Program-made: the position numbers and the translations under genes | Shown: piece after piece, positions 1-64,000 of the stretch | Numbering within the stretch: position 1 is the first letter of the stretch | Layout: each line of letters starts with the position of its first letter | Notes under the pieces: generated by a model | Databases searched by the model: none | What the model was told of the DNA's origin: nothing | The model's input: the letters and a program-made list of their open reading frames with translations, nothing else | Assembly: GCA_040767195.1 (NCBI GenBank) | Contig: JAXGPA010000001.1 | Coordinates: 448,001-512,000, forward strand | Direction of reading: 5' to 3' | DNA from: Syntrophales bacterium | GTDB lineage: Bacteria; Desulfobacterota; Syntrophia; Syntrophales; UBA6807 | Length of the DNA: 64,000 bases

Positions 1-1253
1 CCCATGTCCGTCAGTCGGGTGACGGCGCTGGCGGCGTCGTTCGTGTGGAGGGTCGAAAAGACCAGGTGACCCGTCAGGGATGACTGGATGGCGATCTCCG
101 CCGTCTCCCGGTCCCGGATCTCCCCCACGAGGATCACGTCGGGATCCTGGCGGACGATGGACCGCAGCCCCCGGGCGAAGGTCAGGTCGATCTTGGGATT
201 CACCTGGATCTGCCCGATCCCCTCGATCTGGTATTCCACGGGGTCCTCTATGGTGATGATGTTGATGTCGGGCCGGTTGATGGTGGACAGGGCGGCATAG
301 AGGGTCGTGGTCTTCCCGCTTCCCGTGGGACCGGTCACCAGGAGAATCCCGTAAGGGGACCGGATGAGCCGGTCGAGAAGGGCGAGCCGCTCCGGGTCGA
401 GCCCGAGATCGCCCAGTCGGAACATGGCGGCGGACTTGTCGAGTAGCCGCAGTACCAGGCGCTCGCCGAAAGAGGTGGGAACCACGGAGACCCGGATGTC
501 CACCCCGTGATCGCCGATGCGGATTTCAATCCGGCCGTCCTGGGGAAGCCGCTTCTCGGCAATGTTGAGCCGGGCCATGATCTTCACCCGGGACACGAGA
601 GGCGAGTGGACCCGCCGGGGCAGGGTGAACATGTTGTAAAGAATACCGTCCACGCGGTACCGGACCACCACGGAACCCTGGTAGGACTCGATGTGGACAT
701 CGCTGGCCCGCTCCTTCACCGCCCGGGACAGGATCAGGTTCACGAGGCGAATGACCGGGGCATCGCTTCTTTCGTCGAGAAGGTCGGCCCGCTCCTCGAT
801 TTCCGAGAGGATCCGGTCCGGCGAGTCCCCGTTCATGTCCTGGATGAATTCCTCCGCCGAATCCTGGGTCATGTCATAAATCCGGTTGATGGCCCCGAGA
901 ACGGCCCCCTGGGGGGCGGCGACAACGTCGACGGGGTCGGGCCACCCCAGGATTCTCTTGAGATCGTCCAGGGCTTCAAAACAGGTGGGGTCGGACACCG
1001 CGATAAAGCGCCCTTCCGCCGTGACGAGAGGCACAATGCGGTTCTTCCGGAGATAGGAAATGGGAACCTCCCGGGCGAAACCCTCCCCTTTCAGGTTCGT
1101 CGGAAGGTCCTTCCGGAAGGGGATGCCCATGGCTTCGGCGATCCGGGCCAGGGCGGCCTCCTCGGAGACCCCTTTCCGCTTCACCAGGGCATCGACCAGG
1201 CCTTCTCCCTTCTCCAACGCGGGGGCGTCGCCGCCTTCGAAAAAATCGGGCAT
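1..1253 (-). CDS. gspE: Type II secretion system ATPase GspE (3' part runs off the left window edge)
   Basis: Not in the ORF track because it is open at the edge. Manual translation gives Walker A GPTGSGKTTT (~301-330), RQDPDVILVGEIRD and TGHLVFSTLHTNDA. ATG at 1253; an alternative in-frame ATG at 1292. Confidence 0.95.
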   Translation of the reverse strand, partial: MPDFFEGGDAPALEKGEGLVDALVKRKGVSEEAALARIAEAMGIPFRKDLPTNLKGEGFAREVPISYLRKNRIVPLVTAEGRFIAVSDPTCFEALDDLKRILGWPDPVDVVAAPQGAVLGAINRIYDMTQDSAEEFIQDMNGDSPDRILSEIEERADLLDERSDAPVIRLVNLILSRAVKERASDVHIESYQGSVVVRYRVDGILYNMFTLPRRVHSPLVSRVKIMARLNIAEKRLPQDGRIEIRIGDHGVDIRVSVVPTSFGERLVLRLLDKSAAMFRLGDLGLDPERLALLDRLIRSPYGILLVTGPTGSGKTTTLYAALSTINRPDINIITIEDPVEYQIEGIGQIQVNPKIDLTFARGLRSIVRQDPDVILVGEIRDRETAEIAIQSSLTGHLVFSTLHTNDAASAVTRLTDM

Positions 1254-1272
1254 GGGGCCGGGGGGGGGTCCG

Positions 1273-3354
1273 TCAGGGCTCTTCCGGTTCATCGTGGATC
1301 CTGATGCGGTTTTTTCGATAGGTCTCGATGACCTGCTCCTGCGTCTTCCGGATTTCTTCCTTCTTCTCGTCGTAGATGGTCCGGGCCTCCCCGGGGTTCT
1401 CCACGATGCGGGGGGTGATGAAGATGTAAAGGTTCCGCCGCTCCCGGGAACTGCTCTGGTACTTGAAGAGCCACCCGAGAAAGGGGATGTTCCCCAGGCA
1501 GGGGACGGCGTAATCGGTGTTCGTGATGTCGTCGCCGATGAGCCCGCCGATGACCACCGAGTGTCCGTCCTGAACGGTCACCGTCGTTTTCGCCGTCCGC
1601 TTCAGGGTCGTGGGACGGTCCGACTGCTGGGCCACCTCCTGGACGAGTTTCGTCACTTCCTGGAAAATCTTGAGACGGACGAACCGCTCCTGGCTGATCT
1701 GGGGCGTGATCCGAAGAGTCACCCCGACGTCCTTGTACTCGTAGGTGCTGTAATCGAGATTGGCCGACGATGTCTCGCTCCGGGTCTGGTACGGAACGTT
1801 CTGCCCGACGGAGATCTCCGCTTCCTCGTTGTCCAGGGTCAGGATCTGGGGCGTCGACAGGATATGGACGTCCTGATCCTTCTGATAGGCTTGGACGATG
1901 GCCCCGATGCTCGGGAAAAGGACGTTTCCGATCTTGAGGGACTCGCCCAGGATTCCCAGGGAGAATCCCTCGGGCAGGCCCTTCGTGGAGAGATCGGTCA
2001 GGTTGGGGTACCGGCCCTCGCCGCTGAAACCGCCGCCGTAGATTTTCGTTCGTCCCGACTCGGAGGAGATGTAGTCCCCGCCCATCCACTCGACGCCGAC
2101 CTTGAAGCCCCGGTCCACCGTCACTTCCATGATGAGGGCCTCGATGTAGACCATGGGCCGGGGGACGTCGAGCTGGCCGATGATTTCCTCAAGGACCCGG
2201 TAGTCGTCCCGGTCCGCCGTGATGACCAGGGTGTTCGTCGCCTTGTCGGGAACGACCTGGATGTCCCTGGAAAGCACCGGGGCCTTCCCCGCCTCCTGCG
2301 GTTTCGACTCCTTCGAGGGCAGGTTCATGAGAACCTTCGCCAGGGTCTCCGCCTCGGCGTTCTGAAGGTTGTACACCCGGACCCGGGCCTCGCTCCGGGG
2401 AACCTCCCGGTCGAGAAGGCGGATGAGCTCCCGGATCCGGAAGGTGTCGTTTTCGCTCGCCAGGGTGATCACCGCGTTGGTCCTCTCGTCGGCGACGATC
2501 TGGATGGACGCGCTGTCCATGCCCCGCCGGATCTTGACCTTCTGCTGGAAAATCAGGCTGAGGGACTTGACGAGCTCGGGGGCCGAACCGTACTGAAGGG
2601 GGATGACGGAAATCTGCTCCTGGATGCCCTCCACGTCGAGGGCGGAAATGATTCCCAGGATCCGCTCGATGTTGGAGAGAAGGTCGGTGATGACAAGCAT
2701 CCCCGTGGGGGGGTAAGCCAGGATGACGCTGGACTTGGAAACGAGGGGGGTCAGGATTTTCTTCAGCTCTTCCGGGTTGGCGTAGTTCAGCGTGATGACC
2801 TGGGTGATCACCCGGTCGGCGGGGCTGATGGCCTCCCGCTTCAACCGGGTTTCAACGCTCTTCACCGGGGCGTCCCGGATGGGGATGATCTTGATGATGT
2901 TTCCGGCGGCAACGGCGGCGAAGCCGTATACCTCGAGAACAGATTCAAAAACCCGGTACGCTTCGTCCACGTTCAGTTTCTTCGGCGACACGATGGTCAC
3001 GTTACCCCGGACGTCCCGGTCGACGACAAAATTCTTTCCCGTCAGTTCGCTCATGAACTTGACGAAAACACGGATGTCCACATTGTCGAAATCGATGGAG
3101 ATTTCCCGGTCTTTCACGGGCCGGGACTGCTTTTTCTCCTGGTCGACCACCGCCGCGCTCGGGGACGGTTGAGACGGCGCCCCGTCCGGGACCGGTTTTC
3201 GGGAACTTTCGACTGGAGCGGGAGGCCCCGTTTCGTCGGCCACGGAAACGACGCCTTCCTGGCCGGCGATGCGGGCCGGTGACGCCATGCCGCCGTAGGC
3301 CAGGATGCCAAGGAGGACCATAAGGGGGATCAGGGTTTTCAAAAGACGCTTCAT
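1273..3354 (-). CDS. gspD: Type II secretion system secretin GspD
   Basis: Signal peptide MKRLLKTLIPL...; N0 domain ISIDFDNVDIRVFVKFMSELTGKNF; secretin motifs LSTPQILTLDNEEAEISVGQNVP and VPCLGNIPFLGWLFK. The ORF track extends to 3402. Confidence 0.95.
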   Translation of the reverse strand: MKRLLKTLIPLMVLLGILAYGGMASPARIAGQEGVVSVADETGPPAPVESSRKPVPDGAPSQPSPSAAVVDQEKKQSRPVKDREISIDFDNVDIRVFVKFMSELTGKNFVVDRDVRGNVTIVSPKKLNVDEAYRVFESVLEVYGFAAVAAGNIIKIIPIRDAPVKSVETRLKREAISPADRVITQVITLNYANPEELKKILTPLVSKSSVILAYPPTGMLVITDLLSNIERILGIISALDVEGIQEQISVIPLQYGSAPELVKSLSLIFQQKVKIRRGMDSASIQIVADERTNAVITLASENDTFRIRELIRLLDREVPRSEARVRVYNLQNAEAETLAKVLMNLPSKESKPQEAGKAPVLSRDIQVVPDKATNTLVITADRDDYRVLEEIIGQLDVPRPMVYIEALIMEVTVDRGFKVGVEWMGGDYISSESGRTKIYGGGFSGEGRYPNLTDLSTKGLPEGFSLGILGESLKIGNVLFPSIGAIVQAYQKDQDVHILSTPQILTLDNEEAEISVGQNVPYQTRSETSSANLDYSTYEYKDVGVTLRITPQISQERFVRLKIFQEVTKLVQEVAQQSDRPTTLKRTAKTTVTVQDGHSVVIGGLIGDDITNTDYAVPCLGNIPFLGWLFKYQSSSRERRNLYIFITPRIVENPGEARTIYDEKKEEIRKTQEQVIETYRKNRIRIHDEPEEP

Positions 3355-3495
3355 CACACGACCGCCGTCCATACGCCAGGGTTCTTCAAGGACACGGGGC
3401 AACCCGAAAACGGGAGGATTCGTAAACGCGGACGGAGCCCCCGGGGCCGCAGCTTTTTTCGGCGCCCGGCGTTCTTCCGGCCCACGCCCTGTGTT

Positions 3496-4197
3496 TCAAC
3501 GGCCCAGGATTCTCTCAAAACCGTCATCACATCGCAGATTTTCAAGATCTTTATCATCTTTCGCCCAAGATTTCACATCTTTCTTGAGAGACGACGCTTT
3601 TTCGAGGTACTGCAGGCCCTCCCCAATCCGGCCCTGAAGCGAGCACAGGCAGGCCAGGTTGTAATAGGGATCGGCCTTTGTCCCGTCCGCTTCGGCGGCC
3701 CGGAGGAACAGCCCCTCCGCTTCCCCCGCCTCTCCCCGGGCCAGGAGGAGGACGCCCAGGTTGTTCAGGCCGTCACCGGAACGGGGATCGATCTCCAGGA
3801 GCTGCCGGTACAGGGCCTCGGCCTCCGCCGGGTCGCCCGACTGCTGGGCCCGGAGCGCCTTCTCGCGCAGAGCTTCTTTCATCGCGGAAGGAGCTGGCCC
3901 CGTCGCGACCGGGGCCGGCGGCGACGGCTTTGCCTTCGGGGTGACCGCTTCCTCCACCCGTTCCACCCGGCTGTTTTCCGTCGGTTCCAGCCCGGAAGAG
4001 GGGGGACTGCCGGGTTTCGACCCGTAGAGGACGGCTCCCGCCAGGACCAGAAGGACGACGAAGGCGACGGGAAAAAGGAATGAAAATCGCCGCCTGTCCG
4101 TACCCCGGGCCTGCCGCGGTCGCCCCGTGTCATCGGGGGAACGCCCTCCGTTTCTCATCTCCTGGGCCTTTTGCAGGGCTTCGTGGATGTAGCTCAC
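3496..4197 (-). CDS. GspB/ExeB-like membrane protein with C-terminal TPR repeats
   Basis: N-terminus MSYIHEALQKAQE is typical of GspB-like proteins. One TM helix, a Pro-rich linker, then TPR motifs (GLNNLGVLLL, YYNLACLCS). Directly follows the gspA-like gene. Confidence 0.7.
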   Translation of the reverse strand: MSYIHEALQKAQEMRNGGRSPDDTGRPRQARGTDRRRFSFLFPVAFVVLLVLAGAVLYGSKPGSPPSSGLEPTENSRVERVEEAVTPKAKPSPPAPVATGPAPSAMKEALREKALRAQQSGDPAEAEALYRQLLEIDPRSGDGLNNLGVLLLARGEAGEAEGLFLRAAEADGTKADPYYNLACLCSLQGRIGEGLQYLEKASSLKKDVKSWAKDDKDLENLRCDDGFERILGR

Positions 4198-4200
4198 GGT

Positions 4201-5145
4201 TCACCCCCTGACCAGGATCCACAGGAAAAGAAAAAAGACCAGGCCTGCTAGAAAAGCGGCGGCGAACCAGGGGGATGCCCCTGTCCCGGGGAAACGGGAG
4301 AGGCGTCCCCCTTTTTCGAAGGGGCCGCCCAGGTCTCGAACGGCCGCCCGGACGATTCCCCGGTGGATGGAAACGGTGTCCTTCGTGTAGGCCACGAGAA
4401 GGGCCCGGTCGCAGATACCGTTAATCCGCCTCGGGTTTCCCCGGGCGCGGCGATGAATGAGCCGCAGGGCGCCGGCAGTGAAGTCTACCTTGTTTTCATC
4501 CCCGGCCGCCATGGCCAGGCGATGGCGGATGTAGGCTTCCGACTGCTTTTCGTCAAGGGGCTCGAGATGGTACCGGACCATGATCCGTTCGTTCAACTGG
4601 CGGAGCGACGGGGCTTCCAGGATTTCACGCAGTTCGGGCTGGCCCATGAGGACGATCTGGAGCAGCTTTTCCCGTTCCGTTTCCAGGTTGGAAAGCATCC
4701 GGATCTGCTCGAGGACATGGGGAGAGCAATTCTGGGCCTCGTCGATGATGACAACCGCGTTTCCCCCATTGGAATAATTCTTGAGAAGAAAGGTGTTGAT
4801 CCCGTCGAGGCACCTTTTCCGGGTTTTTCTGCCCCGGCCCGGGGCAATGCCGAATTCCTGCTGAACCGCCGCCAGCAGCTCCAGTTCGCTTACCGCGGCA
4901 TTGAAAATCAGGGCCGTGGCCACGGAAGGGTCGAGTTCCGCCAGGAGGGCCCGGCACAAGGTGGTCTTTCCCATTCCGATTCCGCCGGTGATGACGACGA
5001 AACCCTTTCTCTCCCCGATGCCGTAAAGAAGATGGCTGAGCGCGTCCCGGTGCTGCCGGCTGAGATAGAGGTATGCCGGATCAGGCGTCAGGTGAAAGGG
5101 GTTTTCACGAAAGCCGAAATGGGAGGCGTAAAAATCCATGTTCAT
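4201..5145 (-). CDS. gspA: ExeA/GspA-family AAA ATPase
   Basis: FGFRENPFHLTPDP, Walker A GGIGMGKT, Walker B VVIIDEAQ, LMGQPEL, GNPRRINGICDRALL and a C-terminal TM helix. Confidence 0.9.
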   Translation of the reverse strand: MNMDFYASHFGFRENPFHLTPDPAYLYLSRQHRDALSHLLYGIGERKGFVVITGGIGMGKTTLCRALLAELDPSVATALIFNAAVSELELLAAVQQEFGIAPGRGRKTRKRCLDGINTFLLKNYSNGGNAVVIIDEAQNCSPHVLEQIRMLSNLETEREKLLQIVLMGQPELREILEAPSLRQLNERIMVRYHLEPLDEKQSEAYIRHRLAMAAGDENKVDFTAGALRLIHRRARGNPRRINGICDRALLVAYTKDTVSIHRGIVRAAVRDLGGPFEKGGRLSRFPGTGASPWFAAAFLAGLVFFLFLWILVRG

Positions 5146-5162
5146 GAAACGGGACCGATCTT

Positions 5163-6002
5163 CTACTCCCTGAAAACGTACCTCAGGGTTTCTTCGTTTC
5201 CTCCCCTTTTCAGGTTCAGGACGATCTGGGAACCGTCTTTCAGGCCCCGGTAGAGTTCCATAAGACGATCAGGGCTCTCCATGGCCTGGTTGTTGACGCC
5301 CTGGATGATGTCGCCGTTTTTCAGGCCGAGTTTTTCAAAAACGCTTCCCGGCTTGATACGGGTGATGAGAAAGCCGTCCGCTTTCCCGGCGCTGAAATAG
5401 GGCCGGATCCGCGCCTCCATGAGAATCTTCGACATGTCGCCGAGGGCGCCCTCGATTTCGGATTTCTTCACGGAGACGACGCTGGCCTGAGAAGCGGCGG
5501 GACCTTCCCCGGACCCGCTCTTCCTGTCAAGGCCCTCGTCTTCCATGGAGAGGATCTCGTCCTCGCCGGCGACCCGCAGGACGACGAGGCCTCTCAGGAT
5601 ACGAAGGATTTCCGCCGAGGCCACCGTGTCCCCGACACGGTAGAGGTCCTGGATTTTCCGGTCTTTCTCTTCAATGACGGCAAACCCGCCCGACCCCGGC
5701 CCTGTGACGGTCCCGAGCAGGGCAAGATTCAACCGGGTGGGCTTGAGATCCGTCACGTCAAAGTCCCTCTGATCCTCCCCCTTCTTTTCCAGCGTGGCAA
5801 AGAGATTCCGTTCCCAGATGATCCGGAAGCTCTCCAGGGCGGGCCTCGCCGGCTCCGTTTCTCCTCTCCCGATGGTGACCCGCGGGGGGGGCTGGGGCAC
5901 GTCGGGACCCGCGAGAAGACCCTTGTAGAAGATGTCTACGGCAAAAAAGGAGAGAACGGTGATGAAAAGCAATGTGAGAGGAATTCGGTATCGCAGGCCC
6001 AT
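5163..6002 (-). CDS. gspC: Type II secretion system protein GspC (TM, HR domain, PDZ)
   Basis: Start MGLRYRIPL at 6002, 2 nt after the gspN stop. LALLGTVTG...FAVIE HR domain and PDZ-like KLGLKNGDIIQGVN. Confidence 0.88.
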   Translation of the reverse strand: MGLRYRIPLTLLFITVLSFFAVDIFYKGLLAGPDVPQPPPRVTIGRGETEPARPALESFRIIWERNLFATLEKKGEDQRDFDVTDLKPTRLNLALLGTVTGPGSGGFAVIEEKDRKIQDLYRVGDTVASAEILRILRGLVVLRVAGEDEILSMEDEGLDRKSGSGEGPAASQASVVSVKKSEIEGALGDMSKILMEARIRPYFSAGKADGFLITRIKPGSVFEKLGLKNGDIIQGVNNQAMESPDRLMELYRGLKDGSQIVLNLKRGGNEETLRYVFRE

Positions 6003-6004
6003 GG

Positions 6005-6826
6005 TTACCTCAGCTTTACCGTAGGCACCGATGCCGTACCGCCGATGACGGTGGCCACATCCCTGTCCAGGGGCGGCATGCGGATGGTTCCCGTGAGGGC
6101 CAGGCGGCTTCTTTCCAGGTCCCGGGTCAGATAGATGTTCCCCTTGAAGGAACCGGTGATCTGGCTTCCCGAAAAAACCACTTTCTCTACCGACACCGTC
6201 CGGTCCCGGAGAGAGCACAGGCCCTCCAGCCTGTCAAAGGAGAGAACGGAAAGCCCCAGAACATCTCCGTAAAGACCGATAGACCCGTTTTTCAGGTCGA
6301 ACGCGGCGGTTCCCTCCCCTTCCATCTCTCTCCCGGGCACCCCCTGGAAGCTGAATTTCCCGTTCATGAGACCGCTCAGGGAGCGGCCTCCCAGAAGATC
6401 CGCCCTGTTGAGGGCGTCCAGGTCCAGATCCCGAACGGTCAGCTCGGCGGAAACAGGCCCCTGAAGGGTCAGGCGGCTGGATGGCCTCACCCAGCTTGAA
6501 AAAAGTCCTCCAAAAGTCTCGGCGTAAAGACGGACGGCGGCATACCCCTGAAACAGGGAAAGGAAATCCGGCTCGAGGCGAAGGGTGTCGAAGGGGATTT
6601 CCTTCCCTCTTCCCTTCCCGAAGCGGACAGCCGCTTCCTCGAACGTGAGGGCGACGGGAAGGGCCGGGGAGATGGATGCGAGACGGAGTTCCACGCCGGG
6701 GACGTGCCGGTTCCAGAGGTCCCGGACGGACAAGGCCGCTTCATCACCCGGGAAAAGGACAAAAGCGAAAAAAAGGGTCACCCCGAACCCGTAAAGCCCG
6801 TACAGGAAGAAAAGATGTTTTTTCAA
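6005..6826 (-). CDS. gspN: Type II secretion system protein GspN
   Basis: N-terminal TM ending in LFP, beta-rich periplasmic region, located between gspM and gspC. TTG start. Confidence 0.75.
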   Translation of the reverse strand: MKKHLFFLYGLYGFGVTLFFAFVLFPGDEAALSVRDLWNRHVPGVELRLASISPALPVALTFEEAAVRFGKGRGKEIPFDTLRLEPDFLSLFQGYAAVRLYAETFGGLFSSWVRPSSRLTLQGPVSAELTVRDLDLDALNRADLLGGRSLSGLMNGKFSFQGVPGREMEGEGTAAFDLKNGSIGLYGDVLGLSVLSFDRLEGLCSLRDRTVSVEKVVFSGSQITGSFKGNIYLTRDLERSRLALTGTIRMPPLDRDVATVIGGTASVPTVKLR

Positions 6827-6838
6827 GCTTCCCCCTTC

Positions 6839-7414
6839 TCAGGCCGCCGCCGGGAGCTGGTATGTCACGACCTGGAGCAGGACCGTAAGTTCTCCCGATG
6901 CCCCTTTCTCTTCCCGGATGGAAATCCGCCGGATTCGGACCAGCCGGTCCGGATCTTCCACAAAATAGAGAAATTCAACGAGTCTTTTCAGGGATACCCT
7001 TTCGATTTTCATCTCCACGGCTGACTCCTCGTAACCTGAGCCGTCCCGCGCCGCCGCCGTTGACGGTTTCATGTACTGGATCCTGTCCTTGATTCCCGCC
7101 CGGGCGGCCCCGCTTTCGAGAAAGGAAAAAAGCGTGAATTCCCGGGGGCGCGATGCCAGGATCTTCCGGACATCCGCCGTCCGGGACTGGAGGGTCTCGT
7201 ATTTATCCTGGAGTGTCCTCATTTCCTTTACCATGTTCTCGTAGCGTTCGATGGACCGGTTCATGCCTTCGCTCGCTTCCAGAAGTGGAAAAAGAACCCC
7301 CTGGAGAAACAGGAAGCCAGCCAGGAGCGCCCCCCCGGCGCAAATCATGAGGACCTCTCTCCTGGAAAGACGCCGGTAAAACTGAATGATCCGTGACAGG
7401 ATGTCGTTTTTCAT
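6839..7414 (-). CDS. gspM: Type II secretion system protein GspM
   Basis: LSRRE-TM-coiled-coil pattern with a ferredoxin-like C-terminus; follows gspL. Confidence 0.8.
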   Translation of the reverse strand: MKNDILSRIIQFYRRLSRREVLMICAGGALLAGFLFLQGVLFPLLEASEGMNRSIERYENMVKEMRTLQDKYETLQSRTADVRKILASRPREFTLFSFLESGAARAGIKDRIQYMKPSTAAARDGSGYEESAVEMKIERVSLKRLVEFLYFVEDPDRLVRIRRISIREEKGASGELTVLLQVVTYQLPAAA

Positions 7415-7417
7415 GGG

Positions 7418-8905
7418 TCACCGCCTCAGATCCACCCTCAGGTCGAAACCCACCCGGTTGTCTCGGTTCAGGCTCGCCGAGGCGATTGTCACCGTCCTGA
7501 AAAGTGGCGAGGGGTCCAGGGCGGCCTTGATCTGGTCGACGGCATTGAAGCGGTCCGTTTCACCTCGGATCTCCAGGGTTTCCCCGTCCCAGGACAGCGC
7601 CTTGATAATGAAAAAGGCGTCAGGGTCGACGAGGCGGCTGATCTCCCGGAGCAGAACGAGGATCGATTCCTCCCCCTCCCCTTTCCCCGGGAGGAGAGAC
7701 CGTTTCCCCGCCTCGTCGAGGGCCACTTTCATCTGCTGCAGGGGGTCGACGACGCGGCTCACCTGGGGGAGGGTCTCCCGAAAAATAAGGGAGACCTCGT
7801 TCTTCAGGGCCTGAAGGTGCCTGTTGTCCCGGGAATAGTCGAGATAAAAATCGACACCCCCGAGAAGGAGAAGGGAAAGAATCAGCAGGAGGGCCCGCAC
7901 CCCCTGTTTTCTCAGTTCTCGATGGGGTTTTCGGGGCGAAAATTCGTCCCGGGCGAAATTGACGCCCGCCGCCTTTCTGAAGTTCCGGGACGCCAGGGCC
8001 AGGGCCAGGTTCATCTCCGGCGGATCCCAGAAGGTTTTCACGGAATCGACCATGGGCATGGATTCCAGGAGGGCCAGATCCACGGGAGAGACCGGCATCT
8101 CGAGAACCCGGGCCAGCCTGTCCATCAGGCCCGGCGTTTTGGCCCCCGGACCACCGAACAGAACCCGGCCGGGCAGGGTGGGAATCTCCTCCCGCCACCG
8201 GAGGGACAGGCAGGTGTTACGGATCTGCCGGAACAGGGCCTCTTCCCTCTCGCTTCGATCTTCCCGTTCCACTCCGGGCAATTCTCCCGGCGGATCCCCC
8301 GAGCGGACCGCGTTCGCCGCGAGAAAAAAGGATCTCACGGAAATGATCCGCCCGTCCCGGCAGAGGAACGCCGTCCAGTCTGAATCGTGGGCATGGAGGT
8401 AGAGGATTGTTTCCCCCGTCTTTTCGAGGTCCGCGAGCCTGACCGCCAGGGGCAGGATCCCCCCGTCGATGATCGCCGCTTCCTTGCCGGCGGCCTTGAG
8501 GAGGGCGACCCGGGCCTCCACCCTTTCCCGCGGGACGGACACGCCAAGGAGATCCGTCGCGTCGGTCTCGCCGATGACCATGAAATCGTGGAGGCGCTCT
8601 CCCTCCCCGGGAGGAAGGAGATGCTCCATTTCCATGGGGAGCACACGGGCGATCTTCTTTCGGTCCCGGAAAGGAAGCCGCAACCGGTGAAAGGAGCAGT
8701 CCCGGGCGGAAACGGCGGTGATGAGGGTTCCTTCCCGCCACGCCCCTTCTTCCAGGAGTTTCGAAAGAGCGCCTTCGACATCGACGCCGTTGGAAACAGG
8801 CACGACTTGGCACCCCACGATCTCCGTACCCCGGAGTCCCGCTAAGACCCGGACGGCCCGGACGGCGTCTTCCCCTATGTCGAGCCCCACCCTTGATTCC
8901 GCCAT
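7418..8905 (-). CDS. gspL: Type II secretion system protein GspL (PilM-like cytoplasmic plus PilN-like periplasmic domain)
   Basis: VGLDIG actin-like start, TM helix near residue 340, IFRETLPQVSRVVDPLQQMK motif. Confidence 0.85.
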   Translation of the reverse strand: MAESRVGLDIGEDAVRAVRVLAGLRGTEIVGCQVVPVSNGVDVEGALSKLLEEGAWREGTLITAVSARDCSFHRLRLPFRDRKKIARVLPMEMEHLLPPGEGERLHDFMVIGETDATDLLGVSVPRERVEARVALLKAAGKEAAIIDGGILPLAVRLADLEKTGETILYLHAHDSDWTAFLCRDGRIISVRSFFLAANAVRSGDPPGELPGVEREDRSEREEALFRQIRNTCLSLRWREEIPTLPGRVLFGGPGAKTPGLMDRLARVLEMPVSPVDLALLESMPMVDSVKTFWDPPEMNLALALASRNFRKAAGVNFARDEFSPRKPHRELRKQGVRALLLILSLLLLGGVDFYLDYSRDNRHLQALKNEVSLIFRETLPQVSRVVDPLQQMKVALDEAGKRSLLPGKGEGEESILVLLREISRLVDPDAFFIIKALSWDGETLEIRGETDRFNAVDQIKAALDPSPLFRTVTIASASLNRDNRVGFDLRVDLRR

Positions 8906-9873
8906 CAGGTTTCTCTCCAGTCGAGGGTCACCAGCCCCCCCCCCTCGCCCCGTCGAAGAACGGCGGCAACCTGTCTCGGGATGTGCCTGAAACGGCCTGA
9001 AGCGGTGACACGGAAAACGGACCCGGCCGTTTTCAGGACGGGGGGCAGGACGATACCGCTCATCCCAGGAACCTTCTCAACCCACCGCCCGTCGGCCAGG
9101 TCGTTGTCGGCGTTACGCCTGTATTCGTCGAGAGCCCTGGCCCGTTCTTCATCCATGTCTTCGGACAGGGCCATGAGAACGGCTAACGGGGCCGTGTTGA
9201 TATTGATTTTTCCGTCTCCGTAAACGGTCAGGCAGTCCCGCAAACCCGGCCTTCCTTCTGTCCCTTCGAAGAGTTCCTCCGTGACGCCCCGAACGAGCCG
9301 CAGTTCCTCCACCCGGTCCAGGGGGCCGTTCTTGCACTGGTGAGGCGTCTCCAGGGACCGGTAATAGGAATTTTCCGCCCCGAATCCCGTAACATCGTCA
9401 TCGGAGTCAATCCAGTCTTTCAGGGCATCCACGAGATCCCGGACGTCATTCTCCGCCAGCCGGAATTCCGGCAGAAGCAGGAGCCGCGACAGGATATCCC
9501 TGATTTCAGCCTGGTATTCATTTCCGGCCACAAGGTTGTTTACGGGGATCTTACCGGATTCATCCTCAATTTTCAAAAGAAAGGACCCTTCGGAAAAAAG
9601 AAGCGTCGACTGGGCGGAAAGGACCTCCGCCCGCGCCCAGGTTTCCAGGAATGAATCGACGGAGGCGTCGTCCTCCCCCAGAAGGGCTCTCCCGAGATGG
9701 ACACCCGATTTGGCGATGTAAAGAGCCCGGAAACCGTCAGCCAGGTTCGCCGCTTCATGGAGCTGGGCCCGGGAGGCCCGATTCAGGTCCAGCGTCATGG
9801 GGATGACAAGCCCGAGCACGAGAAGAACCAGAAGGACCGCAACACCTCTTGAGTTTCCCGTCTTGATTCTCAC
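8905..9873 (-). CDS. gspK: Minor pseudopilin GspK
   Basis: RGVAVLLVL leader, IEDESGKIPVN, LVDALKDWIDSD, GAENSYY, ELRLVRGV and KININTA motifs. Confidence 0.92.
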   Translation of the reverse strand: MRIKTGNSRGVAVLLVLLVLGLVIPMTLDLNRASRAQLHEAANLADGFRALYIAKSGVHLGRALLGEDDASVDSFLETWARAEVLSAQSTLLFSEGSFLLKIEDESGKIPVNNLVAGNEYQAEIRDILSRLLLLPEFRLAENDVRDLVDALKDWIDSDDDVTGFGAENSYYRSLETPHQCKNGPLDRVEELRLVRGVTEELFEGTEGRPGLRDCLTVYGDGKININTAPLAVLMALSEDMDEERARALDEYRRNADNDLADGRWVEKVPGMSGIVLPPVLKTAGSVFRVTASGRFRHIPRQVAAVLRRGEGGGLVTLDWRET

Positions 9874-9875
9874 GT

Positions 9876-10604
9876 TCAGGCCCCCAGGGGGATGAAGACG
9901 GCGGTCATGAACGGGAAGGGACGGTCCTGGTCTGTCCTGTTAACAAGCCAAAGTTCTACGGTGATCCGGTCGGGAACTTTGCCCGACATGGCCGCCTCCT
10001 GGGACAGGGAATCCCAGTCCTCGTATTCCGATCCTTCCCGGTAAAAGCGGAAAATCATGGACTTGACGGACTCGCAAAGAACAAACCCGCCTTTTTCCCC
10101 GTCCCGGGCGGTCACATCCAGGGAGGCCTCGTCCCGATAGGGAACCTCCTGCCGGACCAGGGCATATCCGGCATCATCCCCATCGCTCTCGGACTTTTCC
10201 CGCAGAAAATAGTCGATCCGGGAGAGGCCGGAGGCCGATTCCCTGAGGAAAGGAACGGTGGATCGCGAGAGAAAAGAGATGTCCCGGCCCGCTTCAGGAT
10301 ACTTTCCCTCCCGGGAGACAAGGAAAAAGGACCCTTCCGCCATTCCCAGGGAAGCGAGATCCGTGGCGAGGGTGTCCAGGGTGTCCCGGGCCATTCGATA
10401 GACCCGGTCCTCGGTAACGACGGCGTTCACGATTTTTTCCGTCCCGCCGAAAGCCCCGTAGACAAGGGCAGTGACGACGGCGAGGAGGGTGACGGCAAGA
10501 AGGATCTCCAAGAGAGTGAACCCGGCGGCGGAAGCGACCCGGCCCCGCCGGACGGGGTGGACGCCAGGGGAAAAGCGCGATTTTTTCATGTGCTGGCGCC
10601 TCAT
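9876..10604 (-). CDS. gspJ: Minor pseudopilin GspJ
   Basis: Prepilin cleavage site AGFTLLEILLAV; lies between gspI and gspK. Confidence 0.85.
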   Translation of the reverse strand: MRRQHMKKSRFSPGVHPVRRGRVASAAGFTLLEILLAVTLLAVVTALVYGAFGGTEKIVNAVVTEDRVYRMARDTLDTLATDLASLGMAEGSFFLVSREGKYPEAGRDISFLSRSTVPFLRESASGLSRIDYFLREKSESDGDDAGYALVRQEVPYRDEASLDVTARDGEKGGFVLCESVKSMIFRFYREGSEYEDWDSLSQEAAMSGKVPDRITVELWLVNRTDQDRPFPFMTAVFIPLGA

Positions 10605-10963
10605 GACCCCTCGTATCGATATAATTCCAGAAGGTAAGGAGCGAAGGCGCCTCCTTCCTTGCCCACCGTGACGGTCACTTTTTTGATTCCCGTTATTTCC
10701 GTCTGCTCAACGGTCGTCTCCCAGTAAAAGTCTTCGAAAGGAACCTCCCAGGATCCTGATTCCGGCGCACCCGCTTCTCCCTGGCCGGACTCGAGGCCCA
10801 CCATCTTTTCCCGGGCGAGGAAAGCCACATGGGTCAGGTACCGGGCCTCCTCGCCCATGGACACGCTCTGGGCCTGGTTCCGAAAGGCGGCGACCAGGAC
10901 CAGGGCAAGAATGGAAAGGGCGATCATGATCTCCAGGAACGTAAATCCCACCGGCCGATTCAT
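10601..10963 (-). CDS. gspI: Minor pseudopilin GspI
   Basis: GFTFLEIMIALSIL prepilin motif; 120 aa. Confidence 0.85.
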   Translation of the reverse strand: MNRPVGFTFLEIMIALSILALVLVAAFRNQAQSVSMGEEARYLTHVAFLAREKMVGLESGQGEAGAPESGSWEVPFEDFYWETTVEQTEITGIKKVTVTVGKEGGAFAPYLLELYRYEGS

Positions 10964-11847
10964 GGCATGATTTCGATACGGTATTTCTCTTTCAGCTTTT
11001 CAAAGGCTTTTTCGATACATTCTCTTTGTTTTTCCTGGATCATCATGGCCCTTATTCTCGGGGCGGCGGCGCTCAGTTCCTGTGTTTCTCCGGGCCGGCG
11101 ATCCTCGACCTGGATGATGTGAAAACCGTGGATGGTCCGGACGGGGTCGCTGGTCTCCCCCTTTTTCATGGAAAAGGCGGCATCGGAAAAGGGTTTTTCC
11201 ATCCTTTCGGGGGTAAAATATCCCAGGTCCCCTCCCTTGTACTTGGTAGCCGGGTCATCGGAAAAATCACGGGCCAGCTTCCAGAAGCTCTCTCCCGAGT
11301 CGACTTGTTTTCGGACCGTCTTCGCCTTCTCCAGGGCCTGGTTGACGGCGTCCTCTCCGGCGCCTTCAGGGACCTGGATCAGGATGTGGCGGGCCCGAAC
11401 CGCATCTCCCTTCCGGAACATCCCCTCATGGGTCTTATAAAAAGCTTCTATCTCCTCCGGCGGGGGATCGGGCGGGGTCGGGCAGACTTTCTGAAGATAC
11501 GCTTGGGACAGGATGCCTTTGGCGGCGTCGTCCAGCTTCTTTTTCACCTCTTCCGCCTCGTCCATTTTCTCGTCCCGGGCGGCCAGGGAGAAGGCCTCCA
11601 TCTGAACAATCCGCTCCATGAAAGATTTGCGATGAACCGGATTCTGAAGTATGTTTCTATATTCCACGGGAAGCCCCTGGATCTGGGCATCCAGGTCCTT
11701 TTCCGTGAACACTTTGTCCCCGATTCTGGCCAGGACGGCAGTTTCCTTCGTCTCCGGCGATTCAGCCGGTCCCGCGGCAAGGGCCGCCGAAGCGGCGATG
11801 AAAATCACTAAAACAAAAAACAGGTCCTTTCTGATGATGAATGTCAT
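10960..11847 (-). CDS. Periplasmic PpiC/parvulin-type peptidyl-prolyl isomerase (PrsA/SurA-like)
   Basis: Signal peptide; VRARHILI, FWKLARDFSDDPATKYKGGDLGYF, FSDAAFSM and PVRTIHGFHII motifs. Confidence 0.9.
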   Translation of the reverse strand: MTFIIRKDLFFVLVIFIAASAALAAGPAESPETKETAVLARIGDKVFTEKDLDAQIQGLPVEYRNILQNPVHRKSFMERIVQMEAFSLAARDEKMDEAEEVKKKLDDAAKGILSQAYLQKVCPTPPDPPPEEIEAFYKTHEGMFRKGDAVRARHILIQVPEGAGEDAVNQALEKAKTVRKQVDSGESFWKLARDFSDDPATKYKGGDLGYFTPERMEKPFSDAAFSMKKGETSDPVRTIHGFHIIQVEDRRPGETQELSAAAPRIRAMMIQEKQRECIEKAFEKLKEKYRIEIMP

Positions 11848-11859
11848 TCCGATCTCCTT

Positions 11860-12390
11860 TCAGGAAAAGTTTCCCGAGCCCGTTTCGACTTCCGATTCTT
11901 CATAAGACACATAGCGCTCAAAAACGCGCAAATTTCCTAAAAACGGTTCCAGGACCAGGGACAGGTCCCGATCTTTTTCCTGGAGGTGAAAAACGGACGG
12001 GACAGCCGTCCCGTCCTTGAAGAAGAGAACTTCCGCCTCTCCTTCGATGATTTTCCCGCCGCCACGGAATTCCAGGTCCCGGACCGTCACGCCGTGAGGC
12101 AGAGGCCAGGCCTTTTTCCAGGCTCTTTCCCGGGCTTCCGGGGAGTCTTCTTTCCGGTAAACGGCCACCTTGCCCTCATTCAGGTTCAAAGACAGGACCT
12201 GGTCGGCATACTCCCGGACGGCCTGGTACCGGAGTTCCCGGGACAGACCGGCCATGTGCCGCCGCGCTTCGCCGAGGCCGTCACCGGAGAGCCACCCCTG
12301 AAAGGCTGGAAAAGCCACGAAAAAGGCCAGCCCCACGATCCAGACGACGATAACGAGTTCCAGGAGCGTGAACCCTTTTTCAGTCCACAT
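11860..12390 (-). CDS. gspH: Minor pseudopilin GspH
   Basis: MWTEKGFTLLELVIVV prepilin motif and FFKDGT motif; its start overlaps the gspG end. Confidence 0.8.
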   Translation of the reverse strand: MWTEKGFTLLELVIVVWIVGLAFFVAFPAFQGWLSGDGLGEARRHMAGLSRELRYQAVREYADQVLSLNLNEGKVAVYRKEDSPEARERAWKKAWPLPHGVTVRDLEFRGGGKIIEGEAEVLFFKDGTAVPSVFHLQEKDRDLSLVLEPFLGNLRVFERYVSYEESEVETGSGNFS

Positions 12391-12820
12391 CGTGATTGGT
12401 GATGTCCCTGTTCTTTCCTTCTCCACCTGGTTCCCCGTCGGCGCCATAGGAAATGAGGTCGTATTCTTCCTCGATACCGGGGCAGAGGTACACGTATTCA
12501 TTGCCCCATGGGTCTTTGGGGATTCTTCCCTTGTCCAGATAGCCCCCCTGGCGCCAGTTTCTCGGAAGGTCCCCCACGGAAGGCGGTTCCACGAGGGCTT
12601 GGAGCCCCTGTTCCGTGGACGGGTAATCCCCGTTGTCGAGCCGGTAAAGTTTCAGCGCCGTGTCGAGACTTTCCAGCTGGATCCGGGCCTTCGCCTGCCG
12701 GGCCTCCTCCGGGCGCCCCATGATCCGGGGAACGATGAGCCCGGCCAGAATTCCGAGAATGACGACCACCACCATGAGTTCTATGAGGGTGAAACCCCCG
12801 CTCTTTCGAATCGATGCCAT
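12380..12820 (-). CDS. gspG: Major pseudopilin GspG
   Basis: GGFTLIELMVVVVILGILAGLIVP, YPSTEQGLQALV, PKDPWGNEY and SYGADG motifs. Confidence 0.95.
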   Translation of the reverse strand: MASIRKSGGFTLIELMVVVVILGILAGLIVPRIMGRPEEARQAKARIQLESLDTALKLYRLDNGDYPSTEQGLQALVEPPSVGDLPRNWRQGGYLDKGRIPKDPWGNEYVYLCPGIEEEYDLISYGADGEPGGEGKNRDITNHDVD

Positions 12821-12901
12821 GCCTTTCCTCACCTCGTTTCCCTCCGTGTCTTCACCTGCCGAGTCCCGTCTCCACGGGCCGGCGGTCACGGACGGGACAT
12901 T

Positions 12902-14128
12902 TTAACGGATTAACTGGTTCATTTCAAATATGGGCAATAAAATCGAAACGACGATAAACGCCACCAGGAGGCCCATGACGAGGATCATCACCGGCTCGAG
13001 AAGAGACGTCAGGACCACGAGCCTCGACGCGGCTTCGTCCTCGTAGCTCCGGGAAACCTTGAGGAGCATGTTTTCCAGGGCCCCGCTCTGTTCCCCTACG
13101 GAAATCATCTGGATAACGAAGGGAGGGAAGAGGTCGCTTCCCGACAGGGTGTCCGCCAGGGTCCGGCCCTCGGCCAACTCGGTACCCGCCCTCTCGATCA
13201 ACGACGCCATGGGACGGTTGTGAACCACCCGTCTCGATATTTCCAGGGCCGTCAGAAGGGGCACGCCGCTCTGAAGGAGTGTCCCCAGGGTATGGGCGAA
13301 CCGGGCCAGGAGGACCTTGTGAAAGACCGTCCCCGCCAGGGGTACTTTCAATTTCAGGCGGTCCATGAAAAAGGCCCATTTTTCCGATCTTCGAACACCG
13401 AGGCGAAGGGCGATGTAAACAAAGGCCGCGACAAGAGCCATGGCCCACCAGTAAGAGCGGACTGTTTCGGAAACACCGAGGAGAATCTCCGTGATGAGGG
13501 GAAGATCCTGGTTCACCTCTTCGAAGATGCTTGTAATTTTCGGTATGATGACCGTCGTGAGAAAAAAGAGGACCAGCGCTCCCACGAAAAACATGAAAAA
13601 CGGATAGGCGAGAGAGGCCGTTATTTTTCCCCGGAGGGCCTGCTGCATCTCCGTGTAGTCGGCCACCCGTTCGAGGACGAGGTGAAGGGTCCCCGACGTT
13701 TCACCGGCCCTCACCATGTTGACGTAGAAGGGGGAGAAGACACGGGGGTAGCCGGCCAGGCTGCCGGCAAAACTCTCCCCTTCATTGATCTGCTCCCGGA
13801 GCTCCGCGAGGATCTTCTTCAGCCTCGGGTTGGCCGTCTGGTCGAGGAGGGAAGACAAAGCCGGGACCAGGGGAAGCCCCGCTCCCAGGAGCGTGGCCAG
13901 CTCCCGGGTCATGGCGGAAACGTCCCGGTGACTGGCGCCCCTTAACCGGAAGCGGCCCAAAAAAACCTTTCCCCCGGGGGCTTCTTTTTCCGTCGTTTCC
14001 TTGATCTCAACGGGATAGTGCCCCCTTTCCCGAAGCTTTCCCTTTACCGCGGCCAGGCTTTCCGCGTCGAGGATCCCTTTTCGCTTCCGGCCCTTACCGT
14101 CGAAAGCCTCGTACTCAAAAACAGGCAT
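12902..14128 (-). CDS. gspF: Type II secretion inner-membrane platform protein GspF
   Basis: ELATLLGAGLPL, MVRAGETSGTL, MISVGEQSGAL and LLEPVMIL...ILLPIF motifs. Confidence 0.95.
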   Translation of the reverse strand: MPVFEYEAFDGKGRKRKGILDAESLAAVKGKLRERGHYPVEIKETTEKEAPGGKVFLGRFRLRGASHRDVSAMTRELATLLGAGLPLVPALSSLLDQTANPRLKKILAELREQINEGESFAGSLAGYPRVFSPFYVNMVRAGETSGTLHLVLERVADYTEMQQALRGKITASLAYPFFMFFVGALVLFFLTTVIIPKITSIFEEVNQDLPLITEILLGVSETVRSYWWAMALVAAFVYIALRLGVRRSEKWAFFMDRLKLKVPLAGTVFHKVLLARFAHTLGTLLQSGVPLLTALEISRRVVHNRPMASLIERAGTELAEGRTLADTLSGSDLFPPFVIQMISVGEQSGALENMLLKVSRSYEDEAASRLVVLTSLLEPVMILVMGLLVAFIVVSILLPIFEMNQLIR

Positions 14129-14131
14129 AAA

Positions 14132-14153
14132 AAAAGGGGACAGATTTATTTTT
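14132..14153 (+). repeat. REP-like repeat copy AAAAGGGGACAGATTTATTTTT, left of the RAYT remnant
   Basis: Identical to the copy at 40574-40595 and one mismatch from 42093-42114. Confidence 0.85.
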
Positions 14154-14196
14154 TTTATCTATTGATATTTGGATATTCATTCGTTACAAGGGTTTC

Positions 14197-14515
14197 ATGC
14201 CAAGAACATGACGGATTATCATCGCCAACTACCCTCATCATATAATACAGCGCGGCCACAACAGGCAAGCCGTTTTCACCTCCGAAGGCGATTTCCTGTA
14301 TTATCTCGCCACGCTTCAGGAATGGAAAGATATTTATGATTGCAGGATTTATGCCTACTGCCTGATGGCAAATCACGTTCACCTTGTCATCGAGCCCGGA
14401 GAAAATGAACGTGATCTTTCTTGACTCATGAAACGAGTCGCCGGTCGTCAGACACGATACGTGAACAGGCGACACAACCGATCGGGGACCCTGTGGGAAG
14501 GTCGCTTCAAATTTT
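14197..14515 (+). pseudogene. Truncated REP-associated tyrosine transposase (RAYT; Y1/HUH, IS200-like superfamily)
   Basis: Manual translation from ATG 14197: MPRT*RIIIANYPHHIIQRGHNRQAVF...IYAYCLMANHVHLVIEP...DLS*LMKRVAGRQTRYVNRRHNRSGTLWEGRFK. HUH motif NHVHL; in-frame TGA at 14209 and 14422; similarity ends at a T-rich repeat. Locally AT-richer than the flanks. Confidence 0.88.
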
Positions 14516-14537
14516 CCCTTTTTTGTCCCTTTTTTTC

Positions 14538-15194
14538 TCAGCGGCTTATGGTGACGCCGACGCGGTCGCATGACGCTGCCACGGGGCAACGGCTGCACAG
14601 GGGGGAGACGGGTTTGCAGATTTTTTTGCCGAAAGCCACGAGGAGGGTGTTGTAGGCGGACCACTCGTCCCGGGGCAGTTTCTTTCTCAAGGCCCGTTCC
14701 GTTTCATCCGGGGTTTTCGTTGAGACGTACCCAAACCGGTTGGAAATGCGGTGAACATGCGTGTCCACGCAGATGCCCGGCTTTCCGAAGGCCATGGTAA
14801 TGACGAGATTGGCCGTCTTTCTCCCCACGCCTTTCAGTGCCAGGAGTTCCTCCAGGGTCCGGGGAACCCGGCCCCCGTGTTTTTTCAGGAGTTCGCGACT
14901 CACGTGGAGGACCGTCTTCGCCTTGGTCCGGTAGAACCCGACGGGAAAGATGATATGGGCGATCCGCTCTTCCGGGAGCGCGACCATTTCCGCCGGGGTG
15001 GCGGCCAGGGCGAAAAGCCGGTCCGCCGCCGCCCCCGTCACCTCGTCCTTGGTCCGAAGGCTGAGAAGAGTGGACACCAGGATCCGGTAAGGATCCCGGT
15101 CCGTCTTCACCATGTCCGCCACGAGAGGGAGGTCTTCCTCACCCAGTTCTTCTCTTAGGGTGGCCAGAACGGAAACGAGCGTTTCCGTTTTCAA
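14538..15194 (-). CDS. nth: Endonuclease III (HhH-GPD, 4Fe-4S)
   Basis: LLSLRTKD, LKGVGRKTAN HhH, VDTHVHRISNR and CKPVSPLCSRCPVAASC Fe-S motif. Confidence 0.93.
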   Translation of the reverse strand: MKTETLVSVLATLREELGEEDLPLVADMVKTDRDPYRILVSTLLSLRTKDEVTGAAADRLFALAATPAEMVALPEERIAHIIFPVGFYRTKAKTVLHVSRELLKKHGGRVPRTLEELLALKGVGRKTANLVITMAFGKPGICVDTHVHRISNRFGYVSTKTPDETERALRKKLPRDEWSAYNTLLVAFGKKICKPVSPLCSRCPVAASCDRVGVTISR

Positions 15195-15196
15195 CG

Positions 15197-16045
15197 CTAT
15201 TCGTATCCTTCCTCGTTAGCCAGGATATCCAGGTGGATGGTGGCGAAATCCTCCACGTCCAGGCAGGCGGCCCGGTCCATCTTCCGGAAATCGACGGTCT
15301 TGATGTACCGGTTACAGTTGTTGCACACATCCACCCGGTACTGTTCCTCGCCCTCGACGGTGAAATAGGCCAGGGAGTCCTGATCGTCGTTCCCGCAGAA
15401 GGGACAGCGGATTCGGTTGAAAGACCACTCGTAACCGCACTGGTTGCAGAAGAGAAAGCGCCTTCCTTCTTCCTCGCGAATTTCAGCGATCTTGGGCTCC
15501 CGCCCGCATATGGGGCAAAACCCCTCGTTCCAGGGTGTCTTCTTCAGAAGGGGGGCGTAGATTTCCGCCACTCTTTCCAGGGAAGGCCGGAGGCTTTCCT
15601 CGATAAAGAGGCTGAGGAGATCGAACACATCCCCGCTCTCTTCATCATCCTCGTCTTTGTCACCGGCCGTTTCGTCACCGGCTTCGGAAAAGGACTCCCG
15701 GACGACTTTCTCGTAGGAGAGCGCCCCCGTTTCCAGCTCCTCGAGGATGCGATCCACCTCTTCCGGTGACTTCTTCCGGCCGATTTCCAGGAGATCCCGG
15801 AAATACGCTTCCGGTTCCTCCAGGTGTAGAACGCCGCCGGAGAAATCGACAAGGGGAAAGCCGCCGCCGATTTTCCGTTCCGCTATCTTTTCCTCCATGG
15901 AAACCAGGGAGGCCCCGGACAGTCGTCGCTTTTCTTCCCGAAGAATAAGGATGTCCTGAAGGATGTCGAGGAGTTCCCCGTAATGGGGCTGTTCGCTTTT
16001 GTAATGCTCTATGGTTTTCAGTGATTGTTTCAATATGGCTGCCAT
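15197..16045 (-). CDS. fdhE: Formate dehydrogenase accessory protein FdhE
   Basis: Four CxxC pairs (CPICG, CNQC, CPFCGN, CNNC), YIKTVD and LDILANEEGY; downstream of the fdh genes. Confidence 0.9.
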   Translation of the reverse strand: MAAILKQSLKTIEHYKSEQPHYGELLDILQDILILREEKRRLSGASLVSMEEKIAERKIGGGFPLVDFSGGVLHLEEPEAYFRDLLEIGRKKSPEEVDRILEELETGALSYEKVVRESFSEAGDETAGDKDEDDEESGDVFDLLSLFIEESLRPSLERVAEIYAPLLKKTPWNEGFCPICGREPKIAEIREEEGRRFLFCNQCGYEWSFNRIRCPFCGNDDQDSLAYFTVEGEEQYRVDVCNNCNRYIKTVDFRKMDRAACLDVEDFATIHLDILANEEGYE

Positions 16046-16126
16046 GAAAAAGTCGACCTCTTTTTTATTGACCCCAAACCGGGATCCGAATCTCGTCATA
16101 AATCATTCCGGTCCATTCGGCAAGGT

Positions 16127-16164
16127 AAAAAAAGGACCCGCCCCGGTGAGCGGGACGGGTCCTT
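16127..16164 (-). terminator. Rho-independent terminator after the FDH structural genes
   Basis: Minus strand reads AAGGACCCGUCCCG-CUCAC-CGGGGCGGGUCCUU followed by a U-run. Confidence 0.8.
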
Positions 16165-16186
16165 CACTGTCAGGCTGTGTCAATGT

Positions 16187-16855
16187 TCAGTGAGAAGGGG
16201 CTGTCTTCTCTTCTCCGTATACTTCGAGCTTTCCTTCCTCTTCCATCTCACGGAGCCACTTGGGGCACTGCTTCTCGCACCAGGCCCGGGTCACGTACCC
16301 CGTCACGATGGCCGGGAACGAACCGGGAACACCGATCGTCCCAAGGTACAGGTGAATGAAAAAGAACGGAAACAAAACAACGAAACCCAGGGCATGGAGG
16401 AAATACATGAGCCGAACCGTGCCCACCGAAAAGGACAGGGGAAACCACATGATGAGACCGCTCACCACCATGACGATACCGAACCCCGCCACGGCCAGAA
16501 AAAACGCCTTCTGACCGGGATTGTACTTCCCCGTCTCCGGGGGATGCTCCACGTGCCACAAATACCCGCCGGCGCACTTGATCCACTCCAGATCATCGGG
16601 AAAATCGAAAATCGCCGCCTCGCGCCACCAGATGAGTATCCCGAAAAAAAGCGCCGGGGCGAAAACCAGGCCCGAAAAATTGTGGATCAGCTTCAGGTTC
16701 TTCAAACCCCCAACGGGTATCGCCAGAAAATTCAGGGAATGGAACATCATCCCCAAACCCGAAACAGCCAGGATCAGAAAGGAGCCGGCAAGGCACCAGT
16801 GGACGATCCTCTCGAAACCATCAGATACTTTGATCATTCCTTTTTTCGGTATCAT
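16187..16855 (-). CDS. fdnI: Formate dehydrogenase gamma subunit (cytochrome b556, FdnI/FdhC-like)
   Basis: ERIVHW, LIHNFSG, GKYNPGQK, FLHA and IHLY heme-ligand pattern with four TM helices. ATG 1 nt after the beta-subunit stop. Confidence 0.9.
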   Translation of the reverse strand: MIPKKGMIKVSDGFERIVHWCLAGSFLILAVSGLGMMFHSLNFLAIPVGGLKNLKLIHNFSGLVFAPALFFGILIWWREAAIFDFPDDLEWIKCAGGYLWHVEHPPETGKYNPGQKAFFLAVAGFGIVMVVSGLIMWFPLSFSVGTVRLMYFLHALGFVVLFPFFFIHLYLGTIGVPGSFPAIVTGYVTRAWCEKQCPKWLREMEEEGKLEVYGEEKTAPSH

Positions 16856-16856
16856 C

Positions 16857-17645
16857 TTACTCACCTCCTCCCTGGCCGGCTTCTCCGCCGCTCGTGTCCT
16901 TCGGCCCGTGCAGAATGTAGTGCAGGAACGACCCGACCAGGACACCGCCCGTCGCCAGGAGGCTCAGAGGCTTCAACCAGTCCTTCCAGGCGACGACCGT
17001 CAGGGGAACTTTCGGCTTCTCGGGAAGCTTGGCGTACACGGAAGCCTTTTCGGGCAGTATGTAAACGAAGTGGGTTCCTCCCACGAACTTGTCCCCGTAG
17101 ACACTGGCATCGCCGCCCAGTTCCTTCGCCCGTGCCGCGGCCACCTGGAGCATCTTCTTCTTTTCTCCGAAAAGGAGTGCGCCCGTGGGGCAGGCCTTGA
17201 CACAGGCCGGGATCATGTTGTTCTCGATCCGGGACAGGCACATGTCGCACTTGGCCACCTTGTCCGTCGCCGGGTCGTACTTGGGCACCTCGAAGGGACA
17301 GGCGAAGATGCACTCCTTGCACCCGATGCACTTGTCCCGGTCGAGGCCGACCGTTCCGTATTTCGTGTAGTAAAGGGCGCCGCTGGGACAGACGGTGACG
17401 CAGCCCGCGTCGGTGCAGTGCATGCAGGCTTCGTTCCGGAAAAACCACTTGACGCCGTTTCCGTTTGACGTTTCCTGGAACCGCATGAGCATCCAGGTGT
17501 TGGGCTGAAGTTCCGGCGGGTTCTGGTAGGTACCGGTGTTTTCCGTCTGTTTCGCGGGGAGCTGATTCCACTGCTTGCAGGCAAGCTGGCATCCCCGACA
17601 GCCGGTGCATTTCGAACCATCATAGAGTTTAACGTATTCCGCCAT
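16857..17645 (-). CDS. fdnH: Formate dehydrogenase beta subunit (4x[4Fe-4S]) with C-terminal TM helix
   Basis: CTGCRGCQLAC, CMHCTDAGCVTVCP, CIGCKECIFACPF and KCDMC...PACVKACP. Confidence 0.93.
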   Translation of the reverse strand: MAEYVKLYDGSKCTGCRGCQLACKQWNQLPAKQTENTGTYQNPPELQPNTWMLMRFQETSNGNGVKWFFRNEACMHCTDAGCVTVCPSGALYYTKYGTVGLDRDKCIGCKECIFACPFEVPKYDPATDKVAKCDMCLSRIENNMIPACVKACPTGALLFGEKKKMLQVAAARAKELGGDASVYGDKFVGGTHFVYILPEKASVYAKLPEKPKVPLTVVAWKDWLKPLSLLATGGVLVGSFLHYILHGPKDTSGGEAGQGGGE

Positions 17646-17646
17646 G

Positions 17647-20600
17647 TTACTTCACCCCCTTCTTCTCGACATTCACCATGAACGCCTTGCTCTCCGGGAT
17701 CATGGTGTTCGGGTCCCCGATAAACGGGGTCAGGAGATTGGCCGCGTCGCCAAAAGTGTAGACTTCGGGTTTCTTGTCTTCATGGGCGTATTTCCGCATG
17801 GCCGTTGTTATCCATCCGTAATGCCACGGAATACCGACCTGGTGAATGATCTGCCCGCCGATGTTGAACGGCTTGAAACGGGCCGTCACGATGGTCACCG
17901 CCTCGACTTCGCCTCTGGCCGATCTGACCGTGACCACTTCCCCGTTTTTCAACCCCTTCAACTTGGCCAGCTCCTCGCTCATTTCGACGAACATGGAGGG
18001 CTGCATCTCCGCCAGCCAGGGGCACCAGCGGGTCATGAGGCCCGTCTGCCAGTGTTCGCTCACCCGGTAGGTGGAGCAGACGAAGGGGAACCGGGGATCG
18101 CAGGTCGCCCTGAGATCGAGTTCCGACCCTTCTTCGTCCCATCGCTTGATGGTCGGGTTGATGAACTGCGGTGAAAGCAGGTTCTTGTCGATGGGGCATT
18201 CCAGGGGCTCGTAGTGTTCCGGGAACGGACCGTCTGCCAGACCTGGCCCGAAGATGCTCCCCACGCCGTCGGGTTTCATGATGAAGGGCGGACGTCCCGC
18301 ACCGGGGGCCGCTACGCCGTCGGGAACGTCGCCGACCCACTTGGAGCCGTCCCAGACGATGACGGGATGTTCCTTGTCCCAGGGCTCCCCCGTCTCGGGA
18401 TCAACGGACGCCCCGTTGTAGATGATCCGCCGGTTGACAGGCCAGCACCAGGCCCACTCGGGATAGAGGCCGATGGGCGAGTGGTCCTCGCTGTTTCTCC
18501 GGGCGGCCATGTTGCCCTTTTCGGTGTATGAATTGCAGTAGAGCCAGTTCCCCGAAGATGTCGTCCCGTCGTCCTGGAGGAAGGCGAAGCTGGGAACCAG
18601 GGTCCCCTTCTTGTACAGGACACCGTTGATTTCCTTGTCTTCGAGAAAATAGCCGTTGATGGCCTTGGCGATGGCATGGCTGTCGAGATGCCGGATTTTC
18701 CCGTCAGGCCCCATGGGACCGTAATTCCAGGTGAGTTTCGTGATCGCCTCTTTCAGCGGGCCGCCTTCCTTCTCGTAAAGCTCCTTGACCTTGAAGAAGA
18801 GCTCGCTGATGAGTTCCCCGTCGGGCAGGGCCTCTCCGGGGGGATCGACGGCCTTGTACCGCCACTGCATCCAGCGGCCGCTGTTGGTGATGCTCCCTTC
18901 CTTCTCGATGGAAGCGGCGCAGGGCAGCATGAAGACTTCCGTCTTTATCTTCGCCGGGTCCATGCCGGGACCTTTCCAGAAGGAGCCCGTCTCGTTATCG
19001 AAAATGTTGACGTTCACCATCCAGTCCAGCTTGGCCATGGCCTGTCGCGTCTTGTTGGAACTGGCGCCGCTGCAGGCGGGGTTCTGACCCCAGGCGAAAA
19101 AGCCGGTGAATTCGGACTTGTACATGGCGTCGAAAAGACTGAGCCAGGAATAGTTCTTGCCGTCGTCGAGCTTGGGCAGATAGACGTAGGCCTCCTCGGG
19201 GGTGGCGTTCATACCGTAGAATTCCCTGAGAAGGCTCGTGATGTACTTGGGATAATTTTTCCACCAGTTGAGGCTCTTGGGCTCCGACGTCGTCGGCGGA
19301 ACCTTCTCGATGTATTCCTTCAGGGTGGGGATCGACGCCGTCGGGTTCTTGAGGTAACCGGGCAGAATGTGGAAGAGAAGGCACTGGTCCGTCGACCCCT
19401 GGACGTTGGACTCGCCCCGGAGCGCGTTCACGCCGCCGCCGGCGACGCCCATGTTGGCCAGAAGCATCTGGATGATGGACATGGTCCGGATGTTCTGGAC
19501 GCCCACCGTGTGCTGGGTCCAGCCCATGGCGTACATGATGGTCCCCGCCTTGCCTTTTTCTCCCGTTTTGGCATAGGCCTTGTAGACCTCCACCAGTTTG
19601 TCCTTGGGAGTCCCCGTAATCTCGGAAACGATCTCCAGGCTGTACCGGTCGTAGTGCTTCTTCAGAAGCTGGAACACGCAGTTGGGGTCCTGGAGGGACA
19701 TGTCCTTGACGATGACGCCGTCGGCTCCCTTCTGGAAAGCCCAGGTGGACTTGTTGTATTTCGTCCCCTCGAGACCGGAGAAGACCCCGTCATTTTCCCC
19801 GGGAAGCTTGAAATCGGGACCCACGAGGAAAGGGGCGTTGGTGTAGTACTTGACATATTTTTCGTTGTAAAGATTGTTTTCGATGATGTACTTGATCATG
19901 CCGCCGAGGAAGGCGATGTCCGTCCCCGACCTGAGGGGGGCATACATGTGGGCCCTCGCGGAGGTCTGGGTGAACCGGGGATCGACACTGATCAGGGTCG
20001 CCCCCTTGTCCATGGCCTTCTGGACGTACTTGAAGGATATGGGATGGTTGGAAGCGGGATTGCTTCCCATGGCCAGGATACAGTCACTGAACTGAATGTC
20101 GATCCAGTGATTCGTCATCGCGCCGCGTCCGAACGACTCTGCCAGAGCCGCAACCGTGGCGCTGTGTCATATCCGGGCCTGATGCTCGATGTAGACAAGG
20201 CCAAGGGACCGGAGAAACTTCTGGTAGATGAAGCACTCCTCGTTGTCCATGGCGGCGCTGCCCACGGAGGCGATACCGTTGGTCCTATTCACCGTCTGGC
20301 CCTTGGCGTTCGTCTCCGTGAAGCTCTTGTCCCGGCTCGCCTTGATCCGCTTGGCGATCTCGTCGAGAGCCCACTCCATGGACACTTCCTGCCAATCGGT
20401 GGCATAAGGCGCCCGGTAGAGCGGCTTATCGAGCCTGTTCTTGTTGTTCGCGGAAATCTGATAGATGGACCCGCCCTTGCTGCACAGGGAGCCCCGGTTG
20501 ATGGGGTGGTCGGGATCCCCTTCCGTGTTGACGACCTTCCCGCCCCGCGCGGACACGATGATCCCGCATCCCACGGAACAATAGGGGCAGATCGTGGTGG

Positions 20601-20727
20601 TTTCCCTGGCGTACTGGATCTTGAGCGGCTGCGCGTGGGCCGCCACGGGCTTCAGGTTGATTCCGAGCCCACCCGACACCAGTGCAGCGCTCGAGACTTT
20701 GAGGAAACCTCTCCTCGTTACCTCCAT
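17647..20727 (-). CDS. fdnG: Selenocysteine-containing formate dehydrogenase alpha subunit (1026 aa, Tat-exported; U187 encoded by TGA at 20167-20169)
   Basis: The 186-aa and 823-aa ORFs share a frame and join through EHQARI-U-HSATVAALAESFGRGAMTNHW, the canonical FdnG/FdhA Sec site. Tat motif TRRGFLK; CPYCSVGC...LCSKG; ALRGESNVQGSTD. Confidence 0.96.
20130..20166 (-). promoter_or_regulatory. Probable SECIS element of the FDH alpha gene
   Basis: Sequence after UGA is CACAGCGCCACGGUUGCGGCUCUGGCAGAG, at the position where fdnG-type SECIS elements lie. The exact fold was not resolved by eye. Confidence 0.55.
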
Positions 20728-20770
20728 ATCGATGCGCTCCTTTCTCTGGATTTGAGACCCTTATGGCTAT

Positions 20771-20866
20771 CTCCTTTCCAAGCACGGGAGGCGCAACCGT
20801 TTCCGGCGGCACCCAATGTCCATCCCTCATGAAGCGGAAGCTCTTTAGAGAAGATGGATCGGAGAG
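20771..20866 (-). ncRNA. Moco RNA motif riboswitch, P3-less (tungsten-cofactor/Tuco-type) variant
   Basis: Minus strand reads CUCUCCGA-UCCAUCUUCUCUAAAG...CAUGAGGGAUGGA-CAUUG-GGUGCCGCCG-GAAA-CGGUUGCGCC-UCCCGUGCUUGGAAAGGAG. It has P2 with a CUAA/AUG tetraloop-receptor-like bulge, a GNRA-capped stem and the 3' GCCUCCCGU..UUGGAAAGGAG signature. It lies in the 5' UTR of a Mo/W-pterin enzyme. Confidence 0.85.
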
Positions 20867-20941
20867 GGCATCCTTGTGAATTTTTAATTACATGCAAAGA
20901 ACGGAAAAATTAAAGACGCAGGTGACCCTTTGAAGCATTTA

Positions 20942-20970
20942 CTCATAGCGGTTCCGTGTTTTTCTGTCAA
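20942..20970 (-). promoter_or_regulatory. Putative sigma70 promoter for the fdh operon
   Basis: TTGACA-17 nt-TATGAG upstream of the riboswitch. Confidence 0.5.
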
Positions 20971-21008
20971 GACTTTTTTCCCGATGACCGACTTTCCGGG
21001 GAGGCGGT

Positions 21009-21482
21009 TCACGGGGCCGTCCAGGCGGCTCCAAACACCCGGGACAGCGCCTCTTCCTCCGGTAACCCTCTGTCCCGCTCGGCCCAGTAGGCCTCAATCC
21101 GGTCGATGAGAACCAGGGCCTGCAGGGGGGTCATTTTTTCAAGCTTTTCCGACAGGAAGGGCACGTCGATCCCCTGGTCCCGGCCCAGTTTTTCGTATTT
21201 CTCCACATCCTCCAGGTCCCAGGCGAGAAAGGACGGCCATCGGTCGAACCGGTTCGGGTCGTACCGGGCGTTCCGAAGGGCGTCGCAAAGGAGAACCGTT
21301 TCGTCGGGGGAGAAAAGCCCCGCCAGGGACGGCCACACCCACCGGAGCGCAGCTTCGTAACGGGCGAGGTCCCGCAGCAACAGGGCCTGCTGCTTCCGTT
21401 CCTCTCCCCCACCTTCCATTCGCCTTCGCGCCCCCTCCTCCAGGGAAACAATCCCGGAACGGTCCTCTTTTTTTGCACCCAT
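21009..21482 (-). CDS. Hypothetical protein (157 aa)
   Basis: Good SD (GAGGAGG), co-oriented after the GT2 gene, helical-looking sequence; no function recognised. Confidence 0.7.
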   Translation of the reverse strand: MGAKKEDRSGIVSLEEGARRRMEGGGEERKQQALLLRDLARYEAALRWVWPSLAGLFSPDETVLLCDALRNARYDPNRFDRWPSFLAWDLEDVEKYEKLGRDQGIDVPFLSEKLEKMTPLQALVLIDRIEAYWAERDRGLPEEEALSRVFGAAWTAP

Positions 21483-21498
21483 GACAATCCTCCTCTTT

Positions 21499-22200
21499 TC
21501 AGCGAAAGATATTGTACTTCAGGATGCACCAGATCGCCCGGCACCCGTCTTTCCAGTTGATCTTCTTGCCCTCGGCATAGGTCCTGCCGTAGTAGGAGAT
21601 GGGAACCTCATAAATGCGCAAGTGTTTTTTGGCGGCGATCTTGGCGGTGATCTCGGGCTCGAACCCGAAGCGGTTCTCTTCGATGACGATCCCCTCCAGG
21701 GCTTCCCGCCGGAAGGCCTTGTAGCACGTTTCCATGTCCGTCAGGTTGATGTTGGTGAACATGTTGGAGAGAAGGGTGAGGAACCTGTTCCCCACGTAAT
21801 GCCAGAAATAGATGACCCGATGGGCGCCGTGCCCCCCGAATCGGGACCCGTAAACGACATCGGCCCGGTCCTCCAGAATGGGCTGAAGAAGCACGGCATA
21901 CTCCCGGGGGTCATACTCCAGGTCCGCGTCCTGAATGAGAACGACATCCCCCTTCGTCTCGCCGAACCCCGTCTGGAGCGCCGCGCCCTTCCCCCGGTTT
22001 TTCTCATGAAAGAGGACCCGTACCTGAGGATGATCGTATGCCTTCAGAAATGCCCGGGTTCCGTCCACGGATCCGTCATCGACGACCAGAAGTTCCTTTT
22101 CATAGGGCGCGGCCAGAACGGCTTCGAGCACTTTACCGATGGTGTCCGCCTCGTTATACGCGGGAATGACCACCGACAGCAGAAAATCCTTTTTTTTCAT
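21499..22200 (-). CDS. GT2 glycosyltransferase, polyprenol-phosphate glycosyltransferase (DPM1-like)
   Basis: LSVVIPAYNE, VDDGSVDGT, NRGKGAAL, QDADLEYDP, VVYGSRF, TDMETCYKAF and FGFEPEIT. The ORF track extends to 22236. Confidence 0.9.
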   Translation of the reverse strand: MKKKDFLLSVVIPAYNEADTIGKVLEAVLAAPYEKELLVVDDGSVDGTRAFLKAYDHPQVRVLFHEKNRGKGAALQTGFGETKGDVVLIQDADLEYDPREYAVLLQPILEDRADVVYGSRFGGHGAHRVIYFWHYVGNRFLTLLSNMFTNINLTDMETCYKAFRREALEGIVIEENRFGFEPEITAKIAAKKHLRIYEVPISYYGRTYAEGKKINWKDGCRAIWCILKYNIFR

Positions 22201-22507
22201 CATGTCCTCCGGCATTCCCTGATTCCCGCGCCCCATTCACACCCGTTCCGCTTCTTCCGCGGGGAAGCCTTTACCGCACCGGTGCCGGATCGTATAAGAA
22301 ACGGGAAAGATTATCCGGCTGGCGCGGGTAACCCGGGATTACAAACGATCATGGCCGTGTGAAACACGGGGAACCCTTAAACAATCTGTGAAGGCTGTCG
22401 CGAAACCAGATCAGGGAGTTGTTTTAACGTTGCTCACGTGACCGGTTCCGGTGATGAGACGGTTTTCACCCCGGTTCCCGGTGAATGCCGGGAGGCCTTT
22501 CCGCGTA

Positions 22508-23173
22508 CTATGACAGAATGACGGATTTACGCTTTTTCTGGTGCTGCCCGACAACGACGCCGATGAGGAGCCCGCACAGAAGAACGAGCGCCCCCGTCAG
22601 AAACCAGCGTGTCTGCCGGGAAGAAGCCAGTTCGTCGTGTTCCCGGAGAAGCGCCTCGTGCTCCCTTTCCAGCTGGTCCAGCCGGGCCTTCGCTTCCCGG
22701 TATGTTTTCTCGAGGGCCAGGTACCCCGTTGCCCCCTTTTTCAGGGCCTCGTATTCCTTCTGGAGACGATCCAGGTCCCCCCGGGTCTTCTCCAGGTCCT
22801 CCTTCAGGCTTTTTTCCCGGGCAAGGGCCGTCTGGTACTCCTTTTCCAGGCGGGGAACCTTTTCCTTGAGTTCGGCGTTGGTCCGGCTCAACTCCTTCAC
22901 CTGCACAGACCACGGAAGCCTGTTTCTCAGGAGGTGGCGGGTCAGGATCCACCCTTCCTGTCCCGTATTGACCCGAACACGGCTCCAGTCCTCCTGAAGT
23001 TGAAGGATCTCAACGGCCTGACCTGAATATGGCATGGCGATGATCTTGTATTCCACGCCCGGCCCAACCCGCAGGGTCACTTGCATGGCATCGGTTACGT
23101 AGGCGGTTTCGGCCCCTGCGGCGGATGCCGTGAAGAGAAGAAGGATGAGGATGAGAAGGACCTTTTTTTTCAT
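22508..23173 (-). CDS. SH3 type-3 domain membrane protein (YgiM/TIGR04211-like)
   Basis: Signal peptide, AYVTD..VTLRVGPG..Y SH3b domain, GQEGWIL, coiled coil and C-terminal TM WFLTGALVLLCGLLIG. Confidence 0.85.
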   Translation of the reverse strand: MKKKVLLILILLLFTASAAGAETAYVTDAMQVTLRVGPGVEYKIIAMPYSGQAVEILQLQEDWSRVRVNTGQEGWILTRHLLRNRLPWSVQVKELSRTNAELKEKVPRLEKEYQTALAREKSLKEDLEKTRGDLDRLQKEYEALKKGATGYLALEKTYREAKARLDQLEREHEALLREHDELASSRQTRWFLTGALVLLCGLLIGVVVGQHQKKRKSVILS

Positions 23174-23302
23174 GGAATCTCCTTTTTTTCGTCGTTCATC
23201 CGGTAAAGATGAGACCTCTGGAATCTGAAAACCGACCGTCGTTCAACGTCCGGGAAATCTCGAACCGCCATCCACCCGCCGCGGTCGACGGCTTTCGAGA
23301 TG

Positions 23303-25912
23303 TCACATGAAACGGAAAATCTGCGACCTGAGAGCTTCCAGGCCGGTCTTTTCGTCATTGAGGGTGAACACCGGGTTGTCTCCCCGGGCGCCCGAAATAT
23401 ACTCGGGGAGGACAACCTCCCCGTCGACAAGAAACCGCAAGGCGTTTTTGTAATTGGGAACGGAAAGGGCCTCGGTCTTTGAAATCTCCCCCTTCTTGTA
23501 CATCTTTGTTCCAAGTTTCTGCAAGGCTTTCAGGAAATCCTTTTCCCCTTTCTTCCGCCCCCGGAGGACCGTCGCGCCACGGAGGGCGATCCAGTATGAT
23601 TCGATGTAATTGTGGATGAGGCCGTAATACGGGACGAGGCCGAGCCTCCCTTTGCCCTTGACCTCGATCCAGGGGGCCTCCGGATCGTCGAGATGGCCTT
23701 CTATCATCCTGCTGTCATGAATGTAGGCTAAAACGTCGTTGACCTCATCGGCGTCGTCCACGGCGTCGTCAAATATGAACTCGTGGCGGAACATGCGCTT
23801 GAAAAAGCGGTAATCCTCCAGGATCTTCTGAAGCGAAACGCGGTCTTCCGTCGCGGACAGGATGGAGGCGGCGACAAAGGCCAGGGGAATGAAGAAGTGG
23901 AGGATGTTGTTCTTGTAATATTCGAGGTTCATCCTCTTGTCCTCGTCCACGGAATAAACCGTCTCGCTCAGCTCCTCCATCTCTTCCTCCTCCTCCGGTC
24001 CCATCCTGGAAATGAGCCCCAGGGACTCGAACCGGGCCAGGGCATCGATGACGGCTTTTTCCCGGTGGACGAAGGTGGAGGCGAATTTCGCCCCCCGACG
24101 GGTCAGGTAATCGTAAAATTCGGCGACCATGGACATGAAGTCCACGTGGGAAACACCCCGTCGGAAATGGGCCAGAAGCGCCGAGGCCGCCAGCGAAAAG
24201 GGGGTGACCACGGTCACCCGGTTGATCCGCGAGGCGATATCGTAGCTGATCTTCCGATAGAAGGCCCGGCGGTCCTCCGTGTCCATCCCTTCGAAGGGCC
24301 CCTCCTGGGAAGCCAGGTAATCCCTCAAAAAAATGGGCTCGGCGATGTTGAGATAGACGCTCCCGTAGCGCTTTCTCAGGATCTTCCGGCTCCGGAAAAG
24401 GCCTTTCGTGTTTTCCGCGACTTTTGACTCCCCGCCGATTTCCCTCAGGTAGGATTTTTCCTCGATGACCCGGTCATACCCGATGTATGCCGGTATGAGG
24501 GCCAGGTTTTCGCACGCCCCTTCCCGGTAGGCCTGAATAACCATGGAGATGAGGCCGTACTTGGGCATGACCATTTTACCCGTGCGGCTTCGCCCGCCCT
24601 CGATGAAGAATTCGATGGGATAACCTTCCTCCAGGAGAACTTTCAGATACCGTGAGAACACCTCGGGATAGAGGAGGTCCCCCTTGAAACTCCTGCGGAT
24701 GAAGAAAGCGCCCGACCTCCTGAAGATGTGACCCAGGGGCCAGAACATGAGGTTCGTTCCCGCGGCGATGAAGGGAAGCTGGATGTTGTTGTGATAGAAG
24801 ACATAGGAGAGAAAGAGGTAGTCGATGTGGCTCCGGTGGCAGGGAATGACCACGAAGGGCATTCTCTTCGACACGGCCCGCATCCGGGCGAGGCCCTCGC
24901 GATCGATGACCACCCCGTCGTAGATGTCGTGCCAGAGCCAGGTGAGGAACTTGTCCCAGAGGCCCGTGTAGACCTCGTTGTAATCGGAGGCGATCTCGTA
25001 GAGAAATTTCTTCGACTGCTGGACGAGGTCCTGGACGTCCCGCCCTTCGCTTTCCGCAAGGTCCCGGATAAAGGAGATAAACTCGGGTTCCCGGAGGATC
25101 TTGCCGATGAGCTCTTCCCTGGACTTGAGAACGGGACCCACGATGGAACGCTTTTCCTCGTTGATACCCTCGATGAGGCGCCTTCTCAGCAGATAGGAGG
25201 CGGTTTCGGCGGTACGGCTTCTGTTACTTTCCAGGAACGCCTGGAGATCGACGGGCTCCGAGGCGACCACGAAGGCCTTTTTCGAAAAGCGGAAAAAATT
25301 GACGGTCCGCCTGAGCGGTCCCGGGTTCTCCACGTCTCCGAAAAGGAGGTCCCACAGGGTCTTGTCCTTTTTCTCCCTCCGCCGCCCGTACGAAACCAGG
25401 ACGGGAACGATGAATATCGGGTGGGCCAGGTCCTTCTGCTTGTCCATGAGTTGGAGGAGGGGGTCCCGGACCCAGCGGCTGCCGAAAAACTCGGAACCCC
25501 GGAGATAAATGACGGCGCTTTCCTTCCCTTCCACGATTCTTCCCAGGTACCCCAGGCGATCGGGATTGTGAAAAGGGCGGGTTAAAAAAGAGCGGACGGC
25601 CTTGAGGAAGGGCTGCCAGAGCATCATGTTGACCCCGTGGCTGTAAACGGGAACGGGAAGTTCCGTCCGCTCCGTCAGGTTTTCAAGAATAAGCGTGTTG
25701 ATCTGGCTCCTGTTCTTGAGGCCGTAAATCACCGTCCCCTTCCGGGCGAGATCCCGGATTTCCGCCGCCGACTCGTCGGCGATCCGGACCCGGTCGAGGA
25801 TTCGCCTCAGCAGGAAAAAGAAAAGAGAGCGTGTTTTTTTCGGATAGAGGGTCCCGCTGTAGGATTCGCGGAACCGGTTTCCCAGAGCGTCAAAAAAGGA
25901 CCGCAAGCCCAT
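23303..25912 (-). CDS. plsB: Glycerol-3-phosphate 1-O-acyltransferase PlsB-like
   Basis: HRSHID catalytic motif, GAFFIRR, FFIEGGRSRTGK and IGYDRVIE. Confidence 0.88.
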   Translation of the reverse strand: MGLRSFFDALGNRFRESYSGTLYPKKTRSLFFFLLRRILDRVRIADESAAEIRDLARKGTVIYGLKNRSQINTLILENLTERTELPVPVYSHGVNMMLWQPFLKAVRSFLTRPFHNPDRLGYLGRIVEGKESAVIYLRGSEFFGSRWVRDPLLQLMDKQKDLAHPIFIVPVLVSYGRRREKKDKTLWDLLFGDVENPGPLRRTVNFFRFSKKAFVVASEPVDLQAFLESNRSRTAETASYLLRRRLIEGINEEKRSIVGPVLKSREELIGKILREPEFISFIRDLAESEGRDVQDLVQQSKKFLYEIASDYNEVYTGLWDKFLTWLWHDIYDGVVIDREGLARMRAVSKRMPFVVIPCHRSHIDYLFLSYVFYHNNIQLPFIAAGTNLMFWPLGHIFRRSGAFFIRRSFKGDLLYPEVFSRYLKVLLEEGYPIEFFIEGGRSRTGKMVMPKYGLISMVIQAYREGACENLALIPAYIGYDRVIEEKSYLREIGGESKVAENTKGLFRSRKILRKRYGSVYLNIAEPIFLRDYLASQEGPFEGMDTEDRRAFYRKISYDIASRINRVTVVTPFSLAASALLAHFRRGVSHVDFMSMVAEFYDYLTRRGAKFASTFVHREKAVIDALARFESLGLISRMGPEEEEEMEELSETVYSVDEDKRMNLEYYKNNILHFFIPLAFVAASILSATEDRVSLQKILEDYRFFKRMFRHEFIFDDAVDDADEVNDVLAYIHDSRMIEGHLDDPEAPWIEVKGKGRLGLVPYYGLIHNYIESYWIALRGATVLRGRKKGEKDFLKALQKLGTKMYKKGEISKTEALSVPNYKNALRFLVDGEVVLPEYISGARGDNPVFTLNDEKTGLEALRSQIFRFM

Positions 25913-25946
25913 GGTTCATCCCGGATTACAGGAAATGGAAAAATTT

Positions 25947-27716
25947 TTATATGCCGGCCTGGAACTCATCGGGAAAGCGGCGGACCAGGTATTCCCGCAC
26001 GAAGGCCTCGATCTCTTCCGCCACGACCATTTTCATGATGTCGTCCACGAGGCGCCGGCACTCGTCGAGACGAACGTTCCTCACGATGTGTTTCACCTTC
26101 GGGATCGCCAGGGGAGTCATGCTCAATTCGTGAAGGCCGAGCCCCAGAAGGACCATCGTGTAGACCGGGTCGCCGGCCATTTCACCGCACATGGCCACCC
26201 GGATACGCGCCTGGACCGCCGCCTGAACCACCTGGCTGATGAGCCGAAGGATGGCCGGGTGCAGCGGTTCGTAAAGATAGGTGACCCGGTCGTTCACCCG
26301 GTCGATGGCCAGGGAATACTGGATCAGGTCGTTCGTCCCGATACTGAAAAAATCAACCTCCCGGGCCAGGGCGTCGGCCATCATGACCGCCGACGGGACT
26401 TCGATCATGACACCGATCTCGAGATCCCGCCCGAAAGGCGTCCCTTCCCGGAGAAGGTCATCCTTCACTTCCTCGAGAATCCTCTTGGCTTCCCGGATCT
26501 CCTTCACCCCGGAAATCATCGGGAAAAGGATCCGGGTCTTTCCCAGGGCGCCGGCCCGCAGAATGGCCCGCAACTGGGACTTGAAGAGGTCCACCTCCTG
26601 GAGGCAGAACCGGATGGCTCGCAGGCCCATGGCGGGGTTCATCTCTTCGGCGAGACGGGGGTCGGAAATGAACTTGTCACCGCCCAGATCGAATGTCCGT
26701 ATGGTGGCCCATTGAATCCGGGAATTCTCCACGAGGCGCCTGTAGTTGGCGAAATGCTCCTCTTCCGTGGGAAGCCGGTCCCGGTTGATGTAGATGAACT
26801 CGGTCCGGTAAAGCCCGACACCGTCCGCCCCGTGGCTCAGGACCGACGGGATTTCCTCGATGAATTCGATGTTGGCTCCCACGAAAACTTCGTGACCGTC
26901 CCGGGTGACCGCCGGCAGGCCGGCGTTGAGCAGATACTGTTCGCTCATGGCCCGGTGATGCCGCTTCTTGTCTGTGTATCTCTTCCGGACCTCCGGATCG
27001 GGGTTCACGATGACGACGCCGGCGTCCCCGTCGATAATGAGCAGGTCGCCGCTTTGGACATTCGCCGTGATTTCCTGCAGCCCCACAACAGCGGGGATTT
27101 CCATGGACCGGGCGACGATGGCGGTGTGGGAGGTCTTGCCCCCCACGTCCGTGGCGAATCCGAGGACCTTATCGGGGCTCATCTGAACGGTGTCCGCGGG
27201 GGAGAGGTCCCGGGAGACGAGGATACACTCTTCTTCGAGATCGGCAATGGTTTCAGCGGTCTTCCCGGAAAGGTTCCGGAGGACCCGCTGGGCCACGTTC
27301 TCCACGTCGGAAATCCGCTCCCGAAGATACTCGTCATCCATTTTACTGAATATTTCCCGATATTTAAGAAGCGTCAACCGAAGAGCCCACTCGGCGTTGA
27401 TTCTTTTTTCCCGAATCGTGTTCGCCGTTTCCCTCCGAAAGGAGCGGTCTTTAAGGATCAGGGCGTGGATATCGATGAACCGGGCGTCGATCCCCTCGTG
27501 GCTCTTCAGTTTTTCCCGGATCAGGGCGAGCTCCCGTTCGGCCTTTTTCAGGGCCTCGCGGAAGCGCCTGATCTCGTCGGCCACCTGGGAGGCCTTTACC
27601 AGGCGATAGGAAGGAGCGGACATGTCCTGATAGTGGAGGACGTAAGCCCGGCCGCTGACGATGCCGGGAGAGACGCCGACCCCTTTGAAAACCGCTGTCG
27701 TCTTGGGTGAATGCAT
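25947..27716 (-). CDS. ptsI: PTS Enzyme I (phosphoenolpyruvate-protein phosphotransferase)
   Basis: GGKTSHTAIVARS phospho-His site, GVGLYRTEF, NPAMGLRAIR, FFSIGTNDLIQY and CGEMAGDP. Confidence 0.95.
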   Translation of the reverse strand: MHSPKTTAVFKGVGVSPGIVSGRAYVLHYQDMSAPSYRLVKASQVADEIRRFREALKKAERELALIREKLKSHEGIDARFIDIHALILKDRSFRRETANTIREKRINAEWALRLTLLKYREIFSKMDDEYLRERISDVENVAQRVLRNLSGKTAETIADLEEECILVSRDLSPADTVQMSPDKVLGFATDVGGKTSHTAIVARSMEIPAVVGLQEITANVQSGDLLIIDGDAGVVIVNPDPEVRKRYTDKKRHHRAMSEQYLLNAGLPAVTRDGHEVFVGANIEFIEEIPSVLSHGADGVGLYRTEFIYINRDRLPTEEEHFANYRRLVENSRIQWATIRTFDLGGDKFISDPRLAEEMNPAMGLRAIRFCLQEVDLFKSQLRAILRAGALGKTRILFPMISGVKEIREAKRILEEVKDDLLREGTPFGRDLEIGVMIEVPSAVMMADALAREVDFFSIGTNDLIQYSLAIDRVNDRVTYLYEPLHPAILRLISQVVQAAVQARIRVAMCGEMAGDPVYTMVLLGLGLHELSMTPLAIPKVKHIVRNVRLDECRRLVDDIMKMVVAEEIEAFVREYLVRRFPDEFQAGI

Positions 27717-27722
27717 GCCCGC

Positions 27723-27992
27723 CTATGGTTCCCCGAATTTGCTCTCGATGATTTCCGCAAGTTTGTCCATGGCTTCCCGGGCGTCGACGCCGTCGGTGTT
27801 CACCGTGATGACCCCTCCTTGAGGGCAGGCCAGCGTGAGAATCCCGAGAATGCTCTTTCCATTGACCCGGACGCCGTCCTTTTCCAGGAAGATTTTCGAC
27901 TTATACTGACTGGAGGCCGTCACGAGAAGGGCCGCCGCCCTGGCATGAAGTCCCAGTTTGTTTTTCAGGACGAAAGATCTCGATTCTTTCAT
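27723..27992 (-). CDS. ptsH: Phosphocarrier protein HPr
   Basis: NKLGLHARAA and NGKSILGILTL; 89 aa from ATG 27992. Confidence 0.93.
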   Translation of the reverse strand: MKESRSFVLKNKLGLHARAAALLVTASSQYKSKIFLEKDGVRVNGKSILGILTLACPQGGVITVNTDGVDAREAMDKLAEIIESKFGEP

Positions 27993-27996
27993 GCTC

Positions 27997-28746
27997 TCAC
28001 AAGAAGAAAGCCAGGCCGCACGCCGCCAGAGCCGCCCCGTACACCACCCATAGCGTGGAAAGCCCGCGTCGGATGACGACATGGGAAAGGGCGACAAACC
28101 CAAACGCCGGCAGGCACATCCAGCCCTGAAGAACCGGTTCTCCGGGAGTGGATGTCACCGGGAACAGAAACCCGCCGTAAAGGGCCGCCGCAACGGCAGC
28201 GGCACTCTTGGCATGGACCGTCCATCGGGGAAGGTTCCGTTTTTTCAGGAAATCGGCGCCTCCCCGCCCATCCCGGTATCCCGCGAAAAATCCGCCGCAC
28301 CGGACCCACCCGTGAAGGGTGTTGTAAAGAAGAAGGCTGAAAATCCCTCCCCATAAAAAGCCGTTCATGATCAGCAGAACGCCCAGGGTCATGGAGAAGG
28401 GTTTCCAGGCCCCCCAGAAGAAAGGATCTCCCAGGGCAGCGTAAGGCCCCATGAGCACTTTCTTCAATCGAACAGCACCGTGATCCCGCCCCTGGGAGAA
28501 AGTTCCTTTTTCCTCCTGGCGGACGACCGAACCCAGGATCGGCCCGACAAGACAGGGATTCGTCTGAAATCTTTCCGTGTGCCTCGTCAGAAATGCTTTG
28601 CGGCAGTCATCGTCGCCGGGCAGAAAGTCGAGAAGCGGAAGAAGGGCGAAAGCGAACCCCACGTTCTGCATCCTTTCCACGTTCCAGCAGGCCTGGATGA
28701 AGAAAGACCGGAAAAGAATCTCGCGGAGCCTTGAACGAGGGATCAT
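27997..28746 (-). CDS. PTS mannose/fructose/sorbose-family IID component
   Basis: QACWNVERMQNVGF and LMGPYAALGDPFFW motifs. Confidence 0.88.
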   Translation of the reverse strand: MIPRSRLREILFRSFFIQACWNVERMQNVGFAFALLPLLDFLPGDDDCRKAFLTRHTERFQTNPCLVGPILGSVVRQEEKGTFSQGRDHGAVRLKKVLMGPYAALGDPFFWGAWKPFSMTLGVLLIMNGFLWGGIFSLLLYNTLHGWVRCGGFFAGYRDGRGGADFLKKRNLPRWTVHAKSAAAVAAALYGGFLFPVTSTPGEPVLQGWMCLPAFGFVALSHVVIRRGLSTLWVVYGAALAACGLAFFL

Positions 28747-28974
28747 GGCCTTCTCACCAATCAAACGACGTCCCCCCACAAAGAGAGAACCCCCGGGAAC
28801 AATTCCGGATTTCCGGCCCGTCCCGCTGTTGTCCTCCCCTAACACGATTGATGAGGGAAGTCAACGTCCTCAAGGACCGCCATGGTGAACCGCCCCGTCG
28901 CCACCGCCAAACGATCCTTTTGAAAATCCTCAACCGGGCGCCCGTTTACGGGATGCCCTTCATATATTTTTTTA

Positions 28975-29003
28975 TTGACAGCGCCTTTTCTCTCTGCTAT
29001 ATA
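28975..29003 (+). promoter_or_regulatory. Strong sigma70 promoter for the PxxKW gene
   Basis: TTGACA-17 nt-TATATA with extended -10 TG and an AT-rich UP-like tract upstream. Confidence 0.75.
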
Positions 29004-29092
29004 GCGGCGCCGCTTAAAAACACACATCCTGTAAGAAAACAGCGGAAAACTCTTTATATTATAAAAACCAATATCAGAAGGGGGTGATTCCC

Positions 29093-29377
29093 ATGATTTG
29101 CGATTCCGTAAAAGCAGGTTCCGAGTGCGCCTTCATGACGAAGAAAGGCTGCAGCTACAATGGCGGCAGCTGCCATGAAATCGTCGAGAAATGCGAAGGT
29201 TGTGGAAAAATCATTGTCTATGCCGAAAAAAAATACTGCTCCGTCTATCCCGACCCGGCCAGCAAGTGGGCCATGGGCGGCTGCAGGACGGCGACCCACA
29301 TCAAGAAAGCCTCAGTGGATCAGGCCCAGAAGGTGAATCCGCTGAAGGCGTCGAAACGCGCGGCCCACGGGCGTTAA
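29093..29377 (+). CDS. PxxKW-family cysteine-rich protein
   Basis: Eight Cys, YPDPASKW motif and basic tail KVNPLKASKR; SD AGAAGGGGGTG. Confidence 0.85.
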   Translation: MICDSVKAGSECAFMTKKGCSYNGGSCHEIVEKCEGCGKIIVYAEKKYCSVYPDPASKWAMGGCRTATHIKKASVDQAQKVNPLKASKRAAHGR

Positions 29378-29423
29378 GCCTTCATTCATCCCATACGGAA
29401 AAACACCTGAAATAGGATTACAA

Positions 29424-29466
29424 AAACGGCCGGCTTCAGGGGTAAACCCTGTAAAGCCGGCCGTTT
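29424..29466. terminator. Hairpin between convergent genes (likely bidirectional terminator)
   Basis: AAACGGCCGGCTT...AAGCCGGCCGTTT inverted repeat. Confidence 0.7.
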
Positions 29467-29486
29467 CACGGATACCTGTAATCGGT

Positions 29487-29855
29487 TTATGACAGGATGG
29501 CCCTTATTTCCAGGAGGGCTTTCTTGATCGCCGCCAGCCTGCGGCTGTCTTCCCGGTTCGGCGACGGAGCGGTCTCCCCCTGTTGCGGTCCGGACCGGGC
29601 GAGCCTTTTACGGGCGCCGGCGACGGTGTAAAGCTCGTCGTAGAGAAGATGCCGGATATGAAGAAGCTCCATCACGTCTTTTCTGCGATAGAGCCGCTGG
29701 TCCGACTTCGTCCTGTGAGGCCTGACCGATTTGAATTCCGACTCCCAGTAACGGATGACGTAGGGCTCCACCCCGACGATCCGGCTCACTTCCCCGATTC
29801 GGAAGTAGGCCTTGTCGGGAATTTGAGCCTCTCGCTCCAGGGGAGGCCGGGTCAT
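29487..29855 (-). CDS. MerR-family HTH regulator (pheT/ihfA-associated type)
   Basis: IPDKAYFRIGEVSRIVGVEPYVIRYWESEF...QRLY; overlaps the pheT stop. Confidence 0.9.
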   Translation of the reverse strand: MTRPPLEREAQIPDKAYFRIGEVSRIVGVEPYVIRYWESEFKSVRPHRTKSDQRLYRRKDVMELLHIRHLLYDELYTVAGARKRLARSGPQQGETAPSPNREDSRRLAAIKKALLEIRAILS

Positions 29856-32266
29856 GTCCCTCGCACGCTTCCCTTCGTTTCGGCCACAAGGCGGTCTACA
29901 ATGTTCTGATGAACGCGGCTAACGGTCTCGTCGGTAAGCGTCCCTTCCGCTGACCGGTACGTGATCCGTATGCCCATGCTCATCAGGCCGGGGGTAATCC
30001 CTTTCCCTTCATATACATCGAATATTTCCGCCGACTCAAGATATTTTTCCCCAGAATCCCGGACAATGCGGAGAACCGCGGCGCTTTCCGTGTCCCGGTC
30101 CACGAGAAGGGCCACATCCCGGCTCACCGCCGGAAAACGGGGAATTTCGTGGAATCGATCCTTCTTCGCCCGGTGACGGGCGAGGCCCGCCAGATCCAGC
30201 TCGAAGGCGATGACCCGCTGATGCAGGTCCATTTTTTCAAGGACATCCGGGTGGATCTCTCCCAGAAAACCGATTTCATCTCCGCCGATAACAATCCGGC
30301 AGGATCTCCCCGAATGGACGAAGGAAGGGGTTTTATCGGCGACATAGTGGGCCTCTTCCGTCCCGATTTTCTGAAAAACCCGTTCGAGAACCCCCTTGAG
30401 ATCGTAGAAATCGGCCTCCCGGCCCTCGTCGTTCCACTTTTCTCGGTAACGAAGACCGGTAATGATACCGGCGACGCGCTCCTCCTCTTCAGGAAGGATC
30501 CCCTCGCCACGGTCATAGAAGACATTTCCCGTTTCAAAAAGCTTCAGGTCGGGGTTCCCCGCGTTGATGTTCTTTTTCACCGCCAGGAGAAGGCCGTAGA
30601 GGAGATTTGTCCGGAGAACGGAAAAATCTTCGGCCAGGGGATTCCGGATCCGGACGAACCGCCGCCACCGGTCGCCCTCCTCGAGATTCAGGATGTCCGC
30701 CGCCTGGGGGGAAATGAAACTGTAACTGATGGCTTCCGAATAGCCCGACCCGTTCAGGACGTTTCGAAGAGACGCCACGATACTTCTCTTCTCGTCTCCC
30801 GCGCCGCTTCGGACCGAAAGGGGCGGCATGGTCACGGGAACGGCTTCATACCCGGAAATCCGGGCCACTTCCTCCACCAGGTCAATCTCCCGGACCAGGT
30901 CCACCCGGGCCGTCGGCGGGGTGACTTGATACACGGCCCGGCCCCCGCTCGTCACTGTCATTCCCAGGCTTTTCAATACTTTCCTGACATGCCGGGCTGT
31001 GAATTCCGTGCCCAGGACCTGGTTCACCCGCCGGACCCTGAGGGGAATGTCCTGCGACGACACCACCTTTTTCGGGTAAGCGTCGATGAGGCCCCGGCAG
31101 ACCCGGCCGCCGGATAGCTGCGCCAAAAGACGGGCCGAGCGGTTGAGGGCGAAGAGAACCCCTTCCGGGTCGATTCCCCGCTCGAACCGGTAGGCCGCTT
31201 CCGTGGACAGGCCGAGGCGCTTCGAAGACCGCCGGATGCTCGACGGCGTGAAATAGGCGCTTTCAAGGAGGATCGTGTCCGTGTCTTCCTTCACTTCCGA
31301 ATTGAGACCGCCCATGATCCCGGCGATGGCCACCGGTTTCACGCCGTCGCAGATCATGAGCGTCTTGGCGTCAAGCGTTCTGACCTTCTCGTCCAGGGAG
31401 GTGAATTCTTCGCCGTCCCGGGACCCCCGGACCACGATCCGGCCTTCCTCGAGAAACCGAAAATCGAAGGCGTGAAGCGGCTGGCCGCACTCGAGCATGA
31501 CGAAATTGGTCACATCCACGGCGTTGTTTATGGCCCGCATGCCCGACGCTTCGAGACGGAGGCGCATCCAGCCGGGCGACGGCGCGATGGTGATGCCCTT
31601 GACCATCCGTGCCGTGTACCGGGGGCAGAGGTCGGGGTCCAGAATGTCCACCGATGTGAGGTCGTGGATGGTCTCTCCCGACTCGTCGATGGATGTCTCG
31701 GGGTATCGGACCCTGGCTCCGGTGAGGGCGGCGACTTCCCGGGCGATTCCCAGGATGGAAAGGCAATCGGGCCGGTTCGGCGTAATGCTCACTTCCAGGA
31801 CCGTGTCTTCCAGGTTCAGGGCCGCGGCGAGATCCTGCCCCGGATGGAGGGTTTCAGGAAGGACCAGGATGCCCGCGGCATCCTCGCCGATACCCAGTTC
31901 CTCCTCGGAACAGAGCATCCCCTCGGAAACTTCACCCCGGATTCGGGAACTTTTTATCGTGTATCCTCCCGGTATGGTGGCACCCACCTTGGCCAGGGGC
32001 ACGAGGATTCCTTCCCGCACGTTGGGGGCGCCGCAGACGATGGGAACGGTCCCGCTCCCCGTGATGACCTCGCAGAGAGAGAGTTTCCCCCCTTGCGGGT
32101 GGGGTCTCACGGCACGTATTTTCGCCACGACGACACCGGTAAAACCGGGACTCACCCGGCTGATGGACTCCACTTCCAGCCCCGCCATGGTGAGCCTGTG
32201 AGCCAGCATTTCCGGGGTCAGGTCGATGTCGATGTAATCCCTGAGCCAGTTCAGACTAACTTTCAT
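29852..32266 (-). CDS. pheT: Phenylalanine--tRNA ligase beta subunit
   Basis: MKVSLNWL, IVCGAPNV, ITPNRPDCLS, GQPLHAFD, RFERGID and RFPAVSRD. Confidence 0.97.
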   Translation of the reverse strand: MKVSLNWLRDYIDIDLTPEMLAHRLTMAGLEVESISRVSPGFTGVVVAKIRAVRPHPQGGKLSLCEVITGSGTVPIVCGAPNVREGILVPLAKVGATIPGGYTIKSSRIRGEVSEGMLCSEEELGIGEDAAGILVLPETLHPGQDLAAALNLEDTVLEVSITPNRPDCLSILGIAREVAALTGARVRYPETSIDESGETIHDLTSVDILDPDLCPRYTARMVKGITIAPSPGWMRLRLEASGMRAINNAVDVTNFVMLECGQPLHAFDFRFLEEGRIVVRGSRDGEEFTSLDEKVRTLDAKTLMICDGVKPVAIAGIMGGLNSEVKEDTDTILLESAYFTPSSIRRSSKRLGLSTEAAYRFERGIDPEGVLFALNRSARLLAQLSGGRVCRGLIDAYPKKVVSSQDIPLRVRRVNQVLGTEFTARHVRKVLKSLGMTVTSGGRAVYQVTPPTARVDLVREIDLVEEVARISGYEAVPVTMPPLSVRSGAGDEKRSIVASLRNVLNGSGYSEAISYSFISPQAADILNLEEGDRWRRFVRIRNPLAEDFSVLRTNLLYGLLLAVKKNINAGNPDLKLFETGNVFYDRGEGILPEEEERVAGIITGLRYREKWNDEGREADFYDLKGVLERVFQKIGTEEAHYVADKTPSFVHSGRSCRIVIGGDEIGFLGEIHPDVLEKMDLHQRVIAFELDLAGLARHRAKKDRFHEIPRFPAVSRDVALLVDRDTESAAVLRIVRDSGEKYLESAEIFDVYEGKGITPGLMSMGIRITYRSAEGTLTDETVSRVHQNIVDRLVAETKGSVRGT

Positions 32267-32461
32267 GAGCTTATCTTCGGACTTTTTCTGGTGATGTTAA
32301 AAACCCGGCGATCCCGTATATAATCGGAAACCGCTCCTTTAACGACGACAGCGCCGAAGACCGCGGCCCCTGGCGCCCGAATCCCGAGGCGGACTCAAAC
32401 TTTTGCCTTCCGACGGATCGCGATGAATACGACGCCGCGCAGGGGCTTTTACGGGGAACCG

Positions 32462-33478
32462 TCAAAACTGCTCGAGAAAACGGGCGTCGTTCTCGAAGAA
32501 GAGGCGGATATCGGTAATCCCGTACCGGAGCATGGCGATCCGCTCGACGCCAAGCCCGAAGGCGAATCCCGTGAATGCCTCGGAATCGTAATCCACGGCC
32601 CGGAACACCTCCGGGTCCACCATGCCTGAACCGAGTATCTCCAGCCAGCCGCTCTGACCGCACACCCGGCAGCCCTTCCCCGTACACATGACACACTGGA
32701 TATCCACTTCGGCACTCGGCTCCGTGAAAGGGAAAAAGCTCGGGCGGAACCGCAGGGTCGTCTCTCTTCCGAAAAGCCGTCGGAGAAAATAGGTCAGCGT
32801 CCCTTTGAGGTCGCCGAAGGTGATCCCGCGATCCACCAGGAGCCCTTCCACCTGGTGAAACATGGGGGCATGGGACACATCCAGGTCCGGGCGGTAGACC
32901 TTTCCCGGAGAGATGACCCGGACAGGGGGGCGGCGTTTCTCCATGGTCCGGATCTGAACGGGAGAGGTGTGGGTCCGAAGGACGATGTCGTTTTCCACGT
33001 AGAAGGTATCCTGCATGTCCCGGGCGGGATGGTCCTTCGGCATGTTGAGTGCCTCGAAATTGTAGTAGTCCGTTTCCACGTCCGGACCCTCGGCGATGTC
33101 GAAACCGAGGGACAGAAAAATCGCGCAGATCTCTTCCAGGGTCTGCGTGATGGGATGAATCCGGCCGCAGGGAACACCCCGCCCCGGGAGGGTCACATCC
33201 AGCTTTTCCCCCTTCAGGGCCTCCGCCTTGGCTTTTTCCCGGCGGGATTCCAGGAGAGACTCTATCCTCTCTGCCAGTTCCGCCTTGATGGTGTTGGACA
33301 GGCTGCCCAGGGCGGGCCGGTCTTCCGGGGGGACGTCTTTCAGGTTCCGGAGCACCTCCGTGAGGCGTCCTTTCCTGCCCAGGTAAAGGGTCCGAAGGGC
33401 GGCGATCTCTTCCGTCGAGGACGCCGATTCCAAGGCCTCCAGGGCACTTGCCCGCAGCGCTTCGAGCTTGTCCCGCAT
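32462..33478 (-). CDS. pheS: Phenylalanine--tRNA ligase alpha subunit
   Basis: [29 protein letters not shown] and [10 protein letters not shown]. Confidence 0.97.
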
Positions 33479-33491
33479 AGCCCGCCGGCCC

Positions 33492-33839
33492 TTAATGTTT
33501 CACCATGGAAACGATCTCGGAAAAACGCGCCGGTTCGTGCACCGCCAGGTCCGCGAGGATTTTCCGGTCCAGGGTGATGCCGGCCTTTTTGATCCCGTCC
33601 ATGAACCGGCTGTAAGTCATCCCTTCCGCGCGGGTGGCGGCGTTGATCCGGGCGATCCAGAGCTGTCGGAAATTCCGCTTCCGTGTCTTCCTGTCCCGAT
33701 AGGCGTATTTCAGGGCCTTTTCCACCGACTCGGTGGCCAGGGTGTAGATGCGCTTTCTCGCGCCGAAGAAGCCCTTCGCCAGCTTCATGATTTTTCTTCT
33801 TTTCTTCTTCGCGTTGATGCTCCGCTTAACCCTCGGCAT
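33492..33839 (-). CDS. rplT: 50S ribosomal protein L20
   Basis: MPRVKR...YAYRDRK...[12 protein letters not shown]. Confidence 0.97.
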
Positions 33840-33915
33840 GATTCAATAACTCCTCGAGATGGTCTCTTTTTTCACACATCCCGGTCCGGCCATGAATAAT
33901 GACGGACCGGTCTGT

Positions 33916-34116
33916 TCAGCGCGCGTACGGAATCAGGAGCTTGATCCCCTTTTCGTCCCTCTTGTTGAGAACCGTGTTCTTCCGCAGCGTCCGTTTTCTC
34001 TTTGTCGTCTTTTTTGTCAGGATGTGGCTGGCATAAGCCCGGCTCCGCTTGACCTTTCCGCGACCGGTCACGCTGAAGCGCTTCGCCGCTCCGCGATGTG
34101 TTTTCAGTTTGGGCAT
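33916..34116 (-). CDS. rpmI: 50S ribosomal protein L35
   Basis: [14 protein letters not shown]...HILTKK; ATG at 34116. Confidence 0.96.
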
Positions 34117-34176
34117 GAATTCACCTCGTTCATGTATTGGCATCCCCGCGGGACTTTCCCGGTTCCTGCAGGCTTT

Positions 34177-34689
34177 TCAGACTTTTTTGGGGGCGATCAC
34201 CATGGTCATGTGCCGCCCTTCGAGCTTGGGCTCCTGCTCGACCTGCCCGAGTTCTTCGACCTGCGCCCTGACCTGTTCCATGAGCTTCCGGCCCAGGTCG
34301 GCATAGACGATTTCCCTCCCCCGGAAAAGCATGTTTACTTTCACCTTGTTGTTCTGCTCGAGAAAGCGCCGGACGTGTTTCATCTTCGTTTCAAAGTCGT
34401 GGGATTCCGTTTTGGGCCTGAGACGGATTTCCTTGATCTGGATGATCACCTGGCTCTTTTTCGCGCTGTGAACCTTTTTGCTCTGCTGGTAGCGGTACTT
34501 GCCGTAATCCATGATCCGGCAGACCGGCGGGGTCGAATCGGGGGCCACCTCCACCAGGTCCAGGCTCGCTTTTTCCGCTTCCGACAGGGCCGCTCCCAGG
34601 GAGAGAATTCCGAACTGGGTCCCGTCGGGACCGATCACCCGGACGCTCTGGGCCCTGATCTCATCGTTCACACGATAATCCTTAGCTAT
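34177..34689 (-). CDS. infC: Translation initiation factor IF-3 (predicted AUA start)
   Basis: LDLVEVAP..PPVCRIMDYGKY and IKEIRLRP. SD AAGGAGGTG lies just upstream of an in-frame ATA at 34689, giving (M)AKDYRVNDEIR. Confidence 0.93.
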   Translation of the reverse strand: MAKDYRVNDEIRAQSVRVIGPDGTQFGILSLGAALSEAEKASLDLVEVAPDSTPPVCRIMDYGKYRYQQSKKVHSAKKSQVIIQIKEIRLRPKTESHDFETKMKHVRRFLEQNNKVKVNMLFRGREIVYADLGRKLMEQVRAQVEELGQVEQEPKLEGRHMTMVIAPKKV

Positions 34690-34749
34690 GTTCCACCTCC
34701 TTCATGTCGCCGGTCCTGTGCTTTTCCCGGACGGGCGATGTATCGCAAC

Positions 34750-36666
34750 TCACTCGAAGCGGTCTGTCTTTTCCAGAACCAGGCGGATGAAATCGGGAAC
34801 AGCCAGGGCCCCGAGATTCTCGCCGTCCCGCTGGCGGGGGGAAACGGTCCGAGATTCCACCTCCCGGTCCCCGATGACGAGCATGAAGGGCACTTTCTGC
34901 ATCTGTCCCTCCCGGATCTTGTATCCCAGTTTCTCGTTCCTGAAATCGCCTTCCGCCCGGACACCGGCCTCGCGAAGGGACCGGAGGACCTCCTCCCCGT
35001 AGGGGATGTGACGGTCCGTCACGGTCATGACCGTGGCCTGCACCGGGGAAAGCCAGAGCGGGAACGCCCCCCCGTAATGTTCGATGAGCACCCCCATGAA
35101 CCGCTCGATGGCCCCGAGGATGACCCGGTGGAGCATGACGGGACGATGCCTTTCCCCGTCGGCGCCCACATAGGTCAGGTCGAACCGCTCGGGCAGGGTG
35201 AAATCGCACTGGATCGTGGCGCACTGCCACTTGCGCTTCAGGGCGTCCTTCAGTTTGAAGTCGATCTTCGGGCCGTAGAAGGCGCCGTCCCCAGCGTTCA
35301 CCTCGTAGGCCATGCCGCGGTCTTTCAGGGAGTCTTCCAGGGCCGTGGTGGCCATTTCCCAGTCTTCATCGGTTCCGATGGACTTGGCCGGCCGGGTGCT
35401 CAGTTCCACCTCGTACTCGAAGCGGAAGATCCTCATGGCATCGTCGACGAACCCGGTGATGGCCTGGATCTCTGCGTTCAGCTGTTCCGGGGTGCAAAGG
35501 ATGTGGGCGTCGTCCTGGGTGAACTGGCGGGCCCGGAGGAGGCCGTGGAGGACCCCCGTCTTCTCGTGCCGGTGCACCGTGCCCAGCTCGAAATACCGGA
35601 GCGGGAGATCCCGGTAGCTTCGGATCTTGGACTTGTAAATGAGCATGTGGGCGATGCAGTTCATGGGCTTGATCCCGTAGAGCTCCTCGTCCACCTCGGT
35701 GAAGTACATGTTTTCCCGGTAGTGATCGAAGTGGCCCGACCGCTTCCAGAGATCGCCCTTCAGGATCTGGGGCCCCTGGACGATGTCGTATCCCCGCTTC
35801 AGGTGTTCCTTTCTTTCCCAGTCCTCGATAATGGTCCTGAGAAGAGCGCCTTTGGGATGAAAGATGATGAGCCCGGGACCGACTTCGTCGTTCACCTGGA
35901 AAAGGTCCAGTTCCCGCCCCAGGCGCCGGTGGTCCCGTTTCTTCGCCTCCTCGACAGCGGTGAGGTAGTCGTCCAGCTCGGCCTTCGTGGCGAACCCCGT
36001 CCCGTAAATCCGCTGGAGCATGGCGTTCTTCTCATCGCCCCGCCAGTAGGCGCCGGCGACGTTGAGAAGCTTGAAGGCCCTGATCCGCCCGGTGGAGGGG
36101 ATGTGAGGCCCCCGGCACAGGTCGACATAACCGCCCTGCTCGTAGAGGCTCACGGTGTCCACCTCTTCCGGCAGGTCCTCCAGAAGCTCGACCTTGTATA
36201 TTTCACCCCGGTCCCGGAAAAAACGGATCGCCTCGGCCCGGGGCAGTTCCCGCCGCTCGAAGGAATCGTCCCGGGAGACGATCTCCGCCATCCGTTCCTC
36301 GATCCGGGCCAAGTCCTCGGTGGTAAAGGTGTCCTTGAAATCGAAATCGTAGTAAAACCCTTCCTCGATGGAAGGGCCGATGGCCACCTTTACGCCCGGA
36401 AAGAGGTCCTGGACCGCCTGGGCCATGACGTGGGAGATGCTGTGACGGAGGACTTCCAGCCCGTCCCGGGAAGCCGCGGCGACGGGTTCGATTTTCCCGT
36501 CCTCGGTAACGCCGTGACTCATATCCACCAATTTCCCGTTGAACCGGGCTGCCACGGCCTCATCGAGACCTTTTGCCCCCGAGGATTCCAGGATGGTCTT
36601 CACGGAAGCACCGGCGGGGAATTCCGCCCTTTTCCCATCGGGCAACTGGATCTTTACGTTTTTCAT
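34750..36666 (-). CDS. thrS: Threonine--tRNA ligase
   Basis: TGS domain, [39 protein letters not shown] and GAFYGPKID. Confidence 0.97.
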
Positions 36667-36835
36667 TCCTCTGACCCTTTTTTCATGACCATAGAGAACC
36701 CGCTTTCCTCACTTACATTCGTTCCGGTTCGGGGAGGAGCGGAGAAAGAGGGCTTGCAAAGATCGACAGGCAAGCCGCGAACGCCTCTATGGTTTCGGTT
36801 ACTTTTCCTGTGAATTCCAATCCGAATCCATGATT

Positions 36836-36871
36836 AAAGAAAGGGCATCCTCGAATGATCTCGTGATGCCC
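36836..36871 (-). terminator. Hairpin plus U-tract downstream of tRNA-Val
   Basis: Minus strand reads GGGCAUC...GAUGCCC-UUUCUUU. Confidence 0.6.
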
Positions 36872-36883
36872 CTCATCGATTAA

Positions 36884-36958
36884 TGGTAGGCACGCAGGGA
36901 TTTGAACCCTGGACATCCACCGCGTCAGGATGGCGCTCTCCCCCTGAGCTACGTGCCT
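36884..36958 (-). tRNA. tRNA-Val(GAC)
   Basis: AGGCACGTAGCTCAGGGGGAGAGCGCCATCCTGACGCGGTGGATGTCCAGGGTTCAAATCCCTGCGTGCCTACCA folds as a cloverleaf with anticodon GAC and encoded CCA. Confidence 0.95.
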
Positions 36959-36986
36959 ACATGGAATCACTTTCAAAAGCAGAGTA

Positions 36987-37015
36987 GAAATATCAGTAAA
37001 TCCTGTTCCTGTCAA
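36987..37015 (-). promoter_or_regulatory. Putative sigma70 promoter for tRNA-Val
   Basis: TTGACA-17 nt-TATTTC with a TG extension. Confidence 0.55.
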
Positions 37016-37075
37016 GCCTTAATCCTTCACAAATTTCTCTTTTCGACCACGAAAACCGGGCGGGCAGCGGGCCTC

Positions 37076-37612
37076 TCATGGCGGGCTGTACATGCGAAAC
37101 CCCTTCCAGATGTAGGAAAAACCCGAAAGAACGGTAAACAAGGCGGTAAGTCCGAAAAGTCCCTTCATGATCCAGGGGGGCAGGCTTCCGGCGAGGTTTA
37201 TCGCCGTGAGAACGTAAAAGACGGTGAACAGCTGGAGTGCCGTGGTCACTTTGCTCACCGCCACGGGCCGGATCTGGAAGGAAACGGAGAGGAGCGTCAG
37301 GAGCAGAATGCCGAAAAGGATGACCAGGTCCCGGGTAATGACGATAACGGTGAGCCACCCCGGAAGGAAACCCAGGATGGAAAGGGTGATGAAGGAACTG
37401 GCGATGAGGGCCTTGTCCGCCAGGGGATCGAGATAGGCTCCCAGGAGCGTTTTCTGATGCAGGACCCGGGCCAGGAAGCCGTCCAGGCCGTCGGTCACGC
37501 CGGCGAGAACGAACACGGCGAGGGCCATGGGGTAGGCACCGTCCATGAGCAGGATGACAACCAGGGGAACGAGAAGAATCCGGAGGATCGTGAGGAGGTT
37601 GGGGAGGTTCAT
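37076..37612 (-). CDS. CDP-alcohol phosphatidyltransferase (PgsA/cardiolipin synthase-like)
   Basis: MNLPNLLTILR and the family signature DGLDGFLAR...GAYLDPLADK. Confidence 0.9.
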   Translation of the reverse strand: MNLPNLLTILRILLVPLVVILLMDGAYPMALAVFVLAGVTDGLDGFLARVLHQKTLLGAYLDPLADKALIASSFITLSILGFLPGWLTVIVITRDLVILFGILLLTLLSVSFQIRPVAVSKVTTALQLFTVFYVLTAINLAGSLPPWIMKGLFGLTALFTVLSGFSYIWKGFRMYSPP

Positions 37613-37618
37613 CGCCGT

Positions 37619-38407
37619 CTACTTGGGCGGTTCCCCGGGTGTTTCTTCGATACGGGCGTCCCTTTCCTTGTTCCAGTCGACCCAGTCGTTCTTGTCTTCC
37701 GCGGTGGTGAACTCCCTCGGTTCCTCGGCGACACCGTCTGCGCCGATCCGGATCTGCTGCATCGATTTGACGATGAACACCCACTCTTCCATGGAAACCT
37801 TTGTGGGGCCGGGAACGGGCTTCGGGCCTGCCACTTTCGTCGGGGGACCGACGGGAGCGAAGGGCGGCGCCACGGGCTGCGGAGGCCTGGACACGGCCAC
37901 GGAACCGTCATAGACCCGGACAAGGGCCGACTGGTCCTCGTAAACATTCATCCGGTAAATGGTCCCGCGGGCACCGGCCACGGCGTTTTCCGAGGCGATC
38001 TCGAAGCCCGACTGGACGCCCAGGGTCCGGCTTACGTTAGCCCAGGTCCTTCCGAGAAGCACGTCGACTTTCACCTCTCTCGTTCCCGCATCCTCGTCGA
38101 CGGCGAGGGCCGCGAGCTTGAGGCGCGTCTTGTCGGCGAAACGGAGAATCGAGCCATCCTTGAGGAGGATTTCCATCCTGGAATCCGGTCCTGTCCTGAT
38201 CTCGCCGCCCGGGCCCACAAGATCGCCCGCGCAAAGAGCCGTCCAGGTTTGCTCCCCGCTTTTCATCGCCTCGGCAGTGCCCTCGAGGAAGGAAACTTTC
38301 GCCTCGTTTCCCCCGATGTCCACCGTTACGGGCCGCTTCGCCAGGCCATCCCCGGCAAAGGCCCACACCACGCAGGCCGCAAGAGCGATCGCGACTCGGG
38401 ATTTCAT
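37619..38407 (-). CDS. Secreted FecR-domain protein
   Basis: Signal peptide MKSRVAIALAACVVWAFA; IRTGPDSRMEILLKDGSILR, AVAGARGT and VRVYDGSV FecR-like motifs. Confidence 0.8.
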   Translation of the reverse strand: MKSRVAIALAACVVWAFAGDGLAKRPVTVDIGGNEAKVSFLEGTAEAMKSGEQTWTALCAGDLVGPGGEIRTGPDSRMEILLKDGSILRFADKTRLKLAALAVDEDAGTREVKVDVLLGRTWANVSRTLGVQSGFEIASENAVAGARGTIYRMNVYEDQSALVRVYDGSVAVSRPPQPVAPPFAPVGPPTKVAGPKPVPGPTKVSMEEWVFIVKSMQQIRIGADGVAEEPREFTTAEDKNDWVDWNKERDARIEETPGEPPK

Positions 38408-38426
38408 TTCGGACCCCTTTTTCTCT

Positions 38427-39092
38427 CTATGAACCGAAAGGCCACCATTTTTCGAAAAAACCCTTTTTGGGAACCGCCATGCCGACGGCGTGAGGACCGT
38501 CGGGAAAGCCGGAAAGGGTCTTCGCCACCCCTTCGTGGAGGACCTCATCGGAAGCGATGACCGTCTTCACCTCGAGGCTTTTCTTCGGGAATCCCCAGGT
38601 CCGACGAACGGCCCCGCCTTCGGAACACCACAACGTCTCCCCCGTGGCCGCGCTCCGCAGGGCCAGGGTCATCCGGATTTCCGTGGGGGCGTAAAAAAGG
38701 ATGGACCTGGATTTCCACTCCTCTATGGTCCCGTAAAGAACGGCATCGACGCCGAGCAGCCGGCCCGCCGCTTCGGGGGAGATGGTTCCCCGTTCTCCCG
38801 ATGGGCCGGCCGGGTAGGCCTCTTCAAGTTTCTCGTCCACCAGATCCAGGGGAACCTTGGGATATCCCTTGAAAAACAGTTCCTCGTGCAGGAGTTTCCG
38901 GATATCACCGGCAGCCGTCTCATCCATCCCCGGGGCGGAGAGGGGCATGACGGCGATGAGCCGAACCGCTTTCTCCTCGAAATCGGGGACCTTTGTATAG
39001 GACGCGTCGGAACCGCACCCCCACAGGGCGACCGCCAGGGCGACAGCGGAAAGGAGAAGAAACACGCGGTTCATCATTAGACGGTCCGTCAT
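38427..39092 (-). CDS. Lipoprotein, DUF799/GNA1162-like
   Basis: Lipobox LWGC; IAVMP, LGVDAVLYGTI and TGETLW motifs. Confidence 0.7.
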   Translation of the reverse strand: MTDRLMMNRVFLLLSAVALAVALWGCGSDASYTKVPDFEEKAVRLIAVMPLSAPGMDETAAGDIRKLLHEELFFKGYPKVPLDLVDEKLEEAYPAGPSGERGTISPEAAGRLLGVDAVLYGTIEEWKSRSILFYAPTEIRMTLALRSAATGETLWCSEGGAVRRTWGFPKKSLEVKTVIASDEVLHEGVAKTLSGFPDGPHAVGMAVPKKGFFEKWWPFGS

Positions 39093-40255
39093 TTCACAAG
39101 GCTTGCTTCCAGGCTGTTCTGGCTCACATTGGTGATATCGAGCGAAAAGCCCTCGAATTTGGCCAGCGCCAGCTCATCGGCCAGGGACATGGCGTTCCCT
39201 TCGATCTGGAGGTCCATTTTGGCCGTTCCACCTTCCATCTTCCGAAGGAAGATGTCCTGGACGCCCCGGACTTCCGTCTTCAGGGCGTCTTTCAGCCGGA
39301 TGAAGTCGGCGTAGCTTTTCAATCCTCTGACCGTGAGGGAAACCAGGGTCGTGGAAGCGACTTCGGACTGCCACTTGGCCACGATCTGGGCTTTCAGGTC
39401 TTCCGCCACGTTTCCCGCCGCTTTTTCCAGCGCGTTGGTGCCGCCGGTGATGTCGTCGATGTGGACGGCCGCCCCATGCCCCCCGGCGGAGGCGATGACC
39501 ATGCCCGTGTCCACCCGGACCGCCCGGGCGGTCACGTTGGCCTGGAGGGACTTCATGGCTGTCCCGGCGATATTGCCGGCATACTTGGCAAAGGCTTTCC
39601 CCACGATCACGAGCTCGGCGTCCACCTGCTCTCCCATCCGCACCGCCTCGGCATCACTCAGGTTATCCGACGCCATTTTCAATTTCCCGGCCAGGGGCGT
39701 CCGGTCCACGAAAGTGAACCCGTCCTTCAGGAAACTCGCGTGAATAACGTTTTCACAGACCGAGAGGTCGGTACCCCGCCAGTAATAATAGGGATGGGAC
39801 TGTCCCACGTTCTGCTCGGCCATGAGGACCATGATTCGCGGCATGTTTTTCCGCGCCATGAGCAGGCCCAGGGCCTGCAGGTCGTCCCGTATGTTCCCCA
39901 GGGAAACGGTGGCCCGGATCTTGACACGGTAGAGGTTGTCCCGGACGTCTTCATAGAAGATCGCGTAATTCTGGATGTACCCCTGGGACCGCGAATAGAT
40001 CCTGTCGCTCAGGACCTCATAATTCTGCACCATGGTCTCCGAGGAGATGAACGTGCCCACGGCCTGTTCCACCGCTCTTCTCAGGGCGTCCTTGATGGCG
40101 CTGTCCCTTCCGATGGCCTTGTTGTCGTTGACCACCGCGCCGGCGCCCTCGACGTCTATGGTGGTCACTTTCCCGTCCCCGGCCGCCAGGGCGCCCGCGG
40201 AGAAAAACAGGAGCAGTGCAAGGGCCCATGAAAGCAGGGCTGACCGCCGCCTCAC
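39089..40255 (-). CDS. Secreted protein with FlgT N-terminal-like domain
   Basis: Signal peptide; AIKDALRRAVEQAVGTFISSETMVQNY...SQGYIQNY pattern followed by PRIMVLMAE. Confidence 0.7.
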   Translation of the reverse strand: MRRRSALLSWALALLLFFSAGALAAGDGKVTTIDVEGAGAVVNDNKAIGRDSAIKDALRRAVEQAVGTFISSETMVQNYEVLSDRIYSRSQGYIQNYAIFYEDVRDNLYRVKIRATVSLGNIRDDLQALGLLMARKNMPRIMVLMAEQNVGQSHPYYYWRGTDLSVCENVIHASFLKDGFTFVDRTPLAGKLKMASDNLSDAEAVRMGEQVDAELVIVGKAFAKYAGNIAGTAMKSLQANVTARAVRVDTGMVIASAGGHGAAVHIDDITGGTNALEKAAGNVAEDLKAQIVAKWQSEVASTTLVSLTVRGLKSYADFIRLKDALKTEVRGVQDIFLRKMEGGTAKMDLQIEGNAMSLADELALAKFEGFSLDITNVSQNSLEASLVK

Positions 40256-40283
40256 GATGAACCTCCTTCTCCGGGATAAAGCG

Positions 40284-40496
40284 CTACTCCCGGTTTTCTT
40301 TCAGTTTTTCGATCTCTTCCCGGACGACTCTCTCCGCGACGGCAGGGAAAAGCTCCCGGGCGACCCGTTCCACCGTCGCCGTCAGATGCTCCACCATGCC
40401 CCGGGGAAGAAAAGCCATGTCTTCCGGAACCCCCTCTTCGACAACGTCGGTCAGATCGAAGACGGGTTCTCCCGATCCCGGCAGATTATCCTCCAT
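40284..40496 (-). CDS. Small acidic protein with PopZ/RomR-C-like terminal helix
   Basis: VFDLTDVVEE segment and C-terminal ELFPAVAERVVREEIEKLK; first gene of the operon, with SD GAGGG. Confidence 0.65.
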   Translation of the reverse strand: MEDNLPGSGEPVFDLTDVVEEGVPEDMAFLPRGMVEHLTATVERVARELFPAVAERVVREEIEKLKENRE

Positions 40497-40571
40497 TTTC
40501 CGCTTTTCCCTCGTGGATTTTTATAATTAACGGCTTAGAACTACCATACCTCCCGGGGGAGTTCAAGAACC

Positions 40572-40696
40572 AAAAAAGGGGACAGATTTATTTTTCAGTC
40601 TCTCTCCGACCCAAAAAGTAAAAGGGGACGGTTTTAAATCCGTCCCCTTTTTTTAACGTAACGGGAGGGGTTCAGATATAAATCCGCCCCTCTTTT
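40572..40696. repeat. Cluster of REP-like AAAAGGGGAC(A/G)GATTTA repeats downstream of atpB
   Basis: Single copy at 40572-40595, hairpin AAAAGGGGACGG-TTTTAAAT-CCGTCCCCTTTT at 40620-40651 and a degenerate hairpin at about 40665-40692. Confidence 0.85.
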
Positions 40697-40702
40697 ATTT
40701 CA

Positions 40703-41356
40703 TTAATGGGCCTCCTGCATGGCCAGGGAAATGTAGATCATGGAAAGCATCATGAACACCAGCGTTTGAATGATGGACGTAAAGATCATGAGAATCACCA
40801 CGGGCAGGGGCATGAGAAAGGGCACGAGCATGAGGACGATGGCCAGGACCAGGTCCTCTCCGCGGATGTTTCCGAAGAGCCGGACGGAGAGAGAAAGGGG
40901 CCGTGCCAGGTGGCTCACGATTTCAATGGGAAGCATGATGGGCGTCATCCACCAGACCGGTCCGAGAAACTGTTTCACGTACTTGAACCCGTGCACCCAG
41001 ACCCCCACGATGTGGGTCAGGACAAAAACGAGGAGGGCCATGGAAACGGTGGTGTTCAGGTTGGCCGTCGGTGACTCGAAGCCCGGGAAAACCCCGAGGA
41101 GGTTGGACACGAGAATGAAGAGGCCGAGCGTGAAAATGAGCGGGAAAAACTTTTTCCCCTCTGGTCCCATGGCGTCTTCCACCAACCCGCGGAGGCTGTC
41201 GACAATCACTTCGAAAACGTTCTGAAGCCTGCCGGGGTAGATATCGAGCTTCCGGGTTACCAGGAAGGAGAGGATGAAAAGCAGGGCCATGACGAACCAC
41301 GTATAGGTGACGTGGGGGGGGAAATACGGGTTATCGAGAAATAACAGGGGATGCAT
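40703..41356 (-). CDS. atpB: F0F1 ATP synthase subunit a
   Basis: [22 protein letters not shown] (essential Arg) and [13 protein letters not shown]. Confidence 0.95.
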
Positions 41357-41786
41357 TTTTATCCTTTAACCTCCTTAACGGGTTTATGTAATGTGCCGTC
41401 ACAACCGTCATGAAAACGCTGACGATGACCACGGAAAGCCCCGCGACGAGCCCCAGGACGTTTGCCGGCGTTTTTGTGATCACGAGGAAGAGGACCCCGG
41501 CGGTCAGGACCAGGCGGAGATAGTGTCTCACCAGCATGAAGGCCCGCGGTTTTCCCGGCCCGTTCCCGCCGACTCGCCGGCTTACGAGGATTCCGAGGTC
41601 CCGGGACAGGAATAGAAAGTTGACGATCCCGATAAGCCCGCCGAGAAAAAAGCCAAGGGCGACCGCCGAGGAAAACAGCATATACCCTGTCCCCGTTCCC
41701 GTGGCCAGAAGAGCCCAGCACACCCACTCAATCTTTTTCGGCAGGGGTGTCCCGGTTTCCTCCGCTTTCTTCTCCATGATCTTCAT
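41331..41786 (-). CDS. atpI: ATP synthase protein I
   Basis: Four TM helices, [13 protein letters not shown] and GLVAGLSVV; directly before atpB. Confidence 0.85.
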
Positions 41787-42006
41787 CTTTCGGAAAGTAT
41801 TTCTTCACGAAGTGAAAAACATTCCTCAGACCCGCGGCGACTCCGATGAAAAAGAACAGGGCGGCAAAAATGTTTTTCGTTCCGAGCTGCCTGTCTATGA
41901 ACACGCCGATGAGAAGGCTCCCGAAAAGGGCAATGGCCATGCCGACGCCGAGGCTGCTGGCATAAGCCAATGTGAAGAACCATCTTCTCTTCTGCTTCCT
42001 GTCCAT
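41728..42006 (-). CDS. AtpZ/AtpQ-family small ATP synthase accessory protein
   Basis: ASSLGVGMAIALFGSLLIGVFIDRQLGT...GVAAGLRNV pattern with two TM helices. Confidence 0.8.
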   Translation of the reverse strand: MDRKQKRRWFFTLAYASSLGVGMAIALFGSLLIGVFIDRQLGTKNIFAALFFFIGVAAGLRNVFHFVKKYFPKDEDHGEESGGNRDTPAEKD

Positions 42007-42092
42007 GGACGATGCCGTCATTAACACAAAGGGAGGGGGGATGTCAATTACTAAAAAAAGAGACCATGAAACCACCGTTTAAAAAAGACAGC

Positions 42093-42164
42093 AAAAGGGG
42101 ACGGATTTATTTTTTATTCTGTGAAAAAAATAAATCCGTCCCCTTTTTTGTCTGTCCCCTTTTT
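42093..42164. repeat. REPIN-like 23-bp perfect inverted repeat plus an extra half-copy
   Basis: AAAAGGGGACGGATTTATTTTTT (42093-42115), 9-nt spacer, AAAAAATAAATCCGTCCCCTTTT (42125-42147), then TCTGTCCCCTTTTT. Confidence 0.9.
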
Positions 42165-42167
42165 CTT

Positions 42168-44021
42168 TTACTTGATGGGGCGGTATTCCGGCAGGGTGTC
42201 CATGAGGGCCCTGCGGATCCCGTCTCCGTCATAGGTCGCTGCGGCTTCGAGAAGCTTCTCCACGCGGACCTGCAGAGCCGCCCACTCCCACGTTCCCCCC
42301 TTCAGGACGAGAATCTTCCCGTGCTCCGTCGGGACGATCCCCTCCCCGTCGGTGATGAGCTCCTCGTGGATCTTCTCGCCCGGCCGAAGGCCGATGAAAC
42401 GGATGGGAATATCCCGGTCCGGCTCCATGCCGCTCAAGCGAATCAGGTCTTTCGCCATGTCCACGATCCGGACGGGCCGTCCCATGTCAAGAATGAAGAT
42501 TTCCCCCCCGTTTCCCATGGCGGCGGCCTGGAGAATGAGCTGGGCCGCCTCGGGGATGGTCATGAAATACCGGGTCATCTCGGGGTGGGTGACGGTAACG
42601 GGAAGGCGCCGGGCGATCTGTTCCTGAAACAGGGGGACGACGGACCCGGAGCTCCCCAGGACATTCCCGAACCGGACGGCGAGAAACCGCGTCCCGCCCC
42701 GGCCGTTCATGGACTCGACGAGAAGCTCGGCGACCCTTTTCGTGGCCCCCATGACGCTGGTGGGCCGGACGGCCTTGTCCGTGGACACCAGGACGAACCG
42801 TTCCACCCTCTCCTGAAGGGCCAGTTCCATGACGTTCCGACTGCCCAGGACATTGTTGAAGACCGCCTCCCACGGCTGGAGCTCCTGCATGGGCACATGC
42901 TTGTAGGCGGCGGCATGAAAGACCACCTGGGGCCGGAACAGGCGGAAGACCCGCTCAAGGGCCGGGCGGTTCCGGACATCCACGAGCTCGCTTCTCAGAT
43001 CCAGACCCGGGTTTTTCTGCCGGATTTCCGATTCGATGCGGAATAGATGATATTCGCTGAATTCGACGAGGGCCAGGGATTCGGGATCGAAGCGCCCGAT
43101 CTGCCGGACCAGTTCGCTTCCGATGGAGCCGCCGGCGCCGGTGACGAGAATGCGCTTTCCCTTGAGGCACGCTTCGATGGACGCCCGGTCGAGGTGGACC
43201 TCCTCCCGCCCGAGAAGATCCGCCAGGGTAACGTCCCGAACGGCCTGGACGGACACGCGCCCATCGATGAGCTCCCCCAGTCCGGGCATGGTCCGGTAAC
43301 GCCGGCCCGTTCTTTCGCAGGCGTCCACGATCCGCCGCATGGACTCACCGTCGGCGGACGGAATGGCGATGAGAATCTCGTCGAACAGAACAGGCACCCT
43401 GTCGATATCCGACACGGCGCCGAGAACGGGAACACCGTGGATGGATCTTCCCCGCTTCGCCGGGTCATCATCGAGAAAGCCCACGGGGTGAAGGCGAAGC
43501 TGGCGGTTGTCCGAAATCTCACGGAGGACCTTTTCCCCGGCATTCCCGGCGCCGATGATGAGAAGACTTTTGAAAGCCTGCCCATGGACTCCCCGCCAGT
43601 TCCAGAGGGCCCTCAGGCTGCCGGTGAACAAAAGGCGGCTCAGGACCCGGACTCCGGCGACAAGAAGAAAGGTGAGGACATAGTCTATGATATAGACGGA
43701 CCGTGAAAATCCCTGGAAGTGAAATGTGAAAAGAAGTACCAGGACAACGGCCACGGAAGCGGCCGTCACGGCCTTGAGGACGTTGGCCAGATCGACGAGG
43801 CTCGTGTAGCGCCACATGCCCCGGTAAAGATGGAAAAGGAAAAAAAAGGCCATCTTGACGGGCACCACCCAGGGCAGGGTTTTCCCGATATTGGCCCACT
43901 CAAGGGGCGGGAGGTCCCCCTCGAACCGGAGGGCATAGGCGAGGAGGTAGGCCGCCGTCACCAGGAGAAGGTCCGCCAGGGGAGCAAGGAAGGGCCGAAG
44001 TTTCAAGTGAAACCTGTCCAT
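42168..44021 (-). CDS. Membrane-bound UDP-GlcNAc 4,6-dehydratase (PglF/CapD/WbpM-like)
   Basis: Four TM helices, GAGGSIGSEL, HAAAYKHVP, STDKAV..MGATKR, RFGNVLGSSGSV and GLRPGEK. Confidence 0.93.
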   Translation of the reverse strand: MDRFHLKLRPFLAPLADLLLVTAAYLLAYALRFEGDLPPLEWANIGKTLPWVVPVKMAFFFLFHLYRGMWRYTSLVDLANVLKAVTAASVAVVLVLLFTFHFQGFSRSVYIIDYVLTFLLVAGVRVLSRLLFTGSLRALWNWRGVHGQAFKSLLIIGAGNAGEKVLREISDNRQLRLHPVGFLDDDPAKRGRSIHGVPVLGAVSDIDRVPVLFDEILIAIPSADGESMRRIVDACERTGRRYRTMPGLGELIDGRVSVQAVRDVTLADLLGREEVHLDRASIEACLKGKRILVTGAGGSIGSELVRQIGRFDPESLALVEFSEYHLFRIESEIRQKNPGLDLRSELVDVRNRPALERVFRLFRPQVVFHAAAYKHVPMQELQPWEAVFNNVLGSRNVMELALQERVERFVLVSTDKAVRPTSVMGATKRVAELLVESMNGRGGTRFLAVRFGNVLGSSGSVVPLFQEQIARRLPVTVTHPEMTRYFMTIPEAAQLILQAAAMGNGGEIFILDMGRPVRIVDMAKDLIRLSGMEPDRDIPIRFIGLRPGEKIHEELITDGEGIVPTEHGKILVLKGGTWEWAALQVRVEKLLEAAATYDGDGIRRALMDTLPEYRPIK

Positions 44022-44025
44022 GATT

Positions 44026-44637
44026 CTACGGAGTCCTCAGGGGCAGCCGGGGGACCAGGGTCATCAGGATGACCCGGATGTCCCGGGACAGGGTCGCTTT
44101 TTTGCCGTATTCCAGGTTCAGCCTTATTTTTTCCGGAACGAGGACCCGGACATAGTACTCCTCGGGGTCCCCGGCACGGGCCAGGCATTCCGATTCGTCG
44201 CGGTACCGGATGGACGCGGGGTCGGTGATCCCCGGCATCAGGTCCAGGACCCTTCGCTCTTCGGGAGAGTACCGGGCGACGTAACGGGCCACCTCCGGCC
44301 GGGGCCCGACGAGGCTCATGGTCCCTTCAAGGACGTTGAAGAGCTGGGGCAGTTCGTCGACCTTCCACCCCCGGAGCCGTTTCCCCAGGGCGGTAATCCG
44401 CCCGTCCCCGCCCACGGTGAGAAGGGCGCCCCGCTTCTCCGCGCCGGGGACCATGGTCCGGAACTTCCACATGCGAAAAGGCTTTCCGCCCCGGCCGACC
44501 CGCGCCTGCCTGAAAAAAACGGGGCTGCCGTCGCAGACCCGGATACACAGGGCCACGGCGCACAGGAGGGGGCTGAGAAGGACCACGCCCAGGAAGGACG
44601 CCGCGAGATCGAAGGGCCTTTTCATGGCTCCGGTCAC
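44026..44637 (-). CDS. Bacterial sugar transferase (small monotopic phosphoglycosyl transferase, PglC-like)
   Basis: KRPFD, KFRTM, DELPQLFNVL, MSLVGPRP and PGIT. Confidence 0.92.
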   Translation of the reverse strand: MTGAMKRPFDLAASFLGVVLLSPLLCAVALCIRVCDGSPVFFRQARVGRGGKPFRMWKFRTMVPGAEKRGALLTVGGDGRITALGKRLRGWKVDELPQLFNVLEGTMSLVGPRPEVARYVARYSPEERRVLDLMPGITDPASIRYRDESECLARAGDPEEYYVRVLVPEKIRLNLEYGKKATLSRDIRVILMTLVPRLPLRTP

Positions 44638-45797
44638 CGCCGGTATCGCCGGATCACGTCACGGACGGCCTCGACGACATCCCCGGCGTCCCCGTCGGTC
44701 ATCCGAAGGTTGAGAGGCAGGCTCACCATGCGTTCGAAGTTCTTCCAGGCCACGGGGAAGTCTTCCTTCCCGTAACGGTATTTCTCCCGGTAGTAGGGAT
44801 GAACGTGAAGGGGGATGAAATGGACGGACGTCCCGATGTTCAGGGCCTTCAGTTCCTCGATGAACCGGTCCCGGTGGATCGTCAGGGCTTCCGGAACGAG
44901 CCGGAGCACATAGAGATACCAGGCATGGTCCACATTCTCTCTTTCCACGGGAATCTCCAGCGCTTCCTCATCCCGGAAAGCCTCCCGGTAGAGGGCGACG
45001 ATCTCCCGCCGCCGCTTCTGGTAGGATTCGAGCTTCGCCAGCTGATGCAGCCCCAGGCTCGCCTGGATGTCCGTCATGTTGTACTTGAACCCGGGCAGGA
45101 CGACCTCGTAAAACCACCCCCCCGCCTGGTCGTACCGCTTCCAGGCGTCCCGGCTCATGCCGTGGAGGCTGACGACCCGGGCCTTCTCCAGGAACCCGGG
45201 ATCTCCCGTGAGCATCCCCCCCTCGCCGGTTGTGAGGTTTTTGGTGGCGTAAAAACTGAAGGAGGCGGGGTTGTCACCGGATCCCACGACGCGTCCCCGG
45301 TATCTGGCCGGCAGGGCGTGGGCGGCGTCCTCGACAACGAGAAGGCCGCGGGACCCCGCCAGATCGAGAATGGCGTCCATGTCCGCGGGGTGGCCGGCGA
45401 AATGAACGGGCATGACGGCTTTCGTCTTTTCCGAAAGGGCCGCCTCGACACGGGTTGGATCAATGTTCAGCGTGTCAGGCTCCACGTCGACGAGAACGGG
45501 CCGCGCCCCGGTCTGTTCAATGACGTTCGCCGTGGCGGCGAAGGTCAGGGTGGTGGTGATCACCTCGTCCCCCGGCCCGACGCCCGCCGTGACGAGGGCC
45601 GTGTGGAGTCCGGCGGTGCACGAGTTCAGGGCCAGGGCCCCGGGAGCGTGAACGAACCGGGCGAAATCCTCTTCGAACTTCCTCGTCTTGGGTCCCGTGG
45701 TGATCCAGTCCGACCGAAGGGTGTCGACGACTTCCCGGATCTCATCTTCCCCGATCAGGGGGGGTGAGAAGGGGAGGAACTCTTTCCGCATTTCCAT
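44634..45797 (-). CDS. DegT/DnrJ/EryC1/StrS PLP-dependent sugar aminotransferase
   Basis: WITTGP, NSCTAGLH, VEDAAHA and SFYATKNLTTGEGG. Confidence 0.93.
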   Translation of the reverse strand: MEMRKEFLPFSPPLIGEDEIREVVDTLRSDWITTGPKTRKFEEDFARFVHAPGALALNSCTAGLHTALVTAGVGPGDEVITTTLTFAATANVIEQTGARPVLVDVEPDTLNIDPTRVEAALSEKTKAVMPVHFAGHPADMDAILDLAGSRGLLVVEDAAHALPARYRGRVVGSGDNPASFSFYATKNLTTGEGGMLTGDPGFLEKARVVSLHGMSRDAWKRYDQAGGWFYEVVLPGFKYNMTDIQASLGLHQLAKLESYQKRRREIVALYREAFRDEEALEIPVERENVDHAWYLYVLRLVPEALTIHRDRFIEELKALNIGTSVHFIPLHVHPYYREKYRYGKEDFPVAWKNFERMVSLPLNLRMTDGDAGDVVEAVRDVIRRYRR

Positions 45798-45888
45798 TCT
45801 CCCTCAAAAATTGCTACATGATACAGAAAAAAAGCGTTCAGGGAAACAAAATCTCCGAACACGGCAACTCATCGAAAACGCCGGCCGC

Positions 45889-47214
45889 TCAAGAACCTTG
45901 ACGTTCCCTTGAAAAATCGGCCTGCACGGTGCGTTTCCCGGCAGCGGCCCGTCCGGCGTCTCCCGCTCCGGGTAAACTCCCCGCTTTGTTCTCGAGGACC
46001 CGAAGAAACCTTTCCGCTAACACCCCGTAATCGTGACGGGCCGTCACGTATCGCCGGCCTTTTTCCCCCATCTTTTCCCGCGCCGCGGGAGACAGGGCGG
46101 CCAGGGCCTTCAAGGAACCGGCAAGGGCAGGGGCGTCGCCCGGCGCGACCGTCAGTCCGCAGCCGCTCTCCCCGACCGGGTCGTTGCCCGCCTCGATGGC
46201 CGAAAGGACAGGCTTACCCGCCATCATGTAGTCCATGAGCTTGTTCGGGCTTATCCCGAACCGGAAAAGGGGCTCCGGCCGCAGGCCGATGTACAGGAGA
46301 TCCATACGGGACAAGAGGTCGGGAACGGCCTTCCGGGGCACCGTCGGAAGGAAAACGACCCGTTCAAGCCCGATTGAGCGGGCCCTTTGGCGAAGAGCCT
46401 CCTTTTCAGGTCCCTGTCCGGCGAGAACGAACCAGAAGGGTCCCCTTTTCAGGATCTCCGCCGCCTCAAGCAGCGTGTTCAGATTGTTGGCCAGCCCATG
46501 GGCCCCGGCGTAGCCGACGATGAGCCCCTTTTGCCGCCGCAATTCCGAAAAAACCGTTTCGTGCGTCTCCGGTATCTTCACGGAATGGTTCCGCCACTCC
46601 TCTAGATCGACCCCATTGGGAATGTAAACGAACTTATCCCGGGCCATGCCGTGGCGCTCCATGTGGGCCCGGGCTTCGGGGAGCATGGACACGACCCGGT
46701 CCGCCGCCCGGTAGGCGAAATCCTCCGCCCCCTGCATGACCAGGATAAAGGGGTGCCGGGGAGACATTCCCCCCAGTTCCACGGGAGAGAGGGGCCACAG
46801 GTCATGGACCTCGAAAACGAGCCTGGCCCCTGCCCTGCGGGCCATGAGCCAGGCCGGGAAGATGTCCAGGGGATAGGTGGAAGAGGCGATGACCACGTCG
46901 GGACGGACCAGCCTCAAAATTTTTCCGTGATGGAAAAAAAGACGAAAAATGAAGGCCCCCATGTTCCGGACCCGGCGCATGTCGTTTCCACCGTAACGGG
47001 GCGTGGAAAGCCACAGGTAACGGATCCCGTCCACCCACGATTCTTTCCCGGCTGATGGGACCTTGGGGTTTTTCGTCCTCACATGGGAAAAGGAGGCCGC
47101 CGCTATGGTCACCTCATGGCCCCGGCGGACCCACTCCCGGGCGAGGTAATAAGGCCGGAACTCCATTCCGAGATCGGGGGATCCCGCGTAGTGATTGATG
47201 AGCAGGACGTTCAT
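45889..47214 (-). CDS. GT4 glycosyltransferase (WbuB-like)
   Basis: FEVHDLWP, YAGAHGLAN and ISPNKLMDYMMAGKP. Confidence 0.9.
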   Translation of the reverse strand: MNVLLINHYAGSPDLGMEFRPYYLAREWVRRGHEVTIAAASFSHVRTKNPKVPSAGKESWVDGIRYLWLSTPRYGGNDMRRVRNMGAFIFRLFFHHGKILRLVRPDVVIASSTYPLDIFPAWLMARRAGARLVFEVHDLWPLSPVELGGMSPRHPFILVMQGAEDFAYRAADRVVSMLPEARAHMERHGMARDKFVYIPNGVDLEEWRNHSVKIPETHETVFSELRRQKGLIVGYAGAHGLANNLNTLLEAAEILKRGPFWFVLAGQGPEKEALRQRARSIGLERVVFLPTVPRKAVPDLLSRMDLLYIGLRPEPLFRFGISPNKLMDYMMAGKPVLSAIEAGNDPVGESGCGLTVAPGDAPALAGSLKALAALSPAAREKMGEKGRRYVTARHDYGVLAERFLRVLENKAGSLPGAGDAGRAAAGKRTVQADFSRERQGS

Positions 47215-47946
47215 GCCTCACCCTCCCGGGAAAGACCGGCAAGATCGAAGAGCCGGGGGATGAAGATGGACCGCATCCGCTCGGGAAAGAGGGCCCTTTC
47301 GGCTGTGATCCGCCGGTTCCTCTCCGCCACGGCCGCCCAGTTCCTTTCCATGTCCCCGATCTCGGAGAGGGAAAGGCCGTCATGACAGAGCAAGCCTTTT
47401 TCGCCGTGTTTCACCCTCTCCCGATTGGCGGGGAGGTTGGAGACGATGGGAATGCATCCGTGAACCACGGCGAAATCGGGAACGTCCCCACGGACGCAGC
47501 TGTGAGCCGAAACCACGCACCCTTTCCCGATACGGGTTCCCGGCATGATAACGGAAAAGGGCCCGACGTAAGTGCAGGGGCCGATGGAAACCTCGCCTTC
47601 CCCGTATTCCCCAAGATCCTTCTCACCGACGTAGGCCCGGCCGTGGAGCCGGATCGCCCGGTGGCTCGAATGAGTCAGGATGCTCACAATACCCTGACCT
47701 GGAAGCCTTCCCCGATGGTCACTTTCCGGAACGTGTCGATGAAATTGAAAGGGCCGATGTAAACGTGGTCCTCCACCATGAAGTTTCTCCCGTCCCCGAT
47801 GTGGGCGGCACTGCTCACACGGGTGTGATGAAAAAAGGCTCCGTCGAAACGGCGGCAGCATAGTGCATGACCGGTTTCAGGGAAAGCCTTTTCAGCTCCT
47901 TTTTCAGCTGCCGGAACCAAATCCGGGCCCTCTCGCTCACGGTCAT
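47211..47946 (-). pseudogene. Frameshifted hexapeptide-repeat acetyltransferase fused by deletion to the C-terminal remnant of a GT4 glycosyltransferase
   Basis: Acetyltransferase pieces lie in three frames (MTVSERARIW... / ...VYIGPFNFIDTFRKVTIGEG / SILTHSSH...IGPCTYVGPFSVIMPGTRIGKGCVVSAHS..PDFAVV). The sequence then switches abruptly to GCIPIVSNLPANRE...GEKGLL, a GT4 tail. Confidence 0.75.
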
Positions 47947-48022
47947 AGGAGCCTTCTGCCTGATTTGCCGCAGCCCATCCCGGCCTCCTTTTTCAGGACC
48001 CGAACCGGTCTTTCCAAACCCT

Positions 48023-49306
48023 TCACGACGCCCCGTTCCCGACCCCCTGGTCGGGCGGAAGAATCCTTACGACCCACAGGATCATCCCGACGAGAAAGAC
48101 GACCTGGGTTGCGGAAAGAAGAAAAAGACTCCATGTCACGTCTCCCGTCCAGATTCCGCCGGCGGCGACCGCCCCGAGGACGAGGGCTATCCCCGTCACG
48201 TTCAGGCCAAGCAGTTCCTTCTGCCGGTTGACAAGGAGGGGCACCTGGGACAGGGGGGCGAAGGCGAACCGGAGCATCATCCAGGGGGCGAGGATCCGGG
48301 CGTATTCCCCGGCCACCCGCCAGGGGCTTCCGAGAACGAAGGCGAACAGTTCCGGACCCCAGAGGAGAATGATGAGAAAAATAGGGGACGCCACCGCGAG
48401 CGCCCCCAGAAGGACCCGGACGGTGAGCTCCTTCAGGTTTTCATCTCGTGCCATCATTTCCGCCGCTTTCTGGTAGAAGACATGGGACAGGGCGCTCCCG
48501 ATGAAAGACAAGGGAACCGCGAGAATCCGAAATGTCCGGGAGTAAACCCCCAGGGACGCCTCGTCGAAATAATAGGCGATGAGGAAGCTGATCCCACTGT
48601 ACTGGGCCGTGTCGGTGAGAATGAACCACGTGTTCAGCTGGGGGAATTCGCGGTAGGACCGGGCGGCGGCCGTCATGTCCCGCCAGCTGGCTGGGAGAGA
48701 AGGTCCTTTCTTCCGGAAAAAACCAAAAAAAGCCAGGTGGGCCGCTGAAAGGGCCTGGCCCGCCACCTGGGCCAGGACGAGCCCCGACGCCCCCAGGCCC
48801 CCATATCCGGCGGCAACGCCGAGGCCGGCGTTGGACAGGCTCTGGGTCACCCGGGAGCCGGAGATCTGCAAGAAATCTTTTCTCCGAACTATCCAGTAGT
48901 GCAGGCTCTGGTAAATGCCGTAGAAAAAAACCACGACGGGCACGAGATAAAGATAGGGTGAAAGCCCGGGGCTCCCGAAAAGGCGGCAGATCGGCCCGTT
49001 GAATCCCGTCATGAGAAAGAGCGAAACGACCGAAACGAAGAGCGTGACCGTGACGGCCACCCAGAAGACCGGGGCGGCCTCCCTCTCCCCGGCGGGGATC
49101 ATGACGGCCATCTCGTAGCGCCCCGTCGCGACAACGGCAAAAAGGGTGCTGATGGAAATGAAGAGAGCCAGGATCCCGAACTCCTCCGGCCGGTACAGGC
49201 GGGTCAGGAAGGGCTCTGCCGCCAGGGGAATGACCTGGGCGACGGCATTCCCCGTAACCAGGGCCATGACGTTTCGGACAAAATCGGAGGAAAGAAGCTT
49301 TATCAC
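48023..49306 (-). CDS. wzx: Wzx-type oligosaccharide flippase
   Basis: Multi-TM MOP-family pattern: GNAVAQ...LTRLYRPEEFG, TGRYEMAV and WRVAGEYARIL. Confidence 0.85.
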   Translation of the reverse strand: MIKLLSSDFVRNVMALVTGNAVAQVIPLAAEPFLTRLYRPEEFGILALFISISTLFAVVATGRYEMAVMIPAGEREAAPVFWVAVTVTLFVSVVSLFLMTGFNGPICRLFGSPGLSPYLYLVPVVVFFYGIYQSLHYWIVRRKDFLQISGSRVTQSLSNAGLGVAAGYGGLGASGLVLAQVAGQALSAAHLAFFGFFRKKGPSLPASWRDMTAAARSYREFPQLNTWFILTDTAQYSGISFLIAYYFDEASLGVYSRTFRILAVPLSFIGSALSHVFYQKAAEMMARDENLKELTVRVLLGALAVASPIFLIILLWGPELFAFVLGSPWRVAGEYARILAPWMMLRFAFAPLSQVPLLVNRQKELLGLNVTGIALVLGAVAAGGIWTGDVTWSLFLLSATQVVFLVGMILWVVRILPPDQGVGNGAS

Positions 49307-49453
49307 ACAAACCGTCTCGACGATCGGTCGGGGCGCGGGCCCCGTGTCTGTAAAAATTCCACCTGGCCGTGCCGGCCCGGGTCCATTTCCAAACCGGGAA
49401 GGGCAGGCCTTTGCTGTGTCGTTTCATCGTGACCGGGCAGAGGCGAGGGTCCG

Positions 49454-51052
49454 TCACGAACCGGCTTTCTCCAAGCCCCCGGATGCCTTCCTGTAATCGA
49501 GACCGCACCCGGGGCAGCAAAGCCGGTCGTCCAGGGTCGTCCCGCAATCACAGACCCACCCCTTCAGCCTCGCCGGGTTTCCCGTGACGAGGCCATGGTC
49601 GGGAACGTTTCCGGTCACCACCGCCCCGGCGCCGACCAGGGCATACCGTCCGATGGTCACCCCGCAGACGATGGTGGCGTTCGCCCCAATGGTCGCCCCC
49701 TTTTTCACCACCGTCGCTCTCAGTTCATCCATTTTCCGGATCTCCGCCCGGGGGTTGAAGACGTTCGTGAAAACCATGGACGGGCCGCAGAAAACCCCGT
49801 CCTCCAGGGTCACCCCCTTGTAGACGCTCACGTTGTTCTGGATCCGGCACCGCGACCCGATGGTCACGTCGGGGCCGATGACCACGTTCTGACCGATATT
49901 GCAGCCCTCCCCGACGCGGGACCCGGGAAGAACATGGGAAAAATGCCACACCCGGGTCCCCTCTCCGATGAAGGCCCCTTTCTCGACAATCGCCGTGGGG
50001 TGGACGAAAGCCTTCACCGGCCGCTCTTCTTTTTGCCCGGGAGAGTCCGCTGCCCCCTTCCCGGCGAAGGGGACTTCCCGCCCCCCCTCGTCGAGGGACT
50101 GCTGGGATGCATTCAGGATCTGCAGAACCTTGAGCCCTTCCCGGCCGTCGGTCACCGGGGGTTCGCCCGTTTTGACGCTCCTGAGAAACTGAAGGCACTC
50201 GAGCTTCAAGGGTTCCGCCTCGTCGAGGGGGATGCGCTCCGCCTCCGCTTTCGAGGCCACGGGGACCTGGTTCCGCCACCGGATCTCGTGGGGATAGAGC
50301 ACCAGCTTGTCCGTCCAGGGCTGCGTGTCGTCGAAAACAGCCATCTTCCGGTCCCCCACGACGACGAGCTTCTGCTCCTTGAAAGGGTGGAGCCAGGAAA
50401 CGAAGATGTGGGCCCGAAGCCCCGAGGGAAAATGAAGGTGGGTCATGGTCACGTCGGCGATCTTCTGGTGGAGGTAATTCCCCCCGGTGGCGGAAACGCT
50501 TTCCGCCTCCTCTCCGGCCAGTCCGAGAATCATGGAGATGTCATGGGGGGCGAAAGACCACAGGGCGTTCTCCTCCCGCCGGATCTTCCCCAGGTTGAGC
50601 CGGTTCGAATAGATGTAATTCACCCGTCCCAACTCGCCGGCTTTCACGAGTTCTTTCAGACGGATGAAAGCGGGGTGATACTGAAGAAGGTGCCCCACCA
50701 TGAGGATCCGGCGGCCCGACGCCGCCAGGTCGATGAGTTCCAGGGCTTCCTCCTCACGGAGGACCAGGGGTTTTTCCACGAAGGCGTGTTTCCCCGCCAG
50801 CAAGACCTCGCGGACCACCGTGTAATGCGTTTCCGCCGGCGTCGCCACAACGGCGGCGGAAATGTCTTCTCGGGAAAGGACGTCGCTCACCGCCAGGACC
50901 CCCTTGACGCCGGGAAAAGCCGCTTCCACCTCCGCCAGGACGGCCTCATTCTTGTCGCAGACGAGGCGAAGGGCGCCCAGTTCATGAAAATTCCGGACCA
51001 GGTTCCGTCCCCAGTATCCCGCTCCGATGACGGCGATACCTGATGTTGTCAT
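49454..51052 (-). CDS. Gfo/Idh/MocA oxidoreductase fused to a hexapeptide N-acetyltransferase (WbpB/WlbA plus WbpD/WlbB-like)
   Basis: GAGYWG, VEKP and SFAPHDIS in the N-half; [54 protein letters not shown] in the C-half. Confidence 0.88.
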
Positions 51053-51146
51053 GGCAAGATCCTTTCACGTCATATCGGGAAAGATGAGACCCTGAAGAAC
51101 CGGTCGACCGTCTCAAGGGTTTCCCCTTGAAACGCCCCCAGGCTCA

Positions 51147-52154
51147 TCAATCTCCAAAAGGCTGAACCGCCGGGTTTTCCGCCGCTCTTCTCCTGATATG
51201 CGAACCGAAGAAAACGAAAGCGGTGAAAAACAACAGGAGCAGCAAAGTCACTGAAAAAAACCCATAAGGCTTCACGAGAAAAAGAAGGCTCCCGAGAATG
51301 ATCTGGACCATCCCGTAAAGAATGGAGATTTTCCAGTGGGCAACGCCTCTCTCGTTGGCCAGTACCTGGTACAGGTGCCGGCGGTGAGCCAGGAGGAGAT
51401 TTTCTCCCCGTCTCCACCGGATGAACAGGGTCGTCAGCACGTCAGCGTAAATGAGGCCGGCGCATCCGGACAGGACGGCGAAATCGAGGGGGCTCCCGGA
51501 CAGGATGATGACGAGCCCACCGTAGAGAAAACCGATAAGGATGCTGCCCACGTCCCCCATGAAGACCTTGGCCCGGGGAAAATTGAGGGGAAGGAATCCC
51601 AGGCACGCCGCCGCCAGGCAGAGGGCGAGCCGGAAATACAGGAGGTCGCCTCCTTCCGTATACACGAACAAGGCTGCGAATCCGAAAGAAACGGCACTGG
51701 ATAGGGCGAGCATCCCGTCGATACCGTCCATGAAATTGAAAAAATTGGCCGTGCCGACGATGTAAACGGAGGCGAAAAGGACGAAAGGAATGAGCAGCTC
51801 GGATCCAGCAGCCGGTCCCGCCAGGGGGAAGAAGGATAGAACAAAAACGGCCACGACGGCGAACTGGATGGCCAGGCGGAAGAGAGGGGAAAGCTTGAAC
51901 CAGTCGCCGTAAAGGCTGACGAGGGACAGGATGGCGGCGGGAAACCAGAGCCCGGGAGGAACCCGGAGATAGAGGGCGGCGAAAAGAAAGGCGGCCAGAA
52001 TACCCACACCGCCACCCGTGGGCATGGGGTCCCGGTGGGAACTTCTCTCCCCGGGCATGTCGATCAACCGTCCATTCCGGGCGAACTTCATGACGAGGAG
52101 GCCGCCGAGGGCGCTCAGGGTAATGCTGAGAAGATAAAGGGCCATGTCCGTCAT
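51147..52154 (-). CDS. MraY/WecA-family undecaprenyl-phosphate HexNAc-1-phosphate transferase (WbpL-like)
   Basis: RSSH..PTGGG, NFFNFMDGIDG, FMGDVGS and AHRRHLYQ. Confidence 0.9.
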   Translation of the reverse strand: MTDMALYLLSITLSALGGLLVMKFARNGRLIDMPGERSSHRDPMPTGGGVGILAAFLFAALYLRVPPGLWFPAAILSLVSLYGDWFKLSPLFRLAIQFAVVAVFVLSFFPLAGPAAGSELLIPFVLFASVYIVGTANFFNFMDGIDGMLALSSAVSFGFAALFVYTEGGDLLYFRLALCLAAACLGFLPLNFPRAKVFMGDVGSILIGFLYGGLVIILSGSPLDFAVLSGCAGLIYADVLTTLFIRWRRGENLLLAHRRHLYQVLANERGVAHWKISILYGMVQIILGSLLFLVKPYGFFSVTLLLLLFFTAFVFFGSHIRRRAAENPAVQPFGD

Positions 52155-53107
52155 GATGGAAGAAGTACCGTTTCCAGGCTGTGGGCGGGCCGGAAACCCC
52201 TATCGAGGAGCTTATCCGGAGAATAGGTCATGTCCTGGAAGATTTTCCCCCCCTGGGACCTGAGTGAGAAAAGGGGCCCCGCGGGAACCCGGCGGAAAGC
52301 CCGGTCCAGCAGTTGCAGAAAGCCTGACGGCACCGCAATCCCGGGAAGGGGGGCGAACAGACCCGATTTCCGGAAAACTCCCGTCATTTCGTTGAACGTG
52401 TAAGGCCGCCCGTCACAAAGATTGTAGACCTGAAATCCCTCGAAACGATCCCGGTTCCGGAGTATGAATTTTACCGCCCCGGAAACGTTCTGACGAGCGA
52501 GGGCGGACATCTTCTGTTCGCCCGACCCGTAACGGACATAGGCGATCCGGCCGGGAACCATGATCCTTCTTTCGAGATTCCGCGTCCAGTCCCGGTCGTA
52601 ACAGGGGGCGAGACGAAGGATGAGGGCTTTTCGAAGAAGGTCCCGGTCGTAAAGATCCCGAAGGCATTTTTCGCCATACCGTTTGCTCTTTCCGTTAATC
52701 CCCGACGGCCGGCACGGATCTTCTTCGACGATGGGCCCCCGTTTACCTCCCATCCCGTAAACGGAAACGGAAGAAAGGAAAATGAAAAAAACCCCGGGGT
52801 TGACACGGGCGGAAAGGGCGCCGAGCCTCTCCGACACGAGACCGTTCATCTCCATGCAGCGCCTGTCGTTTTTTCGAAGCCATCTCCCCGTTTTCAGGCC
52901 GGCTCCGTGAATCACCACGTCCGGCCTGATCTTTTCAAGCATGTTCGTCATTGCAAAAGGATCGCGAAGATCCACCCGCATCCAGGGGATGTTCAAAGCT
53001 GGTGGAACGTGGGCATGATAGGTCCCCGTCACGTCGTGACGGGAAGAAAGATCTCTGCAGAGGGCGCTTCCGATGAACCCGCTGCCGCCGGTAACCAGGA
53101 TTCTCAT
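52151..53107 (-). CDS. NAD-dependent epimerase/dehydratase-family protein (catalytic Tyr apparently replaced)
   Basis: TGGSGFIG and FLSSVSVYG, but the YxxxK position reads NGKSK. Confidence 0.8.
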   Translation of the reverse strand: MRILVTGGSGFIGSALCRDLSSRHDVTGTYHAHVPPALNIPWMRVDLRDPFAMTNMLEKIRPDVVIHGAGLKTGRWLRKNDRRCMEMNGLVSERLGALSARVNPGVFFIFLSSVSVYGMGGKRGPIVEEDPCRPSGINGKSKRYGEKCLRDLYDRDLLRKALILRLAPCYDRDWTRNLERRIMVPGRIAYVRYGSGEQKMSALARQNVSGAVKFILRNRDRFEGFQVYNLCDGRPYTFNEMTGVFRKSGLFAPLPGIAVPSGFLQLLDRAFRRVPAGPLFSLRSQGGKIFQDMTYSPDKLLDRGFRPAHSLETVLLPS

Positions 53108-54021
53108 CGTTTTACCGGATTCAATTTTCTGCGTCTTATCATGTGGTAGAGGGAAACAACACCCAGACGGGCGGCGAGGATGGGAAGAATGACAGGCCCC
53201 AGAATGAATTTGGGGATCTTCGCGTTCTTCGCCACGAGCCGCCAGCAGCTCTTGTGGAACTCATAAATGGAGGGGAAAAGGCGTTTCTCGCTGCTCCCGC
53301 CGACGTGGTGGATTACCGACACCAGGGGAAAATAAACAACTTTCCATCCTGCCTGCCACATTCTCCCGCAAAGGTCGACATCCTCCCAATACATGAAGAA
53401 ACGCTCATCAAGGAAACCCACCTCATCGAGGACCTCTTTCCTTACCACCATGCACGCTCCGGAAACCCAGTCCACCGGCATGGGGGTTTTCCCATCGCAA
53501 CGGTCATGGATCATGTTTTTCCGGGAAACGGGGTTGTTGGGAAACCAACGGGTCAGAAAGGAATTCCGGCCGAAAAGGGCCGTCAGGGGCGTCGGAAAGG
53601 TACGGGCGGAACCCTGGATCGTCCCGTCGGGATTCATGATCCTTGGGCCGAGAATGCCCACCTCTCGATGTTCCCTCATGTAGGCCTGAATGCCGTCGAA
53701 AAAATTCGGCCGGAGGACCGTGTCGGGATTCAGCAGGACGACGAGGGGAGACCGGCATTTCGAGAGAAGGGCATTGACGGATCTCGAATACCCTTCATTG
53801 CGCGGCGCCCGTTCCATTTCGATCCCGGGATACTGACAGGTGACTCTCTCCGTACCGTCCCGTGACGCGTTGTCCCGGACGTAAACGTGAAGGGGAATAC
53901 CGTTTGGGGCCTCGTGGATCGACTTGAGACATTTCAGAAGATAGTCCGTGCTGTTGAAGTTGACGATCACCACGTCGATGGGAGAATTGTCATGGATCTC
54001 TCTTCCATCTTCGCAAATCAT
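53104..54021 (-). CDS. GT2 glycosyltransferase (WbbL-like)
   Basis: DNASRDGT, LLNPDT, VDWVSGAC and FDE-like FLDERFFMYWEDVDLC. Start uncertain; the ORF track gives 54099. Confidence 0.88.
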   Translation of the reverse strand: MICEDGREIHDNSPIDVVIVNFNSTDYLLKCLKSIHEAPNGIPLHVYVRDNASRDGTERVTCQYPGIEMERAPRNEGYSRSVNALLSKCRSPLVVLLNPDTVLRPNFFDGIQAYMREHREVGILGPRIMNPDGTIQGSARTFPTPLTALFGRNSFLTRWFPNNPVSRKNMIHDRCDGKTPMPVDWVSGACMVVRKEVLDEVGFLDERFFMYWEDVDLCGRMWQAGWKVVYFPLVSVIHHVGGSSEKRLFPSIYEFHKSCWRLVAKNAKIPKFILGPVILPILAARLGVVSLYHMIRRRKLNPVKR

Positions 54022-54059
54022 GCGGAATCTTACCCCCCGTTTCAAAACCGCCGGCCCGT

Positions 54060-55088
54060 TCAAAAGGCGGCGATCCTCGTCGCCCCGCGGGATCGACAAA
54101 GCCTTCTAACGGATTCTTCCCTGAAGAGTCCCCAGATCTGCCGATTCGTGAGAATCCTTTTTTTCTGAATCTGCTTCCTTTTATTCAGCATTTTCGGAAA
54201 GCCCCGCAGAGCATCGAATTTCGCCCTGAGGAAGGTGAGGCCTCTCCCCCGAAGCGTAAAAAAAAGCAGGGAACCTATACCATAGAACAGGTGCAGATGG
54301 ATAGTCCGAAAAATGAGCGCTGCCGGCATGTTTTTCAGGTACACCCATTCGAGGTTCCTGTGGCCGTAATAAACGGATACCGGCGAATCCCGAACAATGG
54401 ATGCGCTGGTCCCGTGGAAAACGACGGCATCGGGAACATAAATGCAGCCATAGCCCCGAAGCTGGGCCCGGAAACTCAGGTCGACATCCTCATGAAGGAT
54501 AAAGAAATCGTTATCGAAAAGCCCGATGTTTTCCAGCATGGCCGACCGGTAGAGAGCGGCACCGGCGCAGGCGCCGAAAACCCATTCCTCCTCGCCGAAG
54601 CGCCCGGCATCCTCACCCCGGCCCCTCAGCCAGCCGTTCCCGGCTGTCGTATAGCCGTCGCCGGCCCGGTCGATGACCGTCGGCCGGTCCCGGAAGAGCA
54701 TCTTGGAGGCGGCGAAGCCGGCCCGGGGATGTCTTTCCAGAGCTCTTAGCAGGTTTTTCAGCCACGACGGGTGGGGAATGGCATCGTTGTTCAGCAGGGC
54801 CACATATTCCGTTCCAACCCGCTCCAGGGCCCTGTTGTTTCCTTCGGCAAATCCGAGATTCCGCCTGAACGGCAAGATCTCGACTTCCGGAAACGCCTGC
54901 TCGACGAATTCCACGGAACCGTCCTCGGAGCCGTTGTCCACGAGGAGAATCCGGACGCCGGGAACATCCTGGCGCCGAAGAGCGCCGAGACAGTCTCCCA
55001 GGAAACGTTTCCCGTTCCAGTTCACGACAATGACGGTGATGAGAAAGTCTCCATTGTCCGGTATGACGGCGCTTCCCTTCCGATTCAC
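54060..55088 (-). CDS. GT2 glycosyltransferase
   Basis: VVNWNG, VDNGSEDGS, NLGFAEGNN, LLNNDA and FDNDFFILHEDVDLSFR. Confidence 0.9.
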   Translation of the reverse strand: MNRKGSAVIPDNGDFLITVIVVNWNGKRFLGDCLGALRRQDVPGVRILLVDNGSEDGSVEFVEQAFPEVEILPFRRNLGFAEGNNRALERVGTEYVALLNNDAIPHPSWLKNLLRALERHPRAGFAASKMLFRDRPTVIDRAGDGYTTAGNGWLRGRGEDAGRFGEEEWVFGACAGAALYRSAMLENIGLFDNDFFILHEDVDLSFRAQLRGYGCIYVPDAVVFHGTSASIVRDSPVSVYYGHRNLEWVYLKNMPAALIFRTIHLHLFYGIGSLLFFTLRGRGLTFLRAKFDALRGFPKMLNKRKQIQKKRILTNRQIWGLFREESVRRLCRSRGATRIAAF

Positions 55089-55321
55089 GGCAATCGTCCC
55101 CTGTTTTCAGGGAAAATAATGGATAGCATACCAAAAACGATTCGTTTTCGAAACGGTTTACATCGAAAAACGGAAAAACCTGCCCGGAGAGATGTAAGAG
55201 GAATATCAAAACCGGTCTTCGGTTCTGCCCTGCCGATGAAATGTCCCGACGGCTCAACAGGACCGAAGGGGAGCAGGATCTTCCGAAAACCCCGCTCCCC
55301 CTTTCCCATGTTATCTGTCCA

Positions 55322-57460
55322 TCACAGGCCGGGCAACGCGTCCAGCATGGATCCGTCTCTCGAGGCGTTCAGCTGGAAAGCGGCGACCGTCCCCGTGGAA
55401 GAAATCACCAGGTAAGTCGCCTCGGAAACAGAATTCCCGAAGAACTCCGACGGCTTGATGATGATTTTCCCTCTGGCCTCGAGACCGGTTGACTTCACCG
55501 CCACTTTCCCGCCTTCGTCGTTGAAGAGTTCCACGGTGAGCGTGGCCGCTTCGCCGTCGATGTTGACGACCCCGATCCCCGTTGCCCCGTCTTTTTCCAT
55601 TTTCGGCAGGATGGCCGTCAGCCCGTCGATGTTGAGGGTCTCGTGACAGGCCGCCAGGTTCACCCGGCGGAAGAAAGTCAGGCCTGTCACGGGAACGGGG
55701 GACGTGACTTCGAACCACCCGGCTTTTTCCGGAAGGGTGAAGGCCCCCGGGTACCGGAGGTTTATGGAGCTTTCCCCTTCGATGGACAAAACACTTTCCT
55801 CAAGGGGCTCTCCCCCGTCGCCGTAAGGCTTGATCGTGATGTCGCAAGACTCCCCGGATGTGTTGAAAACAACGCAATCCGTTTCCCAGCCGTTTTCACC
55901 CGCCACATGCACATTGTACAGGGCAAAGCCCCCGTCGTCCTTGAGCGGGATTCCTCCCAGCTGCCGCCCCCGGGCAAACAGGGCGACCCCTATGACGCCG
56001 TCGCCGTTTTCGATGACCGCCGACGAGAGGGACGGCCGGGGCCGCCCGTCGAAGAGCTCCCTGATGGAGAAGGCCCGCTGGTGAAGGGATTCGAGGATCA
56101 GGCTCTTTTTCGTCCCATCGTTGAACGCCATGGTGATGACCCGGCGTTCCCGGGACGTGTTCAGCAGGGCGAGCCCCGTCGCCGCCTGTTCGTTCGATTC
56201 GACATGGGGAAGGAAAAGGGGGCCCTGGTTGATGTCGCTGTTCCTGAAGGCCGGAGAAGCCGCCCGGCAGACACCTTCAAGAAACCACTTGGCATATCCC
56301 GCCACGGTCTCCGACGGGCTCGTAAAAACCGCGTAACGGACCTGGCCGGCGCTCTCGAACCCCGAACCGGGATCCCCGGCAAGGACTTCGAACCGTCCCC
56401 TGGGAGGGAGATCAACCGCTATTTCGGACACATATTCTCCGTCGTCCCGGTAACCGATGAGGACACCCTCCAGGGGGTCTTCGGCGCTTGTGTTGATGAT
56501 GGCTATTTCCGTCTCCCACCGCCCGTCGCTGACCACATAGGGGAAGTGAACGAGCTGGATGTCCTCGCAGGCCTCGATGTCCGACGCCCAGGCGACCATC
56601 CCGCCCTGCATGACATACACGAGAGGATAGCCCATGGAATCGAGAAAGCGGCCCGCCCGGTCAGCCCGGACACCGGATCGGCAGATGAGGAGGACCGGTC
56701 TGTTTTTCTGCAATTCCCCATATCTCAGCTGGAAGACCCCGGAATTCCAGGGATAATTCACGGAACCCGGAATGTGTCCTGAACAGTACTCGCTTGCTTC
56801 CCGGACGTCGACGGCCTGAACGTTTCCCGACGTCTGCATCATGACCTGGGCTTCTTCCGGCGTTATGGTGGAATGAACCAGAGGAAGGAAGTTCGCCTGC
56901 ACATTTTTTCTCGAATCGACGACAAGATCCGACGGGTTGGCGCTTCCATCCAGATCACCGGACCACTGGTCGAACCGGTATCCAGTCGCGGGAACGGCTT
57001 CGACCCGGGCCGTCGCGGGGGACGGAAAGGAAATCGTCCCGGGATAGGCGCTGATGAGGCTGCCGTTGACCTTCACCTGCCCTCCCCCGGACGGATTCAC
57101 GGAAACGGTCAGTTCCAGGATGGGGGCAAAAACGGCCGTGACGGTTTTCTGGCAGTTCACGTACAGGATGGCCGGATTGGCGCTGCCCGTCAGGTCGCCG
57201 GCCCAATGGTCGAAACGATATCCCGCACCGGGAACGGCCTGAATCTGAACGTTCCGGCCAGAGGAAAAACTGACATAGTAGGGAAAGGAAGAGACGGAAG
57301 CCCCGTCAATCCTCACGGTTCCACTGTTTTCGGGGCTGACATACACGGTCAGGCCAAGGCTGCTTCAGGCCCCTTCCGCCACCCCGGCGGCCGTTAAAGA
57401 GTAAACGAAAATCCATGCCACAAGAATTGACATGAGAACAAGAGCTCTTTTTCCTTTCAT
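55322..57460 (-). CDS. Secreted multidomain protein (signal peptide, in-frame UGA at codon 32, two InlB B-repeat-like modules, rhodanese domain, four beta-rich repeats); candidate selenoprotein of 712 aa
   Basis: ATG 57460 with an AAAGGGA SD gives MKGKRALVLMSILVAWIFVYSLTAAGVAEGA-TGA(57365-57367)-SSLGLTVYVSPENSG, in frame with the 674-aa ORF. Repeats A.P..GYRFD.W.GDL.GSANP; rhodanese DVRE..EY..GHIPGS, CRSGVR and GGMVAW. Confidence 0.8.
57334..57355 (-). promoter_or_regulatory. Candidate bacterial SECIS hairpin
   Basis: GG(C)CUGAC-CGUGUAU-GUCAG-CC stem-loop. The loop begins 17 nt after the UGA and has GU at loop positions 2-3. Confidence 0.65.
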
Positions 57461-57507
57461 AAAGACACGTTCCCTTTCAGATCGAGATTTCTGCGTTTTC
57501 TTAAATT

Positions 57508-57921
57508 TTATGGATGGTCATCCATGACCATGAGATCCTCGAGGGTTGTCTCCCGAAGGATCTCATCCGTTGTTTTCTGGATTTTCATCCACAGCGTCCT
57601 GGTTTTGCAAGAACCGGACCGGGAGCACCGGTCCCCATTCCCGACACAGTCCGCAACAACCGTGGATCCTTCCATCACCCGAAGGACGTCCATGATCCGG
57701 ATGTCCCGGGGACGCCTGGCCAACTCGAACCCGCCCCGGGACCCCCGGACGCTCCGGACGAAACCCGCCGCTTTCAGCCTGTTGAAGAGTTGTACCAGGT
57801 AGAGGCCCGAGATCTCCTGCCTTTCTGAAATATCCCGAACGACAACGGGACCCGTTCCGGACCGGAGAGCCAGGTCCAGCAGGGCCCGGACGGCGTATCG
57901 ACCCTTCGTCGAGAGATTCAA
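57508..57921 (-). CDS. Rrf2-family transcriptional regulator with three-Cys Fe-S motif (IscR-like)
   Basis: STKGRYAVRALLDLA, SVRGSRGGF and CVGNGDRCSRSGSC..LW; TTG start with SD. Confidence 0.9.
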   Translation of the reverse strand: MNLSTKGRYAVRALLDLALRSGTGPVVVRDISERQEISGLYLVQLFNRLKAAGFVRSVRGSRGGFELARRPRDIRIMDVLRVMEGSTVVADCVGNGDRCSRSGSCKTRTLWMKIQKTTDEILRETTLEDLMVMDDHP

Positions 57922-58168
57922 GACAACACCCCCTTTCCTGATATATGACTATCATGATAAGGTTTGTCTTCATTAACCCAACCGGAATCCTCTGTCAAGG
58001 AAAACGCCGACGCACCCGGTCCGTCCGTCTTTCCCGCCTTCCCCGGAAAACGGAAAAAATCATTGTCATATTTCTTTGGATTGAGTAAGAAGAGACATCT
58101 GCCGGCTGTCCCGGGAAAGCGGCTATTCTCCGGCTCTTCGCGAATTCGCCGAGGAAGGCGTTAAGAAG

Positions 58169-58816
58169 GTGCACCAGAGTTCTCTCGACAACATGCGTTC
58201 CTTCAGGGACCGGTACCTGGAGCCCCTGAGAGAGAAGCCCCTGACGATTCTCGACGTGGGAAGCATGGACATCAACGGCTCCTATCGGGACTTGTTTGAC
58301 AGCCCTCCCTGGCATTACCGGGGTGCCGACATGGCGGAGGGGAAAAACGTGGACCTTGTGCTGAGGGATCCCCATGCCTGGAAAGAGATCCCCTCCCGGT
58401 CCCTGGACGTGGTGATTTCCGGCCAGGCCCTCGAACACATGGCCTTTTTCTGGATCGTCATTCTGGAAGTCGAGCGGATTCTGAGGCCCGGAGGATTCTT
58501 CTGCCTCATCGCCCCGTCGGGCGGACCGGCCCATCGCTATCCCGTCGACTGCTGGCGGTTTCTTCCCGATGGATTTTCAGCCCTTGCCGCCTACGCAGAC
58601 CTGGAGATCCTCGATGCCTACGCCACGTCGGACCGGTTCCCACCATACGGGGACTCGAGCCGGGCATGGAACGACACCGTCGTTATCGGGAAAAAGCGGC
58701 AGTATTCCCGGCTTCGCAGGTGGAAAAAGGCGACCCTCAGGACCCTTCTACACCGCCTGCTTATCCTCCAGGTGGCGAACAGGGAAAAAAAGAAAACGGC
58801 ACCCGGTGAGATCTGA
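58169..58816 (+). CDS. Class I SAM-dependent methyltransferase
   Basis: ILDVGSMDINGSYR, DVVISGQALEH, RILRPGG and HRYPVDCWRF. Confidence 0.88.
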   Translation: MHQSSLDNMRSFRDRYLEPLREKPLTILDVGSMDINGSYRDLFDSPPWHYRGADMAEGKNVDLVLRDPHAWKEIPSRSLDVVISGQALEHMAFFWIVILEVERILRPGGFFCLIAPSGGPAHRYPVDCWRFLPDGFSALAAYADLEILDAYATSDRFPPYGDSSRAWNDTVVIGKKRQYSRLRRWKKATLRTLLHRLLILQVANREKKKTAPGEI

Positions 58817-58818
58817 CC

Positions 58819-61800
58819 ATGCATGACTTCTGGGACGTCATCATCAAACCCATTTTCGACCTTCTCCATCCCGCCGTCGTCGTTGAAATCGGCAGCGGGC
58901 AGGGAAAGAACACGGAAAATCTCATTCAATACGCTGCAAGGCACGACGGGGTTGTTCACGCCGTCGATCCCTGTCCCGATTTCCCCGCCGATGAATGGGA
59001 ATCCCTTCACGAAAACCACTTCGTGTTCCATCGAAGCCTGAGCCTGAGCGCCCTGGAAAAAATCCCGCCGATGGACGTCGTTCTCATCGACGGGGACCAC
59101 AACTGGTACACGGTCATCAACGAACTTCGGCTGATCGACAAGATCAGTCTCTCGCCGGGACGGGAGTTTCCCGTCGTCTTTCTCCACGACATCGGGTGGC
59201 CTTACGGGCGGAGAGACCTCTATTACAATCCCGAGAACATACCGGAACTGTTCAGAAAACCCTACCAGAAAAAAGGGCTGAAGCCGGGAGAATCGGACCT
59301 CCTCGACGAGGGCGGGCTGAATGCCCACCTGTTCAACGCCCTTTACGAAAACAGCCTGCAGAACGGCGTCCTGACCGCCGTCGAGGACTTCCTCAAGGAA
59401 ACGGCCCGGGACCTCTCGTTCTTTTCCCTGGCCGGCTTTCACGGACTGGGCATTCTCGTCCCGAAGGAACGGCTGAACCGGGAAGAGCGGCTCGGGGAAT
59501 CCATTTCCCGGCTCACCTCTTCGGAAGAGATGAGAAAATATATCGAACACCTGGAGCATGAGCGCATCCTTTCCGAAATCGGCCGGAGCGAGACGAAGCA
59601 GAGGCTCGAAACGGCGTCGGGCCGCCTGGAAGAGGAAAAAAAGAAAGCGGCTGGGCTGAGAAAAGACCTGAACGACCAGCGCATCGATCATGAAAGACAA
59701 ATCCGGGACATCCGCCAGGAACACAAGGAGGCCATGAGGGACATGGCCCGGGCCATGGAAAAGGAGAAGCAGGAACACGAGGCCTTCCGAAAGGCCCGGC
59801 TCCGGGAACTGAACAAGGTTCTCTCGGAAAGAGATCTCCTGATCCGGTGGCTCGACCAGGCGTCCTCGGGATACGACGCCCTGCTTACATCGCGGAGGTG
59901 GAAAATGGGCAACCGGATCGGGGAATTTCTCAGAAAGGCAGCTTTCCGTCCCCCCGTTCCCCTCGTGTCGGATCGGATCAGCCGTATCTTCGGCGATTTT
60001 CGCAAGTGGGAACAGAAAGGGTTCACCAAAATAACCGATGAGAGCCTAAAAAAAAAACAGATCGCCCGGTCCCTTTTTCTGAATGACGGGGCTTCCCGAA
60101 ACCCGGAAGGCCGATCGGCCGCCGATTTCTACGGGGAGACCCTCTTTCCCGTCACGGCACGGCGACGGTCCGAAAACGTATCCGAAATCCTCTCCTTTCT
60201 GCGGTCGCCGTCGATCACGGTGATCGTCCCTGTTTTCAACGCTCCCCGTGACACGGCAAAATGCCTTGACGCGCTTCTGCGGTACACGTCCCTCCCCTGC
60301 GAAATTCTCGTCATCGACGACGGCAGCACCGATCCCGAAACGATCGACGTGATCGGCCGCGCGGGCCGTCATCCCTTCGTCCGCGTCATCCGGAACGACC
60401 GCAACCGGGGATTTGTCGAAACGCTGAACCGCGGTCTCGAGGAATCGACGGGCGATGTGGTCTGCCTGAACAGCGACACGGCGGTGACGCCCCGCTGGCT
60501 GCAGAAACTGGTCCTCGCCGCATATTCCGATCCCCGGGTCGCGACGGTCACCCCTTTCTCCAACGCCGCCGGCGCCTTTTCCGTGCCGGAAATCGGCGTA
60601 AACAGGGAGATCGATCCCCCTTTCACCCTGACGGGGATGTCCCGCATGGTCGAAAGGCTTTCCGCGAACGATTACCCGAAGGTCCCCACGGGAAACGGGT
60701 TCTGCCTCTATATCAAGCGGTCCGCCATCGGGGACGTGGGCCTTTTCGACAGCGTCCGCTTCGGCAGGGGATACGGGGAAGAAAACGATTTCTCCATGCG
60801 GGCCCTGAAGAAAGGCTGGACCCACGTTCTCGACGACGCCTCCTTCGTCTATCACCGCCGGGGGGCCTCTTTCTCGGAGGAAAAGGAGGTCCTGGCCGAA
60901 AAAAACAGGAAAGTCCTGGACGAACTTCACCCGGAATACACGTCCCTGGTCCGGACGTTCGTCGCCTCACCGGAAATCGCCGAAATCCGGAGCCGCATCC
61001 GGCGGGGCGGCTTCCAGGAAGGCAAGATGGACTTCGATTCCCTCCGTATTCTCTTCGTTCTGCAGGAAGGCATGGGGGGAACGCCGGCGACGAACGAAGA
61101 CCTTCTCCGGTGCCTGGGACATCGTCACGAATGCTTTGTTCTCACGTCCGACTCCAGGCGTCTGAAACTGACATACCACCGGAACGGACGGAACACGGAA
61201 CTGTGGTCCCACACCCTCAAGTCCCGGTGGTCGGCCAAATCCTTCCATGTCCGGGAACTGGAAGAGTTCTATTTCACGATCCTGACCCTGTTGAAGATCG
61301 AGGTCGTCCACGTCCGCCATCTCTTCAAGCACAGTTTCGACATCGTCAGCCTCTGCCGGCTTCTCGGACTGCCCGTGGTCCTTTCCTTCCACGATTACTA
61401 CCTGGTGTGCCCGAGCATCCACCTCCTCGACGAAAGAAACCACTGCTGCCACGGAGACTGTTCCGAAACAGCCGGCCCGTGCCGGATACCGACGCCTCTC
61501 CTGGACGACATTTCCGACCTTCGGGGATTTCTCCCGTCCTGGCGCGACGAGGTCCGGAAACTCTTCGACGGCTGCCGGGCCTTCGTCACCACGTCTCCTT
61601 TCGCCAGATCCATCTATGTGAAGAATTTTCCCGAGCTCGAGGAAAGAGATTTCCGCGTCATCGAACACGGAAGGGATTTCGCCGACAGGAAAGACAGGGC
61701 CCCCGGTCCTGCCGCGGGCGGGCCCATGAAGCTCCTCATTCCCGGGAATCTGGACCGGCACAAGGGATCCGATTTCATCAGGAAGCTCCATGAAACGGAC

Positions 61801-63333
61801 AGGGACGGCGTCATCGAATTTCACTTCATGGGACGGATACCGCCGGAACTGGCCGCCTTCGGGACCAATCACGGCGTCTACGAACGGGAGGATTTCATAC
61901 GGAAAGTCACGGAAATCGATCCCCATTTCATCGGGATTTTTTCCATATCGCCGGAAACGTACTGTCATACCCTTACGGAGGCGTGGGCCAGCGGCGTTCC
62001 CGTCCTGTCTTCCGACACGGGCACCGTCGCCGAGCGCATCGGTCAGCACGGCGGCGGCTGGCTTCTGGATCTCGGGGACGTTCCGGCCTGCTACGAGAAA
62101 ATATGCCACATCTTCCGGGACCGGGAGGCTTACGGAAGCATCCGGGAAGAAACGGGGAAAATTCCCATCAAGACGGTGGCGGACATGGCGACGGAATACG
62201 AGGAGACGTATTACCGTGTCCTTCACGGCGGGAAAGACCTGTCGAAACCCTACCGGAGCCTGGCCCTTCTGACGCCCCGGGGGACTTTCGGGTTTCCCGG
62301 GTCCTCCTATGTCCGCACCCTCCTGCCCCTGCAGCATCCCGTGTTCCGGGAAGCGTTCTTCACCTACGTGGTCAACCCCGATCAGCTGAAAGAGAAGCGG
62401 CTGGCGGAGATGGCGGCGGAAAAACGGATCGACTGTTTCGTCATCCAGAGAAACGCCGTGACGGCCGAAGAGTTCGCCTACCTGGCCACCCTGTCGGAAA
62501 AGGAGAAAATCCCCATTGTTTTCGAGATCGACGACAACATCCTGGACATGGATCCCTCCCACCCCGAACACGGTCACTACGGTCCCCAGAAGGAACTCCT
62601 CACCGCCCTGTGCCGCAGGGCCCATCACGTCACGGTAAGCACGGAGGCCCTGAAAGACGCTCTCGGGCCATACAACAACAGCATCTCGGTAATCCGAAAC
62701 GCCCTCGAAGAAAAGCTGTGGTTCAGCCCCCGGACGGTCCTGCCGAAACCGGGAGGGGAGAAAACCCTCACCATCGGTTACATGGGCTCGGTGACCCATG
62801 ATGCGGACCTGGAAATCCTCAGGACGGTTATCCCCCGGGTCCAGAAGGTCCTGAGGGAGCAAAAGGGGATCCATGCGGAATTCCAGATCGTGGGGGGCAT
62901 GCGGGACGGTCTTTTGAGAAGCCGCTGGTACACGAGGATCCCCGTGCCAAGCGGTTGCGAGAGTTACCCCCTCTTCGTGGACTGGCTGCGAAAGCAGGGC
63001 CCCTGGGACATTGCCGTCGCGCCCCTGGCCGACACGGAAATCAACCGGGGAAAAAGCGAACTCAAGTATCTCGAATACGCCGCCCTGGGGTCTCCGGGGG
63101 TTTACAGTCCCGTCGGAGGATACGCCGATACGGTCCGGCACGGGGTTACGGGGCTTCTGGCAACGGGAAACGACGAAGAGGCCTGGGTCCGGTGTCTTCT
63201 CGAACTGGCCCTCGATGCCTCCCTCCGGGAGAAATTACGGGCTGCCGCCCGGGAGGACGTGATCCGTCGATACCTTCTGAAAGACCGGGTCGCCGAGTGG
63301 CGGGATTTTTTTCACAGGGTCCTCGGTCACTGA
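58819..63333 (+). CDS. 1504-aa multidomain protein: methyltransferase, coiled coil, GT2 and two GT4-like glycosyltransferase modules
   Basis: VEIGSGQG..LIDGDHNWYTV..HDIGWPY; E/K/R-rich heptad segment; IVPVFN..IDDGS..LNSDT..GYGEENDF; HDYY..ETYCHTLTEA; FEIDD..KSELKYLEY. Confidence 0.88.
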   Translation: MHDFWDVIIKPIFDLLHPAVVVEIGSGQGKNTENLIQYAARHDGVVHAVDPCPDFPADEWESLHENHFVFHRSLSLSALEKIPPMDVVLIDGDHNWYTVINELRLIDKISLSPGREFPVVFLHDIGWPYGRRDLYYNPENIPELFRKPYQKKGLKPGESDLLDEGGLNAHLFNALYENSLQNGVLTAVEDFLKETARDLSFFSLAGFHGLGILVPKERLNREERLGESISRLTSSEEMRKYIEHLEHERILSEIGRSETKQRLETASGRLEEEKKKAAGLRKDLNDQRIDHERQIRDIRQEHKEAMRDMARAMEKEKQEHEAFRKARLRELNKVLSERDLLIRWLDQASSGYDALLTSRRWKMGNRIGEFLRKAAFRPPVPLVSDRISRIFGDFRKWEQKGFTKITDESLKKKQIARSLFLNDGASRNPEGRSAADFYGETLFPVTARRRSENVSEILSFLRSPSITVIVPVFNAPRDTAKCLDALLRYTSLPCEILVIDDGSTDPETIDVIGRAGRHPFVRVIRNDRNRGFVETLNRGLEESTGDVVCLNSDTAVTPRWLQKLVLAAYSDPRVATVTPFSNAAGAFSVPEIGVNREIDPPFTLTGMSRMVERLSANDYPKVPTGNGFCLYIKRSAIGDVGLFDSVRFGRGYGEENDFSMRALKKGWTHVLDDASFVYHRRGASFSEEKEVLAEKNRKVLDELHPEYTSLVRTFVASPEIAEIRSRIRRGGFQEGKMDFDSLRILFVLQEGMGGTPATNEDLLRCLGHRHECFVLTSDSRRLKLTYHRNGRNTELWSHTLKSRWSAKSFHVRELEEFYFTILTLLKIEVVHVRHLFKHSFDIVSLCRLLGLPVVLSFHDYYLVCPSIHLLDERNHCCHGDCSETAGPCRIPTPLLDDISDLRGFLPSWRDEVRKLFDGCRAFVTTSPFARSIYVKNFPELEERDFRVIEHGRDFADRKDRAPGPAAGGPMKLLIPGNLDRHKGSDFIRKLHETDRDGVIEFHFMGRIPPELAAFGTNHGVYEREDFIRKVTEIDPHFIGIFSISPETYCHTLTEAWASGVPVLSSDTGTVAERIGQHGGGWLLDLGDVPACYEKICHIFRDREAYGSIREETGKIPIKTVADMATEYEETYYRVLHGGKDLSKPYRSLALLTPRGTFGFPGSSYVRTLLPLQHPVFREAFFTYVVNPDQLKEKRLAEMAAEKRIDCFVIQRNAVTAEEFAYLATLSEKEKIPIVFEIDDNILDMDPSHPEHGHYGPQKELLTALCRRAHHVTVSTEALKDALGPYNNSISVIRNALEEKLWFSPRTVLPKPGGEKTLTIGYMGSVTHDADLEILRTVIPRVQKVLREQKGIHAEFQIVGGMRDGLLRSRWYTRIPVPSGCESYPLFVDWLRKQGPWDIAVAPLADTEINRGKSELKYLEYAALGSPGVYSPVGGYADTVRHGVTGLLATGNDEEAWVRCLLELALDASLREKLRAAAREDVIRRYLLKDRVAEWRDFFHRVLGH

Positions 63334-64000
63334 ACCCCAAGAAAGCGGGCCAGGATCCGCCGGAATTCCTCCGCCCGGTGGGCATACGTGTGAGCCGCCA
63401 CGATTCTCTCCCGGGCCTCCCGCCCCATGGCCGACCTTTTTTCCCCGTCGTGAAGAAGATCGAGAAGTTTTCTCCTGAAATCGGATCCGTCCCGATAGGT
63501 CGTTACGCCCCCCCCGAACAGCTCCTCGAGGCCGGGCGTTTCATTTGAAAGAACGCACGCGCCGCAGGCCATGGCTTCGAAGATGCGGCTGTTGAGACAG
63601 CCCCAGGGCCGGCACATGGGCGTGCAGTCCTCCAGGACGACCCTGGAGGAATTGTATATCTTCGGAATTTCGGAGTGATCCGCCACCCCCCGGTGGTATT
63701 TCCGCAGCCACAGGGAGGGAAGATCCAGCCGGCCGTAAAAGCGAAAATCCGTTCCCGGGGGCACGGCGAGAACCCGGCAGAAGTCCCTGTCCCCGTCGAA
63801 CACGTTCCCCACGAAGGACAGGTCGGAAAGGTATTGGGGATCCGGCGGTCCGGGGTGAAAAAGATCCGTGTCGGCGGCGAGCGGGAGCACGCCCCCCCGT
63901 TTTCCGGGGTCGATACCGGTCATGACGCGATCCAGCGCTTTTTCCGATGTGGCCAGCACCAGGTCGTAGTCGCGAAACCAGGGCCGGCTCCGCCATTCCT
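63327..64000 (-). CDS. CgeB-like glycosyltransferase (5' part off the right edge)
   Basis: PLAAD, DLSFVGN, NSRIFEAMACGA and HTYAHRA; the frame stays open to the window end. Confidence 0.8.
   Translation of the reverse strand, partial: EWRSRPWFRDYDLVLATSEKALDRVMTGIDPGKRGGVLPLAADTDLFHPGPPDPQYLSDLSFVGNVFDGDRDFCRVLAVPPGTDFRFYGRLDLPSLWLRKYHRGVADHSEIPKIYNSSRVVLEDCTPMCRPWGCLNSRIFEAMACGACVLSNETPGLEELFGGGVTTYRDGSDFRRKLLDLLHDGEKRSAMGREARERIVAAHTYAHRAEEFRRILARFLGVQ

Follow-up and report, generated by a model that had tools for sequence, protein, structure and literature searches.

We describe what is almost certainly a widespread family of exported selenoproteins that annotation has systematically missed, recognized from a gene on the minus strand of the analysed window (64,000 nucleotides of a Syntrophales bacterium genome, G000). 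Read through its single internal UGA, the gene would encode a 712-aa exported protein in which codon 32 is almost certainly selenocysteine (Sec). The same layout, a signal peptide followed by an in-frame UGA and a divergent InlB B-repeat, was found in 58 distinct domains, some of them near-copies, from at least 36 genomes and metagenome contigs with Desulfobacterota-type and Dehalococcoidia hosts. Sulfate reducers, syntrophs and Dehalococcoidia are among these hosts, and in such organisms the chemistry of sulfur and metals at the cell surface is important. Judging from sequence, we lean towards the view that the family's Sec domain is a portable, surface-displayed Se/S head group, with Sec at mature position +1 to +3. 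It should be noted that the inferences differ in strength: recoding is strongly inferred, and processing, pairing and function follow in falling order.

The open reading frame as called comprises 674 aa, starts at a GTG (57346) and has no signal peptide. An ATG at 57460 lies in frame, 38 codons upstream, and the frame from this ATG to the TGA at 55322 has a TGA at 57367-57365, codon 32, as its sole internal stop (Table 1). What the first-pass annotation had listed here is present, namely the upstream ATG with a Shine-Dalgarno sequence (a modest one), a typical signal peptide and a single interruption; the same is true of the Cys that distinguishes repeat 1 from repeat 2 and of the CRSGVR loop of the rhodanese-like domain. 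Pfam identifies two Flg_new_2 repeats (PF18998; 69.5 bits versus a cut-off of 23.6) and one rhodanese, in which C226 and C298 are conserved and probably form a disulfide. The C-terminal 412 residues were modelled as tandem beta-sandwiches, one of which is predicted to resemble T. maritima TM1070, and the genome contains three regions paralogous to it. A search for promoter-like sites of the gene found none, and terminator-like sites were no more numerous than chance. The gene is surrounded (48023-63959) by glycosyltransferases, methyltransferases and sugar enzymes of a surface-glycan locus, of which the protein may be a substrate.

Table 1. Features of the Sec-repeat gene and related positions in the window
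Feature	Positions	Strand	Basis or remark
Formate dehydrogenase alpha, UGA at 20169	17647..20727	-	supports Sec use, separate from the gene
C-terminal all-beta region, about three tandem sandwiches, then true stop TGA	55322..56560	-	predicted structure
Rhodanese-like domain, loop Cys C260 in CRSGVR	56582..56863	-	Pfam; optional across the family
Repeat 2, PF18998, Cys-free	56888..57109	-	Pfam
Repeat 1, divergent InlB B-repeat PF18998, Sec-bearing domain	57122..57355	-	Pfam and predicted structure
C103, predicted partner of Sec32	57152..57154	-	in repeat 1
SECIS-type hairpin, core CUGAC/GUCAG, loop CGUGUAU 17 nt after UGA	57334..57355	-	overlaps codons L36-S42
In-frame TGA, codon 32, predicted selenocysteine at mature position +2	57365..57367	-	sequence and conservation
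Signal peptide, codons 1-30, predicted type I cleavage A-E-G|A-U	57371..57460	-	inferred from the rule of small residues at -3/-1
Shine-Dalgarno-like AAGGGA, modest	57471..57476	-	10 nt before ATG; sequence
Rrf2-family regulator, directly upstream, same strand	57508..57921	-	Rrf2 also upstream of the orthologue in L056

The TGA is supported by sequencing: in all four runs checked (as contigs rather than raw reads; three are DNA runs, from three other studies, and the fourth is an RNA run from the possible source study), contigs cover codon 32 with the TGA unchanged, and every difference lies elsewhere. The contig from the RNA run spans codon 32, which does not by itself demonstrate transcription. 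In one strain, a base of the hairpin loop is changed, with G-U retained. The expectation that standard pipelines truncate such genes was borne out, because among the cluster members listed (15 of 30 and 8 of 8) all have at most 675 aa, and the 10 whose sequences were inspected in their entirety all begin after the UGA. Since the genes are called without a signal peptide, the exported proteins look cytoplasmic.

The UGA is not a lesion, because the layout of signal peptide, UGA and repeat recurs in the 58 domains, and neither TAA nor TAG was found at this site in any of them. As the reading of the first-pass annotation requires, homologues carry TGA or Cys at codon 32, and not Trp, Arg, Gly or Ser. 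The signal peptides of the 58 domains are unrelated to one another. Outside the species, P0003 (43% identity) is the one cluster of full-length homologues; its gene call starts from the same residue, again lacking a signal peptide, and it keeps C103; the DNA behind it (L056) encodes a different signal peptide, then TGA. Among 80 metagenome loci taken blind to TGA, eight show the signal peptide-TGA-repeat layout (three from the same species, five from distant lineages) and none has TAA or TAG. When 401 genomes of the phylum were searched with a profile, a TGA-bearing gene ranked first after the window gene. Scanning the species-genome collection with a DNA pattern produced 65 hits, of which 22 were true (from records named Desulfobacteraceae, Desulfobacterales, Desulfonema, Deltaproteobacteria, Dehalococcoidia and Chloroflexia); the scan required the hairpin and is biased towards hairpin-bearing loci. 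The other 43 hits, chance matches without a signal peptide or repeat, were dropped. In 301 and 351 further genomes, profile searches that took no account of TGA or hairpin added more UGA domains, with 60 loci and 20 regions examined among the matches. One locus, L265, is excluded from the 58, its contig ending inside the signal peptide.

Homologues with Cys in place of Sec are few (L252, A-G-C-C; the second gene of L297, A-A-C-Q-C), and multi-repeat proteins dominated the results of both the representative search and the second search for homologues, neither of which returned a Cys homologue. No orthologue of the window gene was found among 60 relatives with the query used, and the ESM Atlas returned B-repeat clusters only. 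When the genome was scanned for read-through genes with a codon model, shadow frames dominated the output and the codon-32 site ranked 2059th of 13058, which made the scan uninformative. Some genomes have five or six copies of the family (G467, G942). Tandem paralogues (L297, L303, L298, L300) include three and two Sec copies in a row, as well as Sec copies directly followed by a Cys-only paralogue.

The second line of evidence is the hairpin. In the window copy, the 7-nt loop CGUGUAU begins 17 nt after the UGA and has G-U at loop positions 2-3. The first-pass annotation called this hairpin clean; its geometry and conservation hold, and the adjective does not, since the window hairpin by itself is weak (five perfect pairs, seven with a bulged C) and among the weakest of the family. 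The 78-nt fold has z = 0.92, equal stability being reached in 170 of 200 shuffles, and the free energy over the UGA and the next 45 nt, -7.8 kcal/mol, is close to the limit of -7.5. The weight of the window hairpin thus comes from conservation across the family and not from its own fold. In the SECIS consensus given in PMC13188914, a stem of 4-16 bp carries a loop of 3-9 nt whose first two positions include G, at a distance of 16-37 nt from the UGA; consistent with this, all 58 domains have a stem of at least 5 pairs and, 17-26 nt downstream, a loop of 4-7 nt with G among its first two nucleotides.

The thresholds of this hairpin test were set after the data had been seen, and the stem overlaps the conserved L-T-V-x-V-S codons; therefore, codon choice was tested by synonymous recoding. 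Recoded sequences passed in 13.8% of cases, i.e., 8.0 of 58 domains expected versus 58 of 58 observed. Sites outside the DNA scan pattern passed in 22 of 22 cases, and TGAs ending long frames in this genome in 156 of 1518. Among repeats with the same peptide, the seven that follow a UGA fold at -7.8 to -12.7 kcal/mol and the 19 without UGA at -7.7 to 0. Within the 7-nt-loop class (33 rows), pairing is kept in 98.5% of cells, and six cells have two-sided changes, in three of the six pairs, versus 0 of 500 shuffles; related rows make these shuffle counts optimistic, and they are counts, not probabilities. Two domains with longer linkers (L071, L249) have other hairpins at the same spacing. From these sequence comparisons, we regard the family hairpin as a SECIS element.

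The hosts generally appear able to decode Sec. A tRNA-Sec was detected in 20 of 21 and 13 of 14 host genomes (33 of 35; two of the 13 are weak, at about 52 bits), and selA in 19 of 21. This genome has selA and selB above the cut-off, and in four of its formate dehydrogenase genes the Sec site is a UGA; one of these genes is inside the window, as the first-pass annotation had stated. Outside the window, positions C8:137755, 151971 and 157662 and C7:85796 of this genome mark further formate dehydrogenase genes, of which three have UGA and one has Cys. In G727:C26 and G669:C7, the distance between the Sec-repeat gene and tRNA-Sec is about 2 kb and 7 kb, respectively.

The alternative is that the UGA is a true stop or encodes another residue, so that the gene would be a pseudogene, would produce a regulated short peptide with re-initiation at the in-frame GTG 57346, or would have UGA read as Trp, Gly or Cys. 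Of the four sel genes proposed for checking, selA and selB are there, whereas selD was not found in this assembly and selC is represented by a 3' remnant of tRNA-Sec only (G000:C1:720241-720283), which resembles an attachment site left by an integrated element. The missing genes and the weak window hairpin would fit this alternative. However, the assembly also lacks any tRNA-Ser or tRNA-Asn, as well as close matches to the genes that neighbour selD in its sister G001, a genome with both selD and tRNA-Sec, so that the missing selD and selC are probably an assembly gap. Moreover, the site never has TAA or TAG, the window gene and others end in TGA, such that UGA is not reassigned wholesale, and the hosts have the Sec machinery; no tRNA-Sec was detected in the incomplete genome G712, the only one with a Cys homologue and no Sec copy seen. 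We consider a stop or another residue very improbable, and the conservation of UGA and hairpin across the family supports the original proposal of Sec at the mature N-terminus of an exported protein.

With Sec at codon 32, the type I cleavage pattern places the residue at +1 to +3 in 58 of 58 domains. A seleno-lipoprotein, with Sec replacing the lipobox Cys as the lipid-bearing residue, might be suspected from A or G before the UGA in 56 of 58 domains and G after it in 38 of 58 (a preference partly imposed by the scan pattern), and from lipoprotein look-alikes in Dehalococcoidia that combine G-C-G-G with the same repeat (L305-L307). Nevertheless, we reject lipidation as extremely improbable, because 1 of 58 domains fits the lipobox, and the window protein is not that one. 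In addition, charged residues occur within the last seven positions in 41 domains, the end of the hydrophobic core is mostly 4-14 residues earlier, the residue before the UGA in L263 is Q, and many members have a C-terminal anchor of their own.

The Sec domains differ from other repeats in their cysteines. At least one Cys is present in 56 of 58 Sec domains (exactly one in 53; L109 and one gene of L219 have none), compared to 7 of 39 later repeats in the same proteins and 108 of 327 other repeats. Ordinary InlB B-repeats have no Cys or mostly even numbers (none in 219, two in 51, four in 18 and one in 30 of the 327), unlike the Sec domains. Relative to Sec, the partner lies at +1 to +3 in 14 domains, +24 to +43 in 23, +59 to +69 in four, and +71 and beyond in 15, including the window protein. 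It moves between five position classes, with 14 changes on a weakly resolved tree, some of them inside supported clades. If the UGA is Sec, its pairing with the partner Cys is very likely, as judged from this distribution. The choice of C103 as partner is supported, in that a Cys is kept at this position in the orthologue with 43% identity and in 14 more domains; strict co-variation did not hold, the partner being elsewhere in 41 of 58.

Repeat 1 of the window protein was modelled with a pLDDT of 95.6; its first strand starts at residue 6, and C103 is in the turn before the last strand. The beta-grasp fold assumed at first was not confirmed. The best structural matches of the model are CnaB-type domains (5u6f, 7w6b, 6bbt; Z 6.9-7.2, rmsd 2.4-3.1 over 74-84 residues), followed by weaker matches to adhesion-domain NMR structures (2kyw, Z 6.0; 2kvz, Z 5.0). 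Foldseek gave no match to the model at E <= 0.001, and a sequence search found no clearly related solved structure (best E 9e-5). The CnaB-type pilin and adhesin domains share the stalk role; at 5-14% identity, a Z under 8 may reflect a common arrangement only, and we claim no isopeptide or thioester chemistry. In CnaB-type domains, the first and last strands are neighbours, and cross-links between them are used. From strand order and the CnaB likeness, the N-terminus would lie beside C103 in the fold of repeat 1.

These cross-links also favour a structural role, in which a Se-S staple pins the N-terminal tail to the domain in place of a disulfide and withstands strongly reducing, sulfidic habitats. 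Sec together with one Cys gives an even count, like that of other repeats, and the partners at +24 to +43 and at +71 and beyond (38 of 58) map to the N-terminal pole by strand order. On the other hand, the adjacent partners (UC, UxC, UxxC; 14 of 58) would staple little, 32 of 39 later repeats are Cys-free and need no cross-link, Sec is confined to the first repeat across the family, and the minimal members (L109, L226, L257, L271, L272), which consist of a signal peptide, the Sec domain and an anchor, have nothing else to display. We consider a head group likely when set against a staple, and a staple as the main role of Sec is rather unlikely.

Our preferred reading, the displayed head group, can be stated as a sequence of steps. 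SelB acting on the hairpin would insert Sec at codon 32, as conservation suggests; after export, signal peptidase I would leave Sec at mature position +2. The first repeat would then fold with its N-terminus beside C103, and the Se/S pair would form either a selenenylsulfide or a two-ligand site. Across the family, the functional unit would be this one domain, a reactive Se/S head group capping the outer end of a repeat stalk, the stalk being anchored by a C-terminal helix or GGCF tail, or the domain joined to cargo domains. Thiol/sulfane exchange or soft-metal binding at the cell surface would be its likeliest actions. More tentatively, Sec may have a non-enzymatic surface role, as a genetically encoded selenol carried by a portable module at the tip of adhesin-like stalks in anaerobic Desulfobacterota and Dehalococcoidia; equally tentative, and taken jointly with that role, is its use in covalent Se-S exchange with partner cells or with mineral or organic sulfur, or in extracellular capture of soft metals, e.g., mercury. 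Members of 116-124 residues make a role of Sec outside enzymes and outside the cell directly testable.

The first-pass annotation had linked Sec to the rhodanese of the same protein, for which it might serve as a relay of sulfane sulfur or selenium. The loop Cys is kept in the window protein, L056, L057, L267 and one domain of L196, and an Rrf2 gene lies upstream in two lineages. The link is not general, however: rhodanese occurs in 16 of 58 (some loci stop before the gene end), the loop Cys is present in five of these and missing in 11, repeat 2 sets the two domains apart, and members of similar architecture have no rhodanese (L212, L214). A relay serving the rhodanese of the window protein is accordingly very improbable. 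Other cargo behind the Sec domain includes PKD repeats, more B-repeats and the C-terminal region. A rhodanese-like subfamily without the loop Cys, with a conserved H-x-x-C-A-x-N, follows the Sec domain in L169, L172, L177, L185, L188, L202, L206, L270, L274 and L304. Gly-rich C-termini ending in G-G-C-F-I (L186, L188, L206, L271, L272, L299) are probably sorting signals, of the CFI-box type; the GGCF tail had no NCBIfam match at E 0.001.

We conclude that the UGA repeat proteins are a new selenoprotein family with a new kind of site within a known mechanism, and not a new system. The predicted site differs in kind from those of catalogued families: Sec would stand at the N-terminus that cleavage frees on a structural repeat, and its partner Cys has been relocated many times in evolution. 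In fdhF/FdhA-type genes, which also have a coding-region SECIS, Sec is in a catalytic motif, whereas here it would be at the mature N-terminus of a non-enzymatic repeat domain, with the hairpin written into first-strand codons. Rhodanese-like selenoproteins, forms 1-5 (PF00581; NF041203 LYCAU; NF045694 TsoB), likewise combine rhodanese and Sec in one chain; however, the Sec of the window protein is about 170 residues before the rhodanese and not within it, most family members have no rhodanese, and the window protein scores 17.3 versus a cut-off of 115 and 20.6 versus 805 with the rhodanese selenoprotein models of NCBIfam. Divergent InlB B-repeat proteins (PF18998 Flg_new_2; TIGR02543) are exported stalk proteins that share the repeats above the Pfam cut-off, and the literature searched gave no description of Sec in them. 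The exported selenoproteins SaoB, SaoX and SaoC have signal peptides, Sec near Cys and a proposed metal-binding S/Se cluster, with ABC substrate-binding folds or a C-terminal CU and one conserved operon (bioRxiv 10.1101/2022.07.06.499078); the family described here has, instead, a beta-sandwich repeat, an N-terminal Sec, no conserved operon and no NCBIfam match.

None of the 119 selenoprotein families in Table 1 of PMC13188914 (2026) is a repeat protein of this kind; the families of Haft and Tolstoy 2025 and deep-Sep were compared as given in that table. No NCBIfam 20.0 model scored above its cut-off for the UGA repeat family. The literature searched, including PMC13326102 (BSepDB) and PMC1976440, yielded no account of it, and supplements and GenBank annotations could bear on novelty.

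The neighbours of 28 family loci form no shared operon and indicate no substrate. Pfam analysis of 27 chosen neighbours gave hints only: ArsP-type permeases near L071 and L229, a bile-acid/arsenite-type transporter near L168, and Fe-S flavoproteins near L169, L188 and L202. In two genomes, another exported protein that shares the C-terminal region of the window protein carries a TGA in frame at the equivalent position (G000:C1:516861, minus strand, about 5 kb past the window end, and L056:729-731), in the contexts FWDDLFACGT-U-GDK and LWSNLNPTGV-U-GDP, with similar downstream RNA. It had no match in Pfam or NCBIfam and possibly represents another uncatalogued selenoprotein family at the same locus. 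A further exported gene at G000:C1:525503 (minus strand) has a TGA (LTPVRG-U-GG) and a 7-bp hairpin, and presumably resembles the catalogued UshA-like selenoproteins.
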